Part shown: positions 1-57,186 of the stretch, piece after piece | How the letters are laid out: every line of letters begins with the position of its first letter | Numbering within the stretch: the stretch's first letter is position 1 | Origin: Candidatus Nanohaloarchaea archaeon | GTDB taxonomy: Archaea > Nanohalarchaeota > Nanosalinia > Nanosalinales > Nanosalinaceae | Length of the DNA stretch: 57,186 bases | Assembly: GCA_041640075.1 (NCBI GenBank) | Contig: JBEQAY010000003.1 | Span: 1-57,186, forward strand | Direction: 5' to 3' | Position numbers and translations under genes: made by a program | The notes under the pieces: generated by a model | The model's database searches: none | What the model was told of the DNA's origin: nothing | Seen by the model: the letters and a program-made list of their open reading frames with translations, nothing else

Positions 1-2
1 GA

Positions 3-1073
3 GTCTACTGCAAAGAATGTGAGAAAGATTTCACCGAGATCAAGGACTACGACGGTGAGTATACTGTAAAATATTACTGTGAGGAATGTGAAGAAGAATT
101 TGAGATCGACTTCAGTGAATCCGACTCCATTAAGCCGCCGTGGAGAGTTGACTGGCCAATGCGCTGGTTCTACGAGAACGTTAGCTTCGAACCTGGCGGA
201 AAAGATCACTCAGCAGCTGGATCTTCACGTGACACAGGTAAGCAGATTATAGAGGAAGTTTACGATGCAGAAGCTCCAGTATACCAGATGTATGATTTCG
301 TGAAGCCAAAAGGAAGTGATAAGAAGATTTCATCAAGTTCGGGAGAGGAGACTCTGCGTTTAAATGATCTCAAGGATATCTACTCACCTGAGATGATTCG
401 TTTCCTTTTCTCGCAGACAAAACCTAAGAAACCGTTATCACTGGCTTTTGATGAGGAAATCATCCAGATTTACGACCGTTTCGACAGGATGGAGTCACAT
501 TACTTCAATCCTGACGAACTTGAGAACGAGAAAAAGCAGAGGCATCAGGAGCGTGTCTACGAGCTTGCCATGGTTGAAACTCCTGAGAAACAGCCTGTAC
601 GTGTTCCTTTCAAGCATGCAGCTTTTGTAGCCCAGACAGTACCTGAGGAAGACTGGAGTACGAAAGGACTGGAGTCTCTAAAGCGAACAGGACACATAGA
701 TGACCTGAATGAAAAAGACGAAGAAAGAGTGATGAATCGGTTGAGAAGAGCAAAGACATGGGCACGAAAGCACGCACCTGAAGGATACGTCTACGAAATC
801 AACTGGGAAGGAGATTCAACAGGTTTCACTGATGAACAGGTTGAAGCTCTGGAAATACTCAAGGACAGACTGGAAAACCAGGACTTTGAGGACTCGGATG
901 ATCTTGACGGAGAGCTTTACAACGTGAGAGATGAATCAGAGCTTGATACCGGAGAGTTCTTCGAGACATGTTACAAAGCTCTGCTAAACCGTGAATCCGG
1001 ACCTAGACTTTCCACATTAATCATGTCTGTAGGCCAGGATGAAACAAAGAAGATCCTCAAGAAGGTAGTATGA
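3..1073 (+). CDS. lysS: Class I lysyl-tRNA synthetase (5'-truncated by window edge)
   Basis: Frame is open from position 3 (VYCKEC..YYCEEC zinc knuckles, WRVDWPMRW). Has FEPGGKDH, the KMSKS-like KISSSSG and C-terminal GPRL, all typical of class I LysRS. Confidence 0.95.
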   Translation, partial: VYCKECEKDFTEIKDYDGEYTVKYYCEECEEEFEIDFSESDSIKPPWRVDWPMRWFYENVSFEPGGKDHSAAGSSRDTGKQIIEEVYDAEAPVYQMYDFVKPKGSDKKISSSSGEETLRLNDLKDIYSPEMIRFLFSQTKPKKPLSLAFDEEIIQIYDRFDRMESHYFNPDELENEKKQRHQERVYELAMVETPEKQPVRVPFKHAAFVAQTVPEEDWSTKGLESLKRTGHIDDLNEKDEERVMNRLRRAKTWARKHAPEGYVYEINWEGDSTGFTDEQVEALEILKDRLENQDFEDSDDLDGELYNVRDESELDTGEFFETCYKALLNRESGPRLSTLIMSVGQDETKKILKKVV

Positions 1074-1699
1074 AAGAACAGGACCTAAAATACTCAGCTC
1101 TGCAGCTTTGCGCTGTTCTTTTCTTTATTTTTGTTTTACAGATGTTTACAGGCTTTGAACCTGGTTTTAATGCTTCAGAGTCCGAATGGTGGAAGTTTTT
1201 CACGTCTTTCTTCGGGCACTCAGATGTAGAGCATCTTTTCAACAATCTTTTCTTTATAGGCTTGTTCGGTACGTTATACGAGCTTCTGACGTCTGAAAAG
1301 ATTTTCTGGAGTACTTTCCTGGTCTCTGCTCTAGGTGCAAACTTTACAGCCTTCATCTTCTACCCTGACTCGTTTATCATAGGTGCTTCCGGCGGTGCGA
1401 TGGGTTTGCTCTCTGCTCTAGCATTTTACAAGCCCAGAAAGATAGGATTAGCACTTGGAGTACCAGCTCCGATGTACATTGTGCTTGTGTCTTATCTGGT
1501 TATTAACTTTGCCGGTTTGACAGGTTCATCCTCGGTAGCGTATGAAGCACATCTCTTCGGGCTTTTGACTGGAGGTATGATAGGTATCTGGTTGAGAACA
1601 AAAGAGGATGAAGACTCAGAAAATAAAGAAGAGGTGGAAGAGGTATCAGGGTGGGAGCAGAAGATCAGGTCCTGGGAGAAAAAATACATGTTCGACTAG
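1070..1699 (+). CDS. Rhomboid family intramembrane serine protease
   Basis: HLFNN motif, catalytic GASGG and AHLFG, multiple TM segments. Confidence 0.9.
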   Translation: MKEQDLKYSALQLCAVLFFIFVLQMFTGFEPGFNASESEWWKFFTSFFGHSDVEHLFNNLFFIGLFGTLYELLTSEKIFWSTFLVSALGANFTAFIFYPDSFIIGASGGAMGLLSALAFYKPRKIGLALGVPAPMYIVLVSYLVINFAGLTGSSSVAYEAHLFGLLTGGMIGIWLRTKEDEDSENKEEVEEVSGWEQKIRSWEKKYMFD

Positions 1700-2844
1700 C
1701 AGGCGACGTTCGTTCCCAGATAGAATACTGCAATGAACGTTGCTGCAGCGCTGCCTAAAGTGACGAATACGAACGAAAGTAGGATTCTCCCAGCCTGATT
1801 GTCCCAGAGATCGCCGTACTCTGTTATGTTGACGATATCCTCCATCTCCTGGACTGTAGGAGGGTTAAGTTTTCCTTCAACGTACGCTGCGACCATACCT
1901 GCACCCAGAGCCGGATCCATGGATGTGAAAGGTGCTGCGAAGAAGGAAGTCACCCATGTAATGGGAGATGAACGTGCCAGGATCGCTCCTATGAACGGCA
2001 GTATAGCGTTTACCAGGAAGGCATTTCGTGCAAGTACTATACCTTCCGCCACGCTGCAGAAAACGAATACATAGGCCAGACTGACGATGATAAAACCCGG
2101 CATACCGTACTTCAGGACTTTGAACCAGGGGATACTGAAGCGTTTATCCTTGCCTTCAATAACTTCTTCACTTTCTCTACCCTCATCCAGCCTCAAAAGT
2201 TCTTCTTTAAGTCCTTCGACGTGTGCAGCCCCTACAACTGCTACTGCGTGGTCGAAGTCCGCTTCAATTATTTTTTCGGCCATGTAAGTGTTCCTTTCGT
2301 CCAGGAATGTCCTCTTGATTGATGGGAACTCTTCTTCAAGCTGTTTTACTAGAGTTGAGAGAATATCTTCATGTTTCAGGTCCTCGACTTTCATATCCTC
2401 TTCGGCAACTAGAGCCGACGACAGGAGCTTGAATTTCTCCCAGAGTGTTAACTGGTCAAGTGCCCGGCTGAATGTCTCATTTATATCCCTGTCAACCAGA
2501 GAAAATTCTATGTTTTTTCCTTTCGCCACGTTTACTGCTTCCAGGAGCTCTTCACCCGGTTTAATATCTTCTTTCAGGCCAAGTCTTCTCTGATATATGG
2601 AGAGTATGAGTGTAAGGAAAAGTGTGAACCCTTCTCCATTCCTGATGGCTTCTACCAGGTTCATCTCCGACCAGCCGGAGTCAGATGTAAGGGAGTTGTA
2701 CCGGCTTTCATCCAGTTCAACGCAGACCCTATCCGGTTCCTCATCCTCTATGGTCTGGCGTACCTCTTCCTTGCTCTCCTGGGAGACATGTGCGGTACCT
2801 ACTATAGTGACTTTTCTGTCGCCAAGATCTACCTGATCTCTCAT
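1696..2844 (-). CDS. TraB/PrgY (TIKI-like) family protein
   Basis: GTAHVS, VCVELD, DERN and VVGAAHV motifs plus C-terminal TM region. Confidence 0.9.
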   Translation of the reverse strand: MRDQVDLGDRKVTIVGTAHVSQESKEEVRQTIEDEEPDRVCVELDESRYNSLTSDSGWSEMNLVEAIRNGEGFTLFLTLILSIYQRRLGLKEDIKPGEELLEAVNVAKGKNIEFSLVDRDINETFSRALDQLTLWEKFKLLSSALVAEEDMKVEDLKHEDILSTLVKQLEEEFPSIKRTFLDERNTYMAEKIIEADFDHAVAVVGAAHVEGLKEELLRLDEGRESEEVIEGKDKRFSIPWFKVLKYGMPGFIIVSLAYVFVFCSVAEGIVLARNAFLVNAILPFIGAILARSSPITWVTSFFAAPFTSMDPALGAGMVAAYVEGKLNPPTVQEMEDIVNITEYGDLWDNQAGRILLSFVFVTLGSAAATFIAVFYLGTNVAC

Positions 2845-2938
2845 CTATCGAAAAACTTCAATGAGAACGGTATTAAAGCCTATCAATATGTTTCGATTTT
2901 CACAGATAATTTAAGATAGCAAGCAGATAATCAGGGTT

Positions 2939-3328
2939 ATGACACTTACAAACATCAAGAACGAGAGAAAATTTATAGATAGCCTGGTGATAATTGCGGC
3001 TTCTTCCTCGGCTTATTTCGGTGGGTTCATCCAGAGCCTGAATCTAGGACCTGTTTCCATTAGCATCCTACTGCCCGTCGGCGTCATAGTGTTTCTTGCC
3101 TTCATGCATGTGGTACTGCGGAAGAGCAGAAAATTTGATGAAAGAGAACATCAGATAGCCTACGAAATCCTGAAAGGGGTAGTCTTCACCGGTCTAATTA
3201 TTTTCTCGTACCGTTCCGGGCTATCAGCAGTTGAACTGATACCACAGAGTCTAATCTCCTCAGTATCAACACTGCTGTTCCTTACAGTAGCAATATACCT
3301 TATGGCATACAGGTCAAACAAGAACTAG
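2939..3328 (+). CDS. Hypothetical membrane protein
   Basis: 129 aa with ~4 hydrophobic segments and a DERE motif. Confidence 0.6.
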   Translation: MTLTNIKNERKFIDSLVIIAASSSAYFGGFIQSLNLGPVSISILLPVGVIVFLAFMHVVLRKSRKFDEREHQIAYEILKGVVFTGLIIFSYRSGLSAVELIPQSLISSVSTLLFLTVAIYLMAYRSNKN

Positions 3329-3331
3329 CCC

Positions 3332-4405
3332 TCATTTTTCCCTTTCAAGGCAGAACTCCGTTACATCTTTGAAGAATTTTCTAGAGTCCTCATCAAGCTC
3401 CAAATTATCTATCATCTCTATTGCTTCCTCTGCAAGAACCTCCATCTGTTGATGAACTTCCTGTTTGACCCCCTCTTTCTCTATTAGAGCCGTTATATCT
3501 TTTCTCTGCTCTTCGGAAAGTTCTGTGCCTAACTTCTGCTTTACATCCAGTTTTTTGTCTTCAGGAAGTTTGTCGAGTAGTTTACGTCTATGAAGTGTCT
3601 TCTTGTCTTCAACAAGATCTGATCCTAATTCCTCACCTATTTTCTCCTGATCTCCAAATAGTCCAAGCTCATCATCTTTCAGCTGGAATATTACACCTAT
3701 TTTTTCCCCCAGCTCATAGAGCTTCTCCTGCTCATCTTCATCTGCACCTGCAAGGATTGCACCCGCCTTCATCGGAAGGGAAAAAGTATAACGTGCAGTC
3801 TTACCTCTGTAGAGGTCGATTATTTCCTTCTCTGAAAGTTCATCACGTGAGTAACCGGCATATATATCAACCTGCTCTGCCAGTCCAACGTTCGCAAACT
3901 CGCTGAAGACCAGTTCTTGAACATTATACTTTTTTTCTGGATCGGTATCAAGTCTTGTGAGTAGGTTCTGTCCCAGGAAAAAGGATACATCTCCAGCAGC
4001 AATTCCCATACTGACTCCGAAATGGTGCACCTGATCGATTTCTCTTTCTTCTGCAAGCTCCCGGTACTGTTTCTGGAATGTTTCAAGACCTCTCCTGTAG
4101 TCATCCTTATCTATTATATCGTCATGCATCAAAATACCGGTGTGCAACATTTCAATAGCTGCAGCAGTTTTCAAACAGTCTTCACGGTTTTCCCCACTGT
4201 ATAAATTATGTGTTTTCAGTACAAGGCTTCCTCTGACCATTTTACCTTCTTTTACCATTTTTTGAAGCCTTTCCCTGATATCTGTCCGCCATTCGCCTGA
4301 ATCTCCCTCTTCTTCCCAGTTCTCCAGAAAATTGTCGAGCTGAGCTGAGATTTCACTCTTGTTACGGCCTAATTCTTTCAATATCCTGTCTTTGCCAGAC
4401 GCCAT
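3332..4405 (-). CDS. Polyprenyl diphosphate synthase (probably longer-chain)
   Basis: GKMVRG, FARM HDDIIDKDDYRRG, KTARY and SARM FQLKDD. Start moved to the ATG at 4405 (MASGKD) because the longer ORF overlaps the divergent ABC gene. Confidence 0.9.
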   Translation of the reverse strand: MASGKDRILKELGRNKSEISAQLDNFLENWEEEGDSGEWRTDIRERLQKMVKEGKMVRGSLVLKTHNLYSGENREDCLKTAAAIEMLHTGILMHDDIIDKDDYRRGLETFQKQYRELAEEREIDQVHHFGVSMGIAAGDVSFFLGQNLLTRLDTDPEKKYNVQELVFSEFANVGLAEQVDIYAGYSRDELSEKEIIDLYRGKTARYTFSLPMKAGAILAGADEDEQEKLYELGEKIGVIFQLKDDELGLFGDQEKIGEELGSDLVEDKKTLHRRKLLDKLPEDKKLDVKQKLGTELSEEQRKDITALIEKEGVKQEVHQQMEVLAEEAIEMIDNLELDEDSRKFFKDVTEFCLEREK

Positions 4406-4514
4406 GATTACTTCTGAACTTTCGCACTCTTTAGTTAATTTTCCTGAAGAAGGGAATTCTTTAAATGTAAACAGTACACCAATAATTTTTGAATCGGTGT
4501 AAGGTGTTGACTGA

Positions 4515-5195
4515 ATGGCTCTGATGGAAGTTGAGAAACTTGAGAAAAATTTTGAGGATATAGAGGCACTGAAAGACGTTGACATTCAGGTAAACAAAGG
4601 AGAGATAGTGGGTGTACTGGGTCCTAACGGGGCAGGAAAATCATCACTGATGAAGATTCTGTCAGGGCAGCTTGCATACGACTCTGGTAAGGTCAGAGTG
4701 TTTGGCAGAGATCCTTCAGAAGAACCTGTAGAGGTGAAGAAACGGGTTGGCGCTCTCCCTGAAAGAGAGGATCCTCCGAGCTTCCTCACTGGCGATGAGT
4801 ACATGGATTTCGTGGCTGATGTCAGGGAAGAAGATATAGATAAGGATAAATGGATTGACAGGCTGAACCTGGAGGGTAAACTAGATAAAGTTACACATGA
4901 TCTCTCCAAAGGCGAGAGACAGAAACTTATGATTGTACAGGCTTTCTTCCACAACCCTGAACTGGTTTTCGTAGATGAACCACTGGTAAATCTAGATCCT
5001 GTGATACAGGAAAAAGTGAAAGATTTGTTCAAGGATACTCGAGAGGATGGAGGAACCGTCTTTCTCTGTACACATGTGGTCTCCTTGGCAGAGGAGTTAT
5101 GTGACAGAGTTTTCTTCTTGAAAAATGGTGAAGTTGTAGAGGAGATCGAAAAGGTTGAAAACTTGAAAAAACGTTTTATTGAATCTCAAAAATGA
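4515..5195 (+). CDS. ABC transporter ATP-binding protein
   Basis: Walker A GPNGAGKS, signature LSKGERQK, Walker B VFVDEP. Confidence 0.93.
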   Translation: MALMEVEKLEKNFEDIEALKDVDIQVNKGEIVGVLGPNGAGKSSLMKILSGQLAYDSGKVRVFGRDPSEEPVEVKKRVGALPEREDPPSFLTGDEYMDFVADVREEDIDKDKWIDRLNLEGKLDKVTHDLSKGERQKLMIVQAFFHNPELVFVDEPLVNLDPVIQEKVKDLFKDTREDGGTVFLCTHVVSLAEELCDRVFFLKNGEVVEEIEKVENLKKRFIESQK

Positions 5196-6331
5196 TTCTG
5201 AAAATGATCAAGGAGGAGTGGAGGAAAAACTCCAAGCTGTATAGAGGTAGAAGCTTTGCAGCCTTTCCTCTGCTTGTTCTATCCTTCTCTGCAGCTTGGA
5301 ACTTTCTTGTAGTGAACTTCTCTACAATTAGCTACGAGATGATAGGAGACTCTCTGGTAGCACTTTCAGCGCTGATGGGTATTGCAGTAGGTTTAACTGG
5401 CTTTTCAAGCCGTGATGCATTCCAGAACGTGCTAGGTAGAACAAATTACCTTGTTTTTTCCTCTAAAACCCTGCCAGTATCAAAAAAACAGCTTTATCTG
5501 GACTACTTTGTCAAAGATACGTTCTTCTATCTCACTTTAATTATCCTACCCCTTTCACTGGGTTTCTTGATACCCACAGGTTTCGCTATCTGGCCGCGGT
5601 TTTTGGATTCAATAGCACTTTTCCTTTTTGGACTGGTGTTGAGCTCAGTTTTTGCTCTTAGTTCTATAGAACTTCCCTCACTGAAGATTCTAAGTTATCG
5701 TAACCTAAATTTTCTTGACCCGGTCTCACGTAAATCTGTTATTGATGTCTTCAGGTCCTCTGGAGGACTGTTCAAGATCTTCTTTTCGCTTGGCGTCCTC
5801 ACTTTTTTTTACTGGGTCATGGTCTTGAATTTTCCACTAGCGGCCATCTTCCTAGAAAACCCTCTGCTCTCTTTCAGTGTAATAATAGGATTGCTGAATT
5901 TGTCAATCTACAACTGGCTAAACAGGTTTGACTCAATCGAAACTTACAGTTATCTACCTCTAGATGTCCTCTCCATAGCCTACTCTAAGGAAACATCTTA
6001 TCTAGCACTTGCACTCCCTCTTTCCTATATTCTCGTCCTAGTTTCATACATAATCCATCCAGGAAACATATACCTCTCACTTCTCACAGTCACATCTACC
6101 ACGATGTATGGAATGGCTGTCGCAGTCCGTGTACTTGGTTTGAGTCCTAATGAAAGACTTTTCCAGGCAGATATCTTTCTGAAATACCTTACCGGCGTCG
6201 GTTCACTTCTTGTGCCACTTCTCTACATGTCAGTTATCTACAACGTACAAATCTTCCTGTATTACTATGCATTGACCTGGTTCGGAATAATTAGCGCATT
6301 CTACATTATGGCACGTACAAAAAGTAAGTAG
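5192..6331 (+). CDS. ABC transporter permease (putative)
   Basis: Polytopic membrane protein with 4-nt overlap with the ATPase gene. Confidence 0.75.
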   Translation: MILKMIKEEWRKNSKLYRGRSFAAFPLLVLSFSAAWNFLVVNFSTISYEMIGDSLVALSALMGIAVGLTGFSSRDAFQNVLGRTNYLVFSSKTLPVSKKQLYLDYFVKDTFFYLTLIILPLSLGFLIPTGFAIWPRFLDSIALFLFGLVLSSVFALSSIELPSLKILSYRNLNFLDPVSRKSVIDVFRSSGGLFKIFFSLGVLTFFYWVMVLNFPLAAIFLENPLLSFSVIIGLLNLSIYNWLNRFDSIETYSYLPLDVLSIAYSKETSYLALALPLSYILVLVSYIIHPGNIYLSLLTVTSTTMYGMAVAVRVLGLSPNERLFQADIFLKYLTGVGSLLVPLLYMSVIYNVQIFLYYYALTWFGIISAFYIMARTKSK

Positions 6332-6345
6332 CAGCCATATAGAAA

Positions 6346-7026
6346 CTAAAGTCTTATCAGACCATCTTCATCGCTGTAAAGTTCCTCTATCTTCTTCTCC
6401 ATCTCCTCTCTGACCTCTTTCTCGCTCTCCTTCATTACTTCCAAGGCTTCAGGTGTGTAATCAACCTCTACCGTGAACGGCAGGATTTTTGATATCTTTG
6501 ACATCTCAACCTCTTTAGAGTATTCAAGTTCATGCTCGTGCTGATCCAGCTCATCCATAAAACCGAACAGGTCATTGATAAACCTCTCAGCTTCCTGTTG
6601 GGTAAAAACCTCTGCGACACCTTCCCAGACATCATCTGCCTCTGAATTCTTGATCTCTAATATCGCTTCATGCAGTGATTCAAGTCTATCCATGATCTTC
6701 CTTTCAACTTCAGGACTCTCATTTTCCAGATTCTGGTAGAAAATATCGTGTTCAAGAAGATGCTCCTTCCTAGAATAAACATCTTCATTTTCCTCCACAG
6801 CTTCGAGAAGCCTTGAAAACTGTTTCTTCAGATCGCGCCTGTAAGACTCTATCTCAGGGCTTATTATCTCTTCGCTTACCGTGGAGCTTTCCGAAATCAT
6901 TTTAGCAGCAGTTTCAGACGAGCTTCTTCTTTTCACTGCTTCTGAGATATCAAGTTTCTGCTTCACGCCGTCGGCAACATCATCCAGCAAGTCGTGAAAC
7001 TCGTTCTCCAGTACTTCTCTTTCCAC
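6346..7026 (-). CDS. Hypothetical acidic helical protein
   Basis: 226-aa ORF with the acidic composition typical of this genome; GTG start. Confidence 0.65.
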   Translation of the reverse strand: MEREVLENEFHDLLDDVADGVKQKLDISEAVKRRSSSETAAKMISESSTVSEEIISPEIESYRRDLKKQFSRLLEAVEENEDVYSRKEHLLEHDIFYQNLENESPEVERKIMDRLESLHEAILEIKNSEADDVWEGVAEVFTQQEAERFINDLFGFMDELDQHEHELEYSKEVEMSKISKILPFTVEVDYTPEALEVMKESEKEVREEMEKKIEELYSDEDGLIRL

Positions 7027-7087
7027 GTCGAAGGTTTGTTCCCAACTAATCTAAATCACAGGGCTTCGGCTTTCGTTGCCAGAAAAC

Positions 7088-7140
7088 TTTAAAAACCAGA
7101 AAGTAATATATTGTAATATGATCGTAATACAAAGTAATAC
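7088..7140 (+). promoter_or_regulatory. TATA box followed by four helically phased GTAATA repeats (putative operator)
   Basis: TTTAAAAA at 7088-7095; GTAATA at 7103, 7113, 7124 and 7134 (spacing 10/11/10). Confidence 0.5.
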
Positions 7141-7210
7141 TATTGGTTCTGGGAGGCCGGAAAACCTAGAGGATCTGGAAGAGAATGACTGTGGCCGCGT
7201 CAAAAACTAG
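7118..7210 (+). CDS. Putative 30-aa leaderless small protein (MIVIQSNTIGSGRPENLEDLEENDCGRVKN)
   Basis: ATG ~23 nt after the TATA box, acidic composition, followed by a T-run. Confidence 0.3.
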   Translation: MIVIQSNTIGSGRPENLEDLEENDCGRVKN

Positions 7211-7219
7211 AGAGTTTTT

Positions 7220-7531
7220 TCAGTCGTCAGCGTATACCTTGGCTTCGCCTTCATGCCCAGTATCTTCTGGAGAATAGTCATAGGTACCGTCAGCCAGGTC
7301 TTCTCTCTCGTTCTGTTCCTTCCTGTACTCATGTTGCTTCCAGAGTTTCAGAGGACTGGTTATCCCCGGATCAACCTTATCCAGATAATCTTCTAACTCC
7401 ACATCTGTTTCGTCTGCAGCACCGAAGTCATTCCTATAGGCCCCATATGCTGAGACTGCTGTTAAGACGGCCCCATAACCAAGTGCTGCAGTGTGCTCCG
7501 GGTTACTAAGGAACTCTTCTATCCATTCCAT
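7220..7531 (-). CDS. Hypothetical single-TM acidic protein
   Basis: Start at ATG 7531 (MEWIEEF) avoids overlap with cdc6; one hydrophobic helix followed by an acidic tail. Confidence 0.6.
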   Translation of the reverse strand: MEWIEEFLSNPEHTAALGYGAVLTAVSAYGAYRNDFGAADETDVELEDYLDKVDPGITSPLKLWKQHEYRKEQNEREDLADGTYDYSPEDTGHEGEAKVYADD

Positions 7532-7618
7532 TCTAATTTCACAGGACAGCGTAGATTTAAATACTGTAGAGGTCTCTGAAACACAAGATAATTGAATTTT
7601 GCTGTTAATTGGTGACAT

Positions 7619-8638
7619 GTGCCCCATTTCCATAATATCATTGAAGATGAGAGAGTACTGACCGCTGATTTCCTTCCCAACCGGATGGTTCACCGGGACT
7701 CCGAGAGACAGGAGATAGCGAACGCACTTAACCCAATACTGGAAGGCGGACAGCCCCGCACCACTCTTCTATACGGACCGCCGGGAACAGGAAAATCTAC
7801 CATGGCTGAGTATGTTGTGGAGAAGTTACGGGAGCATGATTCCTCCGTGATCTATGGATCTGTCAACTGCTGGAAGAATCCCTCCCGTTTCAAGGTTTAC
7901 TACGAACTCCTGCAGGACATGGGGCAGAGGATGATACACAGGACAGGAACGCCGACAGACGAGCTTGTTGAGATGTTCGAGGAAAAAGTTCGTTCACGTC
8001 CAGCCGTTGTTATACTTGACGAGGTAGACCAGATACAGGATGAGAAAATACTTTACGACATGGCGAGGTACACTAGAACCGGTCTGATCATGATAGCGAA
8101 CCAGTCAAACGTTTTCTACGACGTCGATGAAAGGATCAGATCGTCACTGAGCTCACGGAAAAACATCCGCTTCCAGGCATACACTACAGAAGAACTACTG
8201 GACATACTCAAGGACAGGAAAAAATGGGGGTTAAAACCAGAGACGATATCAACTGCGCAGCTGAAGAAGATCGCAGCGCGCTCAAACGGAGATGCACGTA
8301 TTGCCATAAACTCCCTGCGGATAGCAGCCGAGCAGGCAGAGGAACAGGACAGGGAGAAAATACTGGATGAAGACATAGACTCTGCCGTGCCGGAAGCGGT
8401 GAAGAACGACCACAGTGAGTCACTGGAAAAGCTTAACGACGATCAGAGAATCCTCTACGACATAATAAAACAGGAGGAAGATATCAAGCCTCGGGAACTC
8501 TACGACCGTTACCGTGAGGAAGCAGAGGAACCGAAAGTTGAGAGAACCTTGCGGAACTACCTGCGGAAGATGGAGAACTACCGGTTGATCGAATCAACAG
8601 GCAAAGGCACAGGTACGAAATACGAACTCCGGAAATAA
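7619..8638 (+). CDS. cdc6: Orc1/Cdc6 family replication initiator
   Basis: Walker A GPPGTGKS, VNC, Walker B VVILDEVD, GDARIAI sensor and C-terminal winged helix. Confidence 0.93.
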   Translation: MPHFHNIIEDERVLTADFLPNRMVHRDSERQEIANALNPILEGGQPRTTLLYGPPGTGKSTMAEYVVEKLREHDSSVIYGSVNCWKNPSRFKVYYELLQDMGQRMIHRTGTPTDELVEMFEEKVRSRPAVVILDEVDQIQDEKILYDMARYTRTGLIMIANQSNVFYDVDERIRSSLSSRKNIRFQAYTTEELLDILKDRKKWGLKPETISTAQLKKIAARSNGDARIAINSLRIAAEQAEEQDREKILDEDIDSAVPEAVKNDHSESLEKLNDDQRILYDIIKQEEDIKPRELYDRYREEAEEPKVERTLRNYLRKMENYRLIESTGKGTGTKYELRK

Positions 8639-8845
8639 ATTTTTGCCATCTTTCTGTGGTGACGTATCTATTTATGACGTGAGCGGTCATGTATACACAG
8701 GGGGAGAATTGAGAACGGGGGAGATGTTTTTGAGTCTCCGGAAAATTTCTGGGAAAAATCCGGGAGCTCAAGTGTTCAGTAGTCTTCTCTTCCCATCTAG
8801 GCTTCAAAATCTGTTATCAAAAAGCAAACGGAGGGGGTATTGTGT

Positions 8846-9232
8846 ATGATAGGTACAACTAGTTCAAGAGCTTTGATAAGTCCTGAGAATCAGGTCAGAG
8901 ATTCCAGGGAAAGCCGATTACATCGGAGAGCAATTTTAAGACTTGCAATGGCTTACGACCAGGCCGGGTACGATGTGAAAGCCGGTCACGTTGATAGGTT
9001 CGACTACCCGTGTAAGTACAACTTCATGAAGCCTGACCTAGTAGCGGAAAGGGATGGCGACAAAATTATCGTCGAAGTGGAGACGGAAAGCACCGTTGGA
9101 ACTGATAGGGACAGGAAACAGAGGAAAGTATTCAGTGAATGGGCAAAAGAAGGTGAAAACCGTGATTTCCGGCGAGAAACCGTTGTTACATCTATCGCGG
9201 AATTGCGGAACCGTCCGGACCGGTTTAAATAG
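8846..9232 (+). CDS. Small PD-(D/E)XK nuclease-like protein
   Basis: H...KPDLVAERDGDKIIVEVET fits a restriction-endonuclease-like catalytic motif. Confidence 0.55.
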   Translation: MIGTTSSRALISPENQVRDSRESRLHRRAILRLAMAYDQAGYDVKAGHVDRFDYPCKYNFMKPDLVAERDGDKIIVEVETESTVGTDRDRKQRKVFSEWAKEGENRDFRRETVVTSIAELRNRPDRFK

Positions 9233-9789
9233 GGAGCGGAGACCAATCAAAGATACTGGAAGGGTGGAAAAAGAAAAATGGGGTTGCAGCCAAGCGTGTG
9301 TCTAGAAAAATTCTCAAGTCCCAGAGGAAACTAAGAGTTATGAGGCTTGACTGCACTGAGGAGGGTTTTCACCCGGTCCAGAAACAAACAGGTGGTCAAA
9401 AATGTCCGAAATCGATCAAATCAACTTGAAAAGCGGCGACTATATCCTTCCCGCCGACAGGCCTTCAAAGAGAAACAGCCTGAAGCGACTGAGGGATCTT
9501 GTTCCGCTCAGGAGTTAGAACTTCTAACAAGGGGAGGGGAAAGAAAAAATGCGTGAAGACAATCCGATCAGCAAGTTATTCGACGAGGTTTACGGGAACT
9601 CAGGCAACCGTAGAAAGGATAGAAGTGCTTCGGAACCGTAACCTTGATTTTTTGAAAATTCATCTAGAGACCTACTTTTGGAGCCAACTTCAGTAGTTTC
9701 GTTGAAAGTTTTCAAAACGGTTTACTGGAATATTGAGTGTGGCCGCTCATTAGCCTGACTTATTAACCTGAATCAGTATAATAGTTTGT
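9233..9789. other. Long intergenic region near cdc6; candidate replication origin
   Basis: Unusually long gene-free stretch. Contains ORB-like TCCCAGAGGAAAC (~9319), TTCCAGTAAACC (minus strand, 9719-9730) and G-strings (~9531-9539; also 8700-8722 and 8826-8838). Confidence 0.35.
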
Positions 9790-11904
9790 ATGGGCCGCTT
9801 TAAGTCTCTGTTTGTGGTATTCCTGTCAGTTGTCCCTTTTTCATCCGGTCAGATTACCGGTGGAGGTACTTCCTCTGTAACGGGTCTGATGACGGATCTG
9901 CTTGGCCTTGATTTCTCCGAGCCCTATGTAACCCTTGGCTTTGCGGCGACCTTTGGGTTGATGTGGGCCTCGGTCTACGTGATCTTCAAGGTAGGTGTGA
10001 AGAAGATTGACTCTGGCTACGGTGGCAGGCGTTCAAACCCGTTTGGCGACGCGCTCGGGCTTACAGGTGATTCAAGAAATCTGCTTGCCGTACTTACGCT
10101 TCTGATCACTCTATCGATGGTTGGAACCGGGGCCTTCACCGGACTTATCCAGGGCTGGCAGTCACTGGTTATTCTTGCGTTCAGCTTCATGCTTCTGGCC
10201 GGACTGGCTTTTGTACTGCTTGGGGGCTCCGGAGCCGTCGTTGGGGGAACGGCTTATGTGACAGGAAAGTCAGCGAAGGTGGCCTCTGAAGGTGTTCAGG
10301 AGCTCCAGGAACAGGTTGACAGGATCAGATCCGAGGAGGAGACACTGGATGATATAGAGGGCGATATCGAGGATGAGGAGGAAGACGCTGAGAGACGTGA
10401 ACGCCGGGAAAGAGGATCCGGCTCGCGAGATGGCGATGATGGTTCCGGAAGCGGCAGAGGAGGATCAGGAGGAGACACGGGCAGAGGAGACGATTCCGGC
10501 ACCGGAAGGGACCATGGTGAAACTGATTCTGAGGAGAGAACTGACGCCGAGATCGCCGACATAGTCAGGAAGCTTGAGAAAGCCATCGAGATACTCGAGG
10601 ATATCGAGGGAAGACTTACTCGAGAACTTGCAGAGGAGTCTTCAAGGATAGACAGGCATCTCAGAGCCCTGGACAAGCTCAGGGAAGTCCTGGAGTCAGA
10701 TGATCCTCCTCACCGTGACGTCAGGAAGCTTATCGAGGAACTGAGAAGTGCTGGTCTGGAGAGTTCATCCGGGAAGGAGGAGTTCGACCGGTTCATCGAA
10801 GAGACCGGTGACTTACCGGATATACTTGAAAGAGAGACCGAGCTGGAGTCCTACTCTGAAAGACTGAGGGAGCTTGAGTCAGATCTTTCAACACTTGTTG
10901 CAGAGCTTGAACTCCTGACTGAAATCAGAGATATACTTGAAAGACTTTACGAAGAGCTTGAAGTAGCAGACAGGGAAGAGGACGTCCTGGAGAAACTTGT
11001 AGACCAGCTCGAGCATCTCAGAGGGCACAGGATGGAAGAGCTTGAGGAGGAAGTAGGTAAAAGCAGGGATGAGATCAAGGAGCTGGAGAATAGATTTAAC
11101 GAACTCAGGAAGTTCAACGAGAAGATAAAGGACCTGGTTGAGGTAAAGAAAGATGTAGAGGCCGATCATGGAGACCTGGCGGAACTGATTTCAAGGCTTG
11201 AGGAGATGGCAGAGCTTGTAGAGCAACTTCTCAGAGCCTCTGGCTCCGACTTCAGCACCTCAGAAGGTTTCTCCTTCTCTCCGGGAGCTGACAGCCCTGA
11301 AGGAAAGGACATAGAGGTTTCAGGGCTTGAAGAGGTTCTTGTAGTTGACTGCAGCCTTGAACCGGGCAGCCATACTTCCGGGAAGCCTTTCGAGTTCTAC
11401 TCCAGGTTCAGGCCTCTTGTAGGCGAGTTCACTCCTGTCATGCAGGGTTTCATCGCGGATCAGGAGCTTTACGAGTCAGAAAATATCGAAGAAGGTATGG
11501 GAAAGGTTTTCCAGAGGTTGAATCAGGAGATCAGCTCCAGGGCGACAGGTTCAGCCAGCGGACGCATATCGCTTACATCCCAGCTTTCAGGCCCTTCCTT
11601 CAGGTCTCATCTTGTCAACACTGTTTACATGGGTTTTCTGGTGCAGAACTTCTGGCTGTGGTACAGGTGGCATATAGCGGATGGATCAGACACGCCCCGT
11701 ATCGCGGCGAAAGCCGTTATCACGGAGTACTGTGAGAAGGTATCGGCAACACTGGTGTCTTACCGTACAGGTTCTGGTGATGTGCCTGCTGTACTGGTGA
11801 GTAGCCCTGGTTCTGACTTACTGCTGAGTCCTGTGACAGGAGACAGGATAGATGACTGGAGCTCTGAAGACCTCGGTGAGATGCTTTACAGGGTTGAAGA
11901 CTGA
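9790..11904 (+). CDS. Membrane-anchor module + helical carrier domain + unknown C-terminal domain (704 aa)
   Basis: Signal-like N-terminus, 3 TM helices and a Gly-rich segment paralogous to 13574..14374; Gly/Arg/Asp linker; coiled coil; ~220-aa globular C-terminus. Confidence 0.85.
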   Translation: MGRFKSLFVVFLSVVPFSSGQITGGGTSSVTGLMTDLLGLDFSEPYVTLGFAATFGLMWASVYVIFKVGVKKIDSGYGGRRSNPFGDALGLTGDSRNLLAVLTLLITLSMVGTGAFTGLIQGWQSLVILAFSFMLLAGLAFVLLGGSGAVVGGTAYVTGKSAKVASEGVQELQEQVDRIRSEEETLDDIEGDIEDEEEDAERRERRERGSGSRDGDDGSGSGRGGSGGDTGRGDDSGTGRDHGETDSEERTDAEIADIVRKLEKAIEILEDIEGRLTRELAEESSRIDRHLRALDKLREVLESDDPPHRDVRKLIEELRSAGLESSSGKEEFDRFIEETGDLPDILERETELESYSERLRELESDLSTLVAELELLTEIRDILERLYEELEVADREEDVLEKLVDQLEHLRGHRMEELEEEVGKSRDEIKELENRFNELRKFNEKIKDLVEVKKDVEADHGDLAELISRLEEMAELVEQLLRASGSDFSTSEGFSFSPGADSPEGKDIEVSGLEEVLVVDCSLEPGSHTSGKPFEFYSRFRPLVGEFTPVMQGFIADQELYESENIEEGMGKVFQRLNQEISSRATGSASGRISLTSQLSGPSFRSHLVNTVYMGFLVQNFWLWYRWHIADGSDTPRIAAKAVITEYCEKVSATLVSYRTGSGDVPAVLVSSPGSDLLLSPVTGDRIDDWSSEDLGEMLYRVED

Positions 11905-12013
11905 TTGAAATCGGCTAGATCTCCGGGAAAATCTGTTTTCAGGCTTTGAGGAACTGCTTCCAGTTAGATATAAAACGTTTAACACCCTTTTACCATAACT
12001 AGGTGACTACACA

Positions 12014-13480
12014 ATGGGAGATGAAGAGGTTGAGCAAAGCCTCGAAGAAGAGTTTTCCGACGCCTTCGATAGGGCTCGAGAGGAAGATGAAGAACAGAAT
12101 ACTGTACATCCTGCACAGCTCCGTGGTGGAGCAAAGGGTGGTGCAACTGTAAGAGATGAAGAAGATCTTTCTCGAGAAGCACAGGAGGCCGAGGGAGTAT
12201 ACGGTCAAAACCTGAAGAAACAGCATTCCCGCGCTGAATGGTGGGAAGATCTGGAGGACCAGCTGAGCGATACAGCCGGCCGAGAGAATCTGCCGGTGGT
12301 AAGCTTCCTGGCTGACGCACAGGCTACGGGAAAGGCATCGGTAGACAATGACTGGACTGTCGACTCCGCAGAGTACCTGACAGATGAAGAAGGAGAGGTA
12401 CTGGAGTTCGCAGAGGAAGGTCAGGACCTGATGAACTACTTCCAGACAGTCTCTGGAGATATTGACAGCCTATCCGAGGAAGTTTCTCTATTCACAGGAC
12501 TGATGGGAGAAGTCAAAGACGACCAGGAACAGTACGAGCAAGAAGTTGAAGAAGAGCTCCAGGAGCTTGAAGAAGAGAAAGAAGAGAGAATTGAAGAAGC
12601 AAGAAATGAATACGAGGAAGAACTTGAAGAAGCTGAAGAAGCCAAGAGCGACGAAGTCTCAAACCTGAAGAGTCAGGTCTCAAACCAGTCGCCTTCCGAC
12701 TTCGAGGACTCAAGCTACGAGGACTCGACGGACGCATGGAAGAGCGAATGGAGTGACATCCAGGGAGACTTCAAGGAGACAGAGGAAGAACTTGAAGAGG
12801 AAAGAGACGAGAAGATCGAGGAAGCAAGAAGCGAGTATGAGGAAGCAAGAGAGGAACTTGAAGAGGAAAGAGAGGAAAAACTTGCAGACTTCAAGGAACA
12901 GAGAAGAGAGCTTCGTGAACAGAAGCAGGTAGCAGTTGAGGACCGAGCTGACAGACTTGACGAGCTTGAAGGTGTTCACGTCGAATTCTCCAACGATGTC
13001 GTTGAGTACGTCGAGGAACAGGCTGAGGCGATCAAGGATATCGCTATCACACTTGGAAGTCTTGAGAACATGAATTCCGAGTACAGCGAGCACTCTGTCG
13101 CCGCTGACGACGATCTGCGTGGAAGCCTTGATCAAGATCAGCAGGCTGTCGCAGGAGAGATCGCTGAAGCAGCAAACTCCATGGCCCGCAGAGCACTTGA
13201 AAGGATCGACTACCTCGAGGAAGCGGTTACCGACTACGCACAGGCAACCGACGCGATTACAGACATGCTCGACGAGCAGGACGCAAGAGTCAGCACAAGA
13301 CTCGATGAAGTTACAGGCCTCTACGACGATCTCGGGATTGAGGTCGAAGGCGAGGACGAGTACGGCGTCGAAGCCCTGCGTGAAAGAGTCAGAGACCACG
13401 TTGAAGGTGCAACCGATCAGGACTACGATGCACTCGACGAGTTCAGGCAGGAGATCGAGTCAATGGCAAGGGCTCCGTAG
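12014..13480 (+). CDS. Hyper-acidic long coiled-coil protein (488 aa)
   Basis: Very E/D-rich with an internal repeat. Own TATA (ATATAAAA ~11969) and SD AGGTGA; strong C-ending codon bias. Confidence 0.85.
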   Translation: MGDEEVEQSLEEEFSDAFDRAREEDEEQNTVHPAQLRGGAKGGATVRDEEDLSREAQEAEGVYGQNLKKQHSRAEWWEDLEDQLSDTAGRENLPVVSFLADAQATGKASVDNDWTVDSAEYLTDEEGEVLEFAEEGQDLMNYFQTVSGDIDSLSEEVSLFTGLMGEVKDDQEQYEQEVEEELQELEEEKEERIEEARNEYEEELEEAEEAKSDEVSNLKSQVSNQSPSDFEDSSYEDSTDAWKSEWSDIQGDFKETEEELEEERDEKIEEARSEYEEAREELEEEREEKLADFKEQRRELREQKQVAVEDRADRLDELEGVHVEFSNDVVEYVEEQAEAIKDIAITLGSLENMNSEYSEHSVAADDDLRGSLDQDQQAVAGEIAEAANSMARRALERIDYLEEAVTDYAQATDAITDMLDEQDARVSTRLDEVTGLYDDLGIEVEGEDEYGVEALRERVRDHVEGATDQDYDALDEFRQEIESMARAP

Positions 13481-13497
13481 AGGAGTTCCTGTCACCA

Positions 13498-13518
13498 CAT
13501 TTCCCTTTCTTTTTTCCC
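13498..13518 (+). terminator. Pyrimidine/oligo-T archaeal terminator
   Basis: TTTCCCTTTCTTTTTTCCC shortly after the stop of 12014..13480. Confidence 0.5.
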
Positions 13519-13573
13519 AAGATGACTTCTGATTACTTAAACTCTTTTAACGGAGGAAACTAAATTTTCAGGC

Positions 13574-14374
13574 ATGGATCGAAGGCTGTTCCTTATATCA
13601 GTATTTCTTTCATACACGGCCTCTGCTTCAGCCCAGATAACTAGTGGGGGTTATGGAGGAACCAATTCTGTTACAGGGATGATCTCTCATCTACTGGGTA
13701 TCGATATCTACCAACCGTATAATATCCTCGGTATAACAGCCACTGTAGGCGTCCTCTGGGTCGCGACCTACGTCATATTCAAGGTCGGAATCAAGAAGAT
13801 AGACGAAGGACTGGAAAACGACGGACGTAGGAGCAGCGGCATTGCTGGAGCACTGGGAGTCGACGACGAAGAATCGAGTAACCTGCTAGCCGTACTCACA
13901 CTACTGATCGTACTGACGATGATCGGTACAGGAGCATTCATGGGCATAATCCGTGGATGGCAGTCACTTATCATACTTGCATTCACCTTTGCACTCCTCG
14001 CAGGACTGATCTTTGTCCTGGTAGGCGGAACAGGAGGAGTAATCGGAGGAACAGCCTACGTCACAGGTAAATCAGCACAGGTCACCGCAAAAGGAGTTAA
14101 CGAGCTGCAGGAAGCCGTGGATGAAATAGGCACCCGTGAAGAACGTGTAGAGGCAGAGGAGGAGACAGAGGAAGACGATATAGACCATGGAGACGAGGAT
14201 GAAGCTGATGAAGAAGCAGAAATTACAGCCGAGGAACTTGAACAGATCGTGGAGATGATAGACGACGTAGAGGATGAATTAAACGATCTGATAGACGAGC
14301 TGGAAGATGAGCTCGAAGAAGATCTTGAAAACGTGAGAAGACTTGTAGACCTTCTGGGAGATGAAGATGAGTGA
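13574..14374 (+). CDS. Stand-alone membrane-anchor module (paralog of the 9790 N-terminus) with acidic helical tail
   Basis: ASA|QITSGG signal-like site. Blocks YVIFKVG, NLLAVLTLLI, GWQSL and GGTAYVTGKSA are near-identical to the 704-aa protein. Confidence 0.85.
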   Translation: MDRRLFLISVFLSYTASASAQITSGGYGGTNSVTGMISHLLGIDIYQPYNILGITATVGVLWVATYVIFKVGIKKIDEGLENDGRRSSGIAGALGVDDEESSNLLAVLTLLIVLTMIGTGAFMGIIRGWQSLIILAFTFALLAGLIFVLVGGTGGVIGGTAYVTGKSAQVTAKGVNELQEAVDEIGTREERVEAEEETEEDDIDHGDEDEADEEAEITAEELEQIVEMIDDVEDELNDLIDELEDELEEDLENVRRLVDLLGDEDE

Positions 14375-15479
14375 AGCAGCGCGTTACACAGAGATCGTAC
14401 ATGAAGCAACCTCGAATGAGGAAACTGCCGAGGCACTCACATCCTTTGATACAGGAAAAGACGATCTGAAATCCTTCACAGAGTCAGGCGAAATACTGCT
14501 GACTGAATCACAGAGAGATTTTCTGGAGGGCTACCTAGATAACCTTGAATCGCTGCAGCCATGGACGGAGAAGATCAGAGCAGAGGAAGAGTCCGGAGCC
14601 AAGCAGGAAACCGTGAGAGAGATCAACCAGATCCTGAACAGACTTGAAAACGATATACAGCGTGCCGTAGACGAGGACCGGACTCTGGAGCAGATCGCAG
14701 CTACGCTACGCGACGGCAGATTAACAGAGGAAGCAGAGAAGATAATGGCAGGACTCGAGAGACCTGAAGCCAGGTTACAGAGACTGGCCGAGAAAAAAAG
14801 CCAGACCGAGGAGATGCTTCAGAAGTTTGAATCCGTGAGGGAACGGATCGGTGGAGACCACAGCATGGACTCAGCACTGAAGCACAGGAAAGCCGCGGTA
14901 GAGGCGGTACTTGAAAATTCAGAAACTGGCAGGGTTAGGGAAGACGGCCCAGTGAAAATACATATGACTGAAGAACTGATAGAGGAACTAGTAGATGCTG
15001 CAGAGAACTATGTCGAAGAAATATCGGGAATACTGATTTGCCGCAGAAGAGGTAGAGACTGGACCGTGCTTAAAGTTCTGAGAACTGGAGTTGGTACCGA
15101 AGGTTCTGTTTCACCTGACACTGCGAGGTTATCTGCCGCAAACGAACTGACAGAAAAATACTCAAAATACAGTCTCGTAGAGTTCCACACCCATTCAGCA
15201 GGCACAATAGCTAGACATGGAGAAGAATTTGCAGATGGCTGGTCTAAACAAGACATTGAAAATTTCAAAGACCAGGAGAAAGGATACGTGGGGATGCTAG
15301 TTACGCCAAAAAAGATTCTGACTAGAAGTAAAGGCGATTTTGAAGTTGAGACAAACAGGATAAAGAAAGGTAAAAGAGTAAATGAATGGAATAATGATCT
15401 GAAAGAAGAGTTTTCTGATATCAAATCCGGTCATAGCTTTTCAAAACTCCCAGAACTTACTCCTTTTAGTAAAAAGTAG
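14367..15479 (+). CDS. Helical carrier domain fused to a JAB/MPN+ (JAMM) metalloprotease domain
   Basis: C-terminal EEISGIL ... EFHTHS ... WSKQD matches E...HxH...SxxD. Overlaps the upstream stop codon. Confidence 0.8.
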   Translation: MSEAARYTEIVHEATSNEETAEALTSFDTGKDDLKSFTESGEILLTESQRDFLEGYLDNLESLQPWTEKIRAEEESGAKQETVREINQILNRLENDIQRAVDEDRTLEQIAATLRDGRLTEEAEKIMAGLERPEARLQRLAEKKSQTEEMLQKFESVRERIGGDHSMDSALKHRKAAVEAVLENSETGRVREDGPVKIHMTEELIEELVDAAENYVEEISGILICRRRGRDWTVLKVLRTGVGTEGSVSPDTARLSAANELTEKYSKYSLVEFHTHSAGTIARHGEEFADGWSKQDIENFKDQEKGYVGMLVTPKKILTRSKGDFEVETNRIKKGKRVNEWNNDLKEEFSDIKSGHSFSKLPELTPFSKK

Positions 15480-15481
15480 AA

Positions 15482-17854
15482 ATGAAAGATTACGACAACG
15501 CGGTCATGGCCCTGGCTTCAGGGATAGAGTCCACGCAAAGGAAGCTGAACAGGGATGAAAAGGTTTCGATAGCGGAGGAATTCCTGAAAAATGGGCCGGA
15601 GAACCACAGCAACTGGAACAACCTGGAGGTGAACCTGTCACAGGAAAGCATGGGAAACCTGCAGGAGTATCATGGAAATCTTCAGCAGGCCTACAGCGAG
15701 GAGATCGGGAAGGAGATCAAGCAAACCATGGAAAAAGTGGAGAAAGCCACTGATCTGAGGGAGAGACTTCACAGTGAATTGAATACTGCTCTCAACGAAA
15801 CAAAAGAGCTTGAGGAGATAGCAAAGCGGTTGCAGGACCGTGGTATAGGAAATGTAGCTGGTAAAGAAGAGAGACAGGTCCGGGAACTGGGCAAGAACCT
15901 GGAGAAACTGGATTCGAAAGGTGGAGACCTGGAAAAACTTGAGAACAGACTTGAATCTCTCCTGAACAGGCACAGCCTGGGTAAGGAGGATCTACATGAC
16001 GAACTGGGGAGGAGAGCCGAAGCAGTAGAGAAAATCCTGGACAGCGCCGCTTCAACCGGTGGAGACGGACAGAAGGACTTGGACCAGATCGCGAACAGGA
16101 TAATCCAGAAGGAATCAAAACTGCAGGAAGCTGAGAACCGAGGACTGCAGCAGCTTGAAGACGATATCAAAACCCTTTCAAGTATAGTGGAACTCGAGGA
16201 ACAGGAAATAACTGCTTTGAGACAGGTGGAAAAATATCTCCAGAACGGAAACTTCAGCCAGGTCTCCAGCACACTGGATAGTCTGATTCAGAGAAGAGAA
16301 AACTTTGGAGATCAGTCCAGAGCCGTGCAGCAGATAAAGCAGGATCTGCAGGAGGAAAAGAAGATCATAATTGCACTTCAGGAATTCTTCAACTCCATCA
16401 AACAACTTGAGAAAAAGGGGATTTCACGTGACAGACTCTACCAGAAGATGGAGAGCCAGGGAAGCTTTTCATCGGCACAGGAAGCCAGGGACTTCTTCAC
16501 AGGACTGGAATCAGAATTTGAAGGCATAGAGGAAGATATTGCAAGAGTGAAGAAACTTGAACAGAAGGAGAGAAAACTGGAGAACCTGGAACACGAGAAA
16601 CTGAAGGAAATCGATGACGAGGATGCCCAGCTCAGGCAGAGCGCCACAGGTCAGCAGAGAAGAGACCTGGAAGAGGTTCACGAGAAACTGAAGAAGCTGG
16701 GATTCAACCTTGAAAACGAGATAGATGATGACTCTGGGAACAGTAACTCAGGAACTTCATCCTCTGATAGAAAAGGACCTTACGGAGGGAAATATGGCAG
16801 GCCCTCTAGCTCAGAGCCTTGGATAATCTCAATGTCTGATGTAGAAAGCAACTACGGATACATGAAAGAAGCACTAGCTCTCTTGGAGAAGCATGGCTGG
16901 GATTCCATCGCGAAAGATACAGGTAGTGCTCTTGAATGGACTGGCGGGGATAAGTACAGGTTTATCCTTAACGGAGATCTCCTTGACAGAGGCGATCAGC
17001 CAGAAAAAGTGTGGAACAGCCTGTTCAACCTTGTGAGCACCTCTAATTTCGATCATCAGGTCGAGATGACGATGGGGAATCATGATGTGGCGTTACTTGT
17101 TCCTGGGAGTGCTGTTGCCCTGACTGATAGACCGCACTCCACCTGCGTCGGCGAAGGGCTAGAGAAGTTCTACTCTCTCGGCCAAATCGAATTCATGTTG
17201 CCTGGAAAAGAGCTTAACACAGATCTCTCAAATCTCAGCAGCGATGAAGTAGAGCAACTTCGAAGAGAACATTACAAAGCATACGACAACCTTGATTTCT
17301 CCGAAAAATACAAAGTACATAACAACTACAAACCCAGGAGAAAGGAAGAGTTCGCCAATCTTATCCAGAACGGGAACGTGAAAATGATAGCGGAAGGGTA
17401 CGAATACTATTACGTTCATGGAGGATCTGTAAATAATCCTGGAGCAAGTAAGGGAGGTGAAACCTACCAGGAGTACTTCAACAGAATGCTGATCGAGAAG
17501 GTCGCTGAACCTATCCTTGATGACATAGCCAACGGTACTAGAGCAAATGAGATGCAGATCCGAAGAGATATTCACAGTGAAAACGGCTCATTCGGACCAA
17601 TGTTTGGTTCCGGAAGAAGTGACGGAGGGCTGATCTGGCGGAACTGGGAGAACATACCTGAAAGCGCCGGGAAACAGGTAACCGGGCATACAGGAGGAGA
17701 CTACCCTCGAACCATGAACAGTGGTCAACTGATCAACGAAAACACGCACACGTCCGGGGGTGGAGGAAATCCCTCTATAGTCATTGAGACTCCTGAAGGA
17801 GTCTTTGCCTTAAGCAGTGAGGAAGATAAACCTATAGATCTGGTTGGGTACTGA
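15482..17854 (+). CDS. Helical carrier/coiled coil fused to a PPP/calcineurin-like metallophosphoesterase
   Basis: SDVESN, GDLLDRG, GNHD, HGG and GHT motifs after a Ser/Gly-rich linker; ~415-aa coiled-coil N-terminus. Confidence 0.85.
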   Translation: MKDYDNAVMALASGIESTQRKLNRDEKVSIAEEFLKNGPENHSNWNNLEVNLSQESMGNLQEYHGNLQQAYSEEIGKEIKQTMEKVEKATDLRERLHSELNTALNETKELEEIAKRLQDRGIGNVAGKEERQVRELGKNLEKLDSKGGDLEKLENRLESLLNRHSLGKEDLHDELGRRAEAVEKILDSAASTGGDGQKDLDQIANRIIQKESKLQEAENRGLQQLEDDIKTLSSIVELEEQEITALRQVEKYLQNGNFSQVSSTLDSLIQRRENFGDQSRAVQQIKQDLQEEKKIIIALQEFFNSIKQLEKKGISRDRLYQKMESQGSFSSAQEARDFFTGLESEFEGIEEDIARVKKLEQKERKLENLEHEKLKEIDDEDAQLRQSATGQQRRDLEEVHEKLKKLGFNLENEIDDDSGNSNSGTSSSDRKGPYGGKYGRPSSSEPWIISMSDVESNYGYMKEALALLEKHGWDSIAKDTGSALEWTGGDKYRFILNGDLLDRGDQPEKVWNSLFNLVSTSNFDHQVEMTMGNHDVALLVPGSAVALTDRPHSTCVGEGLEKFYSLGQIEFMLPGKELNTDLSNLSSDEVEQLRREHYKAYDNLDFSEKYKVHNNYKPRRKEEFANLIQNGNVKMIAEGYEYYYVHGGSVNNPGASKGGETYQEYFNRMLIEKVAEPILDDIANGTRANEMQIRRDIHSENGSFGPMFGSGRSDGGLIWRNWENIPESAGKQVTGHTGGDYPRTMNSGQLINENTHTSGGGGNPSIVIETPEGVFALSSEEDKPIDLVGY

Positions 17855-17904
17855 GACCTTATTTAAGAGTCAATGGCGTTTAGTATCTCAGAGGTAGATA
17901 AAGA

Positions 17905-18066
17905 ATGGGACAAAGATTTGAGGAAGCTGAGAAGAGGACTTTTGAAAACGTTTACATCTGCAGAAAATGCAACGCAAAGAACAAGACCGACAATCCAGAA
18001 AACACGAGCTGCAGGAAATGCGGTTACAGCGACCTCAGAAAGAAGAACGCACAGTTCGCAGGATGA
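17905..18066 (+). CDS. rpl40e: 50S ribosomal protein L40e
   Basis: Manual translation gives [53 protein letters not shown] (two CRKC motifs); SD GAGGT upstream. Too short for the ORF track. Confidence 0.92.
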
Positions 18067-18264
18067 AAAACTCTGCACCAGGCAACTGGACAAACTGAAT
18101 TACCACAGCACCAGTCTCCAAAGTATTATCCATTTTAATAGTTGTTATAAACAAAAGCCCACTCTACTTCCTTCTCGGAACAGTAACATCAAACTTCATG
18201 CTCTGAAGACAGGGCCTACCCGTATTAAAAATTACACCACACAAAACCAAATACGCACTAGTAC

Positions 18265-18408
18265 GCCCCGTTGGCTCAGCGGTAGAGCGCGTCCTTGGTA
18301 GAAGTGGTTACGCTCGATTCATACGCAATAAGCCATTACTTGGCTTTCAGAGAGCGGAATTACTTAACAAACAGGACGAGGTCCCGGGTTCAAATCTCGG
18401 ACGGGGCT
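18265..18408 (+). tRNA. tRNA-Thr(GGT) with 72-nt intron at 37/38 (18301-18372)
   Basis: Acceptor GCCCCGT/ACGGGGC, anticodon stem CGTCC/GGACG, GGTTCAAATC T-arm; intron with a relaxed BHB. Confidence 0.92.
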
Positions 18409-18448
18409 ACCCAATCAGTTTTGTTCCTCCAGCTTTGGTAATAAAACT

Positions 18449-18979
18449 CTATTTCCACAACCCTCTAAATTTGAACCCATAGTTCTGTGACATTATCTCA
18501 GAAATAATTTCCCGAGCTTTCATTCCTAACCACTCTTCCTTCGATAGAGGATTCTCATCAAACTCCTCCGGTATCGCAGATTGTGGCAATATTGTGACTT
18601 CATCTGATTGTAAATCCGCCTTGATATTTACTTTCCTTTCTAGTTCGTCTTGATTGCGTTCTAGAAGATAAGCTTTTCCGAAGCTGCCTGTATCATCATA
18701 GACATAGTAAACTATCCTCTCCGTTTCTAAATCAAGTTCTTCTTCTAAAGAATCTACTACTTTCAAAATCTCTTGGTCAAGAATACTTCGATCAAATGAT
18801 TCACAAAATATATAGGCGTAGTTTCCATCGCAGTAGTTGTGTTCAGAACCTTTTCTCCTTTCATCTATCATCTTATCATCAAAACTGGAAGTTCTTAATT
18901 CAGATAGAACTCTCTCAATCTCATCGGATGTGAAATCTTTTCCTGAAAACTCAAACTCTAGCTTTGAATAACTGGACAT
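18449..18979 (-). CDS. Hypothetical protein, AT-rich, adjacent to the tRNA-Thr 3' end
   Basis: 176-aa ORF in visibly lower-GC DNA. Confidence 0.6.
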   Translation of the reverse strand: MSSYSKLEFEFSGKDFTSDEIERVLSELRTSSFDDKMIDERRKGSEHNYCDGNYAYIFCESFDRSILDQEILKVVDSLEEELDLETERIVYYVYDDTGSFGKAYLLERNQDELERKVNIKADLQSDEVTILPQSAIPEEFDENPLSKEEWLGMKAREIISEIMSQNYGFKFRGLWK

Positions 18980-19353
18980 TATACACGATTATGATATCAC
19001 GAAATTTTAAATATGCCTCCAGAATGTAATTAAATCGAAATCAATCCCTGAAAATGTATAAGATACTGAGGATCAATTAAACCAGATAGGAAAGCTGGTC
19101 ATGAATTCCACCAACTATAGCCTAGTTCATAGGCCATCAAAGACAATTATTAAATCATCTGAAGAACACTTAGTCTAACTATATTTTGCCTTTCCTTAAG
19201 GGCTCTTAGCGTTCTAATAACAGTAAATTTAAGCGAATCGATTTTAGGAGAATACGCCCTGAAGGGCGCCCAAAGGTTCCAGAAAAAGAGGGCGAAATTT
19301 TCCTCAAGCCACTACCCAGATCAAAATATATGTGAAATGTTCCAGAGATCCTA

Positions 19354-19776
19354 TCAAATACCAAGCTCCGCTTCTGCCTTTTCATAGGCTTCCTCAAAGT
19401 TGTCCGGCCATTCAGTAGGATCTATTATGAAGACTTCATGTACGCTGCCGCCGAAATCCTCCAGTTTCTTTTCTCTATCCGCCGGGCTGCAGTTTGATTC
19501 TACTTCAATAACTGTATCAGTGCTGGCATCGTATATGTCAGCTTCTCTGCCGTTAGAGAACTCTACCTCGGTCAGAAATATATGGCCAGCATCGTGTAAA
19601 GCCTTGCAGATCATAGATTTTATGAAACCATGTTTTACTCCGCCTTTAAACTTTACAGAGTTTATTTTCCCCTTCTTGAACTCGAAGTCCTTCTGGTTCA
19701 TTCTGAACATGCATTTTCTGTAGTCAGTTGTAGTTTCAGTGAAAGTTTCGACTTCAGAGTATATTCTTCTTCCCAC
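19354..19776 (-). CDS. Small PD-(D/E)XK nuclease-like protein
   Basis: H..IK...TEVEF..GREADIY...VIEVES motif. Confidence 0.55.
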   Translation of the reverse strand: MGRRIYSEVETFTETTTDYRKCMFRMNQKDFEFKKGKINSVKFKGGVKHGFIKSMICKALHDAGHIFLTEVEFSNGREADIYDASTDTVIEVESNCSPADREKKLEDFGGSVHEVFIIDPTEWPDNFEEAYEKAEAELGI

Positions 19777-19933
19777 GGTTAGTTTTTGAGGTTTGAAAGA
19801 GTTAAATGATTTGGTTAAAACTTTCTAAGCTTTTTGAAACTGTTTTAAACAGGTTTCAGGGTTACCTTTAACTCAGTTAAAGCGCAGGTGATGTGGAGTT
19901 TTTTATCGTAAAGGTTCCAATTTTACTTCTGTG

Positions 19934-20299
19934 ATGAAGCAGAAGTTCAGAGAAGCCGATCTCAAGGAGTCAATGGTGCAGCTCAAGGATTTGGAGGAGC
20001 GGAAGTACAACCATTTCGTGGACAATTTTTACATTTTAAGGTCAGCACTGCGTTATTACGCTGTAAAGAAAGGAAATTCCTTTACGTCGTCAAAGATGTC
20101 CGAAGATTTTCCTTTGGCAGTGACAGTTGCTGGCTCCTGCCTCAATATTCTCACGGAGCTTGAAGTAGTTGAGCCACGCACCAGGTCAAGTTCTCCAGAC
20201 CGTTACACACCTGAAAAAGTTGAAATGGAGAAAATGAGGGAAATAGGTAATGTTCTAAGAGAAAACCACGAAATAAAACCCTTCAACAGCCGTGGATAA
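19934..20299 (+). CDS. Hypothetical protein, possible winged-helix
   Basis: FTSSKMSEDFPLAVTVAGSCLNILTELEVVE has an HTH-like pattern followed by a wing. Confidence 0.55.
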   Translation: MKQKFREADLKESMVQLKDLEERKYNHFVDNFYILRSALRYYAVKKGNSFTSSKMSEDFPLAVTVAGSCLNILTELEVVEPRTRSSSPDRYTPEKVEMEKMREIGNVLRENHEIKPFNSRG

Positions 20300-20305
20300 A
20301 ATATA

Positions 20306-21535
20306 ATGAGTATCAGGGAGAAGATAGAAGGTTTACTGAAGAAGGAAAAAGAGGAACTGAAGATAGAACTAAGTGACGTACCCGAAATATTTCGGGGAAG
20401 GAAAGAATACGAAATCAACAAGGCTCTTGATAAAGAAGAAGAACTGAAGGCTCTATCTGAGGAGATAATTACTCAGCTTGAGGATTCACTGGATGAGATA
20501 AAGGATTTCAAGGATGATGAAGATCTTCAGGTCGTTGAAGACGTGGCACAGAGCTTCTACAACAGGAGAAAAAATCTTATCGAAGATCTGAAGCTTTCTG
20601 AGAACCTTGAAGAACATGTAAATGACTTCAAGAGTTTTGTAGAATATTTCAATGATGTTTCGCGGAAAGAAGGTGTTGTGATGAAGAGGATTGAGAAGCA
20701 GTCGGGAGAGCTGCAGTCCTCGATACAGGAAATGATAGATCATTCTGAGGAACTTGAGGAGTTCCTTGAAAACGGTTACAGGCCTGTAACCAAGATGCAG
20801 GAGACAGAACACACGACAAGTGAAATCCAGGAACTCCAGGAAGAGATAGAAGACACGAAAAAGGAGATCAAAGAACTAAAGAAGTCAGACAGGGAAAACG
20901 AACTCGAGTCCAGAAAACAGGAACTGGCAGATCTAAGGGAAAGCCAGGAGATGAAAGAGAAAAAAGAACTTGAAAACAGGAAAGAGGAGTTGAAAGATTC
21001 TAAAGATGAAAAAATCTCTTCCATAAACAAAGACATCTCAAAGATCGAAAGAGGACTTAAGAAAGCAATTTACGAGGTCAGAAACAATGATACAGACTTT
21101 TCGGGCGATTTGAAAGGTCTGGAAGGTTTGATGGAGCATGAGTTCCAGAAAAACATCGATGCCGTAGATGACCTAGAGGAGATCGAACAGATAATAGAGA
21201 AAAATTCTCTGCTGGGCGACAGGCAGATGCAGAAATTCAGAGAAGGCGCCGAAAATCTTTCAGATCTTGAAGAACAGTTGAAACAGGTCTCAGAGATTGA
21301 AGACGAAATTAAAGAAGTTGAAGAAGAGCTTGAAGAGCTTGATGTCACAACGGAAAAAGAAGATCTTGAGAAAAGTATCAGGAGTATTGAATCCGAGATA
21401 GAGCAAAACGAGGAGAGAGTATCCGAGCTGGAGGACAGACTTGAAGAGTTACGTGAAAGACTTGATGACCGAGTTTCAAGCTTTGAAGACAGCTTAAGCC
21501 GAGAACTGGACGCTGATGTAACAATCAGTCCCTGA
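20306..21535 (+). CDS. Long coiled-coil protein
   Basis: 409 aa, E/K/L heptad-rich, no ATPase motifs. Confidence 0.75.
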   Translation: MSIREKIEGLLKKEKEELKIELSDVPEIFRGRKEYEINKALDKEEELKALSEEIITQLEDSLDEIKDFKDDEDLQVVEDVAQSFYNRRKNLIEDLKLSENLEEHVNDFKSFVEYFNDVSRKEGVVMKRIEKQSGELQSSIQEMIDHSEELEEFLENGYRPVTKMQETEHTTSEIQELQEEIEDTKKEIKELKKSDRENELESRKQELADLRESQEMKEKKELENRKEELKDSKDEKISSINKDISKIERGLKKAIYEVRNNDTDFSGDLKGLEGLMEHEFQKNIDAVDDLEEIEQIIEKNSLLGDRQMQKFREGAENLSDLEEQLKQVSEIEDEIKEVEEELEELDVTTEKEDLEKSIRSIESEIEQNEERVSELEDRLEELRERLDDRVSSFEDSLSRELDADVTISP

Positions 21536-21539
21536 AGGG

Positions 21540-21767
21540 CTATTTTTCGTACAGAAGCATAAGTGAGATATTCTGTCTTGGACCCTGTTCAAGCTCATGT
21601 ATTTCTTCCAGCCTGAAGTTTCTTTTAGCGTGTCTCCTGATGCTTTCATTTACTGCATCCGCCAGTCCCTGTCCTGGGGGAGCAGATATCCAGTCTACCT
21701 GTTGGTCAACCAAGATTTTGCCACCTGTATAATAGATATTTTTCCAGAGTGAAAAATCTTCAGTCAC
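21540..21767 (-). CDS. Small hypothetical protein
   Basis: 75-aa ORF filling the intergenic space. Confidence 0.4.
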   Translation of the reverse strand: MTEDFSLWKNIYYTGGKILVDQQVDWISAPPGQGLADAVNESIRRHAKRNFRLEEIHELEQGPRQNISLMLLYEK

Positions 21768-21778
21768 TTACCGTATGC

Positions 21779-21988
21779 ATGGATGCTCTGAAGGATTTTG
21801 TGGAAAAATACCGTGATCCCCTCACAGTGATCGGTATAGTAACTGTACTGGGTTCATGGCTTGTTATACCCCTTGCAGGATACTACATGTATGACATACC
21901 TGCACTTGACACTGCCTTCCTTCTGACAGTTTTCTGGACAGGTGTATGGAGTGTAAACGTTCTGCGGAAAAGATATCTCGAATTCTAA
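21779..21988 (+). CDS. Small 2-TM membrane protein
   Basis: MDALKDF start, two hydrophobic helices. Confidence 0.55.
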   Translation: MDALKDFVEKYRDPLTVIGIVTVLGSWLVIPLAGYYMYDIPALDTAFLLTVFWTGVWSVNVLRKRYLEF

Positions 21989-21997
21989 GGAAACTTT

Positions 21998-22438
21998 CTA
22001 ACAGGCCACGCTTTCCTCTGATTCTACAGTACAGTTATACGTATCCAGAGATTTTTCCCGGTTCTCAAGCTCCAGTAAAACGGTTTTACCTGTTTCAGGG
22101 AAATCTATAGATGTTTCACAGTCATATAAGCTGGTGGGTGGCAGATCCTCTACAGGGCGGCACTCCGAGTCCTGTGGATCAGTGCTTACTGATAGATTTC
22201 CAGTACTGACTGTCTTTGTGCCTGTATTTCTTACCTGAAGTACTATTTCACCATCTGACTCGAATACTGCTGCTATGTCCATGCTGATGGCGTTCTGCTG
22301 CATTCTTTCCATAACCTGGTCCTGTGTCTCCTCGGCCTGTGACTGTATGTCACTTGGGGAGGGTCCGGAAGTGCATCCTGAAGCCAGGACAGCCGAGAAT
22401 AATGCTGCAAGGAGTATCTTGGATCTGGACTGGTCCAT
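21998..22438 (-). CDS. Secreted lipoprotein with beta-sandwich-like domain
   Basis: Lipobox LASGC; VRNTG motif; paired Cys residues. Confidence 0.65.
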   Translation of the reverse strand: MDQSRSKILLAALFSAVLASGCTSGPSPSDIQSQAEETQDQVMERMQQNAISMDIAAVFESDGEIVLQVRNTGTKTVSTGNLSVSTDPQDSECRPVEDLPPTSLYDCETSIDFPETGKTVLLELENREKSLDTYNCTVESEESVAC

Positions 22439-22472
22439 AAGTGGTAATCCCTCTGACTGCATTTATATCCGT

Positions 22473-24254
22473 TTACTGGTTGATCTGGTTTTCAGCCTTT
22501 CTGATGTGTTCTCTGTACCTCTGTATGGCTGTTTCCACGGTTTCTGTTGAAGTCATGTCAACTCCTGCAACTTTCAGAGCCTCCACAGGATACTTCCTTG
22601 AACCTGTTGAGAGGAACTCTAGATAGTCCTCTGGTCCATCCTCCAGGATTTTCTCTACCAGTGTTTCTGCCGCGGAGATGCCGGTGGCGTACTGGTAGAC
22701 ATAGAAGTTGTAGTAGAAATGCGGTATACGCATCCACTCCCTCTGGATATGATCGTCAAGCTCCACAGGGCCGTGATATTTCTCCTTCAGTTCACCGTAG
22801 GCCTCAGTCAAGGAGTCAGATGTCAGTGCCTCTCCCTCCTCAACTTTCTCATGAACCTGCTGTTCAAAATCTGCGAACATCGTCTGTCTGAACAAGGTGT
22901 TTCTGAAATTCTCTAGATAATGGCTGAGTGCGTGCTTTCGCAGTTCTTCGCTCTCTGCGTTCTCCAGTAGATGTCTTGTGAGAAGCGCCTCATTTACCGT
23001 AGAGGCAACTTCAGCCACAAATATTCCATAGTTATAGTATGTGTAGGGTTGATTCTTTTTTGAGTAATAGGAGTGCATAGAGTGTCCTAGTTCATGTGCC
23101 AGAGTATACATCGATGAAACGTCGTCATGATAATTCATCAAGATGTAAGGCTGTGAATCATACGTGCTCGAAGAGTAAGCACCTGAACGTTTGCCTTTGT
23201 TCTCGTAGACGTCTACCCAGCCAGACTCAAGTCCTTCACGCATAGACTCCTGATAATCCTCACCCAGAGGAGCTACAGCCTCGATCACGTGCTCCTTGGC
23301 TTCTTCATAACCTATCTCCGGGCCTTCAGACTCTGCTATCGGCATGTAAACATCTTCCGGCCTCAACTCATCAACATCTAGGACCTCTCTTTTCAGCTCC
23401 AGATGTGAATGAAGTGCATCAAGACCCGACTCTACAGTATTCACCAGATTATCGTACACACTGACCGGAATATTTGATGAGAAAAGTGAGGTCTTTCTGG
23501 CGGATTCAAAGTCTCTGATATCCGACATCTTCACGTTCCTCCTGATATTCTTCTCAAAATTTGTGGCAACTGTATTCTTGACCGTGGAAAGTTCCGAGTA
23601 AAATTTTTTATGAACCCTGTTCCTGAACTCTCTGTCACTGTTCTTCAGGAGCTTGGTGAGGTTACTCTGGGTTATCTCCACCGACTCTCCTTCAGGTGTC
23701 TCTACCTCCGGGAACTGCATATCAGCATTCATCAAGGCTTTATAGGCTGTGTCCGGTGCATCTAGGACGTCTCCAAGGCCAGCAAGAACCTCTTCAACTT
23801 CCTGTGATCTGGTATGTGGTTTGAATCTTAGAATATCGTCGAAGAAATGCCTGTACTCTTCAAGTTCCTCTCGTTCATCAATCAATTCATTTATCCTTTC
23901 TCTACCTGCCTGCTGTATCTCAGGATCTATGAAGCTCAATTCGGATGATAACCTGGAGGATAGACTGGTGGCTCTGGACTTCATGGCCTGGTAACGGTCT
24001 TCTCTGGTATCTTCATCGTATCTTTTGCTGGCATAAGAGCTGATGTCTGCCACACTCCTCTTCAGGTCTTCTCTAAGCTCCAGTAAATCCAGAAGTGTAT
24101 CAGCGGATTCAGTGGCTCTTCCTCTGTAATCCTCGAGTTCCTTGATCTTCTCAGAGACTTTTTCAAACTCTTCCTCCCATTCCTCATCGTCCTCAAACAG
24201 GAGATCAAGATTCCATTTGTATTTCTCATCCAGTTTTTCTCTTTCCTTTACCAT
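22473..24254 (-). CDS. pepF: Oligoendopeptidase F (M3B)
   Basis: HELGH zinc motif, KRSGAYS, VAEVAS and IPHFYYNFYVYQYA. Confidence 0.95.
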   Translation of the reverse strand: MVKEREKLDEKYKWNLDLLFEDDEEWEEEFEKVSEKIKELEDYRGRATESADTLLDLLELREDLKRSVADISSYASKRYDEDTREDRYQAMKSRATSLSSRLSSELSFIDPEIQQAGRERINELIDEREELEEYRHFFDDILRFKPHTRSQEVEEVLAGLGDVLDAPDTAYKALMNADMQFPEVETPEGESVEITQSNLTKLLKNSDREFRNRVHKKFYSELSTVKNTVATNFEKNIRRNVKMSDIRDFESARKTSLFSSNIPVSVYDNLVNTVESGLDALHSHLELKREVLDVDELRPEDVYMPIAESEGPEIGYEEAKEHVIEAVAPLGEDYQESMREGLESGWVDVYENKGKRSGAYSSSTYDSQPYILMNYHDDVSSMYTLAHELGHSMHSYYSKKNQPYTYYNYGIFVAEVASTVNEALLTRHLLENAESEELRKHALSHYLENFRNTLFRQTMFADFEQQVHEKVEEGEALTSDSLTEAYGELKEKYHGPVELDDHIQREWMRIPHFYYNFYVYQYATGISAAETLVEKILEDGPEDYLEFLSTGSRKYPVEALKVAGVDMTSTETVETAIQRYREHIRKAENQINQ

Positions 24255-24382
24255 GTACAGTTCTCAACCTGTAGAAGATAAAAAACTTTCAGAATCAGTC
24301 AGAAGGTTTCGTGACCGAAACCCGTTACAGGCGAAGATTGTAATAGATTGTGGCCGAACTGTTTCGTGGTGATAATTTTTCT

Positions 24383-25177
24383 ATGACTGAAATACCGAAA
24401 CTAGGACTCGGAACCTGGCAGAACACAGACCCTGAAAAATGTACTAACGCAGTAAAAACAGCTCTCGAAATGGGCTACGAACATATCGACACGGCACAGG
24501 CCTACGGCAACGAGGAAGAAGTCGGAGAAGGACTCAAAAAAGCAGACGTCGACCGCGAAGACTACTTCCTGGCTTCAAAGGTCTGGATCGACCAGCTAGC
24601 TCCTGAAAATGTGAAGGAATCAACCAGAGAATCCGTGGAGAAACTTGGAGTCGACTACGTCGACCTGATGTACATCCACTGGCCGGCCGGAGACTACAGC
24701 CCTCAGGAAACTCTGAAGGCGTTCAAGGAACTGATCCACTCAGGTGAGATCAAAAACATCGGAATCAGCAACTTTGAACCGGAGCAGGTCGATAAAGCCA
24801 TGGAGATCGCGCCGAAGCATATCGTCGCGAACCAGGTGGAGATGCATCCACTGCTTCAGCAGGAAGAGCTACTGGAGAAGTGCAGGGAACACGATATCAC
24901 TCTTGTAGCATACAGTCCTCTAGCACGTGGAGAGGTTTTCAACGTTCCTGAGCTGCAGGAAATCGCGGATAAACACGGCGTAAGTGAGGCACAGGTCAGC
25001 CTGGCATGGCTGATGCAGAAAGACGGCGTGGTAGCTATTCCTAAGGCAACAGGAGAAGACCATATCCGGGACAACTACAAGGCACTGCATCTTGAGCTTG
25101 ATGAGGAAGATGTCGAGAAGATCGATTCGATCGACAGGGAAGAAAGACAGGTCGATCCCGACTTCGCACCCTGGTAA
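24383..25177 (+). CDS. Aldo/keto reductase
   Basis: LGLGTW, IDTAQAYGNE, YIHWP, IGISNF, AYSPL and IPKA. Confidence 0.95.
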   Translation: MTEIPKLGLGTWQNTDPEKCTNAVKTALEMGYEHIDTAQAYGNEEEVGEGLKKADVDREDYFLASKVWIDQLAPENVKESTRESVEKLGVDYVDLMYIHWPAGDYSPQETLKAFKELIHSGEIKNIGISNFEPEQVDKAMEIAPKHIVANQVEMHPLLQQEELLEKCREHDITLVAYSPLARGEVFNVPELQEIADKHGVSEAQVSLAWLMQKDGVVAIPKATGEDHIRDNYKALHLELDEEDVEKIDSIDREERQVDPDFAPW

Positions 25178-25274
25178 AACTCTTCCCGAAAAATTTTCTT
25201 TCACCTTTCCTTTTCTGGCTTCTTTCTGAAATCTTTCGAAGGATTATTAGTTCTGCAGTTCAACTTCCTGTGAT

Positions 25275-25760
25275 GTGAAGGCAGGAATTTTCGACATAGA
25301 TGGGACACTTGTACGTGAAGAGAACGGTGTAGAGGAGGTAGTGAAGTCTCTCAGAAGTCTCGCAACCATGACCTACCATGCAGAGGATTTCAAAGCAGTT
25401 GTGCTTACAGCGAGATCAGATGAAGTGAGAACGGAAACGGAAGAAATGCTGGAGGAGAACGAAGTTCTATACGACGAACTCCATATGAGAGATAGCAGCG
25501 ACATGAATAAACCGGATTACCTATTCAAGAAGCAGAAAATTGATGAATTACGTGAAGACGGTGTAGAGATAGATTTTGCGGTAGAGGACAGAGGTAAAGT
25601 AGCCAGGATGTTCGAAGAGGAAGATATCACATGTCTCAAGATGCCGGAAACTCATAGAATCCGTCACAGTTTCTTCGATGGATTGAGAAAGCTTTATCCA
25701 CTTGCACCAAGGTTCCTCAAAAATCTATACCTGCGGCGATACCGCAAGAACTTCAAATAA
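25275..25760 (+). CDS. HAD-family phosphatase (polynucleotide 3'-phosphatase-like)
   Basis: DIDGTL, LTAR, conserved K and EDR motifs. Confidence 0.75.
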   Translation: MKAGIFDIDGTLVREENGVEEVVKSLRSLATMTYHAEDFKAVVLTARSDEVRTETEEMLEENEVLYDELHMRDSSDMNKPDYLFKKQKIDELREDGVEIDFAVEDRGKVARMFEEEDITCLKMPETHRIRHSFFDGLRKLYPLAPRFLKNLYLRRYRKNFK

Positions 25761-25764
25761 GGAT

Positions 25765-26202
25765 TTAATCCAGTTTCTCTATCTTCTCCATGTTCAACCA
25801 GTGTTTTTCGTCCGGTCCGATGTTGTAGCGGTAGTGGAGAAGGTATACACCGGAGGGATAGTCAAGTATCTGCTTCGATGATCTTATGGTTCCGTCACGT
25901 GTCAGGTTTGACAGCTGCATGTCTGCGTTTCCATCTGCCTGTAGATCCAGGTAGAAACTTGTGCTGCTGCCCTGCTCCATCGATATCTCAAGTGTTTCAT
26001 TGAAGAAATCTATATTCATGGAGTCATGGCTGCTATTCAGTTCCTGGTTGATCTGTACCGTTGGGTTCTGCGAGACGCTCTCTCCACCTATCAATGCGTA
26101 TGTTCCTGCTGCCGAGATAACCGTGACCACTATAAATAAAGCTAGATCCACAGGGTTGATTTTTTCCCTTGCTCCCTTGTAGAGATCTCTAGAATCAGTC
26201 AT
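25765..26202 (-). CDS. Hypothetical single-TM protein
   Basis: N-terminal TM followed by an extracellular domain. Confidence 0.6.
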   Translation of the reverse strand: MTDSRDLYKGAREKINPVDLALFIVVTVISAAGTYALIGGESVSQNPTVQINQELNSSHDSMNIDFFNETLEISMEQGSSTSFYLDLQADGNADMQLSNLTRDGTIRSSKQILDYPSGVYLLHYRYNIGPDEKHWLNMEKIEKLD

Positions 26203-26665
26203 CGGTTCCCCACGGCCAGTAATCCTTCTCCAGTTTTAAATCAGCTATAGTTTCCATGATTTCGTTCTCGGTCTCGTCGTCGAACCAACCTTTCAGGTTG
26301 TCCCTCATTTCCTCGTAACCATCGGACTCATAGGCTATTTCTTCCTCTTCATCCAGAAAAACAAGGTTGTAACCGGTCAAAAATACTTTACGGCCGTCGT
26401 AATCTTCTTCAAGTATATATCCTGCCTTAGAAAGGTTTTCCAGGCTGTAGTTCTCTCTTCCTGTGATGGTTTCCTGCTTATAGAGTTCCCCGTAGAGCAT
26501 TACCTCCTTTGGGTCGCTGCTGAGGTCGTTCCAGACCTGTTCAGTTAGCTCTGTTTCAGAGACTTCAAGCTCTCGTTCCTCTGTTTCAAGAACATATTCC
26601 TGTCCTGATTTCTTGAGCTGTCCTTGATGCCAGCTCTGTCCATAGTTTTCTTTTTCTGCTTCCAT
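26195..26665 (-). CDS. Hypothetical acidic protein
   Basis: 156-aa ORF overlapping the downstream gene start. Confidence 0.6.
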   Translation of the reverse strand: MEAEKENYGQSWHQGQLKKSGQEYVLETEERELEVSETELTEQVWNDLSSDPKEVMLYGELYKQETITGRENYSLENLSKAGYILEEDYDGRKVFLTGYNLVFLDEEEEIAYESDGYEEMRDNLKGWFDDETENEIMETIADLKLEKDYWPWGTDD

Positions 26666-26751
26666 GTTTGAACAGATAGATGTAAAAAATTTTATCGATG
26701 GAGATCGAGGAACGAGTTGATTTTTGAATCTTGTACTGCGTGAGTGTTTAC

Positions 26752-27111
26752 ATGGATCTTGAGAAGTTTATACCGGATAACTACGGACAGCTTGAAAACT
26801 CGGACCTTGCGCTTTCAGAGGGACGTATCGCCCGTTTGCTGCGGGAGAGGATGGATGAAGACCAGACACTGGATGGAGACGTGCCTCACGTCATTAACAC
26901 TGTGCTTTCAGGTCTCCTGGATGAGATAATCGACGGTACACTTGATGAAGCAGATATGATGGCAAAAGTCAAGGAGTCACATCTGCGAGTTGCGTTGAGG
27001 AATGTCGAGATACAGGAAGAGTACAATGCCCGTACTCAGGCGTTTATCGAGGAGTTACGAAGTATATCCGATGAGATGGAGAAGACAGCGGATAGGCTTG
27101 AAGACAACTAA
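26752..27111 (+). CDS. Histone-fold-like protein with C-terminal helix
   Basis: LSEGRIARLLR..TLDGDVPHVINTVLSGLLDEIIDG..AKVKESHLRVAL resembles the alpha1-L1-alpha2-L2-alpha3 histone fold. Confidence 0.55.
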   Translation: MDLEKFIPDNYGQLENSDLALSEGRIARLLRERMDEDQTLDGDVPHVINTVLSGLLDEIIDGTLDEADMMAKVKESHLRVALRNVEIQEEYNARTQAFIEELRSISDEMEKTADRLEDN

Positions 27112-27144
27112 AGAATTATAACCTATCCTTTACCTCTTCTTTTT

Positions 27145-27378
27145 ATGGACGAGATGAATCGCCTGGAACTGGCGTCTTACGTGGTCGTTGTTGCAGGTGC
27201 GCTTAACTGGATTTTCACCGGTATGGGCATGCTTTCAAACAGTTCCCGGACAGTTTACAACCCGGTTTACCAGCTAGCAAACGCTGTAAGAGTGCCGGAG
27301 ATCGAAGCGGTATTTTACCTGATCGTTGGTTTCGCGGCTCTTTACCAGATCTACTTCGGCTACAGGCTTTACCAGTAA
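27145..27378 (+). CDS. DUF378-like small membrane protein
   Basis: GALNW ... YLIVGFAALY pattern. Confidence 0.7.
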   Translation: MDEMNRLELASYVVVVAGALNWIFTGMGMLSNSSRTVYNPVYQLANAVRVPEIEAVFYLIVGFAALYQIYFGYRLYQ

Positions 27379-27385
27379 AAATTCC

Positions 27386-27556
27386 TTATTCATCCATTTT
27401 TTCTTCCAGGTCACTTTCCAGATCCATTACTTCCTCCATCTGTTCCTCCATCTTACCTACCTGGGAGTACATAGTGTACTGGATGTATAGAAGTGTCAGA
27501 CCCACTCCTGCGATCAATCCTATCAGGAAAGCTGCAAGTGTGAATAGCAGGTTCAT
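27386..27556 (-). CDS. Small TM + coiled-coil protein (56 aa)
   Basis: Manual translation gives MNLLFTLAAFLIGLIAGVGLTLLYIQYTMYSQVGKMEEQMEEVMDLESDLEEKMDE. Confidence 0.65.
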   Translation of the reverse strand: MNLLFTLAAFLIGLIAGVGLTLLYIQYTMYSQVGKMEEQMEEVMDLESDLEEKMDE

Positions 27557-27659
27557 GTACATCTTTCTGGTGACGGTTTTATTTTAAACCAGACGACCTC
27601 TAGGTAACGGGAACCGATAAAACCCTGCGGAGACAAAATGTTTGACAGGTGTTTAAATT

Positions 27660-28262
27660 ATGACAGAATACAGTCTTGCAGAACTCCCGTATGAATACAG
27701 CGCTCTTGAACCCTCTATCTCCGAACAGGTGCTTGAATGGCATCACGACACCCATCACCAGGGATACGTGAACGGTGTCAATACAGCAGAGGAAGATTTG
27801 GAGGAACAGCGTGAGAACGGAGATTTTTCCGGTACAGGTAGCATACTGAACAGTTTCACCCATAACTTCTGTGGACATGTACTGCACGAGCTTTTCTGGA
27901 ACAACATGTCTCCGAACGGCGGTGGAAAACCTTCCGGCGACCTGATGGATAAGATCGAGGAAGACTTCGGAAGCTTCGAGGCCTGGAAACAGGAGTTCAA
28001 GGCAGCCGCCAAGAGCGCTTCCGGATGGGCCTTACTGGTTTACATCCCACGTGAAGACGAGCTGCACAACGTTGCAGTCGACAAGCACGACGACGGCGCG
28101 GTCTGGGGAGCACACCCGGTACTTGCCCTAGACGTGTGGGAACATTCCTACTACCACGACTACGGACCAAAGCGTGGAGACTTCATCGACAGCTTCTTCG
28201 ACGTAGTTAACTGGGAAAACGTCGAGGAAAACTACACAGAGATCTCCGAAACGTTCAACTAA
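27660..28262 (+). CDS. sod: Fe/Mn superoxide dismutase
   Basis: HHDTHHQGYV, GHVLH and DVWEHSYY. Confidence 0.97.
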   Translation: MTEYSLAELPYEYSALEPSISEQVLEWHHDTHHQGYVNGVNTAEEDLEEQRENGDFSGTGSILNSFTHNFCGHVLHELFWNNMSPNGGGKPSGDLMDKIEEDFGSFEAWKQEFKAAAKSASGWALLVYIPREDELHNVAVDKHDDGAVWGAHPVLALDVWEHSYYHDYGPKRGDFIDSFFDVVNWENVEENYTEISETFN

Positions 28263-28329
28263 AAAATTCTTTACAGGAAGCCTGATTTAGGCCTCTTTCT
28301 CTTTTCTACTTCTTTTTCTAAATTTTTCT

Positions 28330-29535
28330 CTACTCATACCTGAGTGCTTCCGCGGGCTCCAGTTCAGAAGCTCTCTTCGCCGGCAGAACACCAGAGAACA
28401 TACCCAGCAGAAGTGCGAACCCTAGCGACCCCAGTACAAGTACAGGAGAGACATAAGGTGAAACCGGTAGCTGTGCGAATTGAGTGGCAGCCATCGCCCC
28501 CGCATAAGCCATCCCAAGCCCGAAAACCAAGCCAAGGAGACCTCCTATCAGGCCTATTACACCTGACTCTATCAGGAATATTGCCATGATCTGTCTCTTC
28601 TGAGCTCCTATAGCTTTCATCACTCCGATTTCACGGGTTCTCTCAGTTACTGACGTGTACATCGTATTCATTATACCAACAGCACCCACCAGCAGGGAGA
28701 TAGATGCTATACCAATCACTACACCCCTGACAACCCCTAATATACTCTGGAAGGATTCAATCAGATCTTCCTGTGTTGAAACGGTAAAGTCTTCTTCTCC
28801 TTCGTTTACGCCTCTGGAGTTTCTAAGTGAATCCTCAACATTCTCCTTGACATCTGAAGGTTCAAAACCAGGCTGCATACTGGCGAATAGCCAGTCATAG
28901 GTATCACTATCTGCCTCCAGGACTTCTCTGGCTCTTGAAATCGGCAGAACCACAGAACCGTCAATCGAAGGATCTCCTGTAGGCTTCATTATACCCACCA
29001 CTCTGAAATCAAGCTCACCTACCTGTATCTGACTTCTAAGACCGGGTTGATCTTCAAAAGTGGATTCTGCTATACTACTTCCTATAACAACATTTGATCT
29101 ATCCATCTCTCTTATCTCACGGCCTTCATCAATCTCCATCGCCCAGCTGGACTCCACTATGTCCTTGGCTTCACCCGTCGGCATACCCAGCATGACCGCG
29201 TAGGAGGACTCGTCCTTGAACGAGATCCTGGACGTCCGGAACAGCGCCCCTCCAACCTCATCTACACCTCTTGAACCCTGTACAGCAGCTAAGTCCTGAT
29301 CGTCAAATTTTTCACCTGCACCCGTGCTCTGTGCGCTCTGACCAGGATTTATGAACAGCTTGTCACTTCCTATACTCTGAAACTCTCTTTCAACAGAATC
29401 CTGCAACCCCTGACTCAGAGAAACCAGTGCCACAACTGCAGCTATACCTATAAAAACTCCTACGATAGTTAACCAGCTTCTTTTACCACGATACTTTATA
29501 TTCCTGAGGCTCAGCTTCACAAACTCCTCTATCAT
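28330..29535 (-). CDS. MacB/FtsX-like ABC permease
   Basis: RSWLTIVGVFIG; GIMNTMYTSVTERTREIGVMKAIGA. Confidence 0.9.
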   Translation of the reverse strand: MIEEFVKLSLRNIKYRGKRSWLTIVGVFIGIAAVVALVSLSQGLQDSVEREFQSIGSDKLFINPGQSAQSTGAGEKFDDQDLAAVQGSRGVDEVGGALFRTSRISFKDESSYAVMLGMPTGEAKDIVESSWAMEIDEGREIREMDRSNVVIGSSIAESTFEDQPGLRSQIQVGELDFRVVGIMKPTGDPSIDGSVVLPISRAREVLEADSDTYDWLFASMQPGFEPSDVKENVEDSLRNSRGVNEGEEDFTVSTQEDLIESFQSILGVVRGVVIGIASISLLVGAVGIMNTMYTSVTERTREIGVMKAIGAQKRQIMAIFLIESGVIGLIGGLLGLVFGLGMAYAGAMAATQFAQLPVSPYVSPVLVLGSLGFALLLGMFSGVLPAKRASELEPAEALRYE

Positions 29536-30737
29536 CAGTAACTCAACGCCTCCGCAGGTTCAAGGTTCGCAGCTTTTCTTGCAGGGAAAACCCCAGAGAA
29601 CATGCCTACTACAAAAGCAAAAACAACAGCTCCGATTAACAACATCGGACTCATAGAAGCGGAAAACTCCAAGTTCATAGCAGAGGAAACTGCTCCTGCT
29701 GCAAGCTTACTGACACCTACACCAAGCAGAGCGCCGAGCAGGCCGCCGACAGCTCCTATTATACCTGATTCAATCATAAACAAAAGCATTATCTGGTTTT
29801 TAGTAGCCCCTATAGCCTTCATCACTCCAATTTCACGAGTTCTCTGAGTCACTGACGTATACATGGTATTCATTATACCAACAGCGCCTACAAGCAGAGA
29901 GATACCTCCAATACCGAGTAGAACCCCTCTTATTATGGCTAGCTGGTTGTTGAAAGATCTTATTATATCAGCAGCAGTATTAGTCGAGAAATCTTCCTCA
30001 CCTTCCTCCACACCACGGGTATTTCTTAGGTTTCTTCTTATCCTTTCCTCAAGTTCAGAAGGCTCTATCCCGCTTTCAGCTTCAGCAACTATAGAGTCAT
30101 AGCCCTCAGACCGGTTCAGGAGTTCCCTTGCCACGTCTATATTCATGTAAACCCCTCCACCTGTATTTAGACCACGACTTACTATCCCTACTACACGGAA
30201 CTTCTGGTTTTCTACTTCGAACCTGCTTCCTACAGAAAGTTCATCTTCAAAAGTATCTTCAGCAGTACCTTCTACCAGAACTACTCCCGTAGTGTCTGCA
30301 GGCCGCATAAACCTTCCCTCCTGAACTTCAAGGGCATCTACCTCTCTGATAAGTTCTTCTCTACCTTCAAGAGGTCCGCTCCTGATGTTCATGTACTCAG
30401 ATTCTCCCTGGCGATCAGCAAGCACATGGCCTGTTACAACGCTTGCTGCCTGGGAGACTCCACGTGTATTCCGTACTGCAAGCAGGTCCTCTTCAGTCAA
30501 GGTTTGCGTGTCTCCTGTTAGTCCGCTGATAGCGCCGCCACCTCCTGGTGATATGAAGACCTTGTCGCCACCTATGTCCTGAACCTCCTGTTGAACCGAG
30601 TTCTCCAGTCCCTGACCGATGGAAAGAAGCGCAACTATGGCTAGAACTCCGATCATCGTCCCCAGGATTGTAAGCCAGCTTCTTCTCTTCCTGTGGCGAA
30701 TATTTCGGACTGCCAGGTTGAAAAAATCCAGGAACAT
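29535..30737 (-). CDS. MacB/FtsX-like ABC permease (paralog)
   Basis: Same motifs as the neighbouring permease. Confidence 0.9.
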   Translation of the reverse strand: MFLDFFNLAVRNIRHRKRRSWLTILGTMIGVLAIVALLSIGQGLENSVQQEVQDIGGDKVFISPGGGGAISGLTGDTQTLTEEDLLAVRNTRGVSQAASVVTGHVLADRQGESEYMNIRSGPLEGREELIREVDALEVQEGRFMRPADTTGVVLVEGTAEDTFEDELSVGSRFEVENQKFRVVGIVSRGLNTGGGVYMNIDVARELLNRSEGYDSIVAEAESGIEPSELEERIRRNLRNTRGVEEGEEDFSTNTAADIIRSFNNQLAIIRGVLLGIGGISLLVGAVGIMNTMYTSVTQRTREIGVMKAIGATKNQIMLLFMIESGIIGAVGGLLGALLGVGVSKLAAGAVSSAMNLEFSASMSPMLLIGAVVFAFVVGMFSGVFPARKAANLEPAEALSY

Positions 30738-30752
30738 GTTTCTAAGACCTTT

Positions 30753-31931
30753 TTATCTCCTTCTGCGCCAGTAATAGATCCCTCCTGCAGCAATCAGGAT
30801 CAAAACGACTACCGGGAGAATGCTTCCACTCTGGGACATCCCGTATCTTTCAAGCTGCTGCTGTGAGTAAACCGGGATGTCAACCTGCTGAGTTTCCACC
30901 TGTTCTCCTGAGACATCTTTGTAAGTTACTTCTACAGGTGCTGAAACGTTTTCGGCCTCGCTGTCGACATGAACCTGGAAGTCTGCTGTCTGGTAATCAT
31001 CAGCATCCATGTCACCAAGGTAAACTGAGCCAGTAGAAAGTACTTCAAGGTTTTCAGTTTCCTGCATGGCAACTTTGACGAAATCTGCTGACCCTCTGCC
31101 CCGGTTTACTATCCTTACAGTCACTGAACCTGTACTACCAGGTGTCAGTTCATCCTCAACGCTGTTCAAGCCAACTTCAAGCTCAGGATTCCCTCCTACG
31201 ACCGCACCGATCGTTGTCTGCCGGGTAAACTCGTTCCCTGCTTCATTTTCATAGCTAATCTCAACAGGTATCTTGTAGACTCCATTTTCTGCAGATTCAT
31301 CGACGTTCAGGCTGTAGCTTATACTTTCTGATCTATCTGGATCTATATCTGTCACTGTACGGGAAGTGGTATCAGAAGCAGCTACAGGGATACCTGAAAG
31401 ATCAAGCTTAACGTCTATATTTTTCATCTGACCGTCTGCAAGGTTTTCAAGCTGCAATGACATCTCGTTCTGTGAACCCGGAGCAACTTTTCCCGGAAAA
31501 TCTACTTCAGATACTGAAAGGATGTCGTTGTCGCTTCGGACCTCTAATGGTATATCATGAGTTACTTTAAGATCGCCGTAAGAGGTTCTGAGTTTGAGAT
31601 CATTTTCACCCTGAACGGCGTTATCTGCAACTCTAACCTTCATATGGATCTGTTTACGTTCACCTGGCTCGAGCTCACTTAAGTTCCAGGAGCTTTTCTC
31701 ACCTTCATCTATGGAAAAAGGGAATGACTCCACAAACTCTGCACGGACATCACCTGAGCCAGCGTCTCCTGTATTAACTACTTCCAGCCATATATCCGCG
31801 TACTCTGATGTCTGTAAGGGTACCGGCTCCATGTTCACCTTCTGAACTTCCATCTGAACAGATTTTTGAGCTGTTGCAGCACCTGTGAGCAGTGCCAGGA
31901 TCAAAAAAGTGAGTAGAATCTTTTCTTTCAT
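30753..31931 (-). CDS. COG1361-like S-layer-domain protein
   Basis: Signal peptide, repeated Ig-like N.G motifs, C-terminal TM with RRRR tail; usual partner of this ABC type. Confidence 0.75.
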   Translation of the reverse strand: MKEKILLTFLILALLTGAATAQKSVQMEVQKVNMEPVPLQTSEYADIWLEVVNTGDAGSGDVRAEFVESFPFSIDEGEKSSWNLSELEPGERKQIHMKVRVADNAVQGENDLKLRTSYGDLKVTHDIPLEVRSDNDILSVSEVDFPGKVAPGSQNEMSLQLENLADGQMKNIDVKLDLSGIPVAASDTTSRTVTDIDPDRSESISYSLNVDESAENGVYKIPVEISYENEAGNEFTRQTTIGAVVGGNPELEVGLNSVEDELTPGSTGSVTVRIVNRGRGSADFVKVAMQETENLEVLSTGSVYLGDMDADDYQTADFQVHVDSEAENVSAPVEVTYKDVSGEQVETQQVDIPVYSQQQLERYGMSQSGSILPVVVLILIAAGGIYYWRRRR

Positions 31932-31950
31932 TTTTACGTTTTAACCTCTT

Positions 31951-32676
31951 CTAGTCATTTTTTTCTTCTGCAGAATGTTTTAGTTTTTCCTGCGCACTTG
32001 TATCGTCATCAGGATTTGTTTTACCGTCTATTATCTGTATTATCCTGTCAGCGTATTCAGCATCGTTTGGATCATGTGTGACCATCACGATAGTCTTACC
32101 CTGCTCGTTGAGGTCGGTAAGCAGGTTCATTATAGATTCACCGGTCTCTGTATCCAGGTTTCCTGTCGGCTCATCGGCAAGTATTATCTCCGGGTTGTTC
32201 GCAAGTGCACGTGCTATTGAAACCCTCTGCCTCTGTCCTCCGGAAAGCTCTGATGGGTTAAACTCTTTCCTGTCTCCAAGACCTACATTTTCCAGCAACT
32301 CGAAGGCTCTTTCACGTCTCTGTTTTTTGGGAACTCCTCTGAAGATCATGGGTAGAGCTACGTTCTGCCACCCGTTCATTGAGTTGATCAGGTTGAACTC
32401 CTGGAATACAAAACCTATCTTCTCACTTCTAAGAAGTGCCAGTTCGTCTTCCGTCATGCCGCGGATTTCCTCATCGTCGATAGTTACTCCACCACCTGTT
32501 GGCTGATCCAGAGCCCCGATCATGTTCATCAAAGTGGATTTCCCTGATCCAGAAGGCCCCATAACTGCGATGAACTCTCCCTCCTCTATACCTACATCTG
32601 AGCCTCTCAAGGCCTTTACGGTGGTTTCACCTAGCTGGTATGTTTTCTCTATATCCTCAAGCGATATCAGCGACAT
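31951..32676 (-). CDS. ABC ATPase (LolD/SalX-like)
   Basis: GPSGSGKS, LSGGQRQR and ILADEPTGNLD. Confidence 0.93.
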   Translation of the reverse strand: MSLISLEDIEKTYQLGETTVKALRGSDVGIEEGEFIAVMGPSGSGKSTLMNMIGALDQPTGGGVTIDDEEIRGMTEDELALLRSEKIGFVFQEFNLINSMNGWQNVALPMIFRGVPKKQRRERAFELLENVGLGDRKEFNPSELSGGQRQRVSIARALANNPEIILADEPTGNLDTETGESIMNLLTDLNEQGKTIVMVTHDPNDAEYADRIIQIIDGKTNPDDDTSAQEKLKHSAEEKND

Positions 32677-32828
32677 CCTCTACACCCCAGAATTAGTGTG
32701 CATCTAATTAAATACCCGCGGGCGACCATTCGACACAGACCGAACAAAAACCTCTACCCAGTACCTGAACCGGTTCACGGAAAACCCTACCAAATCGTTT
32801 AATACACAGCAAACCAAACTGGAAAACA

Positions 32829-33272
32829 ATGACGTTCATGAAGCAACTCCGGGACAATATAACCGAGGAATCAATCGCCTATGGCTACACCTTAACCATC
32901 TGGGGATCCGGAGCACTTCTCCTAAACAGTTTCCAGACCAACCCTCTGGATATACTGTTATTTGTTACCGGAGGGGTAACAGGATTCGCTATACTTGCGC
33001 TCATAGCATTCAAGGGATTTCTAAAGGAAGTTAAAATGAAGAGAGAAAAAGATTTCATCGTTTCATCCATGATCCATATACTTGCCTCCCTAGGGACTGT
33101 AGTCGTGAACTACCTGATCATAACCTCAAGCTCAGATGTCGGCCAGTCACTAATATACTTCTTAGTGGGAGCAAACACAACTTTCCTCTACAATCTCGTA
33201 CTGATGGCAGAAACCTACCTCTCAAAGGATGTATCCAAGCTTGAAGAAAAAATCGTAGGAGGAAACAGCTAG
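32829..33272 (+). CDS. Hypothetical membrane protein
   Basis: AYGYTLTIWGSG, 4 TM segments. Confidence 0.65.
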   Translation: MTFMKQLRDNITEESIAYGYTLTIWGSGALLLNSFQTNPLDILLFVTGGVTGFAILALIAFKGFLKEVKMKREKDFIVSSMIHILASLGTVVVNYLIITSSSDVGQSLIYFLVGANTTFLYNLVLMAETYLSKDVSKLEEKIVGGNS

Positions 33273-33276
33273 AAAA

Positions 33277-33489
33277 ATGGACGCAGACAAGACCGAAAGA
33301 AAACTTGGACTCTACTTCGCAGGCATCAATATCGCATCTATAATCATAGCAGGAGTAACAGGATTCTTGACCGACATAAAAGGCGGACTAATTGCCTTTA
33401 TCGCATCAATAATAGTTCTGACAATAATAATACAGGGATACGCACAGAGAAAACTTGAAAACGATGAAAAAGACATGGAAACAGATTAA
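33277..33489 (+). CDS. Small 2-TM protein
   Basis: 70 aa, two hydrophobic helices. Confidence 0.6.
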   Translation: MDADKTERKLGLYFAGINIASIIIAGVTGFLTDIKGGLIAFIASIIVLTIIIQGYAQRKLENDEKDMETD

Positions 33490-33636
33490 ACAGTCTTAAA
33501 AAACCTTCTAATTTTCCTGATAGGTACATATTTCTTTTTACAAATACCACAACTTTTATCACCCACCTATCTTAAAAAGAAGACTTTGATACTGCAGAGA
33601 ACTTCTCCTTTAAAACTAAGTTCGTTACATTGGAAA

Positions 33637-33810
33637 GTGAACGAAACTGAAGCACGTAAAAAACTCGCGAGAGGGATTTTGCAAGTAAACATAGCATCCA
33701 TAACTTTGGGCGCGATAATAGGTAATATATTTCAAGTTATACATGGATTCATAGCTTTCTGGATTTCCATACATTTAAGTTCCTACCTAATCTACAGAAA
33801 AACTAGTTAA
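33637..33810 (+). CDS. Small 2-TM protein, diverged paralog of 33277
   Basis: Shares NIASI and IAF motifs; GTG start ~22 nt after TTTAAAA. Confidence 0.45.
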   Translation: MNETEARKKLARGILQVNIASITLGAIIGNIFQVIHGFIAFWISIHLSSYLIYRKTS

Positions 33811-33862
33811 AATTCATAGAGGCTATCTCTACTTTTTTCAGACAACCAGGTCTGTAATTACT

Positions 33863-34004
33863 CGGACCTGAAGGGATTTGAACCCTCGACTTCGAGGTAT
33901 CTCCATCGAAGATCTGATATCTCCTCGAACCGTCTTTCCTTCATGTATGCTTCAAGAAAGCGGTATTAGGAACCTCGCGCTCTGTCCAGCTGAGCTACAG
34001 GCCC
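33863..34004 (-). tRNA. tRNA-Arg(CCT) with 68-nt intron at 37/38 (33899-33966)
   Basis: GGGCCTG/CAGGTCC acceptor, CGAGG/CCTCG anticodon stem, TTCC:GGAG central BHB helix, GGTTCAAATCC T-arm. Confidence 0.92.
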
Positions 34005-34078
34005 TTCCAGTTGAGTTTGTTAAGAGGCAGAATTAAAAGTATATAAACTGAGAGAGTTAGCTTCCACTGATTGACTCA

Positions 34079-34804
34079 TCAGAGCTTTACGGCAGTTTCA
34101 GCAGCCTGTAAGGGCTTCTTCAGTACCTGTAAAGGTCTTTTATCGTGTCGTAGTTTAATTATAGTTTCAGCGTTCTGCTCCGTAGCTCTTCTTACCTTTT
34201 CAATATTGAAAACTCTGTTACGACTATTCTGAAGTGTAAATGATCTCCATGTCGTGATTCTGTTCAGGCCGGCGAGAGCTGCTGGAGGAACCGTGATAAA
34301 TCCCATTGTTTCCAAGTCTCTTCTCTCGGATGCTACACGTGCCAGTACCGGAAATAGACTTCTAAGAAGTATTTCATCCACTTTCTTGAAGTCCTCTGTG
34401 TGACTATAGCCGGTTTCATGAAGTGCCTGTGCCAGATCTGAGTTTATATGGGCGTTAATACCGAGCACCAGTTCAATAAGAGGTCTGGAGTCATCTCTCT
34501 CAATATAATTGAAGTAAGTATTCCATGGAGACTTTTTCTCTCCTTCTTTAATGTATTTCCTTACTGCGTTGAAGTAAAGTTGTGCAAACCTGATATCAAG
34601 CTTTTCGAGTGCTTTGGGATGATCAAAACCTCCTCTCTGTTTCTCCTTTTTGACCTCCCTCGTGATTTTCAGGTATGCCTGAAGGAAAGGTTTCATAGAA
34701 TCAAAATCTTCCTGTTCCAAAAGTTCTTCAAGTTCCTCCATCGCTCGGATAACAGATTCAAGGCTTTCAAGATCCGGATCAAGCACTCCAGAAAAATCAT
34801 TCAT
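34079..34804 (-). CDS. DUF5995-like protein
   Basis: FLQAYLKIT, FAQLYF and LGINAHINSDLA motifs. Confidence 0.7.
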   Translation of the reverse strand: MNDFSGVLDPDLESLESVIRAMEELEELLEQEDFDSMKPFLQAYLKITREVKKEKQRGGFDHPKALEKLDIRFAQLYFNAVRKYIKEGEKKSPWNTYFNYIERDDSRPLIELVLGINAHINSDLAQALHETGYSHTEDFKKVDEILLRSLFPVLARVASERRDLETMGFITVPPAALAGLNRITTWRSFTLQNSRNRVFNIEKVRRATEQNAETIIKLRHDKRPLQVLKKPLQAAETAVKL

Positions 34805-34835
34805 AAGTTGTTATGTTTAGGTAACAATTTTAAGG

Positions 34836-35246
34836 TTATTTCTCTGCCCAGGTGTATATTGATTCCATTGCGTAGTTGAAGACAAATCCAACAACTATAC
34901 CTACTGTGTTTGCTGCGATGTACCAGAGGCCGAAGGCGACTCCTATCTTCAGAACTACGAGTGCTATAAGTATCCCCCCGGATCTGACCAGGTTGGATCT
35001 TAGAAACCTTCTGAAAGTAGCTCCTGGACGATTTTTAAACGTATAGCGGTTGTTCAGGAAGAACATGAGTGCTATGGAAGCTTCCGCGCCGACTAATTTT
35101 CCAAGTATTAGTTGAAAGCCTAGATTTTCCACCAGAAAGAACAGTATGATATTTTCGAGGACTAAACCTGTTGCACTTACTCCTCCAAACTGGAAAATTC
35201 TTAACGCCAGCTTTCTATACTTTTCGAAAAAAGAGTTTACTTCCAA
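34836..35246 (-). CDS. GtrA family flippase-like protein
   Basis: QFGGV, LNNRYTF and FNY motifs; 4 TM segments. Confidence 0.85.
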   Translation of the reverse strand: MEVNSFFEKYRKLALRIFQFGGVSATGLVLENIILFFLVENLGFQLILGKLVGAEASIALMFFLNNRYTFKNRPGATFRRFLRSNLVRSGGILIALVVLKIGVAFGLWYIAANTVGIVVGFVFNYAMESIYTWAEK

Positions 35247-36634
35247 ACGAGTGTTTTCACCTCGTGGGCCAGGAAAGTTTCCGGCGTGTAATTTTTCCCT
35301 GTTTTAGTGTTTAAACCTGTCATCCAGGATCTGTCCGATATCTCAGGTTCTTTGCAGAGGGTTTCGTTTCCATAGGTCGTGTAAAGCGGTGTACTTTCAA
35401 TTACAGGTAAATCTGTCGAGTTTCCGTAGATACTGTTGCCGTAGTCGATTATCCTGTAACCCTGGCCGATGACTTCACTATCTTCCTGGTAAGTTGTGGA
35501 TATTGCCGGTGTTCCCGCGTAGCTGATCATCGGCCATACATTTGACTGCACCATACAGCCATCGGCAGAGTCAGCAGCCTCCTGGAAGTTTGCAGGAGGT
35601 GCAAGAGGGTTCATGAATATCAGGACGGCTGCCGAGACAAGACTCAGGGCCGCAACTACTTCAACAACTCGCTGTGCTGTAACTTCAAATCCAAGCATAT
35701 TTTCGGTCTTAAACTCCTGGACCACCTTGGTGGCGAAGAACGCTACAGGAAGAACCATAGGGTAGAGATATCTCAGAGGTTTCAAACCTGAGATAGCGTA
35801 GAGTAAAGCACTTAGAGCTGCAAATCCTGCCATGAAAATAAATTGGTCGGAGTTTATGTCGATCAAGTTCCTGTATCTCTGTTTCACGTACAGAAGTAGA
35901 ATTATCGAGACCGGTAAACCTATTATAAGGAAGTTTATTGGGTTAAGTGGGTCGTGGGCGCTTCTTCTGAGGACGTTCAGCCCCAGGTAGTTTGCGAAGC
36001 TTTTGAGCGGATGTCCTGTCTCCAGGTAGTTGTATAACAGCCACAGGCTGACCGGTACTGCCGATACTAGAAGTGTTTTAACGGATTTTTTCAGGTCTCT
36101 CTGCACCAGTACCAGCGGGATCAATGCACCGTAGTTGTATCTTGTAAGGAATGTCAGGCCGAGCCATACACCTGTACGGGATTTCTGCAGTTCTGCGAAG
36201 AACAGCATCGCAAAAGCCAGTGAAAGCATCTCCGTGCCGTTCACCGTTCCGTAAAAGATAGTAGCGGGCATCATCAGCAGTAGGTAGAAATACGTGAAGT
36301 TAAGTTCGTACGATCTGCTGACCCTGAGTGCAGAGTAGAGGAAGAAAGTGGAGACTGCGATTACAAAGACTACCTCTGCCACAGGTTGTGAGACCAGTAG
36401 CTGTGGAAGACCTAGCAGGAAAGATGCTACTGGCGGCCTCAGCCATTCCATGAACATCCCGTTCTGAAACATGTATTCACCGTTCATAGAGTAGACCAGG
36501 AAGTCCCAGCTCCAGCCAGAAAGATGCTGGAAAACCATGAGGGAAGTGGATAGAACATAAACGATCTTTACCCTTAGTGGAATGTTTTCGAAACCGTCTT
36601 TCAGTCGTCCGAGATAATTTTCTAGTTCATCCAT
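35237..36634 (-). CDS. GT-C-type membrane glycosyltransferase (putative)
   Basis: WD..VY, RPP, TE and RYLYP motifs in a polytopic protein located between GtrA and GT2. Confidence 0.65.
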   Translation of the reverse strand: MDELENYLGRLKDGFENIPLRVKIVYVLSTSLMVFQHLSGWSWDFLVYSMNGEYMFQNGMFMEWLRPPVASFLLGLPQLLVSQPVAEVVFVIAVSTFFLYSALRVSRSYELNFTYFYLLLMMPATIFYGTVNGTEMLSLAFAMLFFAELQKSRTGVWLGLTFLTRYNYGALIPLVLVQRDLKKSVKTLLVSAVPVSLWLLYNYLETGHPLKSFANYLGLNVLRRSAHDPLNPINFLIIGLPVSIILLLYVKQRYRNLIDINSDQFIFMAGFAALSALLYAISGLKPLRYLYPMVLPVAFFATKVVQEFKTENMLGFEVTAQRVVEVVAALSLVSAAVLIFMNPLAPPANFQEAADSADGCMVQSNVWPMISYAGTPAISTTYQEDSEVIGQGYRIIDYGNSIYGNSTDLPVIESTPLYTTYGNETLCKEPEISDRSWMTGLNTKTGKNYTPETFLAHEVKTLVWK

Positions 36635-37323
36635 TGCTTTACCCTCAGTTCAGCTAGCTTCCTGGAAAAATACAGTCCATCTGAAATTATATCTATCTCG
36701 GAATCGTCTTTTTCCTCCCATTCAACAGGCAGAATTTCTAAAGCCAGGTCTCTTTCCTGGGCTTTCACAAGGAACTCGGTATCCCAGAACCAGTGCTTGC
36801 TCTCAACTTGATTAAACAGGTCCTCGACGGCTTCACGCCTGAAACCTTTGAAACCGCACTGGTGATCACTTAAATCAGAGAAAAACAGCGCCCTCACAGA
36901 GTAATTGAAGACGTTACTGGCCAGGTCCCGGAAAAAATCTCGGTCCACTTCATCGTTTTTCCTGGACCCTACGACCACATCGCTGTTCTCCAGTTTCCCA
37001 ATCATATATTCCAGCTCTCCGGCAGCGGTTGCACCATCAGCATCCATGAAAACAAAATATTCTTTATCAGAAGCCTTGAAAGCCTCTTCAACTGCCTTTC
37101 CCTTGCCACTGCGTCCTCCCAGATCCAGGTAACGGACGTTGTCAAACTCCTCCTGCAGACCCTCCGCTATCTCCGATGTTGAGTCCTTTGATCCTCCTTC
37201 AGAAATTATTATATCAAAAGATTCGACTTCATCAAGTCTTTGAAGTTCTTTATCCACGTTTTCCACGGTACGCCTTAAACATTTCTCTTCATTATAGGCC
37301 GGGATCGCTACCGTGACTTCCAT
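36622..37323 (-). CDS. GT2 dolichyl-phosphate glycosyltransferase
   Basis: IPAYNEE, GKG, FMDADG, DHQCGFKGF and WFWDTE. Confidence 0.9.
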   Translation of the reverse strand: MEVTVAIPAYNEEKCLRRTVENVDKELQRLDEVESFDIIISEGGSKDSTSEIAEGLQEEFDNVRYLDLGGRSGKGKAVEEAFKASDKEYFVFMDADGATAAGELEYMIGKLENSDVVVGSRKNDEVDRDFFRDLASNVFNYSVRALFFSDLSDHQCGFKGFRREAVEDLFNQVESKHWFWDTEFLVKAQERDLALEILPVEWEEKDDSEIDIISDGLYFSRKLAELRVKQWMN

Positions 37324-37348
37324 ACCTGATTTTTCATCCTCCAAGTTT

Positions 37349-37591
37349 TTAGTCTTCTTCAACCAGCGCCTCTACCTGGAAAGTCTTCTCACACTGAGGA
37401 TAACCCTCACAACCCCAGAAAAAACCATAGCGGCCCTCCTTAATCTTCATAGGAAGTCCACATTCCGGACAGGCCACATCTCTAGGCTCGTCATGCTTAT
37501 GCTCTCCACAGACAGGTTGACCCGCCGAATTCTTCTTCGTGGCGTTCTCACCACAGAAAACACATTTTGACATCTTGGTTTCCGGACTCAT
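37349..37591 (-). CDS. Zinc-ribbon protein (topoisomerase C4-type)
   Basis: CVFC..C..H plus CPECG..GRYGFFWGCEGYPQC. Confidence 0.8.
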   Translation of the reverse strand: MSPETKMSKCVFCGENATKKNSAGQPVCGEHKHDEPRDVACPECGLPMKIKEGRYGFFWGCEGYPQCEKTFQVEALVEED

Positions 37592-37648
37592 GGAAACAGA
37601 ATTTATCAGGAAACTTTAATAGAGATTCATGCCGGACAATCAGACAAG

Positions 37649-38281
37649 ATGCCTCAGATCTTCTGCCTCGGCCACAGCATGACATACGGAAGATGGGATA
37701 CAGAAGGCGGCTGGACACAGCGACTACGAAAGGAACTGGATGAAAGAAGCTTGGAGAACGATGACGAAGAGGATTTCCATGTATGGAACCTTGGAATCCC
37801 GGGAGAAGACAGCATCCAACTCCTGAAAGGTATGGAAGACGAACTTGAGAGAAGAATCTACGAACCTATGCAACAGGTTATCCTGATTCAGATCGGTGCC
37901 AACGACATCCAGTACCTCAGGGAGGAAGAAAAAATCAGGGTACCTGAAAAAGAGTACAAAGAAAATCTGGAGAAAATCATCGGAAAATCCAGAGAATACA
38001 CGGATAAGATCATGGTGGTCGGAGAACCTCCTACAACCATTGACGGCCCGATACCCTGGGCAGAAGAAAAAGAACTCAGCGACAAAAGAATGAGAAAATA
38101 CAGAAAAATCCAGAAAAAGACGTGCCAGAAACATCAGATACCCTTCATCGACGTAAGAAAACTGCACTCAAAGAAGGAATGGTCAAACCTGCTGGAAGAT
38201 GGATGTCACCCTAACAACCAAGGTCATAGAGAAATTTACAAAGCCGTCAAACAAAAACTAGCAAATGAAGAGATCCTGTAA
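37649..38281 (+). CDS. SGNH/GDSL hydrolase
   Basis: GHSMT, NLGIPG, IGAND and DGCHP blocks. Confidence 0.88.
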   Translation: MPQIFCLGHSMTYGRWDTEGGWTQRLRKELDERSLENDDEEDFHVWNLGIPGEDSIQLLKGMEDELERRIYEPMQQVILIQIGANDIQYLREEEKIRVPEKEYKENLEKIIGKSREYTDKIMVVGEPPTTIDGPIPWAEEKELSDKRMRKYRKIQKKTCQKHQIPFIDVRKLHSKKEWSNLLEDGCHPNNQGHREIYKAVKQKLANEEIL

Positions 38282-38444
38282 GACTGACCTACCGACAATT
38301 TAAAACAGTTACAACCACCTCATAATTTACACAGTAGCCGGTTCCCTTAGAACCGTTTCCGCGTGATGAAACTTCGCGCAACAAGTTTCGCGGTGGAAGA
38401 AACTCCCTTCAGGAGTTTCTGATAACCAGCAAATCTTACGATTT

Positions 38445-38516
38445 GCGGTGTTGGTCCAGTGGCTAAGACACGTGCTTGCCATGCGCGTAACCCGGGTTCA
38501 AATCCCGGACACCGCA
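38445..38516 (+). tRNA. tRNA-Gly(GCC)
   Basis: GCGGTGT/ACACCGC acceptor, CGTGC-TTGCCAT-GCGCG anticodon arm, GGTTCAAATCC T-arm. Confidence 0.95.
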
Positions 38517-38651
38517 TCTCTTTCAGCGATGCTAAGAACGGTATTTGATCGCAGAAAATTTCTAATTTTCGAGTTCAAAATCCCGGACACCGCAAATTTT
38601 CCCATAGAATTTGCTTGATCAAGAAAATCCCTCTGATTTTCGGACACCGCA
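38496..38651 (+). repeat. Two extra degenerate copies of the tRNA-Gly 3' end
   Basis: GTTCAAATCCCGGACACCGCA (38496), GTTCAAAATCCCGGACACCGCA (38573) and CGGACACCGCA (38641). Confidence 0.85.
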
Positions 38652-38788
38652 AAACTTCTGAAAGCCACTAACTCCTTCGAAGTTAGTTCAAACAGATTCT
38701 GTAAGAAATCTCTGGTTTTTATAATCATAAGCCATGCACAACATACCTTTCAGTTCTTGGAGACACTGTATTCTCTGTTTATCTACAA

Positions 38789-39838
38789 TCAGAACAAGAG
38801 GATCAGAAGTGGTGGCATAAGAGCGAGCAGTGCTGTGAAGATGATGAGGTAGCGGGTTTCCATCATTATAGCGTTGAACGTTTTCTGTAGGAGTCCGTAA
38901 AATGTATCGTAGAAAATCAGGACTACCAACGTAGTGAGTGTAACGGCCAGTGTAAGTGTAAGGACAGCTTGCATTGCTACTGCCGATTTTATGACTACTG
39001 CAGCGATTATAGAACTTATCATAGTAGTCAGGTTTGCTCCCATGAGGTACGGGATTATTTCACGTCTTTTGAAGTATCCACGGTTGTACATCGGAACTAT
39101 TATGCCAACTGAGAGTGCTACGCTAGTTGTAACTAGGGTTATTCCTGCTCCTAGTGCAAACGCTATCCACTTATTAGATAGCTGGAATCTCAGGTATTCT
39201 GAACGGAACTTTTCCTCTCCCAGTCCATGAAATGCTCTGTCAAAGATTCTGAGGCTTACAACAAGCAGCAGTATAGATGAAACGAAAAGAAGTGGTGGAT
39301 TGAAGAAATCCGTCATAAGCTGTGTGAGAGGTTTGAAGAGAGTGTCTAGGCCGTAGTTGAGCCATGCAGGGCCTGAAACTTTAAGGAATGAAAGGTCAAG
39401 TGTTGTAAGTCCTAGGTAGCCGATCAGGATGGCAGGTAAATAGACGAGGTAGGTTGCAAGGAACTGAATTATTCCTATGGAGCAGGAGTCCCTGAGATCG
39501 TCGTTTTTTCCCTGGAGATACTCTAGTAATCCAATGAAGACGACTATAAATGTTGCACCAAGCCTTGAACCTCCTATAAACATGAATACACTTGTTAGTT
39601 CGATTAAACCAGATTTCAGGAATGCTATACCTATAGCAGCAGATGTTGCTCCGTTGAGCACAAGGTATGCGATCAGCCAGCCTGCTCCGAGCGACGATAT
39701 CTCTCCTGTGACCAGTGCTTTGATTATTCCTCTTAATGCTTCGGCTACTGCCTGTGTTGATTCTCCTAGTAACTGAAGGCCGAATATGAACAGGAATATA
39801 GAGAAAGCTGCTATGAGTACTCTCTTTTTCGCGGCCAT
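38789..39838 (-). CDS. Na+/phosphate symporter-like membrane protein
   Basis: Two repeats with GSRLGA and GANLTT motifs; polytopic. Confidence 0.75.
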   Translation of the reverse strand: MAAKKRVLIAAFSIFLFIFGLQLLGESTQAVAEALRGIIKALVTGEISSLGAGWLIAYLVLNGATSAAIGIAFLKSGLIELTSVFMFIGGSRLGATFIVVFIGLLEYLQGKNDDLRDSCSIGIIQFLATYLVYLPAILIGYLGLTTLDLSFLKVSGPAWLNYGLDTLFKPLTQLMTDFFNPPLLFVSSILLLVVSLRIFDRAFHGLGEEKFRSEYLRFQLSNKWIAFALGAGITLVTTSVALSVGIIVPMYNRGYFKRREIIPYLMGANLTTMISSIIAAVVIKSAVAMQAVLTLTLAVTLTTLVVLIFYDTFYGLLQKTFNAIMMETRYLIIFTALLALMPPLLILLF

Positions 39839-39885
39839 GTAAGACAATTTATTTAGTGGTTCAGTGATAAATCTTGCTTGAGGCC

Positions 39886-40407
39886 ATGGAGGATCTTGAC
39901 CGCGAACCGACTGAAGAGCAGAAGCAAAAATTTGAACAGCTTGAAAGTTTTGGAGAAGCCACTGCCGAGGAGTTTTCTGGTCTGCAGGAACGTCTAGGTG
40001 AGAAAGAAGAGATAAATATGATCTCTACTGCTCAGCTAAAGGAAGGGCATAAGTCCGTGCTTTGCCTCACTGATGAAAGACTTATACTGTTTAACTCCAA
40101 GAAGTCGAAGTTGCTGGGTAAGAGAGGGAAGTTTGAAGATATTAGATTGTCCGACATCCTTGATATAGAGGTAGAGGAGCGTAAAGGTTTTGATGTCATT
40201 CGTTTGACTACCAAGGACGGTGAGCGAGAACTCTCTATTCCAGAAGGACAAGGAATGAAGATTACAGGTCTCATCAGAGGACAGCAGAACAGTAATGATG
40301 AAGATCCTGCAGAGAAACTGGAGAAACTGGGTAAGGAAAAGGAGCGCGGTAATATCACCGAGGAAGAGTACGAAGAGAAAAAAGAGGATTTGATGGATCG
40401 TATCTGA
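39886..40407 (+). CDS. Bacterial PH-domain + SHOCT protein
   Basis: LCLTDERLILF (bPH) and LEKL..GNITEEEYEEKKEDLM (SHOCT). Confidence 0.8.
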   Translation: MEDLDREPTEEQKQKFEQLESFGEATAEEFSGLQERLGEKEEINMISTAQLKEGHKSVLCLTDERLILFNSKKSKLLGKRGKFEDIRLSDILDIEVEERKGFDVIRLTTKDGERELSIPEGQGMKITGLIRGQQNSNDEDPAEKLEKLGKEKERGNITEEEYEEKKEDLMDRI

Positions 40408-40527
40408 ATTTCTACAGTTTTACTTAATTTGATTTATAAAGATAAGAGAGGAATTGGTTATTGTTGAATGGACTGGTTAAAGGGATTGAAGAAGTATCTA
40501 GTCCGTGTCCGCACTAGGGTGATCCAA

Positions 40528-41763
40528 ATGACTGACGAAGAAGTTTCTGGAAAATTTGATGAAAAGAAGGATGAAGAAAAAGCAGAAGAAAAAGATACTA
40601 GAGACAGTTCTAACTCTGAAGATGAGAAGAAACAGAAAGTACAGTTCCCACAGTACTTCCAGCAACAACAAAAGAAACAAAGAAACCCTAACGGCACAAA
40701 CCTAACTACACCAGTCCTGAGAGGAGTTGTAGTTTCAGAATTCGACGGAGACAGGATCTGGGTAGAGGCATCAGGAAACATGAAAGGACGCTACGGAGTT
40801 GAAATACCTGAAGGATACAATCCTGAAGAGTTCCAGCCAGGAACAGAAGTAGCACTCGACCCAAACAGCTTCAAGGTAACAGATATTGTAGAAAAAGGTA
40901 AAGACGCCGAATTTGATGAAGTGGAAACAGATGTAACTTTCCAGGACATTGGAGGACTTGATCATGTGATCAAAAGCCTTTCCTCAAATGTTGGAGCACA
41001 GCTAAACTCCGATAAGAAGAAGAAAATAGAGGAATGGGGTATGGACATGGACAAGTCCACTCTTCTGGTCGGAAGACCGGGAACAGGAAAGACACATCTT
41101 GTCAAGGCATTAAGCAACGAGTACGACGCTGACATGTTCATGATAAACGGTCCACAGCTGGTTGAAAAATTCATTGGAGAAGGAGCCAAGAAAGTCAAGA
41201 GGCTCTATGAACAGGCAAGGGCTTCTGAAAGACCTGCAATCGTCTTTATCGACGAAATAGACGCAATCGCAAAGAAGAGACTTGACGACAGACGTCACGG
41301 AGGCGAAGAAGTTGAAAGGACAATGAGCCAGCTACTATCCGAGCTTGATGGACTGGATACAGAGGAAGATGGAAACGTCATCTCGATCTTCGCATCCAAC
41401 ACACCAGACATCATGGATCCAGCACTTCTAAACAGGTGTAGCGCGATTGAAGTCCCTGTACCAGACAAAGAAGCCAAGAAGGAAATTCTCAAGGTTCATA
41501 CACGCAAGATTGACCTAGAAGATGGAGTCAATCTGGAAATGATCGTGGATGAGATGAGCGAGGACTTCACCGGCCGAGACATCAAGCAGATCGTACGCCA
41601 GGCCTCAATCAACGCACTTGACCGCTCAGAAGACTTCTCTGAGGCAATAGTCGGTATGGAGGACTTCAACGAAGCTATCAAAGACCTCAAGGAAGGAAAC
41701 GTTGGAGTAGAGAAGGACTTCCTGGGCAACAGAGAAAACACGCCTGAGGAAATGTTTGCCTAA
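40528..41763 (+). CDS. Divergent proteasome-activating nucleotidase-like AAA ATPase
   Basis: OB-like region, DIGGL, GRPGTGKT, pore loop KFIGEG, FIDEIDAI, C-terminal EMFA; SD GGGTGA before ATG 40528. Confidence 0.8.
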   Translation: MTDEEVSGKFDEKKDEEKAEEKDTRDSSNSEDEKKQKVQFPQYFQQQQKKQRNPNGTNLTTPVLRGVVVSEFDGDRIWVEASGNMKGRYGVEIPEGYNPEEFQPGTEVALDPNSFKVTDIVEKGKDAEFDEVETDVTFQDIGGLDHVIKSLSSNVGAQLNSDKKKKIEEWGMDMDKSTLLVGRPGTGKTHLVKALSNEYDADMFMINGPQLVEKFIGEGAKKVKRLYEQARASERPAIVFIDEIDAIAKKRLDDRRHGGEEVERTMSQLLSELDGLDTEEDGNVISIFASNTPDIMDPALLNRCSAIEVPVPDKEAKKEILKVHTRKIDLEDGVNLEMIVDEMSEDFTGRDIKQIVRQASINALDRSEDFSEAIVGMEDFNEAIKDLKEGNVGVEKDFLGNRENTPEEMFA

Positions 41764-41802
41764 AAACTTCACATTTTTCTCTTCCAATTTAATTGATACA
41801 AG

Positions 41803-42015
41803 ATGACAGAGATCAATAAAGAGTTCAGGCTTGATGAAGACGACCTAGCTGATCTACTTAGAGATATAGCTGATGCACTGGAAAACGAGAACCAGTTAAA
41901 CATTGAGTTCGGTGACGAGAAACTTATCCAGCCTCTCGGCGGAAAAACACCCATGAGAGTTTACCAGGATGAAGAAGGCACTGAGTTCGGCTTCAAACTG
42001 GAAGGAGAAGAATAG
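41803..42015 (+). CDS. Amphi-Trp-like small protein
   Basis: DLADLLRDIADALE amphipathic helix followed by beta strands. Confidence 0.55.
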   Translation: MTEINKEFRLDEDDLADLLRDIADALENENQLNIEFGDEKLIQPLGGKTPMRVYQDEEGTEFGFKLEGEE

Positions 42016-42019
42016 GAAT

Positions 42020-42484
42020 TCAGTCCAGTAGATTTCCTAATTCTTTATTCACTTCTGCAAAGTTTTTACCGCTGTACCTGGTCTTGGGCCAGAGATCAAA
42101 TCCGTCATCTTCCTCTCTAAGAACCACGTGAGTGTGGAAATGCTGGATTGACTGCTGTGCCGGCTTACCGTTCGCACTAAGGATGTTAACACCTGTGTAG
42201 CGGGATTCCTCTTTCAACCGGTCGACAAGGCTCTTGACTTCGGAGAAAAAGTTTTCCACCTCTTCCTGATTCATCTCGAAAATATCTTTAGCGTGTTTCT
42301 TCGGTACGACCAGGAGATGCGCCTCTTTCAAGGCACCTGATTTCAGTGGAGGGAAAACTGCTATATGCTCATTCTGGAATATTATTTTCTCGTGATCTTC
42401 CTCGATTAATCTACAGAAAACGCATTCTCCTTTTACTTTTTCTAGGTAAGCAGTCTTCAGTTTTTCCTTCAAATCCTCCAGCAT
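42020..42484 (-). CDS. HIT family hydrolase
   Basis: CVFC, HLLVVPKKH and QSIQHFHTHVV. Confidence 0.92.
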   Translation of the reverse strand: MLEDLKEKLKTAYLEKVKGECVFCRLIEEDHEKIIFQNEHIAVFPPLKSGALKEAHLLVVPKKHAKDIFEMNQEEVENFFSEVKSLVDRLKEESRYTGVNILSANGKPAQQSIQHFHTHVVLREEDDGFDLWPKTRYSGKNFAEVNKELGNLLD

Positions 42485-42555
42485 AATTTTTCTAGACCCT
42501 TGAAAGGATTTATCAGTTTCGATAGTTCAGAGGAAAACAGGAATTAGAGAGGATT

Positions 42556-43236
42556 CTAGTCTATTTTCTCTTTCTCTGTGTCCCATTCAGGCCCTATCTC
42601 CGACAGATTCTTTGAGACGTGTTGAATAATCTTCTCAAGTTTCTTTTCCTTCTCCATAGTGCTTGAAGACAGGAGGAAGTCCTGCGAAAGTTTGTACATG
42701 TATCCATCAAACTCCTGAAGTTTCTCCAGCCTGTAATTTTTCTTTACAGGTACTCTCCCTTTCAAGATGTACTGTTTCTGTAAGAGATATTGGAATAGCT
42801 GGTTCATCATGAATCTTTTCTGTGATACGTCCTTGGAAGGTACGTCCTGTTTCATATCCCAGATACTGTAGCTTATCTCCTGTAACTCCTTTTCAGAGAG
42901 ATCCAGTTTTTCTTTCCTGGTTTTTTGAGCTTCCTTTTCCAGTTCGTTGAAGAAGTTATCTTCGTCGTACCTAATGTCCGCGGTGGTGAACCAGCGGTAG
43001 TTCCGCCACCAGTCATCGTTTTCCAGGTATTTTTCAGACCAATCCCTCGAGTTGAAGAATTTTTCAACCACCACGCCGTCAACTTCTTCCGTCACTCTTT
43101 TCCGCCAGTTGCCCTCCACAACTGCATAGAGATCCAGGTCGTTATGTTCCCCCTCCGGGTTTCTGGCATAACTACCTACTGCAGCCACTGCTTTGACGTC
43201 TTCTCTCTGCTTGAGTTCCTCGACCTGTCTCTCCAC
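42556..43236 (-). CDS. Pol-beta superfamily nucleotidyltransferase domain protein
   Basis: GSYAR ... DLDLY motif plus helical C-terminal domain. Confidence 0.8.
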   Translation of the reverse strand: MERQVEELKQREDVKAVAAVGSYARNPEGEHNDLDLYAVVEGNWRKRVTEEVDGVVVEKFFNSRDWSEKYLENDDWWRNYRWFTTADIRYDEDNFFNELEKEAQKTRKEKLDLSEKELQEISYSIWDMKQDVPSKDVSQKRFMMNQLFQYLLQKQYILKGRVPVKKNYRLEKLQEFDGYMYKLSQDFLLSSSTMEKEKKLEKIIQHVSKNLSEIGPEWDTEKEKID

Positions 43237-43256
43237 AAATTCTTCCTAAATATGTG

Positions 43257-43715
43257 TCATTTTGCTTCGGAGATCGCTTCCTCAAGTTCATCCGGTTTCT
43301 GAGATCCTATCACAATTTCCGTGTCGTCTTCCATGGTCAGGCGGACACATTCCTCCCCTTCCACGCTGTAAGCCATCTTATATCTGAAAGGGAGCCATCT
43401 CCAGCCCCAGCCACCGAACTCCTTCAAAGGGGAGTACTCTTCAGCCGCAAAACTTTTCACCTCATCCAGGAAAATTTTCCTGGGCCTGAAGAAGTGGAAA
43501 GGGAAGAATCGGACGGAGATATAGTCTTCTTCAACATTTACCTCCAGTCTGGCAAAGTAGAGAAGTGCTATAGCTATCAGGATAGCTGCTACAGCAGATA
43601 AACTTATCAAAAGTTTTGAGGAGACTGCAAGAGTTGAAAGAATAGGTACAAGTGCGATTACAAGTAGTACCCATAGTTTTGAATGCCTGAAGTCCTGCTC
43701 TTCCTCGAATATCAT
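43257..43715 (-). CDS. DUF6141-like membrane protein
   Basis: FEEEQDF, EFGGWGWR and IGSQKPDEL. Confidence 0.7.
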   Translation of the reverse strand: MIFEEEQDFRHSKLWVLLVIALVPILSTLAVSSKLLISLSAVAAILIAIALLYFARLEVNVEEDYISVRFFPFHFFRPRKIFLDEVKSFAAEEYSPLKEFGGWGWRWLPFRYKMAYSVEGEECVRLTMEDDTEIVIGSQKPDELEEAISEAK

Positions 43716-44611
43716 TATATCTCCTGCATCAGGATTTTTCTTGCCTTTTCAGCGTCAGCCTTTCCGTTTGTCTCCTTCATTATCTGGCCGATGAAAAAGT
43801 TGACTGCTGAGTCCCTGCCATCCTGGAAGTCTTCGACGGCACCAGGATTTTCCTCTATCACATCAGCAACTTTCTCTTCCAGGTTAAAACTTTCTTCCTC
43901 CGGCAACTCACCTTTTCCGGAGAACGACTCAACTAGTCTCTGCATATGTGTCTGGTCGTCAGCCCTGGAGAGAATCTTCTCACCGACATCTTCCTCGAAA
44001 TCTATACCTTCCCTGTTGAACGCTTTCAGGAGATTCAGGATATCCTCTGCCTCGAAATCTTCCGCCAGATCAAGGAAAACTTTCCTGTACCCTTTATTTA
44101 CCACAAAGATGGCAGATTCCTCCTCAAGACCTTTATCGCAGATTTCATGTATATCCTCATCTGTGGAGACAGCTATGTCCCTTTTCTCAACTTCAAAATC
44201 TGATTTAACCAGTGCCTCACTGAAATCTCTGGTATCAATGATAACACCACGAGTCTTCTCACCTACAGTGTGAGAGACTCTCTCGTTCTCAAATATCCTT
44301 TCGTCTGCTATGTGCTTCAAGTCTGTAGAGAACGGATGTACAGTACCTGATTCAAATCCTGTGATTTTTTCGGATTCCTCTGGCGGCACCATCCTATATT
44401 CCGTGCCAAATTTCCGTTCCGAGAGTGTTCTGTCGCCAGGAAGCAGTACATGGAATTTTTCACCCTCTGATTCGATTATCAGGCTTTTGACGATCTGCCG
44501 GGTTTTCACTCCACGCTCCTTTGCAGCATCGTCACAGCTTTTCGTTGGATTCTCCTGCACAACTTCTTCGTAAGGGATTTCAAGTTCATTCAGTTTTCTG
44601 TCAGCTTTCAT
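43715..44611 (-). CDS. YbaK/ProX aminoacyl-tRNA deacylase fused to a GatB/YqeY tRNA-binding domain
   Basis: IVKSL and TGFESGTVHPF (YbaK); C-terminus aligns by eye with the GatB C-terminus in this window. Confidence 0.8.
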   Translation of the reverse strand: MKADRKLNELEIPYEEVVQENPTKSCDDAAKERGVKTRQIVKSLIIESEGEKFHVLLPGDRTLSERKFGTEYRMVPPEESEKITGFESGTVHPFSTDLKHIADERIFENERVSHTVGEKTRGVIIDTRDFSEALVKSDFEVEKRDIAVSTDEDIHEICDKGLEEESAIFVVNKGYRKVFLDLAEDFEAEDILNLLKAFNREGIDFEEDVGEKILSRADDQTHMQRLVESFSGKGELPEEESFNLEEKVADVIEENPGAVEDFQDGRDSAVNFFIGQIMKETNGKADAEKARKILMQEI

Positions 44612-45074
44612 CCTGTTGCACCTGTTCTAGAGCTGTCTCAAATTTTTCCATGTACTCCTCAAAAGTACCTTTGAAACCGGTGTGAAGAGGTTCTGGAAAG
44701 TTCCCTGGTTTTGCCCATTTCAGGTCGTCGATCTTCTCGGGTTCATTGATCTCTACCTCTTTAGAATCAACTTTAGCGAAGAAAGGTATTGCCAGCCAGT
44801 GAGTGCTCTCTCCTTCGTGCTCACGGAAAACTCCATGAGCAGGAAGCCTGTCAAATATTTCGCATCCAGCCCCGAGCTCCTCCTTGATTTCTTTCCGTAC
44901 ATTTTCCTCAAGCTCAAGTCCTTTCTCCAGCTTTCCGCTTCCTGGATCCCAGCGACCGGATTCGTCACGTGTTTTACTGCTTCTTAACTGGAAAAGTATT
45001 CTTCCCCGGCTGTCACAGCAGTAGAAAGGTTTTGCGACACCTATAACGTCTTTACCTAGGCGTTCCCTGTTCAT
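44601..45074 (-). CDS. NUDIX hydrolase
   Basis: GKLEKGLELEENVRKEIKEELG Nudix box. Confidence 0.88.
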   Translation of the reverse strand: MNRERLGKDVIGVAKPFYCCDSRGRILFQLRSSKTRDESGRWDPGSGKLEKGLELEENVRKEIKEELGAGCEIFDRLPAHGVFREHEGESTHWLAIPFFAKVDSKEVEINEPEKIDDLKWAKPGNFPEPLHTGFKGTFEEYMEKFETALEQVQQDES

Positions 45075-46486
45075 ACTTGCTCAAGTTCTTCGAGAATTTT
45101 TTCTCTGGCAGTTTTTGGATCGGCCTTGCCCTGTGAAAGATTCATGACCTGTCCGACCAGGAAGTTTACTGCTTCCTCGTCACCAGATTCATAGTCTTCA
45201 ACTGCTTCAGGGTTCTCTTCAACTGCCTCCTTCACAAACTCATCTATCTCAGATTCCTCAGCCTTCAAGAGATCCTCCTCTTCAACTACTTCCTCAGGGT
45301 TTCTTGACTCCCCTACCACTTCTCTGAGCAACATCTCTGCATTTCTGTCTGATATCTTATCTTCGTTGATAAGCTGAAGCATATAGTCCACAGAGTCAAG
45401 TTCAAGAACTGCCTCTTCATAGGTCAGTTCGTTGTAGTTAAGCACTTTCTTCAGGTCTCCTGTCATCCAGGATGCGACAAGGTCTGCATCAAATTTTTCT
45501 GCAAGTTCCTCGAAGTCGTCAGCTAGCTTGGACTCTGTGATAAGTGATTCCACAAGCTTGTCCTTTAAACCGTATTCCTCCTTGAAGCGCTCAAACTTCT
45601 CCTGCGGAAGCTCAGGTAGAGAATCTCTTATCTCTTTTCTAAGCTCCTCGTTAAGCTCCTGCCGTGTAAGATCCGGATCAAAGATGTATCCATAGTCTTC
45701 TTCTGTCTCCTTCTGTCTCAGAGACTCTGTTGCACCCATGTCAGAGTTAAAGCTCCTGGTCTGCTGTTCGACTTCTTTATTTCTTTTCTTCAGCTGTTTC
45801 TGTCTTGATATTTCGTAGTTCAACGCTTTTTCGACTTCTGAGGTTCCTGTAATGTTTTTGACCTCGACGCGCTGGCCTCCATCGATTGAGATGTTTGCAT
45901 CGCTCTTGATGGAGTAATCTGAGTCAGGGTGGTACAGATCAAGGTACTGTAGCATCTGTGCCAGCTGCTGTAGGTAAGCTCTTGCCTCTTCCGCGGAGCT
46001 GAAATCCGGTTTAGTAACTATTTCGATCAGCGGTGTTCCAGCACGGTTGTAGTCCACTTTTGTGTAGTCGGAGTCTGATATACTTCCTCCTGCGTGCTTC
46101 ATTTTGGCCGGATCTTCTTCTATATGTATTCTTTTGATTCTGATGTCCAGTTCCTCGTCGCTTATTTTGACTTTTTTCTTTCCGTCTTCTCCTACCGGCA
46201 GCTCGTACTGTGTGATCTGGTAGTTTTTTGACATGTCCGGGTAGAAGTATGTTTTACGTGAGAAGAATACGTCTTCGTTTACTTCACAGTTCAGTGCTTC
46301 TGAAGCTGTTACTGCTTGTTTAACTACTTCTTCATTCAGTTGTGGCTTGCTTCCTGGGTGTCCAAGACATGTTTCACATACGTGTGTGTTTGGTTCCTCA
46401 GCTTCCCTGTTTGGACAGCTGCAGAAGAGTTTGGTTTCTGTATCTAGCTGGACGTGGGTTTCAAGCCCGATTTTTACTTCGGTCAT
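45071..46486 (-). CDS. gatB: Asp/Glu-tRNA amidotransferase subunit B
   Basis: IGLETHVQL, RKTYFYPD, HIEED and DYNRAGTPLIEIVT. Confidence 0.97.
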   Translation of the reverse strand: MTEVKIGLETHVQLDTETKLFCSCPNREAEEPNTHVCETCLGHPGSKPQLNEEVVKQAVTASEALNCEVNEDVFFSRKTYFYPDMSKNYQITQYELPVGEDGKKKVKISDEELDIRIKRIHIEEDPAKMKHAGGSISDSDYTKVDYNRAGTPLIEIVTKPDFSSAEEARAYLQQLAQMLQYLDLYHPDSDYSIKSDANISIDGGQRVEVKNITGTSEVEKALNYEISRQKQLKKRNKEVEQQTRSFNSDMGATESLRQKETEEDYGYIFDPDLTRQELNEELRKEIRDSLPELPQEKFERFKEEYGLKDKLVESLITESKLADDFEELAEKFDADLVASWMTGDLKKVLNYNELTYEEAVLELDSVDYMLQLINEDKISDRNAEMLLREVVGESRNPEEVVEEEDLLKAEESEIDEFVKEAVEENPEAVEDYESGDEEAVNFLVGQVMNLSQGKADPKTAREKILEELEQV

Positions 46487-46548
46487 AAAGAAGTAGTGAA
46501 CTGAAATTCTTTTTTACCTTTAGGCCGGAACAGAAATTTTCCCGGTCT

Positions 46549-47991
46549 TCAGTACTCTCTTTCCTTCATGTAGTCCGCAAGGAGTTCAAGGTTCTCAGTT
46601 CCTCCTGGTATCTCTGCTTCCTCAAGGTGATGGATAGCTTTCTCGATCTTCTCCTCGTAGTGGTCTGAGGCTGTCTCGTGCTTGTAGATCGCGTCGGCAA
46701 CCTCTGTAAGCTGGTCATCAGTAATATCTTCTCTACCATAGAATCCTTCTATCAATGCCTTTTGATATTCAAGATCTCTCTTGTGATTCTGTAGAACTTC
46801 TGCTCTTTGATCATCTAATTCAAGCACGTCTGATTCTACTTCATCAAGTTTCTCCTCGATATTGTTGTATGCCGTGAGAACGGGTAGAGTTGTTTTTCCG
46901 TTGTAGATATCGGTTGCTTCCTTTCCAAGATCTTCGTCCTCGGCTTCACCGTTTTCTGTGTAGCTTGAGACGCTTCTGATCTCGTTGATATCGTCCCTGA
47001 TCTGGAAAGGGATACCCATGTTTCTGGCAAATCTTCTGAGGTGATCTCTCTGTTCTTCTGAAGCGTTGGCTGCTGTAGCCCCCATATCGACAGATGCAAC
47101 ATAGAGATCCACAGTCTTCTTATCAATCATGTCAACGTAGAGATCTTCAGCAGTATCAGAATCTCCTATAAGGAAGTCCGTGTATGGCTGGTCTTCTCCC
47201 TCGAAAAGCTTGTTGAGGTCGATGTGTTCCATGCTGAGATCTCTTACCTGACCCTGGATAATCCTGTCACCAGCTCCAATAAGCGTTCTCGCCATCTCAT
47301 TCTTTTTCTCGGCTGTGAAGCCGGAGTCAAGTATCATCTGGTGAGCGAACTCTCGGAGATCGTTTCCTTCATGCATCGCAATGTTTACACCGTGTCGCTC
47401 TGCTTCTTCGCCTTCGAGTCCTCTCCCTTCGGCTTTCTCTTTTTCAGAGACCCATCCTGTCGGAACAAGTCTCCTGACTTCGTCCCAGTCGTTGATATCG
47501 TCGTGGAAAAGCGTAAAATTATGGTACAGTTCCACTGAAAGCGATACCTCTTCAAGTTCCTCCTGATATTTTTCTCCCGGAGTTATGTCTCTCTGTTCTG
47601 CGTCCTGCAGTGCATCTTCGTTCAAAATTTCGCCCCATTCTGCGTCTTCTTCGACAGTTGATCTCCCTACCTCTCGGGTTGAGAATGGTCTTAGTCTTTT
47701 CGGTCCTTTATCGGATCTTGGGACTGTGAACCTGTTCATCTCCTCTACAACTTCTCTCTCAGGTTTGTGGGAGTTAAGCTGGACGTTTTCATCTTCAGCA
47801 AGGTCAAGCTCTGGAGAAATACCTCCACCACCAGTCAAACGTGCTTTCAGCTCGTCGAAAGCCTCGTCAAGATCATCGTTGATCCTGGCTCTCTCCGGCG
47901 CAAGAACGTCTGCATCGAAGTCACGGCTTTCGATTTCAGTTTCACGATTCCTTTCTGCTGAGATAGTATTTCCCCTCCCGACGTACACCAA
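46549..47991 (-). CDS. Polyprenyl (GGPP-type) diphosphate synthase with insertions
   Basis: KRLRP, HNFTLFHDDIND..RR, KKT and FQIRDD. Confidence 0.85.
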   Translation of the reverse strand: MVYVGRGNTISAERNRETEIESRDFDADVLAPERARINDDLDEAFDELKARLTGGGGISPELDLAEDENVQLNSHKPEREVVEEMNRFTVPRSDKGPKRLRPFSTREVGRSTVEEDAEWGEILNEDALQDAEQRDITPGEKYQEELEEVSLSVELYHNFTLFHDDINDWDEVRRLVPTGWVSEKEKAEGRGLEGEEAERHGVNIAMHEGNDLREFAHQMILDSGFTAEKKNEMARTLIGAGDRIIQGQVRDLSMEHIDLNKLFEGEDQPYTDFLIGDSDTAEDLYVDMIDKKTVDLYVASVDMGATAANASEEQRDHLRRFARNMGIPFQIRDDINEIRSVSSYTENGEAEDEDLGKEATDIYNGKTTLPVLTAYNNIEEKLDEVESDVLELDDQRAEVLQNHKRDLEYQKALIEGFYGREDITDDQLTEVADAIYKHETASDHYEEKIEKAIHHLEEAEIPGGTENLELLADYMKEREY

Positions 47992-48027
47992 GATTATTCA
48001 ATGACTTTTTTATTGATAGGTAACAAA

Positions 48028-49395
48028 TTACTTCTCTCCAGCGTATGTGAACGCAATATCCAGTATCTCCTCCTCCTCGAAGTGATCTCCGACAAGATGA
48101 AGACCTGTAGGCATACCGTTGCTCCTGCCGTTAGGTACGGAGATCATAGGCAAGCCTGCCAGGTTTGGGCCGACAGTAAGAGTGTCCATGGCATAGACCT
48201 CCGTCGGATCCATCTCTTCAACGTCCTCAATCTTTGGAGCTATATTTGGCATTGAAGGTGAAGCGATCACATCAAACTCCTCAAATACTTCCTTGAACTG
48301 ATCGATAATCTTCTGACGTACCTTGGCAGCCTTAATGTAGTAGTCATCCCTGTAGCCTGCCATCCTGGTATATGTACCAACAAGAACTCTTCTCTTGACC
48401 TCTTCACCAAACCCTTCACTTCTTATCTCAGAGAAGTACTCATCATAGTCCTCATATTTTTCAGGATCGGCTTCACGGCCGTAACGCATCCCTGCCATCT
48501 TTGCCAGGTTAGTAGAAGCTTCAGACATCGCCAGTACATAGTAAGACGGTACTGCGACATCCTTGTGCAGCAAAGGCATGTCAACTTCTTCAACCTCAGC
48601 ACCAATCTCCTCAAACTTCTCTAAGGATTTCTCAAAGTTTTCTTTAACACCCTCTTGAAGTCCGTCAAGTTCAATATACTGTTTAGGTACTGCAATCTTC
48701 AGATCTTCTTTTTCCTCAAGATCCGAGAACTCCGGAACCTCTCTATCAACTGTCGTCTGATCGTTTTCATCATTCCCTGCAATCACTTCAAGCCCTTTAG
48801 CTGCGCCGTAGACATCCTGAGCCAGAACACCGATCTTATCAAGTGAGTTAGCGTAATCTACAAGACCGTAACGTGAAACTCTGCCGTAAGTAGGTGTGAT
48901 ACCTACCACACCGTTGTAGGCTGCCGGGTTCGTTATTGAACCTCCTGTTGATTCTCCTATTGAAATTATTGGCTGTTCAACTGTTGCAACTACTGCCCCA
49001 GCTCCTCCAGAGGAACCACCAACCACCCTCTCCTCGTCGTGAGGATTCTTAGGAGTTCCAAATGCGTTATTTGTGGAAAAAGTTCCGAAACCGAACTCGT
49101 CTTGAGCTGTCTTACCGTAAAATGTTGCACCGGCGTCCTTTAGTCTTTGAACAACTGTTGCATCGAAAACAGGTTCATAGTCTTCAAGTATTCTTGAGCC
49201 GGCCGAGGTTGTGACTCCTTCAGTGCAGATAGCATCCTTTACGACGAAAGGTACGTTCTCCAGTTCTCCGCTTCCACCTTCCTGCTGTTCGATTTCACGC
49301 ATAAAGTTCATGGTCGCGTTTTTCTGCTTCAACTGCTTGAAGAACTGGATGTTATCAAATTTTTTACCTTCCTCGAGATAATTTTTCAGGCCCAT
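48028..49395 (-). CDS. gatA: Asp/Glu-tRNA amidotransferase subunit A
   Basis: Amidase signature VKD, GGSSGG and STGGSI; YGRVSRYGL. Confidence 0.95.
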   Translation of the reverse strand: MGLKNYLEEGKKFDNIQFFKQLKQKNATMNFMREIEQQEGGSGELENVPFVVKDAICTEGVTTSAGSRILEDYEPVFDATVVQRLKDAGATFYGKTAQDEFGFGTFSTNNAFGTPKNPHDEERVVGGSSGGAGAVVATVEQPIISIGESTGGSITNPAAYNGVVGITPTYGRVSRYGLVDYANSLDKIGVLAQDVYGAAKGLEVIAGNDENDQTTVDREVPEFSDLEEKEDLKIAVPKQYIELDGLQEGVKENFEKSLEKFEEIGAEVEEVDMPLLHKDVAVPSYYVLAMSEASTNLAKMAGMRYGREADPEKYEDYDEYFSEIRSEGFGEEVKRRVLVGTYTRMAGYRDDYYIKAAKVRQKIIDQFKEVFEEFDVIASPSMPNIAPKIEDVEEMDPTEVYAMDTLTVGPNLAGLPMISVPNGRSNGMPTGLHLVGDHFEEEEILDIAFTYAGEK

Positions 49396-49480
49396 AGAAT
49401 GACTCTCGGCGGGGAATCTTAAAAATTCAAGTTAAACCTGTGCAGAGAAATTAATACTTTTACTACCAAAACATGAATCA

Positions 49481-49954
49481 ATGGATGAAATAGAGCCTGT
49501 AAAAGATTTCTACGAGTCCGAGGTCCAACAGTATCAAGCAGTAGAAACATACGCAGGACCTTTCAACTCAGCCTACTACATGGGCTCAGGCTTCGACACG
49601 ACCGCTGCCGAAACACTTGAGGCTAATGTTCTCCACACAGACCATGACTCCTTCGCTGTAGATTTTCTGGAAAGACAGGGATATAACGCAGTTGAAGAAG
49701 ATGTCACAATGTACAACCCGGAAGAAGTTTTCGACCTGATAATCCTGTCCCACCTACCTACAGTGGAACAACCGCTCATAGAGGAAAACCTTAGACCGGA
49801 AGGAACAGTAATCTGCAGGAAAGAAAACAAAGCAGAGGAAATCAACGAAACCACTTCACTAAACCTTCAGGCAGTCTACGAGGAAAGCCAGGAACTGGTC
49901 GAACAGGAAAACTTCAAAACTTCGGAAGATCCCGAACTCTACCTTTTCCAGTAG
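49481..49954 (+). CDS. Hypothetical, SAM-methyltransferase-like fold
   Basis: YYMGSGFD, EEDV and FDLIIL motifs. Confidence 0.45.
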   Translation: MDEIEPVKDFYESEVQQYQAVETYAGPFNSAYYMGSGFDTTAAETLEANVLHTDHDSFAVDFLERQGYNAVEEDVTMYNPEEVFDLIILSHLPTVEQPLIEENLRPEGTVICRKENKAEEINETTSLNLQAVYEESQELVEQENFKTSEDPELYLFQ

Positions 49955-50123
49955 CTCCAGAAAATTTATTCATGTATACACTCATTCACATGGAAGTTTT
50001 CGCCACACTTTGTGCATGTTGGGAAAAGCGGGCGATAACCGTCAAAACTCATCTCTCCACCACATTCCGGGCATTTCAGGTTAGCTTTTTCTTTAGCCAA
50101 AGTTCTTCCTCCTCCAGAAAATT

Positions 50124-50618
50124 TTATTCTTCAAGCCTGTGGAACTCGAACTCTCCTGTCTCAAGATCCATGACCACGACGTGAAGTTTTTCGTCCTGCC
50201 AGGGGAGTTTCACGCCGCCAGGGTTAATCTCAACTGTTTCACCGACTTCTTTCACTCTTTTTCTATGAGTGTGGCCTCGGAAAACGTAATCGTACTTCCC
50301 GCTCCTGGTCAGGGAATCCGCGATCTCCTCATCAGTTCCATGGTAGACTGCTATCTCTAGCCCTTCGAACTCAAGTTCGCCGATGTTACCCATCCATTCT
50401 CCAAATTCCTCCACAGAGTCTTTCAATGTCCATTCTCCGTCGTTGTTGCCTCGGACAGCGTGGAAATCGAAGTTTCGGTCGAAGAGGTCTGCGGTCGCTG
50501 GACAGATCATATCCCCACAGTGAATAACTTTCTCACAGTTTTTCTCCTCAAAGAAATCCGCTGCTTCCTCAGCCAGCTCAAAATTATCGTGGGTATCGGA
50601 GACTACTCCAAGCTTCAT
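50124..50618 (-). CDS. YfcE/MJ0936 metallophosphoesterase
   Basis: SDTHDN, HCGD, RGNND, YHG, GHTH and NPG. Confidence 0.92.
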   Translation of the reverse strand: MKLGVVSDTHDNFELAEEAADFFEEKNCEKVIHCGDMICPATADLFDRNFDFHAVRGNNDGEWTLKDSVEEFGEWMGNIGELEFEGLEIAVYHGTDEEIADSLTRSGKYDYVFRGHTHRKRVKEVGETVEINPGGVKLPWQDEKLHVVVMDLETGEFEFHRLEE

Positions 50619-50670
50619 AAGTTATACTTTGGAGAAGCAGATTTATGGTAGTTAAGTCCGAAGTTTCTCC

Positions 50671-50955
50671 GTGAGTAGAGAGATCTGGGAGACTGAGGAA
50701 ATCGATAAAGAACTTCTGGACGGGTTTCTGGCAAGATTCGAGAAAGACGCCTACCGCTCAAACAGGACAAAGTTCGAGGATATGGAGGCTGAAATCCATT
50801 TCAAGTATACTTTTGAGAGATATGCAGGTGAGGAAAAATGGACTGGACAGATCTCTGTAGAGGTCTACGACGACTACTTCCAGGCACGCGGCGATGAAAC
50901 CCTGCTCGATGAGTACTTCACAGATGAGAGAATCCAAGAACTGGAACTCGACTAA
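50671..50955 (+). CDS. Hypothetical protein
   Basis: 94-aa acidic ORF, divergent from the yfcE-like gene. Confidence 0.55.
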   Translation: MSREIWETEEIDKELLDGFLARFEKDAYRSNRTKFEDMEAEIHFKYTFERYAGEEKWTGQISVEVYDDYFQARGDETLLDEYFTDERIQELELD

Positions 50956-51005
50956 AACTCTGAGAAAATATGTGCCTGTTTCTCAATAAAAACTCAAGAG
51001 ATATA

Positions 51006-51752
51006 TTACAGTAGATCTTTTTCCTGCATGCCTTCCTCTATCTCCAGAAGCGCCTCTACTTCGTCATCTTCGAGATTGTGGTTGTTGACTTCGTCGTCTC
51101 TCTGACCTGTGATTCTTCCAAGCAGATCTTCTGCCAGTTCTTCTTCCAAGTTCTCATAGTCTTTTTCCTCGTCGTGCTGGAACTCTCTGTTCGGGAATGC
51201 TCTGTAGCCGAACTGCATCTCCTGGTTCATCGGTGCCTTGTAGAACCAGCCTATTCTTATCGGCTGGAAACCGTGTTGTCCTCTCTGGCTTTCGAGTCCT
51301 GCGTCGACTGCTGCGGTCGCCTGAACCTCCATCCCGTCAAGTTCGTCCGCAACCTGTGCACCTGACCTGGCGGAAGTTGAGAGGGATCCGATATGCCAGT
51401 GATCCAGGTCGTAGTCTAGTTCATCCACGACAGAATCTATGGTCCCAGCAGTTTCCTGAAAACCGTCTACATTCCCCATTTCATAGTCCACAGGAAACTG
51501 TTCGTCCTGTACTCCTTCATCTCCGACGCCTCTGACAATCACATAGACAAAATTTTCGCCGAACGAATCTACAATATTCTCTGTTTCGTCGATTGGTGGT
51601 GCAACGGTTCTGACCTGGTACATGAAGTCCTCGCCGTAACCGTTAGAAGAAAGCTCATCTGCAACATCAACCATCTCAGATTTTACAGAACCCCTTTCGA
51701 CGTAAACTTCGAGCGGTTCAGGTCGCCGACTTTCCGAAATAGTTCTTTTCAT
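51006..51752 (-). CDS. Hypothetical acidic protein
   Basis: 248-aa ORF directly downstream of gatC. Confidence 0.65.
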   Translation of the reverse strand: MKRTISESRRPEPLEVYVERGSVKSEMVDVADELSSNGYGEDFMYQVRTVAPPIDETENIVDSFGENFVYVIVRGVGDEGVQDEQFPVDYEMGNVDGFQETAGTIDSVVDELDYDLDHWHIGSLSTSARSGAQVADELDGMEVQATAAVDAGLESQRGQHGFQPIRIGWFYKAPMNQEMQFGYRAFPNREFQHDEEKDYENLEEELAEDLLGRITGQRDDEVNNHNLEDDEVEALLEIEEGMQEKDLL

Positions 51753-51763
51753 AAGAAAAAATT

Positions 51764-52042
51764 CTAGGCGCTTGGGCCTTTGAAGTAGCCTTCTTCCTCG
51801 TTATCCGTGTTCTGGAAGACTTCCTCTTTATCCAGTGTCTCTCCTTCCCTGTCAGGTCTTGTCTCCGAGTCTACTTCAATCGGGTGGAAAGCTGGTTCAA
51901 CGTCTTCAGTATCTATTTCATCGAGTTTGTCGAACATCTCCAGAATGCTTTCAAACTCGTCTGCGAATTCCTCTGCCTCTTCTTCATCAATGTTTATTCT
52001 TGCGTTCTCTGCTACATCTTTGACTTGTTCGACATCAACCAT
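51764..52042 (-). CDS. gatC: Asp/Glu-tRNA amidotransferase subunit C
   Basis: VAENARI, ILEMFDKLDEIDTEDVEP and EGYFKGP. Confidence 0.92.
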   Translation of the reverse strand: MVDVEQVKDVAENARINIDEEEAEEFADEFESILEMFDKLDEIDTEDVEPAFHPIEVDSETRPDREGETLDKEEVFQNTDNEEEGYFKGPSA

Positions 52043-52128
52043 GTAAACCAATATGTAGAGAAGATTTTTGTATCATCAAGGTATTGAATACTAGAGTTTA
52101 TCGAGGAATAGTGAAATTTCTCCAAACA

Positions 52129-52402
52129 TTTATAAACTAGCTTTAGGAAAAGTTAGTTAGTAAGAATCACTTATTGTTTGACTCTGGTGGGACAGGTCAA
52201 ACGGACTTGCCTTCAACTCGGTGGGACGAGCTTGAGGCGAACATCGAACGTTGATCGTCGACTTCAAGGTGGGACTTGAGTCGAATCGTGAAACATTGGG
52301 AATTTGCATGTAAGTTGGGATAACTTCTAAGGTAGAGTTAGGTCTGCCGACTTAAAAAACTTTGGTAGACTCGATGCTATCGCCGAGGACGGTAAACCAA
52401 TA
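52129..52402 (+). promoter_or_regulatory. ftsZ promoter and long structured 5' leader with three GTGGGA-loop hairpins
   Basis: TTTATAAA at ~52129; hairpins at 52176-52202, 52209-52238 and 52258-52284, each with a G-GTGGGA-C loop. Confidence 0.75.
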
Positions 52403-53470
52403 ATGGAATCAATAATCAACGACTCCGAAAACACTGAAAACCCCAGTCAAAATCTGGACGATGTCAAGGACGCTAAAATCCTTGTAGTCGGATGTGGAGG
52501 AGCTGGTAACAACCAGATCACACGCATCCAGAACAAGGACGTTGAAGGCGCCGAGACAGTAGCAATAAACACTGATAAGCAACACCTGGAGATGTCCTCT
52601 GCTGACAGAAAAATCCTTGTCGGCCGGGACCTCACCAAAGGACTGGGAGCTGGCGGACAGCCAGAGAAAGGTGCACGAGCAGCAGAAGAAAACCGTGCAG
52701 AACTACGCAACCTGTTCAAAGACGCAGACATGGCTTTCCTCACCGCAGGAATGGGAGGAGGAACAGGAACAGGAGTCACACCAGTACTTGCAGAGATAGC
52801 AAAGAAAGAAGACTGCATCGTAATCGGAACAGTCACAATGCCTTTCGAAATCGAAGGCGCAAGAATGTCAAAAGCTGAAGAAGGACTATACGAACTAAGA
52901 CAACACGTCGACACTGCAATCGTAATCGAAAACGACAAACTACTCGACATCGCAGGCGACATGCCGCTAGACCAAGCATTCGGAGTAGCAGACGAACTAA
53001 TCACAACAATGATCAAAGGAATCACAGAAACAATCTCCAAGCCTTCACTGGTCAACCTGGACTACGCAGACGTACAGGCAATCATGAACAACGGCGGAGT
53101 CGCAGTAGTAGGATACGGAGAATCAGATACCAACAGTAAAGGAAAGGAAGCGATTCACGAAGCACTCTCAAATCCTCTGCTCGACGTCGAGTTTGAAGGC
53201 GCGAACGGAGCACTCCTGCACGTTGCTGGAGGTGAAGACCTCACACTGAACGAGATCAACGAGGTCGGACAGCACGTCAAGGAAAAGCTTGACAACCAGG
53301 CACAGACGATCTGGGGTGCCCGCGTAAGAGAGGACCTACAGGGCAAGATACAGGTCATCTCGATCATTACAGGAGTAAAATCACCTTACGTCCTCGGAGA
53401 ACTCGACGAGGAAGAAGAAACAGAAGTCACAGGAGACGTCAACGACCTGGGACTGGAACTAGTTGACTAA
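52403..53470 (+). CDS. ftsZ: Cell division protein FtsZ (FtsZ2-like)
   Basis: GCGGAGNN, GMGGGTGTG and NLDYAD; KAEEGL and PSLVNLDYAD resemble the archaeal FtsZ2 clade. Confidence 0.97.
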   Translation: MESIINDSENTENPSQNLDDVKDAKILVVGCGGAGNNQITRIQNKDVEGAETVAINTDKQHLEMSSADRKILVGRDLTKGLGAGGQPEKGARAAEENRAELRNLFKDADMAFLTAGMGGGTGTGVTPVLAEIAKKEDCIVIGTVTMPFEIEGARMSKAEEGLYELRQHVDTAIVIENDKLLDIAGDMPLDQAFGVADELITTMIKGITETISKPSLVNLDYADVQAIMNNGGVAVVGYGESDTNSKGKEAIHEALSNPLLDVEFEGANGALLHVAGGEDLTLNEINEVGQHVKEKLDNQAQTIWGARVREDLQGKIQVISIITGVKSPYVLGELDEEEETEVTGDVNDLGLELVD

Positions 53471-53484
53471 AAATCAGTTAGCAG

Positions 53485-53623
53485 GCCGGGTTTTTCCGGC
53501 GTATATTAATATTTCAGACGGAAGGGCTTCCGCACGCTTGGCTGCAAATCCCCCTCCCCTCCCCCCCTAAATTTGTTACCAGGCGAGTGGAGGTCCTCCG
53601 CTTAACCTTATTCATTTCTTTTT
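53485..53623 (+). ncRNA. Structured element downstream of ftsZ with a C-rich loop (3' UTR or sRNA)
   Basis: Four consecutive hairpins, one with loop CCCCCTCCCCTCCCCCCCT, then a T-rich terminator. Confidence 0.45.
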
Positions 53624-53699
53624 CACCTCAAGGAGAATTTTTCTTGGTTTTCGAAACTAGTAAAACATTGGATACAGTATTTCAAGCTGTGAGTCAAGG

Positions 53700-54248
53700 A
53701 TGGAGAGAAGAGGTTTCAACGCTGTAACTGCTCTGGCGCTTTTACTGGGCGTGGCGTCCGCAGCGATACTTTACCTGGATCCTGAGTCCATGAGGCTGAC
53801 AGCTGCTTTAACCGGTTTATCAGGTTTCCTGCTTCTTGGTTATGCACGTGATAGGTCGGTGTCTCTCCCAAATCTTAGCCAGGTGAAGGTCGAGTTGAAT
53901 CTGGCTGAGCAGATCTTTGAACTGCTTTTACTGGTGTCGCTGCTTGTCAGCGGACCTGTCCCAAAAGAAGTCGGTTTAGGTATACTAGCTGCTCTTCTGT
54001 TCCTGAAGATCTCCGAGGAACAGATAGCCAATAATCTTAAGATGAACCTTGAATCCGGCCTAGGTGTAAGCTACAGGGTTTACACGTTGATAGGTTTGAT
54101 CGCTATCTCAAGTTTCAACAGTTACTTCCTGTTCTACGGTTCGTTCGTCTACCTGGGAATAGTGGTCTACGATATCTTCAACATTTTCTACCAGTTCTAC
54201 GAGAACAGAAAAGGTGTGAAACTGAAAAACCGTATTCTATCTAACTGA
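53700..54248 (+). CDS. Hypothetical membrane protein
   Basis: 5-6 hydrophobic segments. Confidence 0.65.
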   Translation: MERRGFNAVTALALLLGVASAAILYLDPESMRLTAALTGLSGFLLLGYARDRSVSLPNLSQVKVELNLAEQIFELLLLVSLLVSGPVPKEVGLGILAALLFLKISEEQIANNLKMNLESGLGVSYRVYTLIGLIAISSFNSYFLFYGSFVYLGIVVYDIFNIFYQFYENRKGVKLKNRILSN

Positions 54249-54311
54249 ATTGAAACGTAAAGGGTTGTACTGTCTCCCATCTATTTAATTTTTCCCGCAC
54301 CAGTTCATTGT

Positions 54312-54818
54312 ATGAAGGCGCCAATATGTAACGTATGTTTAAAGAGCGATGTTCTCTGTAGCAGCTGTGAGGAGAAGCTGGAGAACGGAGAGATAACGGA
54401 ACTCGAAATCAAAGTATCAAGAATACTGAAAGATCTCAGCAACGAGTACGGCTCACTGCGAGACTCAGAGATCAAACACGTCTACGACACGGAGAACGTA
54501 CTTGTCATCGTCACCGCTGAAGGAGACGGTGCAAAAGTCGTAGGACGTGGTGGAGAAATCGTCAAGGAGATTGCAGATAGAGTCGACAAAAGCATCAGAG
54601 TGGTCGAGGCTTCTCAGGACGACAGAGAAGTTATCAAAGGATTATTGAGTCCTGCAGAGATCGAGTCAATCAATACTGTTTTCAAGCCGGATGGACAGAG
54701 CCAGAAAGTGGTTGTTTCAGACGAGTACGAAGGTAAGATCAATCTTTCCATCGAGGAACTTGAACAGCTGATCAGCGATATCACCGGCAGCGATTACGGG
54801 ATCGCCTTCGAGGAATAG
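54312..54818 (+). CDS. Archaeal NusA-like KH-domain protein with N-terminal Zn motif
   Basis: PICNVCLKSDVLCSSC; KH motif VVGRGG. Confidence 0.85.
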   Translation: MKAPICNVCLKSDVLCSSCEEKLENGEITELEIKVSRILKDLSNEYGSLRDSEIKHVYDTENVLVIVTAEGDGAKVVGRGGEIVKEIADRVDKSIRVVEASQDDREVIKGLLSPAEIESINTVFKPDGQSQKVVVSDEYEGKINLSIEELEQLISDITGSDYGIAFEE

Positions 54819-54863
54819 AACTCTCCTGTCCATTTATAACTATCTTCTTTTCTATTTTCAGCT

Positions 54864-56654
54864 ATGAGTACTGGAAAAAACGCAAAGAACTTTATCGTGG
54901 CGATCGACCAGGAGAAGATCGAACCAGACCTGGCGAAGGAGACTGTTATCAAGTATGATCCTTTGAACCGTTCAGGCAAGGAAGGCGGATTCTACCTGAC
55001 AGATGAAGGAGAACTACACATTGACAATGACCAAGTGATGGAGGCCCACAAGATGGCCATCAACAAGTACCCCTACGACAACGCGATACAGCTGATCCGC
55101 ATGGACCGAGAGTTCGGTGAAAAAATCCACCAGTTCGGGGAAAACGCATTCAGACTTTACGGCCTGCCGGCTCCACAGGAAGGTAGAGTGGTAGGCATAC
55201 TTGGAAGGAACGGTATAGGAAAATCCACTGCTTTGAAGATTCTCTCTGGAGATATAAAGCCGAACCTTGGTCAATTCAGTGGAGAACCAGGATGGGACGA
55301 AATACTTGAAAAATACAGAGGTACAGAGCTACAGGACCACTTCAACCAGTTGAAGGGAGGAAATGTTGACGCAGCATTCAAGCCTCAGCAGGTGGACAAG
55401 ATACCGGAGTTGCACGACGGCAAAGTAAAGACACTGCTTGAGAAAAAAGACGAAAGAAACGCCATGCAGGAAGTGGCCGAGAAACTTGATATAGACAAGC
55501 TTCTTGACCGGGAACTGGACGAGCTCTCCGGAGGAGAACTACAGCGAGTGGCTATAGCTGCTACGCTTGTAAAAGATGCTTCACTATATGTAATAGACGA
55601 ACCATCATCCTTCCTGGATGTGAAGCAGCGTTTGAACACAGCTGAACTGGTATCAGATCTAGGAAATGACAGACAGGTTCTTGTAGTAGAGCACGACCTT
55701 GCAACACTTGACCTAGTGTCCTCCTCAACCCATGTCTTCCACGGAGAACCAGGAGCATATGGAATGGTTTCAAACTCTTTCTCAACGCGTCAGGGGATCA
55801 ACCAGTACCTTGAAGGATACCTGAAATCTCATAATCTGCGTATAAGAGATGATTCCATAAGTTTTGACCGGACAAAGAGAAGTCAGGTGGAGAACAAGCC
55901 AGTAGTCCTTGACTATCCAGAATTCGTGAAGAGCTTTGGGAAAGACGAGTTCTCGATGAAATCCAAAGCCGGCAAACTCCATGAAGAGGAGATACTGGGG
56001 ATACTCGGAGAAAACGGTGTAGGTAAGACAACCTTCGCAAAGATGCTTGCAGGAGCACTTGAGACAGATGAAGGAGAATCTCCAGACGCCTCTATCAGCT
56101 ACAAGCCGCAGTACCTCGAGGCTCAAGATGAGAAAGTTGAAACTGCGTTGCGGAACTACGTTAACCCGAAGAGCAAGAAGTTCAAGACCCGTATAGCAGA
56201 GCCTCTCGAACTTGAAGAACTTTACGAGCAGAACCTGAAAGAGCTTTCCGGTGGAGAACTACAGCGAGTGGGTATAGCGATCTGTCTGGCACGTGACGCC
56301 GACGTCTATCTTCTGGACGAACCTTCTGCGTACCTGGATGTCGAGTCAAGGGTTGAACTCGGTAAGACTTTGAAGAGGTTCGCAAGAAAGACCGAGAAAC
56401 CGCTGATGGTAATCGATCACGACCTGCTGCTTATGGACTACATCGCAGACCGCGCCATGATCTTTACAGGCGAACCAGGTGAAGAAGGAACAGCTACAGA
56501 ACCTATGAAGATCGGAGAAGCCATGAACACATTCCTTAAAGAAGTTGACCTGACCTTCCGGAAAGACCCGGACACAGGAAGGCCTCGCGCAAACAAGCCT
56601 GGCTCACAGAAAGACCAGAAACAGAGAAAGAAAGACGAGTTCTACGAACAGTAA
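54864..56654 (+). CDS. rli: ABCE1/RLI ribosome recycling ATPase, Cys-free N-terminal domain
   Basis: FGENAFRLYGLP, GRNGIGKST, two LSGGELQR signatures, GENGVGKTT and TFRKDPDTGRPRANK. Confidence 0.93.
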   Translation: MSTGKNAKNFIVAIDQEKIEPDLAKETVIKYDPLNRSGKEGGFYLTDEGELHIDNDQVMEAHKMAINKYPYDNAIQLIRMDREFGEKIHQFGENAFRLYGLPAPQEGRVVGILGRNGIGKSTALKILSGDIKPNLGQFSGEPGWDEILEKYRGTELQDHFNQLKGGNVDAAFKPQQVDKIPELHDGKVKTLLEKKDERNAMQEVAEKLDIDKLLDRELDELSGGELQRVAIAATLVKDASLYVIDEPSSFLDVKQRLNTAELVSDLGNDRQVLVVEHDLATLDLVSSSTHVFHGEPGAYGMVSNSFSTRQGINQYLEGYLKSHNLRIRDDSISFDRTKRSQVENKPVVLDYPEFVKSFGKDEFSMKSKAGKLHEEEILGILGENGVGKTTFAKMLAGALETDEGESPDASISYKPQYLEAQDEKVETALRNYVNPKSKKFKTRIAEPLELEELYEQNLKELSGGELQRVGIAICLARDADVYLLDEPSAYLDVESRVELGKTLKRFARKTEKPLMVIDHDLLLMDYIADRAMIFTGEPGEEGTATEPMKIGEAMNTFLKEVDLTFRKDPDTGRPRANKPGSQKDQKQRKKDEFYEQ

Positions 56655-56702
56655 ATTTCCAGGGAAAATATTAAGCAAGATGAGTACTAATTCTATAGTA
56701 TA

Positions 56703-57186
56703 ATGATATTCTCAGGAGAAAAATGGACTTCCAGCGACATGCCGGATCTGAACGGCGAAAAAGTTATCGTAACAGGTGCTAACTCGGGTATAGGTTTCGA
56801 GGTCACGAAAAAATTCGCGGAGAAAGGAGCTAACGTGGTCATGGCTTGCAGAAGTCTTGAAAGAGGAAAAAACGCTAAAGAAAAAATTGAAGAAAAACTG
56901 GAAAATCCAAGTTTAGAGGTCAGGAAACTTGATTTAGCCGATCTTTCCAGCGTCAAGGAGTTCTCAGAAGAATACCTGGCCAATAACGATGAACTTGACA
57001 TCCTCTGCAACAACGCTGGAGTGATGGCGATCCCCCGACAGGAAACTGAGGATGGCTTTGAGAAACAGTTCGGAGTAAACCATCTGGGACACTTCGCACT
57101 GACCTCACACCTGATGCCAGCTCTGAAGGAAGCTGAAGGATCAAGAGTGGTTACACAGAGTTCAGGGATTCACGAAAATGGCGAGA
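56703..57186 (+). CDS. Short-chain dehydrogenase/reductase (retinol dehydrogenase-like), 3'-truncated
   Basis: Manual translation MIFSGEKWTSSDMPDLNGEKVIVTGANSGIG ... NNAGVM ... FGVNHLGHF; no stop before the window end. Confidence 0.9.
   Translation, partial: MIFSGEKWTSSDMPDLNGEKVIVTGANSGIGFEVTKKFAEKGANVVMACRSLERGKNAKEKIEEKLENPSLEVRKLDLADLSSVKEFSEEYLANNDELDILCNNAGVMAIPRQETEDGFEKQFGVNHLGHFALTSHLMPALKEAEGSRVVTQSSGIHENGE

What the first reader, a model, noticed from the sequence alone, without database searches (positions are those of the whole stretch)
9790..17854. Candidate undescribed modular effector system: membrane anchor + shared carrier domain + interchangeable C-terminal enzymes
Seen: five co-oriented genes. 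13574 is a free-standing copy of the first ~305 aa of 9790 (signal-like end, 3 TMs, Gly-rich GGTAYVTGKSA, acidic helical hairpin). The next ~180 aa of 9790 align by eye with the N-termini of 14367 and 15482: GKEEFDRF/GKDDLKSF; EIRDILERLYEELEVADREEDVLEKL/EINQILNRLENDIQRAVDEDRTLEQI/LRERLHSELNTALNETKELEEI; RLEEMAELVEQLLRAS/ALKHRKAAVEAVLENS/ELGRRAEAVEKILDSA. So 9790 looks like a natural fusion of anchor, carrier and cargo, while 13574+14367+15482 is the split form. The three cargos differ: an unknown domain, a JAB/JAMM protease and a PPP phosphatase. Known: a conserved helical N-terminus with variable C-terminal enzymes is the logic of polymorphic toxins such as LXG/T7SS substrates. Inference: in a DPANN ectosymbiont this could deliver effectors to the host or organise them at the contact site. 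No immunity-like genes are interspersed, which fits host-directed or self-signalling cargo better than interspecies toxins. Alternative: a cytoplasmic membrane-tethered signalling scaffold, since positive-inside topology would place the tail in the cytoplasm.
Basis: partly seen in the sequence, partly recalled or inferred. Interest (0 to 1): 0.9.

Follow-up and report, generated by a model that had tools for sequence, protein, structure and literature searches.

The report
Membrane-docked swappable enzyme system in Nanosalina
A salt-lake nano-archaeon carries a small membrane protein whose inner tail appears to dock a set of soluble proteins that share one helical front end but carry interchangeable protein-cutting or phosphate-removing enzymes, a layout that looks like a tool-kit for manipulating a host cell and has not been described.

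Summary
Five co-oriented genes (9790-17854) in a Candidatus Nanosalina genome encode two copies of a Sec-signal/3-TM anchor (61% identical over aa 1-185). They also encode three copies of a ~190-aa all-helical "carrier" domain.

- **Carrier is a real domain.** A profile of it finds only 45 proteins (E<=1e-3) among 1.84 billion, so it is not generic coiled coil. It includes the anchor-fused g1 type at E 6.5e-13.
- **Heads vary.** Behind the carrier sit at least seven unrelated C-terminal heads: PPP phosphatase, RamC_N-type phospho-lyase, JAB, two HExxH families, a transglutaminase-like head and an unknown domain.
- **Heads are swapped.** Identity falls from 90-100% to background exactly at the carrier/head junction. 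A metagenome contig joins across the JAB cassette.
- **Docking is predicted.** The anchor's conserved tail hairpin scores 0.67 against the carrier versus 0.00 in controls.

Carrier genes lie in a block starting right after an anchor gene in 6 of 6 loci. Topology puts the complex on the cytoplasmic face. None of six Nanosalina genomes has a ThiF/E1 match over cut-off. Function is inferred: docked enzymes that erase protein modifications, possibly host-directed. No described system matched.

The parts
9790..10344 (+). g1 aa 1-185: signal-peptide-like start and three TM helices (anchor domain, paralogue of g3)
   Evidence: BLASTP 61% identity to g3, E 4e-59; hydropathy segments
10345..10833 (+). 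g1 aa 186-348: acidic/Gly-rich linker and helical hairpin that aligns with the g3 tail
   Evidence: hhalign of the anchor profile A4 runs through g1 aa 310
10834..11250 (+). g1 aa 349-487: carrier domain in cis
   Evidence: hhalign Prob 93.7, E 1.9e-7. Third of 3306 own-genome ORFs. g1-type P0076 hit at E 6.5e-13 library-wide.
11251..11904 (+). g1 aa 488-704: conserved C-terminal head of unknown fold, in this data set seen only on the four anchor-fused proteins that carry it
   Evidence: 4-member family. No Pfam hit, no PDB hit, no atlas hit. Model pLDDT 43.
12014..13480 (+). g2: very acidic (33% D+E) coiled-coil protein without TM, syntenic partner of g1
   Evidence: 53% identical syntenic copy in G058; ~400-aa relatives in 4 other genera; no family
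13574..14065 (+). g3 aa 1-164: stand-alone anchor. Signal peptide ending ASA|QIT, ~29-aa exposed N-segment, TM1, K/R-bearing loop, TM2, short loop, and Gly-zipper TM3 (GxxxGxxxG at aa 151).
   Evidence: 31 database relatives, no Pfam family; alignment A4; hydropathy and charge count
14066..14374 (+). g3 aa 165-266: cytoplasmic acidic tail. Conserved helical hairpin aa 215-264 (14216-14365) is the predicted docking site for the carrier.
   Evidence: Conservation in A4; predicted interface residues 215-264
14361..14930 (+). g4 aa 1-190: carrier domain, all-alpha with 9 helices. The start overlaps the g3 stop; 14367 is the likelier start.
   Evidence: A2 alignment with invariant Y58 L95 A102 E105 L109 R176. 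Model pLDDT 79. Database copy P0032 is 370 aa. Junction sequence read.
14934..15479 (+). g4 aa 192-372: JAB/JAMM-like head. It is a replaceable cassette with breakpoints near 14920 and 15482.
   Evidence: Invariant E28/E29, H85, H87, S88, S104, D107. Prok-JAB in 3 of 4 members, best 20.1 bits against cut-off 25. Atlas: 17 of 30 hits in the Prok-JAB set. Breakpoint and contig joint 14920->15482.
15482..16057 (+). g5 aa 1-192: carrier domain
   Evidence: BLASTP to g4, E 1e-5; A2 alignment
16058..16771 (+). g5 aa 193-430: extra coiled-coil spacer, shared with the long RamC_N-type relatives
   Evidence: 33-66% identity to G050a over aa 240-420
16772..17854 (+). g5 aa 431-790: PPP-type metallophosphoesterase head (GDxxDRG, GNHD; motif I reads D-V-E instead of D-x-H)
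   Evidence: PF00149 E 4e-6, 27.8 bits against cut-off 21.5. Family alignment. Motif-level alignment to a Shewanella PPP-fold tyrosine phosphatase, E 0.19, not significant.

Best explanation
The locus encodes a lineage-specific docking system for swappable enzymes, found in Candidatus Nanosalina and close relatives.

**The anchor.** A small membrane protein is inserted by a Sec-type signal. It has three TM helices, the last a glycine zipper, and presents an acidic helical hairpin on the cytoplasmic side.

**The carriers.** Soluble proteins bind that hairpin through a private ~190-aa helical carrier domain at their N-terminus. They are thereby held at the inner face of the symbiont's membrane.

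**The heads.** Their C-terminal heads are enzymes that cut proteins or strip modifications from them. Position 4 of the operon holds JAB or an HExxH peptidase. Position 5 holds a PPP phosphatase or a RamC_N-type phospho-Ser/Thr lyase. The heads are exchanged as cassettes by recombination at the carrier/head junction. g1 is the same machine in one polypeptide (anchor, tail, carrier, head), with g2 as its coiled-coil companion.

**Most likely role.** I think the docked heads erase protein modifications or cleave proteins at the membrane zone where the symbiont meets its haloarchaeal host, acting on host proteins that become accessible there.

**Shown:** the domain architecture, its specificity, the cassette swapping and the synteny.
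**Predicted:** tail-carrier binding and cytoplasmic topology.
**Inferred:** enzymatic activity and host proteins as targets.

My odds are about 0.9 for the architecture, 0.65 for docking and 0.35 for host-directed targets. The single figure below blends these.
For: **Carrier is a real, narrow domain.**
- Invariant columns in 11 sequences at 20-30% identity.
- 45 hits (E<=1e-3) among 1,835,955,588 proteins, 39 of them at E<=1e-10. Of the best 38 rows, 35 have it within the first 9 residues. The other three are P0075 (a 142-aa fragment at 3-142), P0063 (a fragment) and P0066 (at 28-183). Lengths run 142-1071 aa.

**Fusions link anchor and carrier physically.** These are g1, G058_693, P0076 and P0077, plus P0078 with a different head, RamC_N.

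**Heads.** 52 C-termini fall into clusters of 15 (PPP), 10 (RamC_N-like), 9 (HELMH), 8 (JAB-like), 4 (second HExxH), 4 (g1 head), 1 (transglutaminase-like, 22.6 bits against cut-off 23) and 1 (P0064, which also has RamC_N). RamC_N is above cut-off in 4 of 4 genome copies.

**Swapping.**
- g4 against P0033 is 90-100% identical over aa 1-180, then 0-23%.
- g5 against G050a is 70-93% over aa 1-240, then falls to unrelated heads.
- In run X2 one contig joins 14920 to 15482 across the JAB cassette.
- In X3 two contigs end before 15482 with letters that read EDLFPG-stop, the C-terminus of the HELMH type.

**Synteny.** In 6 of 6 loci with upstream sequence, the carrier genes lie in a co-oriented block that starts right after an anchor gene or anchor remnant.

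**Docking.**
- ipSAE 0.77, 0.66 and 0.67 (median 0.67) against a best control of 0.00.
- That mark was reached by 116 of 157 solved complexes and 2 of 215 mismatched pairs.
- Runs agree in at least 53% of contacts; partner pLDDT is at least 73.
- The interface uses the invariant carrier residues Y58 and R176, the nearly invariant L173, and the nearly invariant anchor residues L260 and L261.

**Writers.** There is no ThiF/E1 match over cut-off in 6 of 6 Nanosalina genomes, including a one-contig 1.05-Mb genome. All 14 control genomes ring, 11 of them over cut-off.

**Paralogous long-tail anchors** lie beside a T2SSE ATPase in 4 of 4 loci examined.
Against: - Tail and heads are predicted to be cytoplasmic in the symbiont. 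The carriers have no signal peptide or TM, so no route to a host is visible.
- The docking result is a model's confidence. The anchor-tail pLDDT is only 54-62, my own shallow alignments were used, and the controls were unrelated natural proteins rather than other coiled coils.
- JAB is below Pfam's cut-off. PPP motif I is altered. Some family members have degenerate catalytic motifs (P0068, P0073, G059 copy).
- The symbiont has 3-4 Pkinase-like matches per genome, so the phosphatase and lyase could have self substrates.
- The host of Nanosalina is unknown to me.
- The contig joint was found at 85% likeness in a metagenome, with a 46-letter shorter side.
Confidence: 0.5

Rival explanations
1. 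Self-directed membrane hub. The anchor tethers proteases and phospho-erasers that regulate or clear the symbiont's own membrane-proximal proteins, for example its type IV filament-like machine or transporters. No contact with host proteins is involved.
For: - Cytoplasmic topology, and no export signal on the carriers.
- Own Pkinase-like genes exist.
- Paralogous anchors sit in a T2SSE ATPase cluster.
- No immunity genes.
Against: - Housekeeping regulators are rarely swapped as cassettes between near-identical loci.
- They are rarely as patchy as this: the g1 form and a syntenic g2 are each found in 1 of the 5 other Nanosalina genomes, G058. Carriers are found in 4 of 5 other genomes of the genus and, outside it, only on two short G050 contigs.
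- No E1 was found for a JAB to oppose.
Confidence: 0.3
2. Anti-viral defence module. A membrane sensor (the anchor) recruits variable effector enzymes that shut the cell down on infection.
For: Variable effector heads on a constant adaptor are typical of defence systems. Weak PADLOC hits were seen: LeoBC 26.8 bits to the anchor, and ZorA, LmuB and JetC to coiled coils.
Against: - The PADLOC hits are TM or coiled-coil stretches, not system matches.
- The heads are not the usual nucleases, NADases or pore formers.
- No NTPase or sensor domain is in the cluster.
- No phage or plasmid copies were found.
Confidence: 0.1
3. Polymorphic toxins for competition between nanohaloarchaeal strains, as in LXG or Rhs systems.
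For: Conserved N-terminus, sharp breakpoint and variable C-terminus.
Against: No immunity gene follows any head. No LXG, Rhs or PT-type trafficking domain was found. The heads are not classic lethal toxins. No secretion signal is present.
Confidence: 0.05
4. Chance resemblance of acidic coiled coils; no system at all.
For: Pairwise g1-g4 similarity is weak. All the proteins are acidic and helical.
Against: Only 45 hits in 1.84 billion proteins. Other coiled-coil ORFs of the same genome do not score. There are invariant residues.
Confidence: 0.02

Closest known systems
Polymorphic toxin/effector proteins (LXG-T7SS, Rhs, CDI; recalled from general knowledge)
   Same: A constant N-terminal module and unrelated C-terminal enzymatic heads, exchanged by recombination at a sharp junction.
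   Different: - No LXG, Rhs or PT trafficking domain.
- No immunity genes and no secretion signal.
- The N-module is predicted to bind the cytoplasmic tail of a dedicated membrane anchor.
- The heads cut proteins or erase protein modifications rather than kill.
- The organism is an archaeal DPANN symbiont.
Type III secretion effectors of bacterial pathogens, such as the OspF/SpvC phosphothreonine lyases (abstract start of PMC13151050 in the listing)
   Same: The head repertoire (phospho-lyase, phosphatase, Zn-peptidases, isopeptidase-like JAB, transglutaminase-like head) parallels host-manipulating effector sets. The RamC_N heads share QGWKIH and K..TIYP motifs with LanKC lyase domains.
   Different: No injectisome, and no N-terminal secretion or chaperone-binding signal of that kind. 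The lyase heads match the lanthipeptide-synthetase branch (PF25816), not OspF itself. None of the lyase heads is in this window.
Cohesin-dockerin scaffolding of cellulosomes (recalled; functional analogy only)
   Same: An anchored scaffold carries one docking site type, and many different enzymes carry the matching docking module.
   Different: Here the complex is cytoplasmic-face and helical. The families are unrelated, and there is one docking site per anchor.
DUF948/YtxH-like small membrane proteins
   Same: A TM helix followed by a Gly-rich stretch and a helical tail. Weak hits: PF06103 E 9.8e-4 to g1 aa 126-186. One database relative is named 'gas vesicle protein' by its source.
   Different: Scores are far below the cut-off (19.7 against 37.2 bits). 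The anchor has a signal peptide and three TMs, and it is found only in one nanohaloarchaeal family.

Membership tests
LXG-type polymorphic toxins | N-terminal LXG domain (Pfam) | tested here: not met
   No LXG hit in the Pfam scans of the window proteins and 58 relatives.
LXG-type polymorphic toxins | Cognate immunity gene directly downstream of each toxin head | tested here: not met
   g3/g4 overlap and the g4/g5 gap is 2 nt. No + strand ORF lies between or after the heads in G000, G057 or G058.
LXG-type polymorphic toxins | Constant N-terminus with unrelated C-terminal heads and a sharp breakpoint | tested here: met
   90-100% identity falls to 0-23% at aa ~180; at least 7 head clusters.
LXG-type polymorphic toxins | Type VII secretion apparatus in the genome | not tested
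   Not searched; the system is bacterial by recall.
JAB/JAMM (MPN+) metalloproteases (g4 head) | E ... HxH ... S..D metal-binding motif | tested here: met
   E28/E29, H85, H87, S88, S104 and D107 are invariant in 4 of 4 sequences, with a 16-residue spacer.
JAB/JAMM (MPN+) metalloproteases (g4 head) | Pfam Prok-JAB/JAB at the gathering cut-off | tested here: not met
   Best 20.1 bits against cut-off 25; 3 of 4 members hit at E<=10. The atlas gives 17 of 30 hits in the Prok-JAB set, top score 0.93, as leads only.
JAB/JAMM (MPN+) metalloproteases (g4 head) | MPN fold | not tested
PPP-type metallophosphoesterases (g5 head) | Pfam Metallophos at the gathering cut-off | tested here: met
   27.8 bits against 21.5; 12 of 42 scanned relatives also hit.
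PPP-type metallophosphoesterases (g5 head) | Signature motifs GDxHG, GDxxDRG, GNH[ED] | tested here: inconclusive
   GDLLDRG and GNHD are present. Motif I reads S-D-V-E-S in g5 (D-x-E rather than D-x-H); it was read only in g5, G057 and P0055. Motifs II and III are in the family alignment.
Known anti-phage defence systems (PADLOC) | Match of the components to a system's models | tested here: not met
   Only TM or coiled-coil-level hits; best is LeoBC at 26.8 bits to g3 aa 117-261.
Type IV filament / T2SS-like machinery | T2SSE ATPase and T2SSF platform next to the gene | tested here: not met
   None is in the window. It is met only for the paralogous long-tail anchors: T2SSE in 4 of 4 loci, T2SSF below cut-off in 1.

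The most novel reading that the evidence does not exclude
This is the first dedicated host-manipulation platform of an archaeal symbiont. The anchors gather where Nanosalina touches its haloarchaeal host, and their glycine-zipper helices may help form or line the cytoplasmic bridge. The docked, strain-variable heads then strip ubiquitin-like (SAMP) and phosphate marks from host proteins, or cut them. This would disarm host proteolysis and signalling. The heads would be kept diverse by an arms race with the host.
Probability: 0.25. Interest if true: 0.92.

Novelty: new variant of a known kind. Interest (0 to 1): 0.8.

Why it matters
How DPANN archaea take hold of their hosts is open. A 2024 study of a nanohaloarchaeon states that the proteins forming or catalysing cytoplasmic bridges are unknown (passage of PMC11291902).

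This locus offers a concrete, testable candidate set. It comprises a private membrane anchor, a private docking domain, and a strain-variable set of protein-cutting and modification-erasing enzymes. No ubiquitin-like-activating enzyme (the writer a JAB would oppose) was detected in the symbiont. Such a system is known in haloarchaea (abstract start of PMC4895103).

Even if the targets prove to be the symbiont's own proteins, two findings stand. One is a new docking-domain pair with no Pfam or PDB counterpart. The other is a clean natural example of enzyme-cassette exchange in archaea.

Tried and rejected
- **g1 C-terminal head.**
  - The AlphaFold2 model has pLDDT 43.2 and is unusable, so it was not fold-searched.
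  - The ESM atlas gave no usable hit.
  - PDB sequence search gave nothing below E 0.11.
- **HELMH head (P0033).** No meaningful PDB sequence hit.
- **JAB profile against PDB sequences.** 0 hits.
- **Carrier fold.** Foldseek against PDB gave 0 matches at E<=1e-3. The best were E 0.044-0.2 with TM<=0.40 (HlyB/D, AhlC, LegC3-N, YaxA, MakA). I read these as generic long-helix likeness.
- **PADLOC.** Only coiled-coil or TM noise.
- **Phage and plasmid collections.** No match for g4 or g3.
- **Expression.** No RNA holder was listed.
- **Read laying.** Bins without cover tell nothing where no contig joins across them, for example g1 in run X2 and most of the stretch in X4. The low-side joints in X4 were ignored.
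- **Weak carrier hits outside the genus.** Hits at E 2e-4 to 9e-3 were mostly not the domain. L013 is an SMC protein; L010 was not scanned and is grouped with it only by its shared C-terminal end.
- **Earlier findings.** None for this genome.
- **Makarova et al. 2019 (mBio) on archaeal polymorphic toxins.** Not held, so I could not check whether it lists this family.
- **Only one complex job was available.** g5 with the anchor, anchor oligomers and g1 in cis were not modelled.

Full report
**What is there.**
The window is a chromosomal stretch of a Candidatus Nanosalina genome. The organism is named by the sources of the closest database proteins. The genome has 58 contigs, 0.98 Mb, and is 89% complete. 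The flanks hold housekeeping genes: LysRS, GatA/GatB, FtsZ, ABC transporters and peptidase M3. An Orc1/Cdc6 gene and an AHJR-like nuclease lie just upstream.

Five + strand genes fill 9790-17854:
- g1, 704 aa
- g2, 488 aa
- g3, 266 aa
- g4, 372 aa from 14361, or 370 aa from 14367 as in the database copy P0032
- g5, 790 aa

The g4 start overlaps the g3 stop, and g5 starts 2 nt after the g4 stop. g3-g4-g5 are therefore packed like a translationally coupled operon.

**The anchor.**
g3 and the first 185 residues of g1 are 61% identical (E 4e-59). Hydropathy and charge counts give the following layout:
- a signal-peptide-like start ending ASA|QIT;
- a ~29-residue segment without K/R;
- TM1;
- a loop with four K/R;
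- TM2;
- a 5-residue loop;
- a long Gly-rich TM3 with a GxxxGxxxG zipper;
- a 100-residue tail with 47 acidic residues.

With four hydrophobic segments, the tail is cytoplasmic whether or not the first one is cleaved. This is inference from the positive-inside rule.

Twenty-nine stand-alone anchors align well.

The anchor domain occurs in 14 of 70 genomes of the phylum and 6 of 32 genera, all in one family. Within the genus it is in 5 of 5 other genomes. No Pfam or NCBIfam family reaches its cut-off.

**The carrier.**
- g4 and g5 share 28% identity over 152 N-terminal residues (E 1e-5 with composition adjustment).
- Eleven N-termini from six genomes align with invariant Y58, L95, A102, E105, L109 and R176.
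- The profile matches g1 residues 349-487 (hhalign Prob 93.7, E 1.9e-7).
- In an hmmsearch of all 3306 stop-to-stop ORFs of the genome it ranks g1 third, at E 2.8e-4. The next ORF scores 0.24. g2, the SMC-like proteins and other coiled-coil proteins do not score.
- Against 1,835,955,588 representative proteins the profile finds 45 at E<=1e-3, of which 39 are at E<=1e-10. A generic coiled coil would not be so selective.
- Of the best 38 rows, 35 have the domain starting within the first 9 residues. The exceptions are P0075 (a 142-aa fragment at residues 3-142), P0063 (a fragment) and P0066 (28-183).
- In P0076, P0077 and P0078 the domain sits at about 280-480, behind an anchor.
- The AlphaFold2 model of the carrier is all-helical with nine helices (pLDDT 79.3, pTM 0.60). 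It has no Foldseek match in the PDB at E<=1e-3.

**The heads.**
I clustered 52 C-termini by their last 170 residues. They comprise 46 database proteins, including the window's own g4 and g5, and 6 read from genomes. One chimeric ORF spanning a run of N was dropped. The clusters are:

| Cluster size | Head type |
|---|---|
| 15 | PPP/Metallophos |
| 10 | RamC_N-like |
| 9 | HELMH motif |
| 8 | JAB-like |
| 4 | second HExxH family (HERQH/HEFTH ... DEGAA) |
| 4 | g1-type head |
| 1 | transglutaminase-like protein (P0065) |
| 1 | P0064 |

- **Pfam support.** Of 42 proteins scanned, Metallophos is found in 12 and RamC_N in 8 (P0064 among them). Transglut_core is at 22.6 bits against a cut-off of 23 in P0065.
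- **RamC_N** is above its cut-off in all 4 genome copies. Its best PDB sequence neighbours are class III lanthionine synthetases, at E about 0.7, which is not significant. They do share QGWKIH and K..TIYP motifs. That this Pfam family is the lyase domain of those enzymes is my recall.
- **The g4 head.**
  - It has an invariant E..HTHS..S..D pattern.
  - Prok-JAB hits are below cut-off in 3 of 4 members.
  - It also has Prok-JAB atlas neighbours.
- **The g5 head** has GDLLDRG and GNHD, but D-V-E in place of D-x-H.
- **Degenerate motifs** occur in a few members (P0068, P0073, the G059 copy).
- **The g1 head** stays unknown.

**Swapping.**
- g4 and P0033 are 90-100% identical in 30-residue windows up to residue 180. 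Beyond that they are 0-23% identical; one carries JAB and the other HELMH.
- g5 and a relative on a 3-kb contig (L009) are 70-93% identical to residue 240, 33-66% to residue 420, and then unrelated, with PPP against RamC_N.
- Head pairs seen at positions 4 and 5 are JAB+PPP (G000, G057) and JAB+lyase (G058, G056), and HELMH+lyase (L053, L054).
- Laid on the window at 85% likeness or more, one contig of run X2 joins 14920 to 15482. It skips the 561 nt of the JAB cassette, and what lies between is not known.
- Two contigs of X3 carry, just before 15482, letters that read EDLFPG-stop. That is the C-terminus of the HELMH type. The tool's caveat for metagenome joints below 95% likeness applies.

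**Linkage and docking.**
In all 6 loci where upstream sequence exists, the carrier genes lie in a co-oriented block that starts right after an anchor gene. In the three-gene loci the second carrier gene follows the first. The loci are G000, G058, G057, G059 and two in G056, one of them with only an anchor remnant.

The fusions g1, G058_693, P0076 and P0077, plus P0078 (anchor-carrier-RamC_N), argue that anchor and carrier work together.

The complex predictor supports binding of the g3 tail (aa 160-266) to the g4 carrier:
- Scores were 0.77, 0.66 and 0.67 (median 0.67), against a best of 3 controls of 0.00.
- That mark was reached by 116 of 157 solved complexes and 2 of 215 mismatched pairs.
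- The runs agree in at least 53% of contacts, and the partner's pLDDT is at least 73.
- The interface is tail 215-264 against carrier residues that include Y58, L173 and R176.
- Limits: the tail's own pLDDT is 54-62, my own alignments were used, and no coiled-coil decoy was tried.

**Context for function.**
- No ThiF/E1 match reaches the cut-off in any of the six Nanosalina genomes, including one closed 1.05-Mb genome. All 14 control genomes ring, 11 of them over cut-off.
- The single ThiS hit lies inside a 536-aa ORF.
- Pkinase-like matches number 3-4 per genome, at 14-34 bits. I take them for Bud32/RIO-type kinases but did not verify this. A JAB therefore has no detected conjugation system to oppose in the symbiont, while the phospho-erasers might have self substrates.
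- The cluster is patchy. The g1 form was found in one other genome of the genus, G058, and G058 also holds the only syntenic g2. Carriers were found in 4 of 5 other genomes of the genus.
- A third, long-tail anchor paralogue (582 aa, contig C1) lies in a cluster conserved in four genomes of three genera. The cluster holds:
  - a T2SSE ATPase (over cut-off in 4 of 4; T2SSF below cut-off in one);
  - FlaC-like coiled coils;
  - small TM proteins;
  - Ig-like surface proteins.

  This ties the anchor family to an envelope machine, but not this locus directly.

**Literature.**
Eight full-text searches found no paper joining nanohaloarchaea with such effectors, lyases or polymorphic toxins.
- From PMC13151050 and PMC4895103 I saw the abstract starts only.
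- Makarova et al. 2019 was not held. It and its supplements could list this family.

**Verdict.**
The modular reading is supported. Docking is predicted, and the target of the heads is open. I rank docked enzymes that cut proteins or strip their modifications, probably host-directed, first. A self-directed membrane hub comes second.

Noticed in passing
G000 contig C1, locus L064:1-17000 (also L061, L062, L063): A 582-aa long-tail paralogue of the anchor sits in a conserved cluster. The cluster holds a T2SSE secretion ATPase, FlaC-like coiled-coil proteins, two small TM proteins, a 795-aa acidic coiled-coil protein, a 192-aa TM protein and Ig-like surface proteins. The order is the same in four genomes of three genera.
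   Followed up: partly
window 13641-13730: The exposed N-terminal segment of the g3 anchor is replaced by 85 unlike letters in contigs of two runs that otherwise match the gene. The outward-facing part may diverge faster than the rest.
   Followed up: no
window 7619-9232: An Orc1/Cdc6 AAA+ gene and an AHJR-like nuclease gene lie directly upstream of g1. This is either an origin region or the rim of an integrated element.
   Followed up: no
L009, L019, L053, L054 (G050 contigs C54, C55): Two 3-kb contigs are binned in another genus. They carry carrier domains 73-93% identical to the window's g5, and an HELMH gene 100% and 93% identical to a protein that its source names Nanohaloarchaea archaeon H01. 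This points to mis-binning or recent transfer.
   Followed up: partly
L028:6598-8262 (G056): A 555-aa ORF is a chimera across a run of N. It is a carrier + RamC_N gene joined to the end of a carrier + JAB gene.
   Followed up: partly
P0078 (656 aa): This anchor-carrier-lyase fusion is lysine-rich rather than acidic, so the system may also exist in a relative that does not keep high salt inside the cell.
   Followed up: no
window 13574-14371 (g3 aa 117-261): There is a PADLOC hit to the C-terminal part of LeoBC (Eleos/dynamin-like system), 26.8 bits, E 6.7e-7. I cannot say whether it is more than TM plus acidic-helix composition.
   Followed up: no
window 15482-17851 and relatives: PPP motif I reads S-D-(V/I)-E-S in g5, G057 and P0055, the three members in which I read it. 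Two members (P0068, P0073) have lost the GD and GNH residues, and the G059 copy of the second HExxH family lacks the Glu. These are possible pseudoenzymes.
   Followed up: no
L062:7022-8065 (G044): A RimK-like ATP-grasp gene lies between the small TM genes and the two tandem long-tail anchors in the G044 cluster.
   Followed up: no

Follow-up and report, generated by a model that had tools for sequence, protein, structure and literature searches.

What kind of element precedes ftsZ in the genome of a nanohaloarchaeon (Candidatus Nanohaloarchaea archaeon, assembly GCA_041640075.1)? The gene stands behind three tandem hairpins that carry one and the same hexaloop on different stems, and the element could be an RNA or a set of DNA sites, a part of the ftsZ mRNA or a transcript of its own, a member of a known family or something new. 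To our knowledge, very few cis-regulatory RNAs have been described in archaea. We analysed the region within the window, that is, the whole stretch of 57,186 nucleotides from contig JBEQAY010000003.1, within its source genome (G000; 0.98 Mb, 46% GC, 89% complete) and across the phylum Nanohaloarchaeota.

Layout of the ftsZ upstream region

The hairpins lie in a spacer of 351 nt (52052-52402) between gatC on the minus strand and ftsZ on the plus strand (Table 1). All three GTGGGA hexaloops are closed by a G-C pair, and every hairpin has at least one bulged base and a stem sequence of its own. Thus, the three bulged hairpins are present as a preliminary description from the sequence had drawn them, with start coordinates shifted by at most two bases, and so are the two further TTGGGA motifs that it had listed (52296-52301 and 52315-52320). 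The same description had the last hairpin overlap the SD-like GAGG. We found such a hairpin (GCCG-AGGA-CGGU) in the minimum-energy fold of the window sequence only, and do not regard it as a confirmed conserved feature. The second ftsZ paralogue of the genome (49% identity, contig C4) lacks an upstream region of this kind.

Table 1. Features of the ftsZ upstream region and the flanking genes, numbered by position in the window
Feature	Position	Strand	Description
gatC	51764..52051	-	divergent neighbour, outside the RNA element
Predicted promoter P1	52122..52136	+	purine-rich BRE-like CCAAACA, then TATA box TTTATAAA at 52129-52136
Hairpin 1	52176..52202	+	GTTTGAC-t-CTG / GTGGGA / CAG-GTCAAAC; hexaloop 52187-52192; one bulged U
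Hairpin 2	52209..52238	+	GCCT-t-CAA-CTCG / GTGGGA / CGAG-c-TTG-AGGC; hexaloop 52221-52226; two bulges
Hairpin 3	52258..52284	+	TCGACT-t-CAAG / GTGGGA / CTTG-AGTCGA; hexaloop 52269-52274; one bulged U
Two extra UUGGGA motifs	52296..52327	+	3' of hairpin 3
Small hairpin	52312-52326	+	AAGUU-GGGAU-AACUU, minimum-energy fold; holds the second UUGGGA
Box TTCTAAGGTAGAG	52325..52337	+	UUCUA-AGG-UAGA(G/A), near-invariant; 5-bp mini-hairpin or palindrome
3' hairpin	52341..52371	+	GGUCUGCCGA / CUUAAAAAACU / UUGGUAGACU; 10 bp; A-rich loop CTTAAAAAACT
Inner TATA-like box ('P2')	52351-52359	+	CTTAAAAAA; coincides with the A-rich loop of the 3' hairpin
SD-like site	52385..52388	+	GAGG, 14 nt before the ftsZ ATG
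ftsZ	52403..53470	+	355 aa; Tubulin/FtsZ GTPase domain and FtsZ_C

Within the source genome, the array stands apart from the background of its own loop word. GTGGGA occurs 205 times on the two strands, and only the three copies in the ftsZ leader sit on long stems (10-13 bp with bulges); the wider pattern [GT]TGGG[AC] occurs 570 times, and the leader is the sole cluster of at least four occurrences within 200 nt. When counted without any pre-selection for pairing, TGGG falls inside a hexaloop closed by at least 4 bp in 105 of its 199 occurrences in 48 related leaders (described below), versus 78 of 3,626 in the rest of the genome. The word GGTGGGAC occurs four times in the window (1.2 expected; four were reached in 4 of 100 shuffles) and three of the four copies are in the leader, which taken alone is a weak signal. 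The region as a whole gave fold z-scores of -3.25 on the plus and -3.74 on the minus strand. As both strands fold about equally well, folding energy alone cannot discriminate between them.

A search of the same genome for further targets with these hairpins revealed none that was evident: outside the leader, there are two intergenic [GT]TGGG[AC] hexaloop hairpins with at least 4 bp (C9:8583 and C15:13294), both single and weak. A cluster of the reverse-complement word was sought there as well and none was found.

Conservation and covariation of the hairpin array

A DNA search of 41 related genomes recovered the leader from four congeneric genomes (70-74% identity), while in other genera of the family two conserved islands remained, the promoter and the 3' box. 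Among 18 ftsZ-bearing loci (of 20 fetched), ftsZ followed the region in all 18 and gatC preceded it in 17. The named records with a conserved 3' box are Nanohaloarchaea, including Candidatus Nanosalina, and the leaders of two named Nanohaloarchaea records are identical to those of two of the same-genus genomes. Pattern scans added 23 loci from genomes and 51 from metagenomes. Of 92 loci screened, 71 had the box followed by an FtsZ start of the form MESI(I/L), and 21 were chance matches or cut contigs; two more were excluded, their contigs ending before the TATA box. After collapse, 48 distinct leaders of the family were left (235-305 nt, taken from 12 nt before the TATA box to the ATG).

A bulge-tolerant search of these 48 leaders yielded 106 hexaloop hairpins, with the loops UUGGGC (68), GUGGGA (25), UUGGGA (10), CUGGGA (2) and UUGGGG (1). 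Three or four such hairpins were found in 31 leaders, two in 3, one in 6 and none in 8; 14 low-scoring leaders carry CGGGCA or UGGGCA loops instead. In addition, relatives have one to five extra UGGG(C/A) motifs 3' of the core array, some of them within small hairpins. We also looked for a conserved open reading frame on both strands of the 48 leaders and found none: frames of at least 25 codons vary in strand, frame and length, many leaders are without any, and the 50-aa minus-strand frame at 52157-52309 is not conserved among leaders. Nor was there a cdrS-like frame in the ftsZ leader.

Conservation extends beyond the family. We surveyed the regions upstream of the ftsZ orthologue in 63 of the 70 genomes of the phylum, which consists of a single order, and observed at least two GGG-loop hairpins in 61 of the 63. 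One genome (G016) has three hairpins with 7-nt CUUGGGA loops that were missed by the hairpin finder, and in another (G028) UUGGCG loops replace the GGG type; three UUGGCG hexaloops lie upstream of the ftsZ orthologue at locus L107, outside the family. In four other families, the ftsZ orthologues (72-78% identity) are likewise preceded by a TATA box, mostly 290-345 nt before the ATG, and by two to five hairpins with UGGGC, CGGGCA or UGGGCG loops. Upstream of the second ftsZ paralogue (~50% identity), we counted no more than 0-2 TGGG at 13 loci. At least four GGG runs are present in 60 of the 63 leaders (G003 and G016 have three, G028 has none), and CCC runs are nearly absent from leaders.

The loops within one leader share one flavour, and the flavour differs by lineage (GUGGGA, UUGGGC, CGGGCA/UGGGCA, UGGGCG or UUGGCG). 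The invariant GUGGGA loop of the preliminary description thus holds for the genus of the window and a few others; phylum-wide, what stays constant is (U)GGG followed by C or A.

Do the stems covary? Plain MAFFT alignment of the array with RNAalifold returned 0 pairs, because covarying stems of unequal length cannot be lined up by sequence alignment. We therefore built a covariance model (R1) with a structure given by hand, namely 21 pairs over hairpins 1-3 taken from one bulge-free member. Applied to 93 loci, R1 gave 81 matches, 72 of them distinct. In the resulting alignment, 81.5% of the cells pair (70.5±0.6% in shuffles, 0 of 500 reaching the observed value), and sliding the partners by one to three columns lowers pairing to 27-43%. 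Compensatory changes were found at 19 of the 21 pairs: at all five pairs of helix 1 (hairpin 1), at seven of eight in helix 2 (hairpin 2, the best conserved hairpin of the family) and at seven of eight in helices 3 and 4 (hairpin 3), where 85-91% of the cells are paired. Cells with a double change numbered 217 versus 81±12 in shuffles. The alignment was fitted to the model's own structure and the genomes are related, so the shuffle counts overstate significance. Even within the genus, two members differ in the arms of hairpin 1 (GUUUGAC/GUCAAAC versus GUUCAAG/CUUGAAC), and hairpin 2 has CUCG/CGAG or CUUG/CAAG. As judged from this pattern of substitutions, the hairpin array is an RNA structure under selection, as the preliminary description had proposed.

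A search of all 70 genomes with R1 returned, at E ≤ 0.01, 49 hits distributed over 48 genomes and no others. In the individual families, the positive genomes numbered 43 of 49 (plus G000), 2 of 10, 2 of 8, 0 of 1 and 0 of 1; such misses are expected, since the model was trained on one family. When the tables were compared by eye, 48 of the 49 hits proved to share the strand of the ftsZ match and to end ~55-135 nt upstream of it, and the 49th belonged to a genome (G063) whose ftsZ escaped detection at the threshold applied. Loci with another upstream gene than gatC likewise have the element in front of ftsZ: the neighbour is a class II aminoacyl-tRNA synthetase at two loci and a tRNA-editing-domain protein at one. 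At locus L102 the upstream neighbour is an unassigned divergent ORF, and at L103 it is a co-directional gene of no known family, so that the element is present there without any divergent gene. The distance from the array to ftsZ is kept and that to the upstream gene is not. That is, at the loci compared, the array never separates from ftsZ, and the conservation in relatives that the preliminary description had proposed as a check is seen across the phylum.

Strand, promoter and 3' domain

Several features identify the strand. Read on the plus strand, G·U outnumbers A·C by 53:17 at stem positions flanked by Watson-Crick pairs; a looser count gave 84:56, because mismatches were allowed to extend stems. 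Of the TGGG words in the 48 leaders, 199 are on the plus strand and one is on the minus strand. The TATA box TTTATAAA is a perfect palindrome, and beside it (C/G)(A/G)AAC/G-A is conserved on the ftsZ-distal side only (18 aligned family loci). Such one-sided conservation is as expected of a BRE for plus-strand transcription. Hairpin 1 follows this conserved BRE/TATA at a distance of ~45 nt, and a TATA-like box 200-345 nt before the ATG is present in most of the 63 genomes.

To place the transcription start, we used the spacing found in the genome itself, where the start positions of TTTAWA show a peak 31-30 nt ahead of the start codon (together, the two positions account for 24 of 622 crude ORFs). 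This peak indicates that leaderless mRNAs are the norm in G000, with ~30 nt from TATA to start. By this spacing, transcription from P1 is predicted to begin at ~52159-52161, 16 nt before hairpin 1, which would give a leader of ~243-245 nt. The claim that the hairpins lie downstream of the start predicted from the TATA box therefore stands, a start at ~52159-52160 fitting the 30-31 nt spacing, and a long leader is indeed unusual in a window from a genome in which most genes look leaderless.

A run of at least five T is a termination signal in archaea. None of the 48 leaders contains such a run (11.8 expected from mononucleotide shuffles), and three AT-rich genomes (L104-L106) have one T5 run between hairpins. 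SD-like words were found within 22 nt of the ATG in 33 of the 63 genomes, many others having GG-N-UGAU; in several genomes an SD-like GUGAU would fall upstream of any start set by the inner TATA-like box. From the G·U excess, the BRE/TATA and the lack of oligo-T we conclude that the element, on the evidence of sequence, is an RNA on the ftsZ strand. We propose that transcription from P1 runs through into ftsZ.

The 3' domain behaves differently from the array. Columns 7-19 of the UUCUA-AGG-UAGA(G/A) box are almost invariant among the 48 leaders and show no covariation, which makes RNA and DNA readings inseparable there. Further downstream, T(T/A)AAAA is conserved before the ATG in 58 of 63 genomes, mostly at 35-61 nt (full range -35 to -93). 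In 53 of these 58 it is enclosed by a stem of 5 bp or more, versus 49% of shuffled flanks, with a G·U:A·C ratio of 26:10 and stem sequences that differ by family (CGCGCC/GGCGCG, GCAUCG/CGAUGU, CUAUACC/GGUAUAG). The varied stems and the G·U preference round the A-rich box speak for a transcribed hairpin, as far as sequence can tell. Within the window's family the 3' hairpin is weakly supported (75% paired versus 71% in shuffles), and RNAalifold on a MAFFT alignment of the 3' domain gave 8 pairs at -1.3 kcal/mol. The domain is rich in palindromes and direct repeats, resembling a DNA operator, and has almost no covariation within the family; we read it as RNA that may double as a DNA signal. Taken as a promoter, the inner box CTTAAAAAA with a 30-31 nt TATA-to-start distance would place a start near 52381, leaving a 21-nt leader that includes GAGG. 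It has no purine-rich BRE of the P1 type.

Proposed function, alternatives and known systems

Our preferred reading, to which we assign a probability of about 0.5, is that a ~245-nt ftsZ 5' leader presents multivalent UGGG loops to a co-evolving trans-factor and thereby controls translation or stability of the mRNA. Transcription would start at the BRE/TATA promoter P1 in front of one of the two ftsZ paralogues. The leader would fold into three core hairpins and one to three accessory ones, with stems free to vary and loops held constant, followed by the near-invariant 3' domain (the UUCUA..UAGAA box and the UUAAAAA-loop hairpin) just before the SD-like site and the AUG. With their identical loops, the hairpins would offer several docking sites to one trans-acting factor, most likely an RNA-binding protein that is oligomeric or has several domains, the specificity of which would have drifted together with the loops. 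Binding to the array would set the level of FtsZ through the initiation of translation, the lifetime of the ftsZ mRNA or both. Presenting identical loops repeatedly on variable stems is a way in which multivalent binders are recruited, and the concerted change of loops by lineage fits co-evolution with a single partner. Binding through the loops is suggested by their constancy, and the factor is probably a protein, which is the likelier partner since G000 holds no multi-copy RNA complementary to the loops. The position of the array points to a regulatory output on the ftsZ mRNA. A KH-domain/Zn-ribbon gene 0.9 kb downstream was considered as the partner and rejected: it adjoins ftsZ only in the window's family and lies elsewhere on other contigs (families f2-f4) or ~5 kb away (G028, f5). 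For the suggested link of division to host contact, we saw nothing in support.

Which other explanations would account for the same data? P1 might drive a separate sRNA of ~170-200 nt that stops short of the inner box and serves a UGGG-binding factor as sponge or scaffold; the inner box would then be the true, palindrome-flanked ftsZ promoter, with a short SD-bearing leader behind it. The conserved T(T/A)AAAA, the predicted start near 52381 with its 21-nt GAGG-containing leader, and the near-invariant, palindromic and little covarying surroundings of the inner box would agree with such an arrangement, as would a multi-hairpin layout like that of sponge RNAs; in Haloferax, moreover, CdrS binds DNA upstream of the ftsZ1 promoter, according to passages of PMC8406309. 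However, none of the 48 leaders has an oligo-T terminator between array and inner box, the box lacks the P1-type BRE, and the stem round it pairs with varied sequences and a 26:10 G·U:A·C ratio, as a transcribed hairpin would. The distance from box to ATG ranges from -35 to -93, a start set by the box would leave the SD-like word outside the transcript in some genomes, and the array is never parted from ftsZ. We hence consider a separate sRNA unlikely.

A self-contained RNA sensor that works without a protein seems quite unlikely to us. Its tertiary fold would sense a small molecule, an ion or an RNA end and gate SD and AUG, for instance through a K+-dependent G-quartet hub or an aptamer in the 3' domain. 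The abundance of GGG runs (at least four in 60 of 63 leaders) with almost no CCC runs would suit a G-quartet, and in extreme halophiles K+-stabilised G structures would be strong; the invariant 3' domain lies directly before the SD-like site, and by analogy with T-boxes, pairing of the U-G-G core to a 3' CCA end is conceivable. But three genomes have fewer than four GGG runs, one of them none, and the bases flanking GGG change in concert, which neither a G-quartet nor an invariant CCA end requires. Furthermore, a four-tract quadruplex and the hairpins are mutually exclusive, the hairpins being the selected fold, and no riboswitch or T-box was hit in Rfam. In its boldest form, for which we see little chance, the leader would represent the first riboswitch-like class specific to DPANN archaea: the GGG loops of at least four hairpins would pack as a G-rich hub in molar K+, or would capture the CCA ends of uncharged tRNAs, with the 3' domain gating the ftsZ ribosome-binding site. 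Were this true, division would be gated directly by the ionic or nutritional state in a host-dependent organism.

Sites acting in DNA, with the inverted repeats as operators or cruciforms for transcription factors at the divergent gatC and ftsZ promoters, are highly improbable. They would suit a divergent intergenic spacer with a palindromic TTTATAAA and a palindrome-rich, nearly invariant 3' domain, but among the three hairpins it is the arms that differ and the asymmetric spacer that stays constant, whereas a dimeric DNA binder would need the reverse, and neither the G·U:A·C ratio of 53:17 nor the 199 to 1 strand asymmetry of TGGG would follow. That the RNA is read from the minus strand, as a leader of divergent tRNA-charging genes (gatC or AspRS-like) starting from the TTTTTAAA box on the other strand and showing GCCCAA/UCCCAC loops, is scarcely tenable. 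The divergent upstream gene is mostly gatC, with a class II synthetase in two loci and a tRNA-editing-domain protein in one, the inner box is a TATA on both strands, and the minus strand folds as well as the plus strand. Yet the plus-strand G·U pairs (53:17 and 26:10) would become C·A mismatches, L103 has the element without a divergent gene, and it is the distance to ftsZ that is kept, not that to the upstream gene.

The multivalent ftsZ leader, our preferred reading, would point to post-transcriptional control of division in obligate symbionts with ~1-Mb genomes. Its concerted loop word is a handle for finding the binding partner, and R1 can annotate the element in new genomes.

Is the element known under another name? 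At gathering thresholds, two tRNAs were all that Rfam 15 detected in the window; when 51900-52600 was scanned more permissively (E up to 10), three chance-level hits appeared (E 3.5-5.6), and 18 relatives' loci gave 0 matches. SRP RNA was rejected, the genome's copy being on contig C22 (110 bits), as was RNase P RNA, for which the best candidate is on C9 (38 bits, below the cut-off). H/ACA and C/D guide RNAs, a tRNA-like element, a pseudogenised cdrS and an anti-SD mimic were considered and dropped, and so was a mimic of 16S helix 45, the shared 7-mer being at chance level. A full-text literature search, evaluated at the level of abstracts, returned no matching element for DPANN archaea or archaeal ftsZ. 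The assertion that no described motif matches is borne out by the Rfam searches of window, locus and relatives. Judged by these comparisons, the leader is a member of none of the known RNA families tested.

Several known systems resemble it in part. ANTAR-responsive leaders, e.g. that of the eut operon of Enterococcus, are described in passages of PMC8934654 as pairs of hexaloop hairpins in which loop position 1 is A and position 4 is G, the protein dimer contacts each loop one at a time and the second hairpin competes with an intrinsic terminator. The ftsZ leader shares with them, as far as these passages go, tandem 5'-leader hairpins with G at position 4 and conserved bases in the hexaloops rather than the stems (PMC8934654). 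It differs in that all 106 loops have U, G or C at position 1, positions 2-5 being UGGG, in having three to six hairpins rather than two and an archaeal host, and in that no hairpin overlaps a terminator (runs of at least five T in 0 of 48 leaders). The best match to the ANTAR domain (PF03861) in G000 reached 17.5 bits against a cut-off of 27.3, in a search that returned no hit from control genomes either and is thus of unproven sensitivity.

CsrB/RsmZ sponges and CsrA-bound leaders use many hairpins with a GGA loop word to capture a small dimeric protein that controls translation. The ftsZ leader likewise has many hairpins presenting one short G-rich loop word, but the word is UGGG(C/A); GGA appears only in the GUGGGA and UUGGGA lineages, 68 of the 106 loops being UUGGGC. 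Unlike the sponges, the element exists as a single copy tied in cis to the gene behind it, and CsrA (PF02599) had no match in G000, which is 89% complete. Iron-responsive elements of eukaryotes combine a bulged stem with a CAGUGN hexaloop and may be repeated in one untranslated region for one protein reader. Here, too, a bulged stem lies under a conserved hexaloop in several copies per untranslated region, whereas the loop sequence differs and no IRE family scored in the Rfam searches. In bacterial T-box leaders, a UGGN bulge pairs with the NCCA end of tRNA. An exposed U-G-G word in a structured leader and tRNA-charging genes nearby recall these, but Stem I, specifier and terminator/antiterminator are absent, the word sits in repeated hairpin loops and no T-box was hit in Rfam.

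Dedicated regulators of ftsZ or ftsA expression have precedents. According to passages of PMC8406309, CdrS in Haloferax, one of the sister halophiles, binds DNA upstream of the ftsZ1 promoter and acts at ftsZ1/ftsZ2, and part of the literature on Streptococcus describes protein control of division-gene expression by KhpA/EloR. CdrS acts on DNA, however, and those passages of PMC8406309 contain no RNA element like the ftsZ leader. Set against these systems, the ftsZ leader is in kind a multi-hairpin regulatory leader, and it is a previously undescribed, phylum-wide structured RNA.

Divergent genes and the intervening spacer

In most of the loci examined, a tRNA-charging gene is oriented divergently from the hairpin-array leader, including the window (51764-52051). 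This neighbour is gatC in most cases, the window among them. At L101, L107 and L108, ftsZ-orthologue loci of other nanohaloarchaeal families, it differs: two loci have a class II synthetase of the Asp/Lys/Asn type, and one has a protein with a tRNA-editing domain. The divergent ORF of another such locus, L102, matched no Pfam family. These neighbours may be a mere trace of an old aspS-gatC neighbourhood. The juxtaposition of tRNA-charging genes and a UGG-displaying RNA element is a curious pairing.

Within the gatC/ftsZ spacer of the window, the TATA box TTTATAAA (52129-52136) is a perfect palindrome, and a BRE is kept on its ftsZ side only. Given its place in a divergent spacer, this palindromic box might drive gatC besides ftsZ.

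Features in the window and the second ftsZ locus

Coordinates of further features; C4 is a contig of the genome containing the window (G000)
Feature	Location	Strand	Remarks
Second ftsZ paralogue	G000:C4:12595-13626	-	49% identity
50-aa ORF	window 52157-52309	-	antisense across hairpins
tRNA	window 33863-34004	-	Rfam match, 51 bits, 142-nt span
168-aa protein	window 54312-54818	+	N-terminal CxxC...CxxC zinc ribbon, NusA-like KH domain
182-aa membrane-like protein	window 53700-54248	+	directly 3' of ftsZ; no Pfam family
248-aa very acidic protein	window 51006-51752	-	no Pfam family
94-aa protein	window 50671-50955	+	no Pfam family

The second ftsZ paralogue is without a GGG-loop array and is preceded by a 215-aa FKBP-type-looking ORF. 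Throughout the window's family, the zinc-ribbon/KH gene lies 0.3-2 kb 3' of ftsZ; in other families it occupies other genome sites. Relatives do not share the antisense ORF, which is in all likelihood spurious. ARAGORN reported no tRNA at the position of the Rfam match, which is probably an intron-containing tRNA gene.

Leader variants in relatives

Genome G055 encodes two leader copies (C12:755-937 and C63:1686-1864), each upstream of an ftsZ match, one of which is truncated by the end of its contig. Either a duplication or two strains within one bin would account for them. In L104, L105 and L106, which belong to an AT-rich genus (family f3), the leader contains one TTTTT between hairpins 2 and 3 that could act as a partial termination site. 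None of the 48 leaders from the window's family has a TTTTT.

Sequence preceding the ftsZ start codon

Many family members (L001-L018 and relatives) have (A/G)GG-N-UGAU(A/G)C in common, positioned 8-14 nt 5' of the ftsZ ATG. A Shine-Dalgarno-like word occurs in only 159 of the 622 crude ORFs of the genome, and the shared sequence is similar to the GGUGAU part of a long Shine-Dalgarno word.

Follow-up and report, generated by a model that had tools for sequence, protein, structure and literature searches.

Judged from its sequence, the ABCE1/RLI protein encoded in the window (the whole 57,186-nucleotide stretch of DNA analysed here) is an ABCE1 orthologue that lacks one defining feature of its family, the eight-cysteine head. 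With its ATPase motifs intact and a head predicted to adopt a ferredoxin-like fold, this ABCE1 probably splits ribosomes as a cofactor-free mechanical wedge, and would then work without a cofactor thought to be indispensable. The absence of cysteine from all eight cluster-ligand positions makes it an orthologue by descent, a variant rather than a canonical member. The features on which the argument rests are the following.

54864..56654, + strand: ABCE1/RLI gene with head, twin ATPase domains and hinge, 596 amino acids plus stop
54885..55109, + strand: cysteine-free head domain, residues 8-82, with a predicted ferredoxin-like fold
54918..54947, + strand: former ligands C1, C2 and C3, now I19, A24 and V28, from the alignment register
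54957..54974, + strand: D32-P33-L34-N35-R36-S37, with D32 at ligand C4 and matches to the uS12 contacts
55035..55070, + strand: former ligands C5, C6, C7 and C8, now V58, H62, A65 and Y69, from the alignment
55203..55226, + strand: Walker A of NBD1, residues 114-121, a sequence motif
56283..56285, + strand: C474, the sole cysteine of the protein, in NBD2 after the signature motif, from the translation
54312..54818, + strand: NusA-like KH-domain gene (PF13184), the upstream neighbour

An earlier note, made from the sequence alone, had named the protein ABCE1/RLI, and the RLI family model (NF009945) agrees, with 725.9 bits against a cut-off of 469 over profile positions 4-589 of 592. The sequence alignment with P. 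abyssi 3BK7 (E 7e-164) spans residues 10-594, two ABC_tran stretches are recognised by Pfam, and the single chain carries two ATPase domains with Walker A and B motifs, LSGGE signatures, Q-loops and H-loops. Besides the Walker A of NBD1, intact motifs lie at 382 (Walker A), 221 and 461 (LSGGE), 243-247 and 483-487 (Walker B), and 277 and 519 (H-loops). The helix-loop-helix insertion and the hinge regions were recognised from the 3BK7 alignment and from the predicted structure compared with 6TMF, an archaeal post-splitting structure with S. solfataricus ABCE1. The open frame comprises 604 amino acids, and the 8 codons lying 5' of the 596-amino-acid start are too few to conceal a cysteine-bearing head. 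In run X1 (perhaps the source sample itself), one contig spans positions 54367-55411 with 0 differences to the window. The KH gene shares a locus with ABCE1 in 37 of the 41 loci with room for it (within 400 nucleotides in 26 of the 41), and this conserved neighbour marks the window ABCE1 as the gene of the native locus. A search for related loci that used this one protein as query returned none. Elsewhere in the window (46549-47991, - strand), a 480-amino-acid ORF between gatA and gatB-like genes has DDxxD-like motifs, which we take to be typical of polyprenyl synthetases.

The ligand register was set via the 6TMF sequence and a one-cluster intermediate. According to the ligand table in the available part of PMC13255074, one cluster is bound by C1, C2, C3 and C8 and the second by C4-C7; the corresponding residues of human ABCE1 are C16-C21-C25-C65 and C29-C55-C58-C61. 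The eight positions read I19, A24, V28, D32, V58, H62, A65 and Y69 in the window protein, with cysteine at 0/8; the ABCE1-type site (C1, C2, C3, C8) is now wholly hydrophobic, and the ferredoxin-type site (C4-C7) retains one Asp and one His. The earlier observation of a head devoid of cysteine and a single cysteine in the whole protein (C474) holds, and the landmarks it relied on are located at residues 13-21 (AIDQEKIEP), 31-38 (YDPLNRSG) and 66-75 (INKYPYDNAI). At the 0.61% cysteine of this genome, a stretch of 80 amino acids has a 61% chance of containing none, so that the absence says little by itself and its weight comes from the comparison within the family. Canonical alignment rows have cysteine in all eight ligand columns, and a profile search over 1.84 billion representatives found at least eight head cysteines in 122 of the 150 best-scoring ones. 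The available text of PMC6088178 likewise describes the eight cysteines as a conserved feature of ABCE1. Since ordinary sense codons occupy the former ligand positions in 36/36 relatives, an artefact of the genetic code could be ruled out. Taken alone, the head has no Pfam match and no significant sequence match in the PDB, and the CxxCxxCxxxCP motif of 2[4Fe-4S] ferredoxins (Fer4) is absent from it.

Across 35 cysteine-free heads, the invariant residues are Q16, D32, P33, L34, N35, G42, F43, L51, I53, V58, H62 and P70. D32 and H62 are the only invariant candidate ligands at the old cluster sites, M59, E60 and H52 being variable, and the pair is also constant across all 28 heads of the head-tree set that carry Asp and His at these positions (D/H heads). 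Asp and His are common metal ligands. The placing of D32 and H62 exactly at two former ligand positions in 35/35 cysteine-free heads, together with the constancy of M59 in 68/68 rows of the full-length alignment, would suit a non-cysteine metal site completed by water, backbone or a variable neighbour, in which case the head would be cluster-free without being metal-free. We regard such a site as unlikely: a tight structural site would usually need more than two ligands, the remaining site positions are V58 and A65/I/V/S, and M59, E60 and H52 vary in the wider head set. As for the ribosome-facing surface, the contacts of the S. solfataricus head to uS12 and the rRNA helices h5 and h44 were taken from the available part of PMC7196836; the uS12 contacts P25, R28 and S29 are retained as P33, R36 and S37, and the rRNA contacts K15, N17, E19, K59 and N70 are changed to L23, K25, T27, N67 and R79, respectively.

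The head is under purifying selection and is the most conserved part of ABCE1. Among 36 genes of the source organism's family, f1 (630 pairs), it is 79% identical with a pN/pS of 0.14, compared with 65% and 0.30 for one ATPase domain and 70% and 0.25 for the other; pS being near saturation, it is the ranking of the head against the ATPase domains that can be safely read from these values. A full-length AlphaFold model built from 68 cysteine-free sequences has a pLDDT of 89.7 (84-94 in the head) and superposes on 6TMF over residues 9-595 with Z 45.6 and an rmsd of 3.4 A for 573 aligned residues (Foldseek TMq 0.86). A head-only model from 35 cysteine-free sequences reaches a pLDDT of 95.1, and the top 11 rows of its Foldseek search are ABCE1 heads, 6TMF matching with TMq 0.79, rmsd 1.9 A and E 0.01, within a weak range of E-values (0.006-0.07). 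When the head was submitted to a wide fold search, ferredoxin domains were returned, the best with Z 8.6 and an rmsd of 1.8 A over 68 aligned residues; this search, which uses whole-chain representatives, lists no ABCE1 chain. A profile of cysteine-free heads matched a canonical haloarchaeal head at 99.2% in hhalign, and the ESM Atlas gave no usable match. Taken together, the models predict that the cysteine-free head keeps the ferredoxin-like fold of ABCE1, in line with the cluster-free ferredoxin-like domain proposed in the earlier note, with the reservation that the predictor's training included cluster-bound ABCE1, from which the fold may simply have been carried over.

The source genome (G000; 0.98 Mb, 89% complete) has one ABCE1 match, and the window ABCE1 is the cell's only detected copy: neither a second nor a canonical one was found there, PF04068 gave no match in that genome, and no RLI (PF04068) or Fer4 (PF00037) domain was found elsewhere in it. 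Together with the short upstream frame, this rules out a hidden upstream or separate cysteine-bearing head. Of the 70 genomes of the phylum, 56 gave an ABCE1 match: NF009945 detected 55, and protein search added one partial gene. Heads were read in 47 of the 56, and 45/47 are cysteine-free, comprising 37/38 in family f1 and 8/8 in family f5. The two exceptions are G036, with five cysteines, and G001 of family f2, with a canonical head. All eight single-contig f1 genomes carry one ABCE1 copy, which is cysteine-free, and the 120 listed of 142 matches are all devoid of cysteine in the first 85 residues. Named homologues are labelled Nanohaloarchaea.

One could suppose that the cysteines were lost along with Fe-S biogenesis, as the earlier note had suggested for a reduced symbiont, or that the function is carried out by a canonical copy elsewhere; the small genome, the lack of a detected Fer4 domain and the 11% of marker genes missing would fit either idea. 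The Suf genes contradict the first: G000 encodes SufB and SufD, a NifU_N/SufU protein with its cysteines, an adjoining SufC-like ABC ATPase and, beside the SufU and SufC-like genes, a SufS-like gene (Aminotran_5). Fe-S clients in the same genome have kept their ligands, namely Elp3 (CxxxCxxC), an XPD-type DEAD_2 helicase (four cysteines) and a 2Fe-2S ferredoxin (Fer2). SufBD is matched in 47/49 other f1 genomes and in 6/8 f5 genomes, and no SufBD match was found in G001, the sole genome with a canonical head among the 47 heads read. As the Suf genes and intact clients are present, loss of the pathway does not explain the cysteine-free head, and with the single cysteine-free copy of the eight single-contig genomes arguing against a hidden one, both suppositions appear highly improbable. 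We also noted in G000 an HhH-GPD endonuclease III-like protein (G000:C50:774-1487, L167:175-888, - strand) with no more than three cysteines (C206, C217, C221) in its C-terminal motif, so that its cluster may be altered or lost. The XPD-type helicase (G000:C8:22042-24113, L165:5043-7114, - strand) is split into two ORFs by a stretch of N that probably marks a gap in the assembly.

The expectation that similar variants exist in other halophiles was borne out. Many records whose titles name cultured Halobacteria (among them Haloferax, Haloarcula and Natrinema) contain a cysteine-free gene of f5 type, and f5 proteins are also found under Asbonarchaeaceae titles. Among the 120 matches listed in the halobacterial search, the first 85 residues contain no cysteine in 118 and a single one in two. 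The cysteine-free gene is a second copy beside a nine-cysteine gene in 5/5 halobacterial genomes tested, and two Thermoplasmatales-titled genomes also hold two copies each, with one canonical head cut by a contig end. An even sample yielded 14 of 401 Halobacteria-class genomes (centre genome included) that score like the cysteine-free head; part of the 14 were read, and two of them have short open frames. The halobacterial accessory copies group with f5 (99/94). The gene lies on eight plasmid records, in surroundings that are varied and partly mobile in the three that were read; the Natrinema plasmids NZ_CP084882.1 and NZ_CP084474.1 have two cysteine-free head matches each, and one copy on the former adjoins an integrase and a transposase. 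Several neighbours recur, each in 3-9 of 34 loci that include non-independent kin (DUF2249, CGCGG, cupin, Usp, SdhB-like, 2-oxoacid oxidoreductase and ferredoxin), which hints at an island linked to stress or anoxia. The one motif tested, a promoter motif from PMC11218638, was found upstream of 0/30 accessory ABCE1 genes, and RLI is not mentioned in the text of that paper or in one of its supplements; a denitrification link is accordingly unsupported. Their presence in cultured Halobacteria makes tests of the cysteine-free copies possible without the hard-to-grow symbiont.

In the sister family f4, ABCE1 was found in 0/10 genomes (G003-G012, 80-93% complete) by NF009945, PF04068 or protein search, the last returning generic ABC ATPases only (best E 3.5e-16). 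The neighbouring KH gene is present in 10/10 and aRF1/Pelota in 9/10, and other genes follow the neighbour gene in all ten loci (L169, L171, L172, L174-L180). There being no closed f4 genome, ABCE1 is described here as not found in this family rather than as absent. HflX was likewise not found in the ten f4 genomes; the search found it in 0/17 genomes, G000 among them; if f4 truly has neither ABCE1 nor HflX, ribosome recycling must go another way there. A strong SufBD match was seen in one of the ten genomes, and in G007, G008 and G006 the aRF1-like match lies in frames of about 940 amino acids, compared with about 410-420 elsewhere, possibly by fusion or insertion. A family without detectable ABCE1 suggests that this lineage may depend on the protein less than has been assumed, and it is a point in favour of a reduced or shifted function of the cysteine-free protein, e.g. 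in 30S anti-association or hibernation, with canonical recycling dispensable in the lineage. The halobacterial genomes that hold the cysteine-free gene beside a canonical one would also allow a different role, and some of the rRNA contacts differ. The ATPase motifs are nonetheless all intact, no part of the protein is more conserved than the head, the positions in contact with uS12 are retained and the search for another splitter, HflX, found none, all of which render a shifted function quite improbable.

As to the origin of the cysteine-free head, the profile search uncovered a spectrum of heads: some are cysteine-free, some keep C1, C2, C3 and C8 with D at C4 and H at C6 (the D/H one-cluster type), and four have C4-C7 only. 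These four (P0172, P0234, P0242 and P0258), which are devoid of C1, C2, C3 and C8, are the mirror image of the D/H type. The D/H type makes up the 15 top matches among 301 genomes sampled from the phylum of a Woesearchaeota-titled genome, another DPANN phylum, in which ABCE1 was matched in 268/301 and none of the 30 heads read is cysteine-free; this tally includes two unpublished genomes, G721 and G722. Four small Halobacteria-class genomes of about 2 Mb (G388, G082, G344 and G105; L220-L223) have this head too, on their single ABCE1, the body of which is sister to the nanohaloarchaeal f1 clade (100/98); the matches in G105 and G344 contain one stop each. The five-cysteine, one-cluster head of G036 (L024:1486-3264), likewise of D/H type, stands at the native locus. 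Its body nests inside f1 (98/93), yet the AU test does not reject a cysteine-free f1 clade (p 0.325). G036 is a candidate for a surviving ancestor of f1, and a head swap in place is possible.

In the tree of the ATPase body (42 rows, 511 columns), a single clade of D/H types is rejected (p-AU 2e-62). In the head tree computed without the eight ligand columns (41 rows and only 61 columns), by comparison, the D/H heads form one clade (97/93), within which the cysteine-free heads form one clade (100/99) with G036 outside it. The trees omit 19 representatives in which the cut motif was not found, as well as L204. The disagreement of the two trees suggests that heads were swapped between ABCE1 bodies, and the one-cluster heads of other archaea suggest a two-step cluster loss. 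We thus infer that the ferredoxin-type cluster would have been lost first and that heads would have been exchanged between bodies. Alternatively, convergence around the lost ligands could mimic a single head origin. We considered whether f1 and f5 lost the second cluster independently, since the replacements differ (IAV/Y versus VVA/I) and the one-cluster bodies are sister to f1; this is disfavoured by the joint clade of cysteine-free heads, and one origin is preferred. Separately, the heads L207, L212, L210, P0144, L199, L200 and L211 lack the D/H signature and have partly or fully lost the ferredoxin-type ligands, which suggests that this cluster also eroded separately.

In canonical ABCE1, closure of the ATP sites presses the head onto the A-site factor and splits the subunits, and after splitting the head parks between h44, h5/h15 and uS12 (PMC7196836 and PMC13255074, in their available parts). 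For the window protein, we propose that the hydrophobic side chains I19, A24, V28 and Y69 would fill the ABCE1-type site, and that V58, A65 and the invariant D32/H62 pair, probably hydrogen-bonding, would fill the ferredoxin-type site. ATP-driven closure of both ATPase sites would then push the cysteine-free head against aRF1/aPelota, after which it may dock at h44/uS12 as canonical ABCE1 does. Against a cofactor-free protein counts the yeast enzyme, which needs 7 of its 8 cysteines if the cell is to be viable, according to the available text of PMC13255074. In its favour, that of PMC3442406 terms the FeS domain structural and reports that oxidants cut the cluster supply to Rli1, a dependence proposed there as a main reason why oxidants stop growth. 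As selective driver, the most likely candidate is independence from a cluster supply that is sensitive to oxidants or limited by iron, and adaptation to oxidative stress, also raised in the earlier note, is plausible as a candidate cause of the cysteine loss. A broader picture, in which Archaea reached a fully functional cofactor-free ABCE1 in two steps, with an exchangeable head, an accessory gene that spreads into free-living haloarchaea because it keeps recycling going under cluster damage or scarcity, and a family f4 without ABCE1, is conceivable, and we offer it tentatively, as rather doubtful in its entirety.

A description of a cysteine-free ABCE1 was not found in the literature searched; most subscription papers and preprint supplements lie beyond the text search, and a prior mention is possible. 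In the preprint 10.64898/2026.06.17.729505, the terms ABCE1, RLI, cysteine and Fe-S do not occur, and in the available text of PMC6514570 nanohaloarchaea and ABCE1 both appear, mentioned separately. In the available parts of PMC13255074 and PMC6088178, ABCE1 is described as a protein that archaea and eukaryotes cannot do without, and one whose folding and function depend on the clusters. Heads with two clusters, with one and with none exist in nature, so that head swaps offer a direct test of scaffold versus sensor, and an air-stable ABCE1 would ease the biochemistry of ribosome recycling.

Among known systems, canonical ABCE1/Rli1/RLI (3BK7, 6TMF, yeast Rli1, human ABCE1; NF009945) resembles the window protein in length, twin ATPase motifs, hinge, predicted head fold and uS12 contact positions, and differs in its eight cluster ligands, none of which is found in the window protein. 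Cysteine-free (C-) paralogues of zinc-ribbon ribosomal proteins offer another parallel, a metal-free translation component being kept beside the metal-binding one. Halobacteria likewise hold both types of ABCE1, although the paralogues concern zinc rather than Fe-S, and the one motif tested gave no sign of a shared regulator upstream of the accessory ABCE1 genes. Rpo3/Rpb3/AC40 of RNA polymerase, some members of which have no cluster at all, was among the matches of the cysteine-free head in the wide fold search (2pa8_D, 7eu0_C and 4c2m_C). It too is a ferredoxin-like domain in an information-processing machine, with a cluster number that varies by lineage (available part of PMC5300874), yet it is another protein, and for ABCE1 the clusters have been described as essential. 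A further comparison is with the engineered C58A variant of yeast Rli1, which is viable with a [3Fe-4S] cluster according to the available text of PMC3442406: a ferredoxin-type ligand is dispensable there, at the same position that H62 occupies in the window protein. In C58A one ligand is lost and both clusters remain, whereas the window protein is natural and conserved, with all eight ligands gone.
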